Assembly: GCA_964016885.1 (NCBI GenBank)
Contig: OZ024743.1
Location: 168,330,001 to 168,394,000, forward strand
Length of the DNA: 64,000 nucleotides
DNA from: Eledone cirrhosa
Taxonomy: Eukaryota
Direction: 5' to 3'
The notes under the pieces were generated by a model, which saw only the letters and a program-made list of their open reading frames with translations, searched no databases and was not told the DNA's origin. The position numbers and the translations under genes are program-made. Positions 1 to 64,000 of this stretch are shown here, in pieces; the first letter of the stretch is position 1, and every line of letters starts with the position of its first letter.

Positions 1-13124: not shown

Positions 13125-15320
13125 AAACTGATTTGAGTATTACAGTTGAAACTCTTAAAGGGCTGGCCCAGATGGTGTGTAGGGGTATTGGATTAAAAAT
13201 ATAACATCCCTCCACCCGAAACTAACAATCATGTTCAATGACTGCTTGATGTCGGGTGAGGTACCAGAGTGGTTGACAAAATGTACCACAGATCTGGTAA
13301 TGAAAGACCGAATCAAGGGTAATGATGTTACCAACTATAGACCTATCACATGTCTTTCCGTAATGTGGAAACTGTTAACAAGCATTATGTCTGAGGAAAT
13401 CTACCATCACCTTCACATAAACAGCTTGTTACCGGACGAACAGAAAGGATGCCGAAAGAAGTCCCATGGTACAAAAGAGCAGTTACTTATTGATAAGATG
13501 GTAATGAGGAATTGCAAGAGGAGACACACTGGTCTTGCCATGGGATTGATAGATTACAAAAAGACTTTCGACATGGTACCACATTCTTGGCTAACAGTTG
13601 ATGAGCAAAAGTATGAAGTCCTGGGAAACAGAGTTAACATCGGGTGGAGAATCCTTGGGAGGCGTGAAGATCAAGAGAGGTATCTTCCAGTGGATAGTTT
13701 GTCCCCTGTGTTGTTTTTCCTCGCCCTGATACCCCTGACCATTATACTGCGATAAGTGAGAGTAGGATACAGTTGGGAAAAGGAGAGCTTACCATCAACC
13801 ACCTCCTCTTCATGGACGATCTTAAACTCTTAAGAGTGAGAAGGAGTTGGATGTACTTGTTGACACTGACCGTATTTTCAGCAATGATATATGTATGCAA
13901 TTTGGTATTAATAAGTGTGGAGTCCTAGTGACGAAGAGGGATAAATTGAGGAGAAGCAACGGAATCCAGGTACCAACAGGTGAGATGATAAAGGAAATTG
14001 ACACTGAAGAAGGATACAAATATTTAGCTGTTCTGGAGGCAGATGACATCAAGAACAAAAAAATGAAGGAATTGATAAGATCTGAGTATATTAGGAGAGT
14101 AAGGAGCGTATTAAAATCACATCTGAATAGTAGGAATGTCATAAGTGCAATGAATTCCCGAGCTGTGTCTATTATTAGGTACAGTGCGGGAATTCTGAGA
14201 TGGAATGTTGCTGAACAAAAAGAAATGGATAGGAAGACTAGGAAGCTATTGACTATCTACAACACGTTCCACAAGAGGAGTGATGTCGATAGACTCTACT
14301 TAAAGAGATCTGAAGGTGGAAGATGTCTTATCAGCATATAGGACTGTGTTCAGATGGAGAAAAACAACCTGCACAAATACGTGACTGACAGTAGGGAGCC
14401 AATGCTCAGAATTATACTGAAGGAGAGGACAATAGACCAGGGGATGTCCAAGGAGGAAATAACAACAAGGAGAAAGAGCAACCTTCATTAAAAATCCCTT
14501 CATAGTACCTTCTTTGAGAAAACTGAATTTAGATATCCACAGACATGGAACTGGTTAAAAAGAGGAGACCTTAAAAAGGCTACAGAAGGAATGCTAATGG
14601 CTGCGCAAGAGCAGGTCCTCGGAACGCAGTGGGTGAAGCACCATATTTACAAGGAGGAGGCTAGCCCACTGTGTAGGATCTGTGGAGAGAGAGGAGACTG
14701 TGGCTCACCTTGTATCCGAGTGTAAACACCTAGCCCAGACTCACTATAAGGGCTGGAGACATGATGTGATGGGCAGGGTGAACCACTGGCACCTATGCAA
14801 AGTAAACAATTTACCACATTCTGAGAAGTGGTATGAGCATAAGCCAGAGTCGGTGATAGAAAACGATCAGGTGAAGGTGCTGTGGGATTTTAGGATACAG
14901 ACGGACAAGAAACTGGAACACAATAGACCTGACCTGGTGGTTTTGGACAAGGAAAAAAGATCGTGCTTGATTGTGGATGTGGCCTGCCCATTCGACACGA
15001 GAGTGCAAGAGAAGGAGAGGGAGAAAATTAACCGATACCAGGACTTAAAGTGGGAGGTAAAAAGGATTTGGAACTGCCATGAGGTCAAAGTGTCACAGGC
15101 GCACTAGGTACTATCTCAAAAAGTTTCCAGGGATGGTTAAAGAAAATTGGCCCCACCACGCTTTTTGGAACGCTTCAAAAGGCATGCTTGCTGGGAACAG
15201 CAAGAACCCTCCGATACGTCCTGAATATCTGAGGTAGTGGCTTGATATTCATTTCAACAAACTTTCCAGTTAACTAACATCAGTGTCTGAGACTCAAAGA
15301 ACAATAATAAATAATAATAT
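13125..15320 (+). mobile_element. R4/Dong-like non-LTR retrotransposon (RT + restriction-like endonuclease), 5' truncated
   Basis: NYRPITCL, EQKGCR, DYKK.FD.VPH, FMDD, zinc knuckle, RHD, RPDLVV..D..IVDVACPFD..EK..Y. Flanked by TAA repeats. Confidence 0.9.
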
Positions 15321-16794
15321 AGGAGCGGGCTGAATAACATCATGGACGCCCATAACGAAGCTCCCAAGATTTGAAATAAATCGAACACCATCGACAAAAC
15401 AATAATAAAAACACTAAGAAAACGAACTGGAAACATAATGGACGAATACCAAAGAAGTCTACAAAAAATAAATTTTGTACACGGATCGTCCTTATAACAC
15501 TTTTCTTCATTAAAATAACGGACCACATGTGGAAATATAGAAACTGAATATCAGCCGCATCACTATTCAGAATTTTAAATCAAAACAAAAAGAAAAACGA
15601 TATATGTAAGTAACAAACTCTATTGATTATATTACACATACATGTATTATAAACACAACGAAAAATGTACACAAAACAAACATGCTGATATACAGACGTT
15701 CACACTTTGAACTTAACGAAAAAACTATTTGAAGAGAAACAGTCGGACGGCACACGTTGCTTATTTCGAGGAGTAAGTTTTTGTATAATTTGGTATTCCC
15801 TAACACGAAAGTTAGACAAATTATTTCACCACTTATCTCTACAAATAATCTGACACTAGTTGTGAGAGATGCATAAATATGTTTTTATATATTTACCCAT
15901 TACAATCGCTGTTTACATAAACAATTGTTTGAAGAAAAGAAACAGACATAGATCGAGAAACACCCTGTTTATTTCGGGGGATAAGTGCTGTTTAATCAAA
16001 AATCCGACTAATTATTATGCAATCATCTCTGTGGCTGAAGATGTGAAGGGTGCATATATATTTTTTAATATTTCCCCAATACAATTTCCTTTATTTACAT
16101 TTTGGTCGATTGTGGCTAAATTTCAGATTTTGAAAGGAAAATGGACAGTTGAAAGATCACTTCTCTCTCCCACCACCACATTCACAACCACTTCCTCACA
16201 CATTCACACCAGTAAATCCCCAATCTATTTTTAGACTACTGTCACTGACTGCTACCTACCTTCTTTCTCAGTGTCTAATGTGTGGGTATATATATATGTG
16301 TGTATATACATACGTGTGTATAAGTATGCACGTGTTAATGTATATTTATGTATGTGTATGGAGCCCACATAAAGGACAAAACAAAGGGGAAGAAAAAAGA
16401 ATACTAGCACCCTATTTACACCTCAAACTCAAAATAGACAGAAAATGACATCGGAGAAGCAACTCCTATAAGCTACAATGTCACCCTACCCATTACCACT
16501 CCCAGCACCCCCACCCCCAGCATTAATCTCCCTGCCACCACCACTAACACCACTCATACCACAAGAACAGTTGAGAAAATTCTCGTACATCTCTTACATA
16601 ATAATATCACCTCAATCAACAACAGCAATGACCATAACTATACTGTTATAATAGTAATAATGATCTCAGTGCCAGCCAGCAAATGCACTACCCAAAGAGC
16701 CGGGCAACTTTCCATGTACGTCCAATACCATGCGTAACGCAAGCATGTACTACAAGATGAACAAATAAAAATTAATACACAATACCAAATCGTT

Positions 16795-17357
16795 TTTCCT
16801 ATGGTTAATCAGGAAGGTGCCAACCTGAGATCGAAAAGACCTCCTCTGGCACAAACTCTTCTCCAATTATGGACCTGGATGGTCACTTGATCGGGAATTG
16901 CCCCAACTCGAGCCCTCCAGATCCACCACCCAAACCACCTCAAAAAGAAAAACCTAAAAGGATGAAATGGACCCGAGAAGAGTAAAAAGAAGTAATATAT
17001 GCATATTACTATGCATTAGGTAAGCCATCACAAGACAGACACACTTTAAACTCCTACAAAATCTGGAAAACTGGGAATCAAGCTAGCAGACGTGATATGG
17101 ATGGAAATAAGTTGGCAAATGTAAGGAGGTATACTTCAGAAATAATAGACTCACAGACACTAACTGAACTAACTGCCATCAAACAGGCTGTGGAGATTGA
17201 CATAAATATAAATGATGAAAGAACTGAAGAATCTCTTGGAGATAGTAACCAGTCACAAGTCTTTACTGAAAGACTACCATCTGACCAAATCACAAATAGG
17301 TTTGTAGAAATGAGAAGCCCAATTGAACCCGCTGAAAATAATCAGGAGAGGGACTTT
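16795..17357 (+). mobile_element. N-terminal fragment of an R4/Dong-like element
   Basis: KRMKWTREE.KEVIYAYYYA...LANVRR resembles the R4-clade N-terminal domain. Confidence 0.5.
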
Positions 17358-18274
17358 GAGTTATTTGTTTTGTTGATTATTCAACATTAAGTTCATATGT
17401 CGATACGTCACTATCTTTAAACCAAATATTGTATTTTATCTGACGAAAGCGTACCAAAATACTGGTACCCTTAAAATATGTATAATACATATATATGGTT
17501 TTATAAAGATATTTTCCATTTATTAACATTATTGATATTATACTCTAGAAGTTAAGTGCTTCTAATCTGTTGTAAATTGACTTTGTTGAATAATCAACAA
17601 AACAAATAACTCATCGTTTACACTTAGCTACTTTATATAGATCGCTTTACTCTATAACAGATTTTAAATAATAAATGATGGAATATTTTAAGATCTCTTC
17701 ATCTCACAACGATGTACCTTTACTAAGTAATAAGAAATACATGAAACAGCTAATTGAAAAATCAGATTCTTTCGTCAGGAGACTCCGCTGGCGTGCTTTC
17801 CATTTTGAAAAGACCAAATCTAAATATAACTTCGATCTTATAGAATCCACCATTCAATAAACTTTTAGCTCAGTTCGAAAACGAACTAATAAGTATAATA
17901 CAAGGTATTAATTAAAAAAAAAACAATACAAAGGTCAGGAAAACCTCAAAGGCCTCAAAAATAAAATGGATAACTTGAAAAAAACAAATAAGATCCTCTG
18001 ACAAAACTAACAACTTATATGGAATTGAAAAGGGAGACTACAATAACTTAATACTGAAAGAACTTAGAAAGAATTATAAAAAGACCTCTAAAGATAATCT
18101 ATCAACCTTAAACAAGGAAGCTTGTGAAGTTATCTACAAATTAGTAATTGAAAGTAGGACTGACCTCTTCATACCAAGGCAATTGAAGATAAATAAGAAA
18201 GGCAATAAAATATATTTTGAAGCAGAACTACCAGTCAGACTTATAGCGCCGTCTAAATCCGATTTAGGTATTAT

Positions 18275-18390
18275 TATTCAAATCCCACCGAGGTTAACTT
18301 TGCCTTTCATCCTTACGGGGTCGATAAAATAAAGTACCAGTAATGCACTGGGTAATTGATGGCCTTGTGCCAAAAGTAGAAACAATTATT
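18275..18390 (+). mobile_element. 5'-truncated SINE inside the PLE RT
   Basis: TTCAAATCCCACCGAGG...central domain...AAAAGTAGAAACAATT. Confidence 0.8.
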
Positions 18391-20659
18391 AAAAATATAC
18401 TTGATAGAATTTTACCAATACTTAAACATAAATCATATCTCAAACTTTGGAATGGTACAAATGAAGTCGTAGATATTAAATCTAAAAATAACACAAAATT
18501 TATACAAATGGATATAGCTAACTACTATTCTTCAATAACTCCTAATTTACTTAATAAACACTAGTTCACGCATCAAAACATACTGACTTATCTAGCGAGG
18601 AAATAAACATTATTCTAACTGCCCGTAAAATTCTTATTAAATTTAACAATGATCTCTGGACTAGAGCTGATAGACAGAACAACTTCGATATCACAATGGC
18701 CTCGTCTGATTCAGCTCAGGTAACAGACTTAGTTGGAATATTCATTCTTAATGCATTACATAGGAAACTGCCGGAGATTGCCGGAGATTTATATCGCGAT
18801 GATGCGTTATTTATAATTGATAAACATAACAATAGTTAACTCAGCAGAAAAAAGAAAATTATTATAGAATTTTTTAATAATGATGACCTTAAATTAGAAA
18901 TCATCTTCTTCTTTTCGTATCTTCGAAGCATGTTTCCTATTTCTTTACACAGTCCTTTGCATTATTATTAAATTCTGCGAGATCTTTTAAGCTGCACTGT
19001 TTAGGTAGTAGAGGGCAAAGAAGGCAGTGCTGCATTGTATTGTCCTCCTCTCCGCATTAGAAATAAAAAATAAATGATAAAATTAGAAATAGAAAATGAT
19101 AATAAAATTGTTAATTTCTTCGACGTTACATTAAACCTTAACTCAGGGCTATATTACCCGTCTCATTAGATTAATGAAAACCTAAACTAAGTCAGATTCT
19201 ACTCTAACCACCCTAGAAATGTTTTAAAATCTATAGTTAATAGCGTCCAGCAAAGAATATCAAGAATTTCCGCTAATAAAAATATATTTGATAACAAAGC
19301 AGAATATTACAACGATGCCCTACACAGAGCCGGTTACAATAATAAAATTAACTACATAGTTAAGAATAGTATACACCAACCTCCTAAAATTTACAATAGT
19401 ATTAATAATAAACAAATTAACCAAAATAATAAATCAAACAAAAAAGCTAGAACTAGAAATTATATTTGGTATTCTCCTCCAATTTCGTTAGGAATTATGA
19501 CACCTTTAGCACACCAATTTTTTACGGCTTTAGATAAATGTTTTCCTAAATCCCATAAATATCACTCTATTTTTAACAGACATACAATCAAACTCTCTTA
19601 CTCTACTACTATGAATATAGCGCAAAATATTAATAGAATTAATAATAGGAACTTAAAATTAAACTCAACCCAAATAAACCCGAATAGCAATAACAATATT
19701 ACTAATAACATTATATATAATAATAATAATTATACCGTTTCTCTAAACAACAATTTTAGAAAATGTAATTGCAGAAATAACATATATTGCCCTTTACAGA
19801 ATAATTGCCTAGATACAAATTTTGTATACACATGCACCATAAAAACTAGAGATAGATTATAAAATTCTCTAGGAGCTACTTCTATAATATTTAAGGACCG
19901 TTAGTATAATCATGAACATAATTTCAAAGGATTGGACAAAAAATTCTCAACCTCACTATCACATTTAATTTGGTCTTTAAATGACAATAATACTAACTAT
20001 TCGATCTCTTGGCGAATGGTATCGAAAGCGCCTGTTTACCAAAATATGGCTCTCTCAATAATTTGTCATCTCTGTTTTGAAGAAATATTTATATAATTAC
20101 CAATCCTAGTGATACTATAAACAAAAAAATGAGATATTTAATTCTTGCTTGCATCGATTTTTCAGAACATTTAAAAAATATTTATAATTTATAGAAAATC
20201 CTGCACATAGCTTTATAAGTTGCCTAGTTACAATATATATGTCTTTGGTTGTTTTTAAATGTGTTTTTAAAGGTGTTTTTGAAGATTTTAAATGGATTTT
20301 CTAAAGGTTTTTATAAGTTTTTAAATTTATACATACAAATACTTAATATTGTCAAATTTATACATAGATACACTTATTGTTATCAAAATCTATACATAGA
20401 AAGTTTTATCTTTTTATTAATATCTTGAACATATTTATTATATGGTGCTCTGAAATCACATATAGATTTTTACTTATATTGTAATTAGAATTTAAATTGT
20501 AATTAATTATTAGGTTAAACATTAGATCTAACTATATATCTTCAAATAACTTACTCTTTAAATTAATAAAAATTAGAATTATCTTTTCCTATACGAGACA
20601 TTCAAACTTTACATAAATGTTTAAATTGTTTAGATAGAAACATAGCTATAAGGTCGCGC

Positions 20660-21005
20660 CCTTTCAACAGTAATACTATACTATATATTTTCAACAGTGA
20701 TACTATACTATACTATACTATACTATATATTTTCCACAGTAATACTATACTATATATTTTTAACAGTAATACTGTACTACATATTTTCAACAGTAATACT
20801 GTATTATACTATATATTTTCAACAGTAATACTGTATATACTATATATTTTCAACAGTAATACTATATGTTTTCAACAGTAATATTATACTATATATTTTC
20901 AACAGTAATACTGTACTATACTATATATTTTCAACAGTAATACTGTACTATATATTTTCAACAGTAATACTGTACTATATATTTTCAACAGTAATACTAT
21001 ACTAC
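20660..21005. repeat. Minisatellite, about 27-32 bp unit
   Basis: About 11 copies of tatatattttcaacagtaatactgtac(tatac). Confidence 0.9.
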
Positions 21006-21568
21006 ACAGACGGCTTATCGTCTGTTTATCCAAGCGAAGCTAGGTACATCAGCTATATATATATATATGGATGCCGTAGAACATGCCAATGGTAGCCGGG
21101 CGCCAGCCGGACGGGCCAGATAGTTAAATAAATAAAAATAAGTATAATTATTTCATTCCTTCTATACCCATGTAAATATGTTCGGATGTATATATACATA
21201 TTTCTATAAATATTCCGAAAGTAGCTGTAAATATTTATCTTAATATTTTTTTTTTCAATTTTAATAGTAAACTTTTTTTAAAAAAACAATTAAGATAATT
21301 ATTTAAATATATCTAGCGTCTAAACTTAACGGTCCTTTTGAGTTTTAACGTTATCCTCATTAGCATATTTATCCTGAGTTTTGAATATTTATTCACTATC
21401 TGCATTGAACTCATAACATTAAGTTCATAAGTCGATATGTCACTATCTTTAAACCGAATATTGTATTTTATCTGACGAAAGCGTACCAAAATACTGGTAC
21501 CCTTGAAATATGTATAATAAAATAAATATAGTTTTATAAAGATATTTTTCCATTTATTAATATTATTG

Positions 21569-23210
<1,642 letters not shown>

Positions 23211-23272
23211 ATATATATGTATATATAAAGTTCATATGAATTATCTAAGATTGAGTTTTACACACACACATA

Positions 23273-23336
<64 letters not shown>

Positions 23337-23435
23337 AGTGTATGTGTGTGTTTGTATTTGGTTGTGCGTTTTTGTGATTTGTACGTATTTGTATGTGTAT
23401 AATTGTATAGCTATGTATGTATGTGTGTGTGTATG

Positions 23436-23468
<33 letters not shown>

Positions 23469-23471
23469 ATT

Positions 23472-23538
<67 letters not shown>

Positions 23539-23675
23539 GTATATGTGTGTGTATATATGTATATGTGTGTGTGTGCGTGTTTGTGTATGTATGTATTTGT
23601 GTATGTGTATGTATGTGTTTATGTATTTGTATATGTATATTTATGTGTGAGAGTGTGTGTATGTATGAGTGTATG

Positions 23676-23706
<31 letters not shown>

Positions 23707-23863
23707 CTGTATGTATGCTTTTGTGTGTGTGTGTTTGTGTGTGTGTGATAGCATGTGTGGTTTTATTTTATTTTTCCCTTCCTTCTTCTTTCTCCAGCCT
23801 CACTTTCATATAGATTGCATTTTTGTTTTTAAAATCTAAATTCAATGAACAGACCAGGATTTT

Positions 23864-23921
23864 TTCATTCTGAGGATTGAAAGCAAAATTTTTTGCTTTT
23901 AAGAAACCACTGGTAAATGGA
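23864..23921 (+). ncRNA. Type-I hammerhead in PLE pLTR
   Basis: TTCATT-CTGAGGA-TTGAAAGCAAAA tt TTTTGCTTTTAA-GAAA-CCACTGG-TA-AATGGA. Confidence 0.85.
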
Positions 23922-24068
23922 ATAATTGCTTTATGTTGTTTATTACATAACTATTAAGCTCTGTTACCTACATAGAGCACTCATTTTTCCTGGACTTTTC
24001 CGACGGAATTACTTCATTTATATATATATATATATAGTTATGTAATAAACAACATAAGATAATTATTT

Positions 24069-24124
24069 GATTTACCAGTGGTTTCTTGAAAGCAAACAAA
24101 ATTTGCTTTCAGTCATCAGAATGA
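24069..24124 (-). ncRNA. Type-I hammerhead in inverted PLE pLTR
   Basis: Minus: CATT-CTGATGA-CTGAAAGCAAA...TTTGCTTTCAA-GAAA-CCACTGG-TA-AAT. Confidence 0.85.
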
Positions 24125-24291
24125 AAAAATCCTGGTGTATTTATTGTCAGTGGATTTTAAAAAAAATATATAAACTATATGAAAGTGAGGCTGGAAAAGG
24201 AAGAAGGAAAGGAAAAAGAATAAATATAAAAGCAGATAAACACACATGCACACACACACACACACACACCCATATACATACACACATACAA

Positions 24292-24330
<39 letters not shown>

Positions 24331-24347
24331 CACACATATATACTCAT

Positions 24348-24379
<32 letters not shown>

Positions 24380-24494
24380 CGGATATTATTTATCGTGATT
24401 TCGTGGGCTGATATTCCGATTCTCGATTATTCTACTATATATATATATCCATACATACACATACACATAAATACACAAACACACATACACACAG

Positions 24495-24537
<43 letters not shown>

Positions 24538-24881
24538 TAATCATACATATATACACACGTACATACACACACATACATACACACATATAAAGACGCATAC
24601 ATACGCACACACATATATAGATATATGTACACACACCTACATACGCACACACACAATTAATTATAAGAAAACATAAAAATAAAAAAACAATGGGCAACCA
24701 TATAATGCAATAGGCCGTCACATAAAAAAAAATATACGACTTAAGAAAATAAAAATTATTATAAAGTTGACAGCGATACAGGAAAGGACACAAATAAATA
24801 AACGAACACACATGGTAAGCAATACATACATTTACACATACACATACATACATATAAATATATACATACACACACACCCAT

Positions 24882-24944
<63 letters not shown>

Positions 24945-24947
24945 TGT

Positions 24948-25074
<127 letters not shown>

Positions 25075-25109
25075 AAAATACATAAATATTATATATATAT
25101 ATAAATAAA

Positions 25110-25478
25110 AGAGGTGGGTATGTAAAGGGTAAGGTAGAAAGTAGGGTGGAATAAGGAAAATAAATAATATAGGAAAAAGTTTAAATATAATGGGAGATAA
25201 GGGAGAAAAAGAATATAAGAGTACAGAAAGTGAGTTCAGAGAGTAATAAAAATCGTAGTGGATGTAAGGCGTAGAGAGCAGAGAAGTTCAAGGTGGTTGG
25301 GTCATCGTAGGAATGTCAATCCAGTTACAGAGCAGATGTGATTTCAGGTGAGGACAACATCTGAAGATCTCGGTCTTGGAGTTGCAAGTTTTGTAGAATT
25401 CTAAATTTTTCCAGTGGTACACAAAGAACAATTCTTTGTGTCCCTTTGGTATTTCCTCGAATAGTCTAAAATAGACCA
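25110..25478 (-). mobile_element. Inverted PLE EN end and 3' UTR, same family as 22010-22860
   Basis: [26 protein letters not shown]. Confidence 0.85.
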
Positions 25479-25495
25479 ATGGAATTACTTCGTTC

Positions 25496-25633
<138 letters not shown>

Positions 25634-25673
25634 TATATAATTTATATATATATATAATATATATATATCTATA

Positions 25674-26575
25674 TCTATATATATAAAACTGAGGTTGTCT
25701 GTCTGTCTGTATACTAAAACGGTCGGCACACATCTCCTCCTAAACCGTACGTTCACATTTCGGTGAAATTGCTACAGTTATAGAAGGGGCGGCGGAGATA
25801 TCGGTTAAAAAAAAATTCAAATCGACCCACGCCAAGTGCAAAAATCGAATTTGTAAAGTATTGATTTTTCAGTTCAAACGTATAAATAGAGATGAGAGAC
25901 GAGTTATTTCCATTTTATGGCGTCATTTGTTTATCTATTTACGTTACGAACAAACTACGCGTGCAAAAGTACAAAAAATACGCAAACTGTTTTCGAACCA
26001 ATAAAATTTTAACCTGCAAAATTCATGAGTTCGAAGTTTCAACATTAAGCTTCCATTTGCTTCATTTCCATTAAAAAGTCTTTTAAAACAATATTTTTAC
26101 TTGAAACCAAGCCTATTTGAATACACCGTAAAACAAGGAAATATTATATAAAAAATAGCATTCATCTCGAATAAAGCCTTATGAGATTTTCATTTAGAAG
26201 CAATGATTTTAAACTACAGACATATAACGCATTTTTTTATGTTTGTTTTTCATGTCTATCCAATTTCTTTGTTTCAAAATAAATGATAGTTTGGTTACGC
26301 TAATATTTTTCTCTGAGAGAAGTGTTGCAGTGTTTACATTTTCGATTTGTTAATAGATTACCAGTGCAGTTTTTATCCACAGCAACCTCATTTCTTTTAA
26401 CATTCGAGTTATGGTTATGTTTTCTTAACTTCATAAGTCATACTGTTAGTTGAGGGTATATTAATCAAAAGTACCACATGTAGAGTCTCCAGTTTTTAAG
26501 CCAAGAAAGGAACTTAACATTGTAACTTTAACACAGCCTTAAGCAGTACTGAGCAACGCCTGGCTTTACTGCTAG
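25674..26575 (+). mobile_element. Non-autonomous Helitron-like element
   Basis: Starts TCTATATATATAAAACTGAG; ends with a hairpin (AGCAGTA...TACTGCT) and CTAG. Confidence 0.55.
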
Positions 26576-26577
26576 TA

Positions 26578-26609
<32 letters not shown>

Positions 26610-26794
26610 ATAGGAGTAAGAAAGACCCCTCTTACTTACTCCTATTACCCACTCTACTACCCTAAGTATTGAGTACTTTGGTGCGTTATGGTCCACCTGG
26701 TTCCTTACCACTTTTCCCTCGCTATATATATAATATATATATATAATATACATATATATATATAATATATATATTTATTAAAATAACAGATTAA

Positions 26795-26845
26795 AGTTTA
26801 AGCAAATAATCGCTGCTTTCACCCTTAACAGGATCTTCTGAAACT
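26795..26845 (-). ncRNA. Hammerhead-like motif with one core change
   Basis: Minus: AGTTT-CAGAAGA-TCC tgttaa GGGT-GAAA-GCA gcgattatt TGC-TT-AAACT. Confidence 0.55.
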
Positions 26846-27359
26846 GACAAAGTCAATCTGTAAACGCAGAACTGGATATTTCAAAAAACGTTACAACCGG
26901 AGGAAGACAGGAAGACGATACTTTGGTTCGTGGAAACGTTCGCTGGCAAAGAACGGGAAAAAACGAATAATACGTCATTAATAGGAGCGGTGAAAAACAA
27001 TTACGCGCGAAGACAGAACCACGTTCATGGTATAAAAGAGGTCGTAGACTAATGTTCTCTTAGGTGGTACATAGAGACGTTCTCTGGCAATGAACGAAAA
27101 AACGAAGATAATACGTCATATGTGGTGCTTGGAGAACAATAGCACGCAAAGACAAAACCACGTAAATGGTATATCAGAAGTCGTAGACAAAAATTCTAAC
27201 AAGGAGACCAACTGAATCTCCGCTACAGAGTTAAGAACAAAGTAAATAAATACAATACAGAAGTAATAGAAATAAATAAATACATACACGCAAACAAATA
27301 CTTACATACACAAGCATACGCAAAAACTTACCATAGGTATACAAAACCACGCACATTTC

Positions 27360-27404
<45 letters not shown>

Positions 27405-27504
27405 AATATATATATATGATATATATATATATATATAATAAATATATATATATGATATATATATAATAAATATATATATATGATATATATATAATAAATA
27501 TATA

Positions 27505-27580
<76 letters not shown>

Positions 27581-27586
<6 letters not shown>

Positions 27587-28727
27587 ATACTTTGGGATGG
27601 TCATGTTGTCAATAAGAAACACACGCACCAGTTACTTTCACTTCAATTTATTATAATAAATTTATAATAAATTTATAAATTTATAAATTTCTGGTTGGTT
27701 GGTTGGTTCCACAACCAGATAGTTGTTTATATATTGTAATAGTTCTTTCGTCACACACTAGAGGGGAATTAGCTTACAAATTTAGAAGGGCCCTAAACAA
27801 ACATAAACTCAATATTAAGATAGTAGACAGACCAGGTACCTCCGTAAAAACACTCATTAGCAAGACATACCCTTTTCAAAGACCCTCATGTATAGATAAT
27901 AAATGTATAACCTGTAAAATAAGCCCCCATATTAAGTGCAAAACTAGAAATGTAGTGTATAGCATAAGATGTACTGAAGGACAATGTAGAGACAAAAATA
28001 TAGTGTACATAGGTCAGACAGCTCGTAGTGTAGGAGAACGGATAAATGAACACTGGCGAGACCTTCAAGATAGTAAAGAATCATCTGTACTCTACCAACA
28101 TGCTAAAATAGAACACAAGGGTAAATTAGAGAACATAGAAATAAAAATAGAATCTACACACAGAAAAGACGTAATGTTTAGACAAATTACAGAGGCAATA
28201 AACATAAAAGAATTACAACCAAAATTAAATAGAAAATATGAGTGGAACAGCAACATCACAACTTACAATTAAGGACAAAATGAAAACACACACACACATA
28301 GAACAAACAACCAACCAGTAACATGTAAATAAACAAATAAATAAATGAACATAAACACACACAGACACCCGGATGTGGCACATGCGCAGACTGAGCACAC
28401 AACACACACACAGAAACAAAATGGCGTAGCAGAGAACAAAGGAGAGGCACAGAAACAAAGAGAGGAATCCCCAGTCACTGAAGAGGTCACAGAGTGTGTG
28501 ACGAAAGAACTATGACAATATATAAACAACTATCTGGTTGTGGAACCAACCAACCAACCAGAAATTTATAAATTTATAAATTTATTATAAATTTATTATA
28601 ATAAATTGAAGTGAAAGCTACTGGTGCGTGTGTTTCTTATTGGCAACATGACCCTCCCAAAGTATAACAATATCGGTTTCAACACACGATTTCAGATAAA
28701 GAATCTTGCTAAACAAATTCAGAAACG

Positions 28728-28730
<3 letters not shown>
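27581..28730 (+). mobile_element. 5'-truncated PLE (GIY-YIG + pLTR) with inverted pLTR
   Basis: EN: C..C..NVVYSIRC..C..YIGQT..R..EH..RQITEA. 27581-27757 inverts 28493-28670; tail at 28671-28730. Confidence 0.9.
28474..28516 (+). ncRNA. Minimal hammerhead in PLE pLTR
   Basis: GTCA-CTGAAGA-G-GTCACA gagtg TGTGAC-GAAA-gaac-TA-TGAC. Confidence 0.85.
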
Positions 28731-28765
<35 letters not shown>

Positions 28766-28954
28766 TATATATATATATGTAATATATATATATATATAAA
28801 TATAGGAACAAGTAAGACCCCGACGGCTGAGCTCAAGCCGTTTCGACGGCTACCCTAAGTATTGAGTAGTACTTTGGTGCGTTATTATCCACCTGGTTCC
28901 TTACCACATTTCCTTCGTTATATATAAATATATATATATATATATAAATATATG

Positions 28955-29014
<60 letters not shown>

Positions 29015-29133
29015 TATATATATATATGTATATATATAATATATATATATATTTTCCATTTTGACGTTATAGTCACGTATATATTATGAAATACTGTTGG
29101 CTTCACGCTCACAATAATTTCTATACTTTCATT

Positions 29134-29236
<103 letters not shown>

Positions 29237-29389
29237 TTATAACGAGAGAAGGACCATAACGCACCAGAGTACTCAATACTTAGGGTAGTAGAGCGGGTAA
29301 TAGGAAAATGTTTAACCCCGACGGCAGAGCTCAAGCCGTCGCGGTTAAACATTGTCCTAATGTATATATATATATATATATATATAAAT

Positions 29390-30232
29390 AGAAGTATGTA
29401 CACGTACATACATATATGTATACAGATGTACAGTAGTATATATATATATATATATACATACATGCACACACATATATATGTACGTATGGATTCACCGAAA
29501 ATGTATTATAATGCTCGGTGTGTTTGTAAACAAACATCCCGTATTAAGCCGTACAGTGTCTAGCAACCATCGTTGCTCGTTTGTTCAACACTGACAGAGG
29601 AACGCTGTACTAGTTTCAAGCTTATTAGCTATCGTCAGCAACGTATACCTTCCTGTCAGATTGTTGAACGTATATACTTACCTTAGGCATATTAACGGCT
29701 GAGCAGCCTAATTTGCATATCGAGTGAGTTAGTCCGCCGGGCGTACCGAAAACTATAAATGGAAAAGAATGAAACGAAATTTCATTTCACACTCTTAGTA
29801 CGGCTGATACTTAAATATAAGTATGTACACGTAAATACATATATGTATACAGACGTACAGTAGTATGTATATATATACATACATGCACACATATATATAT
29901 ATGTACGTATGGGTTTACCGAACATTTATTATAATGTTCGGTTTGTTTCGTAAACAAACAGTCCGTATATACTTTCAAACGTTCAATCATCTGGCAGGAA
30001 GGTATACAATGCTGACGATAGCTAATAAGCTTGAAACTAGTTCATTGTTCCTTTGTCAGTGTTGAACAAAAGGGCAACGATGGTTGCTAAACACTGTACG
30101 GCTTAATTCGGGAAGTTTGTTTACAAACAAACCGAGCATTATAATAAATGTTCGGTATGTGTGCATGTATGTATATATATACATACTACTATACGTCTGT
30201 ATACATATATGTATGTACGTGTACATACTTAT
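29390..30232. mobile_element. 420-nt HHR repeat family in tandem plus inverted arrangement
   Basis: Same unit as 56396-58030. HHRs at 29602-29644 (-, degenerate) and 30006-30048 (+). Confidence 0.8.
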
Positions 30233-30235
30233 ATG

Positions 30236-30331
<96 letters not shown>

Positions 30332-30360
30332 TACACACATATGCATACGTATAATGTCTG

Positions 30361-30442
<82 letters not shown>

Positions 30443-30474
30443 GTGAGAGAGAGAGAGAGAGAGTGAGTTAGAGA

Positions 30475-30562
<88 letters not shown>

Positions 30563-31327
30563 CACAAACAGACACATAGATAGAGGAAAGTAGATATTTA
30601 TTCAAAGCTACTGTACAAATTATTTTTTCTCTCTAGAAATTAGGTGCACACCTTAAGCAAAGAATAAACATTTCACTTTGAATTGGTTATATTTTTTTCC
30701 GAATCACGAATCCAAGTTATATACCGCACCCTAAAAAACTAAATCCTGTGGGTGGATGACATATAAAAAAAGTACTAAGCGCTTTCAAAACGTTAAGACC
30801 AGTAATGGCAACAACGTTAACAATAGTAGCAACGTGAGCTACATAAAAAAAATCGTTAAGAAAATATATATAAGTTTCTTTCTACTGAAACAAAAAAAGA
30901 ATCCCCGCCTGATTTTGATAAAATAAACATTTAAAGACTAAATGAATGTGTTTGTATGTATATGTGTATTCAGTAGGAATCATATATATGCATTATGTAT
31001 GTATGTTATGGCACAAAGTATGAACAAGGATAAAAAAGTATCCTCAATATATATTGTAAAATTTTATATATATTTTTTAAGTTGAAACTTTCAGTATCCG
31101 AGATTCACGTTTGCGAAAATCCGAGTGGAAGTGAAGGTGGACAGGGTACAACTAGTAGATATAGTTTATATCAGAAAAAACAAAAAAAATAAAACAAACA
31201 AAAAACAATACAAAAAGACCCCGCAAAGTATTTGAATATCTGAGGCTAATATTGGGCAATACTATAAGTGCAATACTATAAGTGCAGTGCAACATTCCTG
31301 TATTTTGCAGAAATCAAAATCAAAATA

Positions 31328-32080
31328 TCTACTAATATAAATAACTGTTTCTACTTTAGACACAAGGCCAGCAATAACTCAGTGCATTACTGGTACTTTA
31401 TTTTATCGACCCCGTAAGGATGAAAGGCAAAGTCAACCTCGGCGGGATTTGAACTCAGATCGTAAAGGGACGTAAGTATGCTGGAAAGCATGGTGTCTGA
31501 CCCTCTACCGATACTGCCAATCCACCGCCCTCTGCTAATATAAATAACCTTGTGTATTTATCCGTAACGCAGTAGGGATGACTGAGGAAGGAAGGGGGTG
31601 ATTACGTCGACTTAGAAATGAGGGGTGATGACAAACTACAGAAAGTAGCATCTATCATTCACTACACCTGTGTGTAGCGAATTGGCTCTTATAATTATGT
31701 GAGTGTTTGTGTGTGTATTTGTGTGTTTGTGTAAATTATATTTATTAATATTTCTGTGAGTGTATATGTGTTTGTGTGTTTATTTAGAAATATACATAGA
31801 CAATTGAATTACAAACACACACGAATCTACACAAACATAATATAAACAGATACACTTTGAAAAAATAATTGTTATATACACACACATGTGATGACTGAGG
31901 AAGGAGAGGGGTGAGAAACTATAGAAGTCCAGTATTCTAAGATTCGCCACAGCTGTGTGTTGGTATCACTTTTCTGAGTGCAACCAACCAGCCAACCAAC
32001 AAACAAACAAATCTCTTTTTTTTCATATTATGTATAGATATTACAATTATCCGTATTTTCGAAGGCACAGGGCTAGCTAG
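31328..32080 (+). mobile_element. Helitron-like element interrupted by a SINE
   Basis: Starts TCTACTAATATAAATAAC; ends GGGCTAGCTAG. Confidence 0.45.
31346..31534 (-). mobile_element. Deu/Nin-domain SINE with 14-bp TSD
   Basis: TSD CTAATATAAATAAC at 31332-31345 and 31535-31548. Confidence 0.85.
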
Positions 32081-32145
32081 TATATTAATAAAATAGGAAG
32101 GTAGACTATTGCTGATATACGCACACGCACACAAAGATACGCACA

Positions 32146-32434
32146 CAGCTCACTGATACAGATAGGGTCGCTAAGTCGCTTGCCAGTCATAAGTCTCATG
32201 ATGTGGTTTTGGAATATAGAGAGCTTCTGAAGTGACTTTGTCGTCCATAATTATTACTATGCAATAAATGTTGTCGTCATCGCTTTTAGCACACCATGCA
32301 GTTACGTATGCGAATGCGTTGATTTCACAGCTGTAGGAGAGTATACAAGTGCGTTCACTTGGTTCCAGTGGGTGCTGCACAGTATCGAAGTTGTGTGATT
32401 ACCTCTATACAGTATATACATAGGTATAACCTTA

Positions 32435-32529
<95 letters not shown>

Positions 32530-32576
32530 CATATATGTGTATGTGTGTTTATTTAGAAATTTTATATATATATATA

Positions 32577-32608
<32 letters not shown>

Positions 32609-32898
32609 ATAAGGTTATACCTATGTATATACTGTATAGAGGTAATCACACAACTTCGATACTGTGCAGCACCCACTGGAACCAAGTGAACGCACTTGTA
32701 TACTCTCCTACAGCTGTGAAATCAACGCATTCGCATACGTAACTGCATGGTGTGCTAAAAGCGATGACGACAACATTTATTGCATAGTAATAATTATGGA
32801 CGACAAAGTCACTTCAGAAGCTCTCTATATTCCAAAACCACATCATGAGACTTATGACTGGCAAGCGACTCAGCGACCCTATCTGTATCAGTGAGCTG
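32146..32898. mobile_element. MITE-like palindrome with about 290-bp arms
   Basis: Near-perfect inverted arms (mirror ORFs in the track) around a (CA)/(TA)/(TG) core. Confidence 0.7.
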
Positions 32899-33814
32899 CT
32901 CAACATAACCAAATTTAGACCAATTACATCAATTGTCGAGTCAAGAGTACTCAAACTATACGGTCATATCAACTCGTGGTGTGAGTAGGTTATGCCTGTA
33001 AGGAAGGTTGGCTGGTAAGAGAAGCAGAGGCCGGCAGCCAAACGACGGCTTGATAATGTCAACTTATGGACTGTACTTGATCTTTGCTTTTTAAACTCTG
33101 CTGCTGGTGATCAAACTTTGTGGAGAAAAATATCTTATGTTGATGCGCAGTCTGCAACTGGCGGAGTTTAGCGTCAAAGTAAGTAATAATTATAACAGCC
33201 CAGACAATTAGATATCTCCTAGGATCGCCGTTTTCCACACACTCAATAATTTTTAGAAAACGTATGTTGGAATACGAATTTGTATGTCAGAGTGGACACA
33301 ATGCGTTACAAAATGGATAAATGGATTTGTGTGGGAACACAAAAAAGGCTCCGAACTGTAATACAGTTTAATTGTAACGCCCTGAGTGCAGCTGGTGCAT
33401 TAGCAAAACACCGCACACAAAGATCAGTTTAATTATTGTATGGTTTCGTTGTTAATAGGTGGGAATTAATTCAATTATGAAAAGATGAAACAGATTATTG
33501 AAAAGATATATATTTAGTAGATAAATGAGGGAATATCGTTTTTTTCCGATTTTTTTCATTTACGTTTCATGTCTACGTTTCTGCATGGATGCACAGAGCA
33601 GCTTCCCCGATGGAGTGAAGCTGTCTATAGGAATCAGATCATTTAATGGGATAAGTAGTATTTTACAGATGGCTGGGAATGAAACATTTGTATGTTTAGC
33701 CCTTCTCTCTGAGGATCTTGAAGAAGCAGTGTTTCTAAAGACCTCTTGTACTTTTCCTCTTGTATTTATTTTAACCGTGATCTCTTTATCATCTTGACAT
33801 ACTGGTTGCACAGA

Positions 33815-34066
33815 TCACCATGACTCTCCTTCTTCGTCTGACAATGTCATCCATTGCCCGTGGCAACTCATTCAGATTGCACTCGGCATCCTCACGTAGC
33901 TGATTGATATTGGTTCTGTGAGGTCTGCCTAGATTGCGATGTGCATAATTTAATTCTGTACTCTAAAACTGTGTCCCACGAATCTGGTTCGTTTCACTCA
34001 GATGATATGAGAGATTGAAGGTAGATGGTCGACGAGTTGCTTTTTTGTAGGGTACTGTTTCCGGTA
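33815..34066 (-). mobile_element. RTE-like LINE 3' fragment
   Basis: Minus translation KKQLVDHLPSISHII..KRTRFVGHSFR. Confidence 0.55.
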
Positions 34067-35963
34067 TATGTTATTGGTGTTATTGGTGGTGGGGTATATT
34101 TCGTTTCTTGACGTTATGAGACCTATTTATCTTGGTGATATTTTTTTCCACCTCACAATACATATTTTCAATATGATTGATGTCATTGTTGGCATATTTA
34201 ACCGTAGTTATGCCTATTTCCAACTCCAGAATCTACAAAATGTAAAGAGAATATTGGAACATAAAACTTGCTCTCTCTGGATCTTCTCCAAGAATTTAAG
34301 ATTCCCTCAAAACAAATGTTGATCCTAAACGAATAAATAATCTGGTAAACAGTTCGACTGCAAATACTTTAGATCTTTCGAATTTGTAATACGCAGCCAG
34401 TTTTACTCATGAAATTCTATCTGCCCATAGCACATCTATTTTATATTTATGAACCCTCTTTGGCCATAGCTAACATCTTTGCATCTGGAAAATTACTCTC
34501 TAAGCTACGAGTCTGGGTAAGGTATTTTGTGGAAGATCAACAGTCGCACATACATTCCAGTCGTTCCTATCCACACCATGACTGTTAGCACCAATATCGT
34601 CACAACTAATGTTTTTTCCATTTGAGTGGCTAGATGCAACATGAAATAAAATGACTTGCTTGGGGATGCAGCACGCTGCCCTGTCCAGGAATCAAATTCG
34701 GGAAATTAGAGATACAGCAGACACATATTTTAGACACGCCCGACAGTTATGAGAATACATAAGTTTTACACGATTTTCTATAAAAACACGTTGGTAACCT
34801 TACATTATAAAAAACTCAATATCCATGATCGAAACCCTGAAAAGATTATTGAATAATTATGACACCAAATGCTACTCATCTTTTCACACTGTAAATCTGC
34901 TCATTTGCTAAAACCCTGGATTAGCTTGCAATTACTCATTTCAAATTTTCCAGTTCAAAGTAAAGGCCTTTGGTACCTAACTGTCTGAAAACATTATTCC
35001 AGTTTCTATAGACTGTTTGTTTTAAAGTGTGTATGTTTATTTAAAAGAATTTCCATCATAATTCTATGTAAAACCTTTGCTATGTTAGTTTAAAAAATCA
35101 GCTTATTAATGAGAAAGTTGGATATTTTACTAAATCCTTCCAAATTCTTAGAAAATTATAGATAGAAACTCTCGTTAGAATTGCAGTACCGAAATGGTTA
35201 ATGTGGAAATATGCAAAGACGAATGATTCAGATGTAGTTAATTAACTATAGAGTGGAGTTCAATTGAATTGGCTATGACTACATCGCTGATCTTTTCATT
35301 TTGTGCCAAAAGTAGAAACAATTATTCATATATTATGTGATAAATTATGTTTTTATCAGCTACCTAATTTAAGATGACAAGAGTTGTCACGGTCCCTTGG
35401 TTCATGATCCAAAGTGCCTCTCCGGTATCTGGGAGATATGGAGTTCGATTCCTCATAGTGACCGATGGAAACTTCTTTTTTATCAATAATGGATGCTCGC
35501 CCTATCTTATAGGATATTTTATAATATCGCCGCGCCTGAGCACACCATTCTTTATTTTAGTTATTGTTTTGGAGATGCTTTTGATAGTAAAACTAGTATT
35601 AATTGTGGTAATGGTAGATGTAGTGGTGGTAGTAGTAGTGGTGGTAACGGTAGTGGAGCTGGGTGTGTGTGAGTTTTTGTTGATAAGAAACTAAGATAAT
35701 AACATAATAGATTTTAAGTTAAAAAATCATTGGGTGTCTTTCTGCTTCTCCACTCCCCCCCCACCCTATCTCTTTCACTCACTCACTACTTCTATCACTA
35801 TCGCACTTCCTTTTCCCCTTTTCTCAGGTATTGATTCTCTCAAATGTTTACCACTAACCCCCTCATTCCACCCTTCTCCTGTTTTTCTATTTCATTAACT
35901 GTTTATTTACTGAGTTGCTTTATCGCACCCGCTTTCTCTTTCTACAAATATACATACATGCAA

Positions 35964-36027
<64 letters not shown>

Positions 36028-36882
36028 AGGAAGCTCCAACCGCTAAGGTTGTCTTTTTCAGGATATGTCAATATTTATTTATAAAACTAATCTGTATTGT
36101 ATTTTATATGATGAAAGCGCACCATAATTTGCCTTGGTGGCCCTTGATATATGTATAATAAAATAAATATGGTTTTATAAATATAGTTTCCATTTATTAA
36201 TATATTGTATATATATATATATATATAAATATATATATATATGTATACACTCATATATAGAAAAATATATATGAATACACTCTATATATAGGAAAATGTT
36301 TAACCCCGACGGCAGAGCTCAAGCCGTTTCAACGGCTATTTCAGGACCTATTACCCACGCTACTACCCTAAGTATTGAGTACTCTGGTGCGTTATGGTCC
36401 ATCTGGTTCCTTACCACACCTCGTTCGTTACACTCATATATATAGAAACACATATCTCTCTCTCTATATATACATTTGCATTACACACAAACAGACACAC
36501 ACACACATATATATATATAGAGAGAGAGAGAGAAAAGGGGGGGGGTGAAATAGAGAAATGGCGAACGTCACATAGACGCGCACACAAATATACAAACACA
36601 TCCCAATAAATCAAGATGATTAATACATTCTAACTCTCCTTGACAATTCTTCAATCGTACCCTTCCCCCACATAAGTAATGAAACATACAGATACACACT
36701 AACGCGCATACACACACTTGCGCAGCCACACACCCACAACCACTCCCTAAAATATATGCGTGTGTGTTTATATTAATATATATAGAAAATATAATCAAGT
36801 CATTCTAAAACGTTTCTTTAGCATCCTATAAAGAACCTCTACCTTTAGATGGACAGCTTATAGCCTTATATGGACACACCAC

Positions 36883-36971
36883 GCCCCTGACAAAATGGCC
36901 AGTTGACTGTAAGTCTGTTTGTTGACAGTCTGGAATTAGCTGTTGAAACGGCAAGAGCTCAGCCATCGGGT
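36883..36971 (+). ncRNA. Degenerate hammerhead with extended stem II
   Basis: GCCC-CTGACAA-AATGGC..GACTGT..ACAGTC..GCTGTT-GAAAC-GGC..GCC-ATC-GGGT. Confidence 0.55.
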
Positions 36972-37755
36972 TCCAACTCTTTCTACTATCTCAAGAATCG
37001 AGTATTCTGTTGAATAAACTGGTTTAATCCTGATATATATATATATATATACACATGTACACACGCACACATACGCAAACACACATATATATTATATGGT
37101 CTATTCATTCTTGTTTTCATTTACTGCATATTTTCTAAACAGTGTTGCAATCTATAATGCATATTTTATATTCATATTCATTATTGAGCGGAATATGATT
37201 TTTTTTCTTCCGTGTGTTGACGTTGTTAGCTATAATGCACAGAGTGAGACAGAAAATGTCAGGATGAGGCAGGCAGAGAGAGGAGGAGATCAGTGAGAGG
37301 TTTAGAAGGAACGAGAGGGGAAGAAGGGGTGAAGAAAGAGAGAGAGCTGGAGGGGAGAAAGATTGAAAGGGAAAAAAAACATAAAACGAGCGGAAAAGTG
37401 TATATTATTGCACTGGAGTCGATGCGTTGCCTCCTTGAGCAAGACACCTTATTTTGCGTTGCTCCAGTCCACTCAACTGGCAAAAAAGAGTGGTACTTAT
37501 AATTCCAAGGGTTAGCCTTGTTAATTATGTGTCATGAATAGAAGGGGAATCGTTAATCAAAATGGAAAGAGAGAGAAAGAGAGAGAGAGGGGAATAGAGA
37601 ATTTGGGAAGAGAGGGGGTGTGAATGTATTGTTACGTTAGAAAAAAGACGAACAAAAAAGTATAGAAAGAAAAAGACGAGAAGAAAAATCGAGGAGAAAA
37701 AGGAGAGAGAGGGAAAGGAGCAGAAAAGGGAGCGTAGAAATTCTACCTCCACCAT

Positions 37756-37817
<62 letters not shown>

Positions 37818-37838
37818 TTGTTGTTATTGTTGCTGCTG

Positions 37839-37907
<69 letters not shown>

Positions 37908-38221
37908 AAGTTAGAAATTAAGTGAGAATGAAAAACCGAACATTTAAAAATTTGAAAGAGAATATTACAATAGATTAAAAGAAAGAAAGAAAAAGAGAGG
38001 ACCTTCCTCTCTTTTTCAAAAAGAATGAAGAAAAGAATGAAGGAAAAAAGAAAGAAAAGATGTAGTATAATAGATTGAAAAAAAAAGAAAGTAAAATAAA
38101 CATATTTAAAAACAAAAACCAATGAATGAAAATGAGAAAACAAAGCAGAGAGAATGTAATAGGATAGGAAGTGAGAAAAGAAAGATGAGAGAGTGGGTAG
38201 AGAGAGAGGGGGGGGGATTTG

Positions 38222-38289
<68 letters not shown>

Positions 38290-38422
38290 TGGGAGAAAGG
38301 TAGACAGAGATAGAGTGAATGGCAGAGAGAGAGAGAGCGAGAGAGAGTGAGAGAGAGAGAAGGACTGTGTGTAGGGGTGTGAGAGGAAACTTGTTGAAGT
38401 AAGCCGAATAGAAAATTAAATG

Positions 38423-38512
<90 letters not shown>

Positions 38513-39719
38513 TAGTACAATGGAAGTAATATATACTATTAAGCAACTGGACACATACATACACTCACATGTACATACATGCACAAAGAAATGTACATAT
38601 TGGACACACACATACGCATGCACAAACGTGTGTACATGAATTAACACGTATATAAGCATACACACAGACTTGCATACACGCATATTCATTTAGTGACACA
38701 CACATATATACACATACTCAGGCACATGCGCACGAACACGCACAGGAAGTGGAAGAGACGAATGTGTTACTTTTTCGTTATTTAATTATTATTATTATTA
38801 ATTTTTCTTTCTTTTTTTTCTTTTTGGCAATCGTTTTGGGTTGGATTGGTATGAGTTGGGAGTTAAAGTGAGCGGGTGATTACAATTGAATATGGGGTGG
38901 GTTGGGGTGGCAAGCGATGAGTGATGGGTTTTGGGCGTTTGGTCGATAATTGAAAGTGGCGGGGCGGGGTAGGAGTTGGTTAAGACTGTGAGATGTAAGA
39001 GTGAGTCAGGGTGGGAAATAATCGGGGAGAGAAAAAGAAAAAGGATGGTAAGATATGAGCATTTTTAATGAACGTGCTTAGCAATGTAGGGAGAAGTGTG
39101 TGTGTGTGTGGTAAAGAGATATAGTAACTGTCTGTAAAATATAACAATAACACTACCAGCACAACATCATCAGAAGCAGCAGCAGTAGCAATATGTGCTG
39201 CCAATATATTCACAATTGCCTTCTATCTGCCATTCCCCAGAGATTGCTACATACTAACCAATCAGCCAGCAAGCCAAGCGTCTGCAACATCGATGTACTA
39301 GGAATAATAGCCATATATCTCTCTCAAATCACATTGAGATTTGAAAAGGAAGGGTATATTGAAAATGTTAAACCTGTGTAACTTATATCTGATAAACAAA
39401 AGAACGGGTTGTCATATTCGGAGCGCTTTTGAATGGGTCTGCTGAATCATGAGTGACTTGGTGCTAACCTACGATAACAAGTCTTATTGACCTTCTAGAA
39501 ATAGTTGTCGAATCTCTCAAATCACAGAGGGAAGAGAGAGAAAGAAAGAACGAAAGAACGGGGAACAGAAGAAGAGGGAAGAAAAGACAACTCACCTTAA
39601 GCATGCTATCAATATAAGGTATAAACAAAATTAACTCGAATATCCAGTTTTGTAACAAGCGTGTATTAGAATTCGTAGGAAAATGGAAAACCTCGGCATA
39701 AGGAAGCTGTAACAGATCC

Positions 39720-40900
39720 TTACGCCGAGCTTTTGAGAAGTCTTTTCGTAGATCTTTGGTTCATGTATCCCATGACTAAGCTGGTATATGTTGGTGCTAC
39801 TTTGGTACCCATGGCTGTTCCTGATTTCTGTCGATTGGGTGTTTCGTTGAATAAGAATTAATTGTTTTTGAGGATGAATTCAAAACTTTCTAAGATGGAA
39901 TTTCTGTTAATACGGTCTGGTAGTTCACGAGGGGATGCGTTTAGCCAGTATTGGATAGCTTCAATTCCGCAGTCGTGAGGTCTGTTACTATATAGTTTCA
40001 CAACATCAAATGAAACCATGTAAATATTTTGGTTTACTATATTTGGTAGATGGTTGAGAAACTCTAGATCATCTCGAATGAAAATCCAGATGTGTTTGAT
40101 GAGAGGTTTTAATAAGATGTCAAGGAAATTACTTAGGCGATGTGTCTCACAAATTGGGCCTGCTATGATGGGTTTTAGTTTTAAGTCGATTGGTGTGGGA
40201 TATATACACATTTTTGTTTCATCATATTGTATGTCTCATTAATTAGTTTGTGTTTATGCACTTTAGATAGTCCATAGATATTGCTTCATTTACCTCTAAA
40301 ATTTGTGAAATACTCAAATTCCTTGTCTGTTAGACAGGTTCTGCATGGATGTAGTAAATCAGTGAGTTGTTTCATCACCTTGTGACGTTTGTATTTCTTG
40401 GTTTCTTCATAGTACGCAATGTCTCGTAGCATGTTCTGTATAATGTTTGTGTAATGGTTTGTGTCCATAATGGCAACTTTGTCAGCATCTTTTATAACAA
40501 TATTTAAATCCAGTTTTAGGTCGTTTAGTTGTTTCCATTGTTGTCTGCTGAATTTGGTATTTGTTTGTGGCATTTTCGGGTTATTAATTGAGAAGTTTGA
40601 AATGAGGTCACAGAATTATCAGGGGCTTTTTTTAATTTTTTTTTACTAATGATTCGTCACTATCTTCTGCTTTAAACAAAATGTTCCGCTACACTGAGTT
40701 TTCTACAGAAGTCCGAAATATCATCTTTAATTACTTCTATATTTGTTGTTTGAGGTGTTGGTGTAAATTTTAAACCTCTGTTTAGGATATCTATTTGTGT
40801 GGGTGTTAGTGATTTTTGTGAGAGGTTGATTATCTTCGGTTTTTCATGACTTTGGGCCATCCCGTTCCCCTGTACCCCTGATTCATCTCTAACAAACAGT
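39720..40900 (-). mobile_element. Decayed Neptune-like PLE, N-terminus and RT
   Basis: IINLS..L.RGLKFTPTP, IKDADK, LKPIIAGP, SFDVVKLYSN, GTAMGTKVAPTY. Confidence 0.85.
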
Positions 40901-41450
40901 CATTAGGGTAGGGTTCCTCTATATTATTCCTCCTGTTAGTATCTTGTATCTAGTAATTTTTGTAATTGTTATGTATTTCCTTATTGTATCCGTTATTCTG
41001 TTCCTTAAACTTATATGTTGTGAGTTGGTTTCGGTTCAGTCTGTGATTAAAATCTATAGTTCCCTGTTTATTTGCTAAACATAAATCTTTGTACATGTGA
41101 TATAGATCCTTTATGTATATATACCAGGTGCGCTATTCAACCCCTTTTTTTTTCATTTTCCTTATATAACGCGAGATGTATAGAACGTTTACTAACGCCC
41201 ACATGTTTTTTTTTCAATATATACATATATTACTCTGTAAACATACCGTGTTTCTTTACAAATACGAAATTTCTATACATATCTGTATACAGCTAGGCTT
41301 GAAGCTAAATCCTATTTCTATTCTATCATAGGTTGAGGCAACTTATGTAGCTTCATATGCAAATGAGATTAATCACCTCGTTACGCAGACGAGAAAACTA
41401 TATATCCTCAACTGTTCTCAAGTCCAGCAGTGTCAGGTGTGGGAGGGTCC

Positions 41451-41488
41451 GTCCTGATGAAGACCAGTCAAGTCTGAAATGCATAGAC
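41451..41488 (+). ncRNA. Minimal hammerhead with palindromic stem III
   Basis: GTC-CTGATGA-AGAC cagtcaa GTCT-GAAA-TGCA-TA-GAC. Confidence 0.85.
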
Positions 41489-41762
41489 AGTTGTCTCCCT
41501 TGCTTCTGCTGGACACCACCAGTGGGAGTTAGAACCGGTGTTTGTATAGCTGCGGCTTCCTAAATGCTTTACACTGTAAACATTCCGTGTTTCTTTAGAA
41601 ATACGGAATTTCTATACATATCTGTCTGTATGCAGCTATGCTTGAAGCTAAATCCTATTTCTATATATATGTATATATATATATTGTTATACTTGTGGAG
41701 GGTCATATTGTTGTAATAATATTGCCATAAATAATAACAGAACACACACACACACACACACA

Positions 41763-41837
<75 letters not shown>

Positions 41838-41839
41838 GC

Positions 41840-41891
<52 letters not shown>

Positions 41892-41906
41892 ACACACACA
41901 CACACG

Positions 41907-41969
<63 letters not shown>

Positions 41970-41970
41970 G

Positions 41971-42110
<140 letters not shown>

Positions 42111-42348
42111 TATATACATATGTAGATAAATCTACCAAAAGTTTACGGTAGTGTCCAATCCGTATGAAGAACTCAATGTAATCCGGATATCATGGAAAGA
42201 AGAGATGCATTCAAAAATCACTTTCGGTGAAAGGTAAACGGAATACAGAGTCAAGATAAAATATTAAAAAAATAATGAATAAAACAAAGAAACAGTTCCT
42301 TATATTAAACAAAAAAAGTTCATTATTTTACGATCGTATGACCATCTA

Positions 42349-42481
42349 TATTTCTGAAGACAGCATATATATGTGATGGTATGTATATTCTCCTTGATAG
42401 TTTGTATAATTTTGTACATAGATCTTTTGAATATGCATGCCAATTCTAACACATATATGTCCTAGAAACGATCGTAAAATA
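42349..42481 (+). ncRNA. Hammerhead with about 104-nt stem II
   Basis: TATTT-CTGAAGA-[CATATAT(AT)GTG..TGGTATGTATATTC..GAATATGCATGCCA..CACATATATG]-GAAA-CGATCG-TA-AAATA. Confidence 0.75.
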
Positions 42482-42569
42482 ATGAACTTTTTTTGTTTAA
42501 TATAAGGAACTGTTTCTTTGTTTTATTCATTATTTTTTTAATATTTTATATATATACATATATATATTC

Positions 42570-42600
<31 letters not shown>

Positions 42601-42679
42601 CATGTATATATACATATACATGTATATATACATATATATATACATATATATATACATATATATATAAATGAAAGTATAC

Positions 42680-42710
<31 letters not shown>

Positions 42711-42723
42711 CATATATATATAC

Positions 42724-42756
<33 letters not shown>

Positions 42757-42795
42757 AATGAAAGTATACATATATATATACATATATATATGAAA

Positions 42796-43870
42796 TATAT
42801 GAAATATAGGAATCAAAGAACTATTCAAAACATGTTTATGCTTACAACTGTTTCCCCCAAACCGAGGTTTGGATTCTTCGGAGCAATTTATTAATGAATG
42901 AACACTTATATGACCTCCTTTTCACCCAAGAGACATACAGATACATATGCAAATATTGTGGGTCAACATTCATTACAGCATTTAGAGTGGCAGTACCCAC
43001 TTAGAGATTACATTCACATTAAAAGATACAATCAAAAATACAGGTTAAAATACAACATGAAAATAAGCGGTTATATAGTGCAAATGTTATATGCGTGGCA
43101 AGCACGTGCGTCTTGTTTATATAGTGTGGCAGAGAGTTACGTGTAGTAGAAGCACTTAGGTAGGTAAACAAGAGTGTTAGGTTGGTTGATGTGGTGGCAA
43201 ATTCTTTATATGATTGTTATAGTCTGTGTGTGGAGAATTGATATAAGCATTAAAAATAGTGCAAGCATTAAAAATATTAAAAATATTTTTAATATTTTTA
43301 ATATTTTTAATGCTTGCACTATTTTTAATGCTTATATCATTTCTCCACACACAGACTATAACAATCATATAAAGAATTTGCCACCAGATCAACCAACCTA
43401 ACACTCTTGTTTACCTACCTAAGTGATTCTACTACACGTAACTCTCTGCCACACTATATAAACAAGACGCACGTGCTTGCCACGCATATAACATTTGCAC
43501 TATATAACCGCTTATTTTCATGTTGTATTTTAACCTGTATTTTTGATTGTATCTTTTAATGTGAATGTAATCTCTAAGTGGGTACTGCCACTCTAAATGC
43601 TGTAATGAATGTTGACCCACAATATTTGCATATGTATCTGTATGTCTCTTGGGTGAAAAGGAGGTCATATAAATGTTCATTCATTAATAAATGGCTCCGA
43701 AGAATCCAAACCTCGGTTTGGAGGAAACAGTTGTAAGCATAAAAATGTTTTGAACAGTTCTTTGATTCCTATATTTCATATAACTACTCTGTAAATCATC
43801 TGATGTTTTTACATTGAGCTACTTAACTTACTGGTAATAAGGTAGTAATATATTACTGCCTACCACTATT
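42796..43870. mobile_element. About 1-kb fold-back with one HHR per arm and a right-hand tail
   Basis: Arms meet near 43289. HHRs at 42840-42884 (-) and 43694-43738 (+): GCT-CCGAAGA-A-TCCAAACC tc GGTTTGGA-G-GAAA-CAGTTG-TA-AGC. Confidence 0.8.
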
Positions 43871-44047
43871 TAGGGTTTGTATAAAAAAATATATATAACT
43901 GCAAAAGGTTTTTGTATTTACATAACCATAAATAGTATGATTAATACTAATTAATACATATATATATATACATATATATACATATATATATATATACCTA
44001 TATATACATATATATATATATATACATATATATACATATATATATAC

Positions 44048-44239
<192 letters not shown>

Positions 44240-44344
44240 GGTATAGAAATTCTTTTAGCGAGAAGCTAATAATATTCTATAACATATATATAGTATTCTA
44301 TAACATATATATAGTATATATAATAGTATTCTATATACATATAT

Positions 44345-45633
44345 ATATATAAATGTTTATATATACATAAACATAAAGTCATAGATATATATGTTGCAAC
44401 CGGTCCCGTTGTAGCTCTATGAAGAATTAATAAATTAAATAATCAGAGCAACATATCATAAATCATGTCCTTAGAATTATTAGATAAAATATATACCATT
44501 TCCTCTCCCAATTAGCATAAATAATCATATAAAAAATCAATTAGACCAAGCAATAAGAATAAAGGCTCTTATGAAGAAATTTCCGACAAATAACCGAAAG
44601 CGGCCTCTTCGCGGTGGCCCCAATAGAGTATTTATCCAACATTTCGACAGCGTGTAGAAACTGACTAAATATACCACCAACCATACACAATTAGGTGCAA
44701 ATTCAAACTTAGAAGAAATGTGTACATAGCGTAATTATATCTCTACCATGGTTTCATCCGTATTTTTAGACATCCAGTTAATAGGAGTCTGGAGAATCGG
44801 ATTCATCAGGAGACAAACTCAAAATTAGACATTTAGTTTTCCAAAGTGATCGCGCCAAAAATAGATTCAAAAATGGCTAAGAATCGTGACGTGGCAGTGG
44901 TCAAGTTAGAAAGAATGTGATTAGTTGCTTACGGCGGGTAGGCTTGTTGCTAGAAAGCGCAGCAAAATATCGCCCAATTGTATCTCAATTGCTCTGATTA
45001 TTTAATTTATTAATTCTTCATAGAGCTACAACGTGACCGGTTGCAACATATATATCTATGACTTTATGTTTATGTATATGTAAACCTTTATATTTAATAA
45101 TCTCCCGTTAGGTTCAGATACAATTGGGCGATATTTGGCTTCGCTTTCTAGCAACAAGCCTACCCGCCGTAAGCAACTAATCACATTCTTTCTAACTTGA
45201 CCACTGCCACGTCACGATTCTTAGCCATTTTTGAATCTATTTTTGGAGCGATCACTTTGGAAAACTAAATGTCTAATTTTGAGTTTGTCTCCTGATGAAT
45301 CCGATACTCCAGACATATCCGATTAATTGGATGTCTAAAAATACGGATGAAACCATAGTAGAGATATAATTACGGTATGTACACATTTCTTCTAATTGTG
45401 TATGGTTGATGGTATATTTAGTCAGTTTCTACACGCTGTCGAAATGTTGGATAAATACTCTATTGGGGCCACCGCGAAGAGGCCGCTTTCGGTTATTTGT
45501 CGGAAATTTCTTCATAACAGCCTTTATTCTTATAGCTTGGTCTAATTGATTTTTTATATGGTTAATTATGCTAATTGGGAGAGGAAATGGTATATATTTT
45601 ATCTAATAATTCTAAGGACATGATTTATGATAT
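44345..45633. mobile_element. Fold-back of an about 645-nt non-coding HHR unit
   Basis: HHRs at 44739-44814 (-; GTCTC-CTGATGA-ATCCG...CGGAT-GAAA-CCATGG-TA-GAGAT) and 45287-45365 (+). Confidence 0.85.
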
Positions 45634-45767
45634 ATATATATATATATACATATATATATACATATATATAAATATATATATATACATATATATAAATATA
45701 TATATATAAATATATATAAATATATATATATACATATATATAAATATATATATCTACATATATATAA

Positions 45768-45913
<146 letters not shown>

Positions 45914-46211
45914 CATATATATATATATACACATATATATATATACATATATACATATTTATATATATATATATATATATACATATATATATTGGTAAAC
46001 GGAATAGAAAATGCTGACAAATTATTCACAGTTGAAAAATGGTTTAATTAGGAATAAAAGAGTATTAGTAATTGTATGGGTTAGTATTCAGTTGTGGTTT
46101 TAAGTTTTTAAGTTTTTACCGGTTGCGCATTTCTAAATGCTTTTCAAAAATAATTTTGAGATAGAGTGTCCGTGTTGTTTGCTCTGATCTGATTAGTTTT
46201 GGGAATTCTAC

Positions 46212-46455
46212 CTGTTTTTATGTTAAAAAAGTGGCTCCAGCGCTACAAGTGTTGCAAAAATTCTTGTGGTCAAAACAATCTTGATTGGTCGGTAGAGGTC
46301 ATGTGAATGTAAAAAATTGATTTTGCGCCAAGACTGTTTTTATGTTAAAAAAGTGGCTTCAGCGCTACTTGGTGTTTGCAAAAATTCTTGTGGTCAAAAC
46401 AATTTTGATTGGTCGGTAGAGGTCATGTGAATAAAAAATTGGTTTTGCGCCAAAG
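46212..46455. repeat. Two imperfect about 122-bp tandem copies
   Basis: ctgtttttatgttaaaaaagtggc...ttttgcgccaa occurs twice. Confidence 0.8.
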
Positions 46456-46965
46456 ATTGAGAAATGACTCTTTCACAACAAATATGTGTGTGTGTGTGTG
46501 TCGTAGTAGTAAGGTGTTCGATGTTGTGATAATGGTTAGCAGGGATGTGTGTCAAATGGCTTTTAAGATAAGTGTGTGTGTGTGTGTGTATAGCAGAGTA
46601 ATTCGTGGTAGCAGGGATGGTCAGTAAGAATGTGTCTGAAAGCAATGGGGGGTATTTTAGCATGTCAAAAGAAATTTTTCAGCTTTTGTCTTATACGGAG
46701 AAGTGCGTGTGTGTGTGTGTGTGTGTGTAAGTCTCTTTGTATGTTAATGTACGCGTGTGTATGTGTGTGTGTATATATATGTGTGTGTGTGTGTGTCAGA
46801 ATGTGTGTGTGTGTGGGTGGACCAGTATTTTTTTCCCCCTGGTAAAATGGTGTACATTATTCGATTTTTTCAGTAAAATCGGTTCTCTTAATGGAACATC
46901 AAAAATCTTAACAATAAAAGGTGTGAAATGATATTCACTATATATATATATACACATACATATAT

Positions 46966-47021
<56 letters not shown>

Positions 47022-47138
47022 TTTTTTGTGTTGCACCATAGAGCATGTGTGTTTACGTATGTCATTGTGTTTATATGTGGGTAGAGATGTGTGCTGATGT
47101 AAGTATGTATGTTGACGTGTGTATGTTGTGGGTTCGTC

Positions 47139-49281
47139 TTAGGGAGAAGTGTTTAGACGGGGTCTGTATTTGTTAATGAAGTAAGATTCCTTGCTGATGC
47201 GCTGGGTGTGGGTGGCATTATCTTTAAATTTGTAGAGGGTAAAGATTCTGAAGTTGGGATGATTTTGGGCGGCACAGGTATCAATGTGTTCACTCAGTGG
47301 TATTTTCCTGTATTCCCGTATTTTAATTTGGGATCTATGGACAGTCATGCGTTGGCGGAGGCTGTTTTTGGTCTGGCCTATGTATTGTTCTCGACAACCT
47401 GAGCAAGTTAATACATATATTAGATTTTCCGATGCACATGTGAAATTGTGTGTTACTATAAAACGTTGTCCTTCTTTGAAACAGAATTCCGAACCCTCTA
47501 TTAGGTTGATGCAAATGCCACTGTTGGGTCTATCGCATATTTTTACTGTGGGTTTCGTTGTTGTGGTTGGCAGTACTTTGGCATGTGTTAGGATGTTTTT
47601 CATTGACTTGGATTGTCTTTTGCTCTTCATGATATCGTGTGTTCGTAGCATTTGGTTCATTCTATGGTCCTTTTTCAACACAGGGATGTTCTGGAGGATG
47701 GTGTCAAAGGCCTCATTGTTGAGGGGGTTGTGTGTGGAGATGTATGGAAGAGCTTTTAGTTTCGGTTGATTTACTTTAGGGTGTCTAAGGTCCTGGGTAC
47801 TGAGTTTTAGGGCACGTTGGATTCCATTGTCAATTAGTGATGCAGGGTAGTCCCTGCCTATGAGTGTGTCCTTTAGTTCTTGTAGCCGTAAGTAGCAGAT
47901 GTTTTTATTGGAGACTATAGTACAGATTCTCTTGGATAAGTTGTAGGGAATATTAATTTTAACGTGTATAGGGTGGCAAGAGTTGAAAGGGAGATATTGC
48001 TTGGAGTCTGTGGGCTTGTAGTATATGTCTGTTTCTATTCTTTTGTTATGGCTCTTAATGAGGATGTCGAGGAAGGGGGGTTGTTGATGGCTGTATTCCA
48101 TTGTGAAGTTAATATTCGTGTTGAGCCCATTTATAAGTGTGTGAAATTCTTTAAGTTTTTCGATGTTTTCGTGCCAAAGGATGAAGCAGTCATCTAGATA
48201 TCGCTTCCAGTTTCTTTCAATGTGTAAGTGGAGGGTGTTTCCAAATTTATTTAGGACTTTAGTGTAGAGGGTGATTTCCAGGTATCCCATGACTAGGTTG
48301 GCATAAGTGGGGGCTGTTTTCGTTCCCATAGCGGTCCCAGATTTCTGCCTGTAGGGTTTGTTATTGAAAACGAAGTAATTGTTCTCCAAGATAAATTTGA
48401 GTCCCTCTATCACGAATTCTTTTTTGATGCGTTGTGGGAGTTCATTGTGGAAATTATCCAGCCAGAATTGGATAGCTTCTATTCCTGTGGGGGATGTTGG
48501 AGTATAGGTTGACTACATCGAACGTCACTAGTAGGGTTTGTTCAGAAAGTGGCATATTAGGGAGGTGATTGAGCATATCTAGGTCGTTCCTTATATAGCT
48601 TTTGATGTGTTTGAGGAAGGGTTTGAGAAGGGTATCAATGAAGTTGCTAAGGCGGTTGGTTTCGCAAGCGGGGCCTTCTATTATAGGTCTTAATTTGAGA
48701 TCATTGGGTGAAGGGACATTGATGACTATGTCTGTGGCTTCCTGGTATGCCTTACTTATTGATTCGCTTTTATGTACTTTAGGGATACCGTAGAAAAGGC
48801 TGGATTTACTTGTGAAGTCTGTGATGAAGCTGAATTCCTTGTTAGTGAGTCCTTCTTTGTATTGGTTGATTAGAGTTTTTAGGTTTCTTATAATTTTCTG
48901 TTGATTGTAGTGTTCAGCCTTTTCGTAGTATGTTTCGTTTTCCAAAGTGGAAAGCGCTAAGTTGATATAGAATTCTGTCTCCATTAGGACTACTGTAATC
49001 CCTTTATCAGCCTCTTTTATTGTAATGGTTCTGTCGGTTTTTAATCTATTTAATTCTTCCCATTCTTTATTGTTGAGGTTTGGCTTGTGTTTTTGTCTGT
49101 GCAAGTGTTGGTAAGGGAAGTTTGTGATGTGTTCACAGAATTCGTCCAGGATTTTATTTCTACCTTTTGAAGGGGTGTAATTGCTTCTATTTCTGGCTAA
49201 TGATTCATCCTCATTGTACTGGTCGAATAGTTGTTCACTAAGTCGTAACTTTCTACAGAAGTCTGTGATGTCTTCCTTCAT
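47139..49281 (-). pseudogene. PLE reverse transcriptase-GIY-YIG ORF, frameshifted
   Basis: ORFs 48454-49281 and 47139-48413 are consecutive parts of one RT-EN protein. Confidence 0.85.
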
Positions 49282-50500
49282 TTCATAGTAGTTAGAACGT
49301 AGTGGGGTCGGTGTGAATTTAAGACCTTTGGAGAGTAAGTTGATAAGGTTGGGTGTTGGTTCTGCACTAGTAAGATTGATAATTTTTATTACTATCGGTT
49401 TCTCCTCCCTGTCTTGTGTTATTTTGTTTGCCTGTATCTGTGTGCTGTGTCTAAAAAATGGTTGGGGTAGAGGGGTTGTCTGCTGATGTTAAGTGGTCTC
49501 CTGTGTTTGTTATATTCCTTGTTGTTGTAAAATGTGGTTCGGGTTGGTGGTTGTAGATTGAATGGGGTGTTCCTGTACTGCGAGTATGGGTGTGTGTTTC
49601 TATGTGCCATGTTGTATTGTGGTGTTATAAGTGGCCTACGTTGTTGGTTGTATCGTGTGGTGTGGGTTTGTTGTGTATTGTGGAAGCGAGAGTTGAGAAA
49701 ATGGTAATTACCTTGCTGTCCCCTTGAAGCGGGGAAGTTGTTACATCTATCATGGTGGTGGTATCTTTTCCCTATGTTTGACGATGAGGCATCCGCGTAG
49801 TAGTTGAGTGATTTGGTATGGTGTCTCCTTGAAGGGGGAAGTTGTAAATGTCATTCTGGGGGAGATGATTTCTTGGGTTTTTGTTCCTTCTTATTGTAGC
49901 GAGGTTGGGAATTTCATCTTCGGTGTGGTGCTTCCTTCTTCGTTTGTTAGAGGCTTGGGGGTTTGAGAAGTTGTTGTGCGGTTCAGTTATGGGTTTTCCT
50001 ATTTTTATGAACGGGTTATTGGAGGTGTAATCCGTTTGAAAAGTCGATTCATAGTGTAGGAACCAAGCGGCACTTTTTCCCAGCGTTGAAGGGATTTCAG
50101 TTCTTCTCTGTTGCAGTCCCCTTTCCATAATTTGGAGATCTTCTCTACCTTGGGGCCTTCAGTTTTGTTGTTGATTTCCAGGAGGATCTCTTCATCGATG
50201 GTTTTGATTTTTTCCTCATTTGTCTGGGCCCTCAGTTTAAGAAGTTCAATTTCTGTCTTCATTTTTTCCAATGACATTCTTTCCCTAAGGTGTCTTTGAG
50301 GTTCGGGTTCATTTGGAATGGACTTTATTTGTAGTTTACTTTGGAGAGGTAGAGGGGTTGAGTTAAGCCATTTTTCATATATCTCTGCTTTGTTGTGATT
50401 TTGTATCATCTTCCAGAGTGAAAACTTTCTGTCTCTGAGGGATTTGTTCCATTTTGGAATTGTTCGAATTTTCATTTTGTATGAATCAATCTCACATGGT
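47139..50500 (-). mobile_element. Near-intact Neptune-like PLE
   Basis: LSKGLKFTPTP, IKEADKG, FYGIPKVHK, LRPII, FDVVNLYSNI, GTAMGTKTAPTYANL, RYLDD, NLIYVLTC..C..YIGQT. Frameshift near 48450-48490. Confidence 0.9.
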
Positions 50501-50510
50501 TCTTCGTTAT

Positions 50511-53712
<3,202 letters not shown>

Positions 53713-53754
53713 TATATATATATATATACATACATATATATATATTATATGTAC

Positions 53755-53785
<31 letters not shown>

Positions 53786-53794
53786 ATATATATA

Positions 53795-54878
53795 ATTAAT
53801 ACAATAACAGAGATAGTTTAAAGCTAATCTCTGACTGGTAACCATCTCACTCAACAAACATTAGGTTATATTTTAATATAAACCCAATTTAAGTGTTTGG
53901 GGTGCTAACAATATGTATTATGTGGAAAAGGCAGTTGTATTATTTTATGAGATATAAATAAAGTTAAAATATATCTCTCTTTCCAAACAATTGTTTCATT
54001 ATAAGTTTTCTACAAATTCGGAGAATGTTTCCAGTTTATGTAGAAGCCTAATATACATTCATGTAAGAATATATTTAGGTGGGCGCTTATAAATCATCAG
54101 TGGATGCCCATTAAACCTTGATATAAGAAAAACATTTCTTACCACGGTTAAAAATCATGTCCGTTAAGTTGCTCCTTCCCGCATCGAATGACCGGCAAAT
54201 TTGAAATTCCAGCAGTTTTTGACTGAGGAAGTGTTATAGCGTCACTAAGCGGGAAGGGGAGACAACTACGATCCACGAAAGGAGGAAAAAAAATAATATA
54301 CACGCGGGTTAATCAGTTTATTCGAAAACATTATCAATCCAACGTGTTAAGAACTCAATTGAAAATAAAAAAATAAATATATGCGTGTATAAATTACACA
54401 CGCATATAGATATTTTCTTAGGTTAAAATCAGAGGTTGTACCTGAATAAGAAACCGCATCTCATAACCGTAGTAAATACGGAAAGTTATGCTTTAAAGGG
54501 CAAATGGGAATGTAAATCTCCGGCCGAATTAAGAGTAAAATATAAAACACACGCGGGTTAATTAGTTATTTCAAAACTAATATCAATTCCTCGTGTAAAG
54601 AACTCAATTAATTTAAAAGAATAAATGTATGCATGTAATTATAAACATAGGCATAAATATATTTTCTTAGGCTAAAAAACAGAGAAGTTACAACCAATAA
54701 AAACCACAATATCGCACAACAGTAATAAATACGGAAAGTCAAATTTATAAGGTACCTGGAAATAAACACCTCTGGCCAATCAAGAGTAAAATATTAATAC
54801 AATAACAGAGATAGTTTAAAGCTAATCTCTGACTGGTAACCATCTCACTCAACAAACATTAGGTTATATTTTAATATA
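53795..54878 (-). mobile_element. About 998-nt non-coding HHR unit with 86-bp direct terminal repeat
   Basis: 53795-53880 matches 54793-54878. Internal about 250-bp duplication at 54295-54790. Confidence 0.75.
53982..54104 (-). ncRNA. Hammerhead with branched stem II
   Basis: Minus: TCCA-CTGATGA-TTTATAAG-[two hairpins]-CTTATAAT-GAAA-CAATTG-TT-TGGA. Confidence 0.8.
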
Positions 54879-54947
54879 TATATATATGTATATATATATA
54901 TACATAGGTTATATTTTAATATATATATATACATAGGTTATATTTTA

Positions 54948-54981
<34 letters not shown>

Positions 54982-54984
54982 CAG

Positions 54985-55046
<62 letters not shown>

Positions 55047-55786
55047 CTGATTCAGAGCACTCGACAGCTTTCTGGAGTAAATATTCAATGATATTAAATA
55101 AATGGAAACTATATTTATAAAACCATATTTCTTCAATTATATATATTTCAAGGGTACCAACATTTTGGTACGCTATCATTCAAATAAAATACAAAATGTT
55201 TTATGAATATTTGAGATGACCAAGGATAATATACCTTAACGGTTCAAGGGATTACTTGAACCGTTAGGATATATGTCAAATATTTTCATTCATATGTTCA
55301 TATTCGCAACAACGCAGCACGCCGTTTTTCATTCACATATATTTTTACCCCTCGCTGTCACCTTACTGCTATCCCCTTTCTCTTTCTCCCTTCTCTCTCA
55401 TTTACCTCTTGCTTTCTTTCACCCCAGCTGCTGGTCACACACTCTCGGCTGGCCTCTTCCTCACACTTTCACTCACTCACTATCTGCTACTCCCCCTCTG
55501 TCACTTTTCGTCATTTAATTTGTTCGAACTTAAGCCCACAAGATTCATTGACTTGTCTCTCTTTTCCTATCTTTACGTTGCATTACTACCATGTTGTTTG
55601 TTTACTTTCCTCTGTCCCGATAACTTAATTTAGTTATCGCTCGCACTTATTTTAGGTATCTAGTCTTTAATGCGAAGAAATACCAATGATAATCAGCAGA
55701 CTAATGATGATGGACATTCCTGTTTCTCGGTTTATTTTCATTTATATGTTCATACTCGCAACAACGCAGCACGCCATTTTTCATTC

Positions 55787-55818
<32 letters not shown>

Positions 55819-55939
55819 ATATATATATTTATATATATATATATATATATATGTATGTACGTATACATACATGCATACTTACATTTAAGTAAGTGCCGTA
55901 ATTAAGAGTGAGAAATGAAATTTCGTTTCATTCTATTCC

Positions 55940-56026
<87 letters not shown>

Positions 56027-56029
56027 TAT

Positions 56030-56265
56030 ACTAGTAATAAGGTAAAGAAAATGGTGACAAGTTTTTCCCAGTGAAAAATAGTTTAATTAGTAATAAGTAT
56101 TAGTTAGTATTCAGTTTTAGTTCAAAAATTAAAACTGAATACTAACTAATACTTATTACTAATTTATACTTATTCCTAATTAAACTATTTTTCACCGGGA
56201 AAAATTTGTCACCATTTTCTTTTCCATTTTACTAATATATCACAACTTGTGTGTCACACCAGTAT

Positions 56266-56270
<5 letters not shown>
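56030..56270. repeat. Fold-back of a pLTR-end family also seen at 45992-46100
   Basis: agaaaatggtgacaa...tattcagtttta is inverted around 56122. Confidence 0.65.
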
Positions 56271-56296
<26 letters not shown>

Positions 56297-56395
56297 AACG
56301 AAGGAGTTGTCGTAAGGAACCAGATGGACCATAACGCACCAGAGTACTTAATACTTAGGGTAGTCCAGAAATAGCCGTCGAAGCGACTTGAGCTC

Positions 56396-57164
56396 GTACA
56401 TATATATATGTATATATGTGCATGTATATATATATATATATATATATGCATACTACTGTACGTCTGTATACATATATGTATGTACGTATACATACTTACA
56501 TTTAAATATCAGCCGTACTAAGAGTGAGAAATGAAATTTCATTTCATTCGTTTCCATTTATCGTTTTCGGTATGCCCGGCCGACTAAATCACTCGATATG
56601 CAAATTAGGCTGCTCAGCCTTTAATATGCATAAGGAAAGTATATACTTTCAAATGTTCAATCATCTGACAGGAAGGTATACGATGCTGACGATAGCTAAT
56701 AAGCTTGAAACTAGTTCATCGTTCCTTTGTCAGTGTTGAACAAAGGGGCGACGATGGTTGCCGAACACTGTACGACTTAATTTGGGCTGTTTGTTTACAA
56801 ACAAACCGAACATTATAATAAATGTTCGGTAAACCCATACGTACATATATATATGTGTATATGTGCATGTATGTATATATATACATACTACTGTACGTCT
56901 ATATACATATATGTATGTACGTATACATACTTACATTTAAGTATCAGCCGTACTAAGAATGAGAAATTTCATTTCATTTCATTCGTTTCCATTTATATAT
57001 AGCCTAATTTGCATATCGAGTGAGTTAGTGGCCGGGCGTACCGAAAACGATAAATGGAAAAAATGAAATTTCATTTCTCACTCTTAGTACGGCTGATACT
57101 TAAATATAATTATGTATACGTACATTCATATATGTATACACACGTACAGTAGAATGTATATACA

Positions 57165-57247
<83 letters not shown>

Positions 57248-58032
57248 ACGTATGGGTTTACCGAACATTTATTATAATTCTCGGTTTGTTTGTAAACAAA
57301 CAGCCCGAATTATTAGCCGTACATTGTTCGGCAACCATCGTTGCCATTTTGTTCATCACTCACAAAGGAACGATGAACTAGTTTCTAGCTTATTAGCTAT
57401 CGTCAGCATCGTATACCTTCCCGTCAGTTGATTGAACGTTTGAAAGTATATACTTTCCTTATGCATATTAACGGCTGAGTAGCCTAATTTGCATATCGAG
57501 TGAGTTAGTGGCCGGGCGTACCGAAAACGATAAATGGAAAAAATGAAATTTCATTTCTCACTCTTAGTATGGCTGATACTTAAATAAAAGTATGTATACG
57601 TACATACATATATGTCTGCATACGTACAGTAGTATGTATATACATACATGTACACATATATATATGTACGTATAGGTTTATCGAACGTTTATTATAATGC
57701 TCGGTTTGTTTGTAAACAAACAGCCCGTATTATTAGCCGTACCGTGTTCGGCAACCATCGTTGCCATTTTGTTCAACACTGACAAAGGAACGATGAACTA
57801 GTTTCTCGCTTATTAGCTGTCATCAGCACCGTATACCTTCCTGTCAGTTGATTGAACGTTTGAAAGTATATACTTTCCTTATGTATATTAACGGCTGAGC
57901 AACCAACATGATACTTAAATATAAGTATGTATACGTACATACGATGGTTGCCGAACACTGTAAGGTTAATAATTCGGGCTGTTTGTTTACAAACAAACTG
58001 AGCATTATAATAAATGTTTGGTAAACCCATAC
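56396..58032. mobile_element. Tandem and inverted array of 420-nt retrozyme-like HHR units
   Basis: HHR ACGATG-CTGACGA-TAGC taataa GCT(T/A)-GAAA-CTAG-TT-CATCGT at 56680-56722 (+), 57370-57412 (-) and 57790-57832 (-); spacing 420. Confidence 0.85.
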
Positions 58033-58131
58033 TTTCGGTAAAGCCATACTTTCAATTTCTGCGGGGCCAGCGACCGCTCTGTAAAATCAGTTCCTGATTG
58101 TTACTGGAATTCTATAAGAATCCAACACGCA

Positions 58132-58227
58132 CAATTTTCGGCAGACGGGGAGAGTACTGAGTTTTGACAAGTACCAATTAGCACGAAACAGCGGTGTCAA
58201 CTTATCTCCCTCTGTCTGCCGAAAATT
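58132..58227 (+). ncRNA. Hammerhead, U3-A8 variant, long stem I
   Basis: AGTT-TTGACAA-GTAC caatta GCAC-GAAAC-AGCGGT-GTC-AACT, enclosed by AATTTTCGGCAGAC/GTCTGCCGAAAATT. Confidence 0.65.
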
Positions 58228-58348
58228 TAAGTAAGGGACAATGTCCCCTACTTTAAAACAATAGCGTATGGTCTTCAAAATACTTTTAATTAAGCATACA
58301 GTGTATTGCAAAATACACTATATATACATTCATATATATATATATACA

Positions 58349-58444
<96 letters not shown>

Positions 58445-58559
58445 GAACACATTGATTTTGAGGGTAGATATCGTCAACAAGTCTGGGTGTAATTCTGTTG
58501 AGAATGACGCGGGATGATATCTTATCAGCAATAGTGAGAAGGAAGATGCCACGAGACTT

Positions 58560-59060
58560 GTCGCAGATAGATTTTTGTCTTTGTTTTTGGACAGGGGGAT
58601 TATCGATATAGCTCTGAAGTCCCGAGGGACACTTTCAACTCTCCAGATCTCCAGAAACAGCTGAGCCTACGAGCCTGCTTTTACGACGATATTTGCAGAT
58701 TTCAGGTGGGATGCCATCTTTACCAGAAGCCTTATTCGATGATAGGTGCCTAATAGCAGCTTTTATTTCATTCAAGTTAGGGTTTAATGCTAATTCAGGG
58801 ATCTCCGGTCTTTGTGGAATAGATGGAATTACATCTTTATCAACCTTTATTTCTGCATTAAGGACCTTCTCAAGGTGTTCTTTCTAGCGAGTGAGATTCT
58901 CAGCTTTGTCAGTGTATATGATTGTTCCATCAGAGGAAAGAACTGAATTTTACCTGCCCTCACTTGGACTATACACCATCTTTAGACCTTTATAAAAGGC
59001 TCGCGAGTCCTTTTTATCAGCAGCTTCTTGTAGCAGTCCTCACTATTTATTCTTGCTTGA
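58560..59060 (-). mobile_element. RTE-like LINE internal fragment
   Basis: Minus translation SNKASGKDGIPPEICK...KKGDR-like motifs preceding an RT. Confidence 0.6.
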
Positions 59061-59099
59061 ACTATAACATATTACCTACAGCAAAAACAGCATTAATAA

Positions 59100-59540
59100 T
59101 AATTGTTTCTACTTTTGGAACAATTATCCAGTACATTACTGGTACTTTATTTTTGTCGACCCCGTAAGGATGAAAGGCATAGTTGACATCGGTGCAATAA
59201 TAATAATGGTTTGATTTAGGCGCAGAGTACTTTATTCTGTCGACCCCCGTAAGGCTGAAAGATAAAGCTAATCTAGATGGGATTTGAACTCAAAACGTAA
59301 AAGGATGTAACTATGCTACAAATCATGTTGTTCGACGCTCTACCGTGACGGCCAATCCACTGCGCTAAGAGCAATGATAATAATTCTTTCTAGCATTGGT
59401 ACAAGGCCAGTAATGTTATGGGAGAGGGAAGTCAATAAAATAAACCTCATTACTTGACTTGTACTTTTTTTTATGGATCCCCAAGAGAATGAGAAACAAA
59501 GTTGCCTCGGTGGGATTTGAACTCAAAACGTAAGAGCAAA
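59100..59540 (-). mobile_element. Cluster of three degenerate Deu/Nin SINE pieces
   Basis: Repeated gtactttattt..cgaccccgtaaggatgaaag..gggatttgaactc. Confidence 0.75.
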
Positions 59541-60489
59541 ATAATTTTTAAAAATCATAGAATGTCATTAAAATTAAGACCCTACAAAATTTGACAAAGA
59601 AACTAACGTCTTCTACTGATCTCCCTCTCTCTTTTACCCTTTATCTTTCTATCTTTCTCTCATTCTGTCTCTAAATCCGACAGACACACACACTAATACA
59701 CACACACTCACACACACTCATGCACACACGTACTCACACACACACACGCACACACACATTCGATCATGTGGGTGTGAGTGTGTGAAAATAAATATTCGAG
59801 CGATCGAAAGACCTCCGTCGGTTACCTGCGTGGCATCTTGGGTAAGTTTCATTTACCATACCCTGGGGTTGACCTATGTTTTCTGGGTGAAATAGGAACT
59901 GTTTGAATCCTGTTGGCTCATGTATAAATAAAGGTCCATCCTTGTCCAGCACTCTCTGTCATGCTGAATCACCCACATAATTACATAAAGGTTACATATG
60001 TATGTGGAAATCTCAGTGACTTCCACGTTAATTTCATGAACAGACTGTTCAGTTGGTCGAACAAATGAAACCCTCATTCTCGAAACAGACAGAGATCCAT
60101 TCCATTGAATTAACTACACAAGCATGACATCAACAGGTTTATCTCTAAGAGATTGGTACAAACAAACAATAGCGTTTGCCGTATGGAGTTGGCTGGACAT
60201 AACCGTAAGATATGAACTTACAAAGTAAAGGAATGCATTTATGCAGATGCTACATCGGTTCTTTCAAATCTCACTTTTAATAATTATAGAAAAGATTGTA
60301 CCTGGTAGCTATATATGTCAACTATTTAGTTTAGATCTACTATATTCTCCAGTTATTTGTTCAGCACACATTACTGTTTGAACAACTGCTAATTGCCAAA
60401 CTATACAGCTATACACACACACAGTGAGACAGATATACATGTATGTAAACATAGATACATACGCATATATATATATATATATATATATC

Positions 60490-64000: not shown

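What the first reader, a model, noticed from the sequence alone, without database searches (positions are those of the whole stretch)
44345..45633. Circularly permuted about 645-nt HHR monomer, suggesting a circular or multimeric RNA template
Seen: the plus arm starts at TTGCTCTG (44989) and ends at ...TTTATGATAT (45633). In the minus arm those two ends are contiguous (GATTTATGATATG|TTGCTCTG around 44451). The plus arm is therefore almost exactly one monomer in a different register from the other arm. It has one clean HHR and no ORF. Inference: a non-autonomous retrozyme copied from a circular or tandem RNA by a PLE RT.
Basis: partly seen in the sequence, partly recalled or inferred. Interest (0 to 1): 0.8.

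Follow-up and report, generated by a model that had tools for sequence, protein, structure and literature searches.

The report
Two-armed hammerhead retrozyme, Penelope-style insertion
A 657-base non-coding repeat with a predicted self-cutting ribozyme sits in TA runs across this animal genome as two outward-pointing arms that end at two fixed sites, one per arm; it is likely copied from an RNA circle by a Penelope-type reverse transcriptase, which would make a long-proposed mechanism testable.

Summary
Window 44350-45634 holds two head-to-head arms of one 657-nt non-coding unit, each with a type I hammerhead whose stems covary across copies. The plus arm is exactly one unit, but that is a coincidence: 1 of 48 sampled arms reaching 600 nt stops at one full round.

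The family has at least hundreds of dispersed copies in (TA)n. None of 213 sampled insertions is joined to a PLE ORF. In all 96 two-armed insertions with intact ends, one arm ends at site A and the other at site B, 102 nt further on (the PLE 'tail'). Of 94 passes reaching the ribozyme cut site, 4 stop exactly there (0.19 expected) and the rest run through. Tandem units within an insertion share subfamily alleles (7.7% discordant vs 74% for random pairs). Related non-coding families and an autonomous Neptune-like PLE share the tail hairpin and largely follow the A+B rule.

Verdict: a new non-LTR retrozyme (non-autonomous PLE). It is likely inserted by priming both target ends on a circular monomer (0.6); an uncut tandem transcript is the main rival (0.25). 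No RNA data were available.

The parts
44989..45634 (+). 'A arm': unit positions 1-657 (646 nt; private 18-nt deletion). Its 3' end is at site A, joined to (TA)n
   Evidence: (L001)
44350..44988 (-). 'B arm': unit 119-657 followed by 1-102. Its 3' end is at site B, joined to (TA)n; the exact end (44345-44350) is blurred by TA identity
44988..44989 (.). Head-to-head junction of the two 5'-truncated arms, with at most 1 nt of overlap
45286..45366 (+). Type I hammerhead: stem I 45286-45291/45361-45366, CUGAUGA 45292-45298, long stem II 45299-45348, GAAA 45349-45352, 2-bp stem III with CAUA loop. Predicted cut between 45360 and 45361 (unit 365/366)
   Evidence: (constrained fold -16.2 vs free -18.6 kcal/mol; covariation)
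44738..44815 (-). Second hammerhead copy (CUGAUGA 44809-44803; palindromic ACCAUGGU stem-loop III). Predicted cut between 44744 and 44743
44350..44451 (-). The 102-nt 'tail' between site A and site B, carried at the end of the B arm only
44991..45030 (+). Tail hairpin motif (TCTG ... CATTGARC.AC type) just 3' of site A. Shared with two sister retrozymes, at least one further repeat family and an autonomous Neptune-like PLE
45100..45119 (+). Small hairpin just 3' of site B (site B = 45096 inside this arm), conserved in three retrozyme families
45370..45600 (+). Long G-U-rich rod hairpin between the cut site and site A, stable on the sense strand only
   Evidence: z -4.8 (sense -68.5, antisense -32.1 kcal/mol); minus-arm copy z -3.4; sister family z -4.2
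43950..44349 (.). Left flank: (TA)n run and AT-rich spacer (target side of the B arm)
45635..45990 (.). Right flank: (TA)n target microsatellite

Best explanation
This is a protein-free passenger of Penelope-like elements: a 657-nt hammerhead unit whose transcripts likely self-cut into monomers and close into circles, which a Penelope-type reverse transcriptase/endonuclease likely copies into a cut (TA)n run from both DNA ends at once, one end starting at site A and the other at site B. Shown in DNA: the unit, the dispersed copies in (TA)n, the head-to-head two-arm layout, the fixed A+B pairing, head-to-tail repeats up to 2.3 units that are as old as the insertion, and the absence of an attached ORF. 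Inferred: transcription; cleavage in vivo (4 arms stop exactly at the cut, so some templates were likely cut linear monomers, which still contain both start sites); ligation to a circle; copying backwards round the circle past the cut site and past one full turn; joining of the two cDNA 5' ends by short microhomology; and a Neptune-like PLE with the same tail hairpin as the enzyme donor. Two-site priming of both ends is the firmer part (about 0.85). Circle rather than uncut multimer is the softer part.
For: (1) All 115 simple two-arm insertions are head-to-head. Of 96 with both ends intact, 96 are A+B, 0 A+A and 0 B+B. All 79 A/B ends in the sample picked on the ribozyme rather than on an end are followed by TA repeats, and other TATA words in the unit are not recurrent 3' ends. 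(2) Neither arm is a fold-back copy of the other: in 40 of 96 neither arm's sequence lies within the other, and arm lengths are uncorrelated (rho 0.04). 45 of 96 junctions overlap by 1-6 nt. (3) 77 of 203 end-anchored arms cross the cut site and 39 exceed one unit. Crossing is seamless: 188 of 190 segments keep A365 and 186 keep G366, with no break in linkage at 365. (4) Tandem units in one arm disagree at 61 of 794 informative subfamily sites (7.7%) against 74% for random pairs; opposite arms disagree at 76 of 876 (8.7%) against 75%. In the 20 insertions with both comparisons, tandem copies are about as diverged as opposite arms (3.07 vs 3.36%), so most repeats were made at insertion from alike units, in several subfamilies. 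(5) 4 of 94 passes stop exactly at the first base after the predicted cut (0.19 expected). (6) The ribozyme and rod look selected as sense RNA: stem II pair 304:353 is A-U in 90 and G-C in 42 of 140 insertions, pair 306:351 is C-G in 125 and U-A in 9, the core is intact in 117 of 140, and the rod has z -4.8. (7) The same layout appears in a 679-nt sister family, a young 483-nt family (14 of 16 two-arm insertions A+B) and a 4.19-kb autonomous PLE (8 of 8 opposite arms end at A). (8) A PLE protein starts reverse transcription at two internal sites that bound the tail and extends both target strands (PMC11167929, main text read). Retrozyme monomers are abundant circles in coral, mussel and axolotl (PMC7229834). 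(9) Inference: finished arms lack the hairpins 3' of A or B, so copying from linear read-through would lose about one unit per generation.
Against: No RNA of this family was seen (see Tried and rejected). The longest arrays were partly built later in DNA: L222 units differ by 3/648 against 17-20/650, and L331, L343 and L356 show similar 2-of-3 sharing. DNA duplication can therefore also regenerate uniform arrays. Where three or more copies cover a site, rare alleles are in all copies 8 times and in only some 15 times (10 outside L222), more mosaicism than one pure monomer circle predicts. L211 joins two subfamily haplotypes. There is no pile-up at one full turn. In vitro, cleavage was not needed and unprocessed RNA was the main substrate of the anole PLE, and its start sites did not differ between strands. 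The 483-nt family has one A+A exception (L339). The donor PLE is linked by one short motif and by target only; no longer homology was found, and the motif pattern was written after seeing it.
Confidence: 0.6

Rival explanations
1. Same two-site priming, but the template is mostly an uncut linear read-through transcript of a tandem source array. Arrays are renewed by unequal DNA exchange, and the ribozyme cuts only sometimes.
For: Later DNA duplication of units is visible in 4 long arrays, and 4 of 42 tandem pairs of 150 nt or more are under 0.8% diverged (so are 4 of 46 opposite-arm pairs). Rare alleles are often mosaic within an insertion. Uncut RNA was the dominant in vitro substrate. 8 of 9 tested Xenopus retrozyme dimers did not cleave.
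Against: No array beyond about 3.1 units appeared among the 38-39 best candidates scored in two searches with multi-unit queries, and the 3.1-unit one is a later duplication. Arms longer than one unit occur in several subfamilies with concordant alleles. Tandem copies are not more diverged than opposite arms, as aged source arrays would make them.
Confidence: 0.25
2. The template is the cut linear monomer, and the RT crosses the cut site by jumping from its 5' end to the 3' end of the same or another monomer.
For: Some arms stop at the cut. L211 is a subfamily mosaic, and some rare alleles are specific to one arm.
Against: About 95% of passes cross the cut, with no excess of indels or substitutions at 365/366 and no loss of linkage there. 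The switch in L211 was not mapped to the cut site.
Confidence: 0.1
3. These are ordinary 5'-truncated pLTRs of an autonomous PLE whose ORF was not sampled.
For: The neighbouring palindrome at 42796-43955 looks alike and did turn out to be the end of an autonomous PLE. Only 213 insertions were examined, with 1.5-4 kb flanks and ten PLE query proteins.
Against: Upstream of the ribozyme comes the previous unit's tail, not an ORF, wherever an arm is long enough. 0 of 213 have a same-strand PLE ORF within 600 nt upstream; the 25 nearby hits are downstream, on the opposite strand or beyond TA runs. No protein similarity in the unit.
Confidence: 0.03
4. The palindrome forms by self-priming or fold-back, possibly on an antisense template, as proposed for rotifer PLEs.
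For: Proposed in PMC3846280 (passages). 8 of 96 junctions are nearly symmetric.
Against: 40 of 96 insertions have arms that are not subsets of each other. RNA structure is sense-specific. Fold-back does not explain fixed A+B ends.
Confidence: 0.02

Closest known systems
Metazoan non-LTR retrozymes (Cervera and de la Pena 2020, PMC7229834; bioRxiv 10.64898/2026.07.22.740005)
   Same: Non-coding, AT-rich (34% GC) tandem unit with one type I hammerhead per unit and a 2-bp tetraloop helix III. Monomers, dimers and short multimers. Coexists with PLEs. Proposed cycle is circle, then PLE RT, then tandem cDNA.
   Different: 657 nt exceeds the 170-400 nt of the 2020 paper but lies within the 51-972 bp of the 2026 preprint. 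Stem II is long (about 50 nt). Copies are dispersed two-armed inverted insertions in (TA)n with fixed A and B ends, which the text I read does not describe for retrozymes. Expression and circles are untested here.
Penelope-like elements, EN+ clades (Craig 2021 PMC8557442; Arkhipova 2013 PMC3846280; Frangieh 2024 PMC11167929)
   Same: 5' truncation, partial tandems, an inverted 5'-truncated copy, a tail at one end only, microsatellite targets and two internal RT start sites.
   Different: No ORF. The tail is 102 nt rather than 30-40. The A+B pairing is 96 of 96 rather than 'often' or 'optional', and the published in vitro start sites did not differ between strands.
Non-autonomous Chlamys PLEs such as MRC1 (PMC8557442, passage)
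   Same: Non-autonomous PLE passengers with multicopy head-to-tail insertions.
   Different: Those resemble their autonomous partner at the 3' end, and the N-terminal-EN PLEs they belong to lack canonical hammerheads. Here only a short tail motif links to a candidate partner.
L1 twin priming (recalled; abstract start of PMC2837659 seen)
   Same: Both target ends prime, giving an inverted 5' part with microhomology joins.
   Different: In L1 (recalled) the second start is variable and the two cDNAs cover different parts of a linear RNA. Here both starts are fixed, 102 nt apart, and both arms copy the same upstream sequence.

Membership tests
non-LTR retrozyme | Type I hammerhead with conserved core and three helices | tested here: met
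   core intact in 117 of 140 insertions, compensatory changes in stem II; different stems with the same core in two sister families. Rfam gave no hit.
non-LTR retrozyme | Head-to-tail tandem units, one ribozyme each | tested here: met
   657-to-1 junctions, spacing about 655-658, up to 3.1 units
non-LTR retrozyme | No protein coding | tested here: met
non-LTR retrozyme | Monomer of about 170-400 nt (2020 definition) | tested here: not met
   657 nt. The 2026 preprint gives 51-972 bp for the class, so size is not taken as excluding.
non-LTR retrozyme | Self-cleavage activity | tested here: inconclusive
   Indirect only: 4 of 94 passes stop at the cut; needs an assay
non-LTR retrozyme | Expressed as linear and circular monomer RNA | not testable with these tools
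   No RNA run was listed; the contig runs laid cannot show ends or circles
PLE-mobilised element | Tail at one end, inverted 5'-truncated copy, partial tandems | tested here: met
PLE-mobilised element | Microsatellite or AT-rich target | tested here: met
   79 of 79 A/B ends followed by TA repeats
PLE-mobilised element | Sequence homology to an autonomous PLE's pLTR | tested here: inconclusive
   Only the tail hairpin motif is shared with a Neptune-like family; none with two other families
PLE-mobilised element | Target-site duplication | not testable with these tools
   Insertions lie inside (TA)n and no empty sites were available
autonomous PLE | RT plus GIY-YIG ORF between pLTRs | tested here: not met
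   0 of 213 insertions

The most novel reading that the evidence does not exclude
Each insertion is made by a two-headed PLE complex that assigns the left and right target ends to two different fixed start sites on a circular RNA and rolls both ways outward. The genome hosts a whole clade of such circular passengers (483-679 nt), all addressed to Neptune-like enzymes by one tail hairpin, which would act as a portable 'copy me' signal. The insertions would then be a fossil record that proves circle-templated reverse transcription and in vivo ribozyme cutting in an animal germline.
Probability: 0.35. Interest if true: 0.7.

Novelty: new member of a known kind. Interest (0 to 1): 0.5.

Why it matters
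How Penelope-like elements make tandem and inverted insertions, what their hammerheads do, and whether animal retrozymes are copied from RNA circles by PLE enzymes are open questions; the papers read state these as proposals. This family supplies a short protein-free substrate with two mapped start sites, a strict one-end-each rule (96 of 96), a mapped cut site with arms that stop there, and a shared tail hairpin. Circle versus linear template and the two-site priming model can therefore be tested directly. The class itself is already known.

Tried and rejected
Rfam at gathering and E-value thresholds found no hammerhead, only chance miRNA hits. Free folding of the 110-nt ribozyme regions was no better than shuffles (z -0.3 and -0.7), so support rests on covariation and the constrained fold.

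No RNA holder was listed. The three contig runs (one study, type unrecorded) show only that the family and its relatives are abundant.

'Exactly one turn' as a signature was rejected. An apparent pile-up of 5' ends at unit position 1 was an alignment artefact: six such arms continue 10-18 nt into the next unit.

Fold-back of one arm was rejected. A break in linkage or scars at the cut site was not found. Long source arrays were not found in two DNA searches that scored only 38-39 candidates each, so they remain unexcluded.

Two abundant autonomous PLE families (30 loci each) share no homology with the unit. Pfam and PDB did not recognise the RT of the candidate donor. It has a YRDD motif, E 7e-4 to the window's other PLE RT and a sub-threshold GIY-YIG hit; 'Neptune-like' rests on the cysteine cluster before a C-terminal GIY-YIG (passage, my recall), not on a tree.

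Earlier scan notes held nothing. An octopus repeat-annotation paper had no ribozyme content (PMC13282606, passages); the cephalopod guess for the host is recalled and untested.

Full report
Observation. The window comes from a 3.0-Gb AT-rich genome. Bases 44350-45634 form two inverted arms joined at 44988/44989, both 3' ends pointing outward into (TA)n. The plus arm is one full turn of a 657-nt unit. The minus arm is unit 119-657 plus 1-102. The arms differ at 17 of 616 aligned bases. Each carries a type I hammerhead, with predicted cuts after 45360 and 44744.

Family. A DNA search gave 3981 first-look candidates, which is not a copy number. Exact motif counts were 245 for a ribozyme 32-mer, 587 for 'end A plus TA' and 93 for 'end B plus TA'. 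I examined 230 loci, which reduce to 213 insertions: 115 simple two-arm, 78 single-arm and 20 complex or cut off. The loci were the 30 best matches, 70 stretches from the first 100 ribozyme hits, 70 from the first 100 A-end hits, 50 of the 93 B-end hits and 10 long copies. Pairwise identity among 32 near-full monomers averages 93%, with several subfamilies. No insertion has a same-strand PLE ORF within 600 nt upstream of a 5' end; 25 have some PLE-coding hit nearby, downstream, on the opposite strand or across TA runs. Long arms continue into the previous unit instead.

Ribozyme and RNA structure. Among 140 insertions with a whole hammerhead, the 12 core bases are intact in 117. Stem II shows paired changes (A-U 90, G-C 42; C-G 125, U-A 9), and stems I and III pair in 124-138 per position, apart from one column that my reference mis-gapped. 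A 679-nt sister family (77% identical, 829 exact motif hits) and a young 483-nt family (98-99% identical copies) keep the core with different stems. A rod hairpin between the cut and site A is stable on the sense strand only (z -4.8, -3.4 and -4.2). Of 15 subfamily changes in the rod, 12 keep pairing, which is modest support because transitions often give G-U pairs.

Two fixed ends. All 115 two-arm insertions are head-to-head. In the 96 with both ends intact, one arm ends at A (657) and the other at B (102) every time; 19 others have at least one damaged or non-standard end and were left out of that count. The arms are independent copies joined mostly by 1-6 nt overlaps (45 of 96) or short inserts (39 of 96). 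The 483-nt family gives 14 A+B, 1 A+A and 1 damaged of 16, in a sample biased to long copies. The palindrome next door (42796-43955) is the end of a 4.19-kb autonomous PLE; where an opposite arm was found (8 of 30 loci chosen on the tailed arm, one being the window) it ended at A each time. That element carries a similar hairpin motif right after its A site, as do the three retrozymes and at least one more repeat family. [quoted passage not shown] A PLE protein was shown to start at two internal sites bounding the tail and to extend both target strands (PMC11167929, parts 1-2 of 4 read). I infer that both target ends prime, one at each site.

Template. In 203 arms from 125 end-anchored insertions, 94 passes reach the cut site. 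Four stop exactly on the first base after it (0.19 expected at the background rate; the only other position in 103-530 with three or more stops is 500). 77 arms cross the cut, 39 exceed one unit, and only 1 of 48 reaching 600 nt stops at a full turn (which adds 12 insertions missed). The uniform-rate assumption is rough, since AT-rich zones are hot spots. Crossing is seamless. Tandem units within an arm share subfamily alleles (61 of 794 informative sites discordant against 74% for random pairs) and so do opposite arms (76 of 876 against 75%); these counts dropped up to six duplicate loci. Tandem copies are about as diverged as opposite arms. New alleles must therefore have been spread across all units of an insertion again and again, which a circular monomer does by itself.

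Against this, four of the longest arrays show later DNA duplication, rare alleles are mosaic more often than a single pure monomer predicts, and one array mixes subfamilies. Published in vitro work found uncut RNA to be the main substrate. Hence 0.6 for circles, 0.25 for uncut tandem RNA and 0.1 for template jumps.

Comparison and novelty. The element meets the DNA-level features of non-LTR retrozymes (PMC7229834 passages and Discussion; bioRxiv 10.64898/2026.07.22.740005, parts 1-3 of 5), except the 2020 size range. It shows the insertion signature of PLEs. Circle-templated, longer-than-unit copying by PLE enzymes is a published proposal (PMC4209133 passages). In seven searches and the text read, I saw no description of two-armed retrozyme insertions with a counted, strict A+B rule. 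The library lacks most subscription papers, and I did not see the supplements of these papers (the preprint's are closed), where this could appear. Verdict: a new member of a known kind, with above-ordinary interest because its insertions record the mechanism.

Noticed in passing
window 42796-43955: 492-nt palindrome whose right arm carries a further tail of about 170 nt. It is the end of a 4.19-kb autonomous Neptune-like PLE (pLTR-ORF-pLTR in L388) with a non-canonical hammerhead-like core (CCGAAGA in the copies seen) and the shared tail hairpin; a candidate enzyme donor.
   Followed up: partly
window 47142-50520 (-): Frameshifted PLE with RT-like and GIY-YIG regions, from a very young, abundant family (150 scored hits at 95-96% amino acid identity, many with 784-aa open frames). 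No homology to the retrozyme.
   Followed up: partly
L325, L313, L324 (G000 C1): Older 679-nt sister retrozyme family, 77% identical, with a longer helix III and the same A and B ends.
   Followed up: partly
L331, L330, L343 (G000 C2, C6, C4): Young 483-nt retrozyme family (copies about 1.8% apart) with a compact hammerhead; the best candidate for expression tests.
   Followed up: partly
L189:173-832, L104:126-817, L083:251-844, window 4740-4860 (-): Further repeat families with the same tail motif, some at 530-590 nt spacing; possibly more retrozymes.
   Followed up: no
window 29480-30156 and 55871-58032; 22482-25483: Other inverted and tandem repeat clusters with hammerhead-like CTGANGA...GAAAC motifs; the latter lies next to a Neptune-like ORF end at 21743-22693.
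   Followed up: no
G000: The ribozyme 32-mer is strand-skewed (102 forward, 143 reverse; the first 100 listed are 49/51). This could mean an unseen array or duplicated block in the unlisted part; unexplained.
   Followed up: partly
window 13107-15104 (+): Decayed non-LTR retrotransposon RT fragments (Pfam RVT_1).
   Followed up: no
L020/L027, L148/L149, L060/L121/L122: Near-identical insertions with shared flanks: segmental duplicates made after insertion.
   Followed up: no
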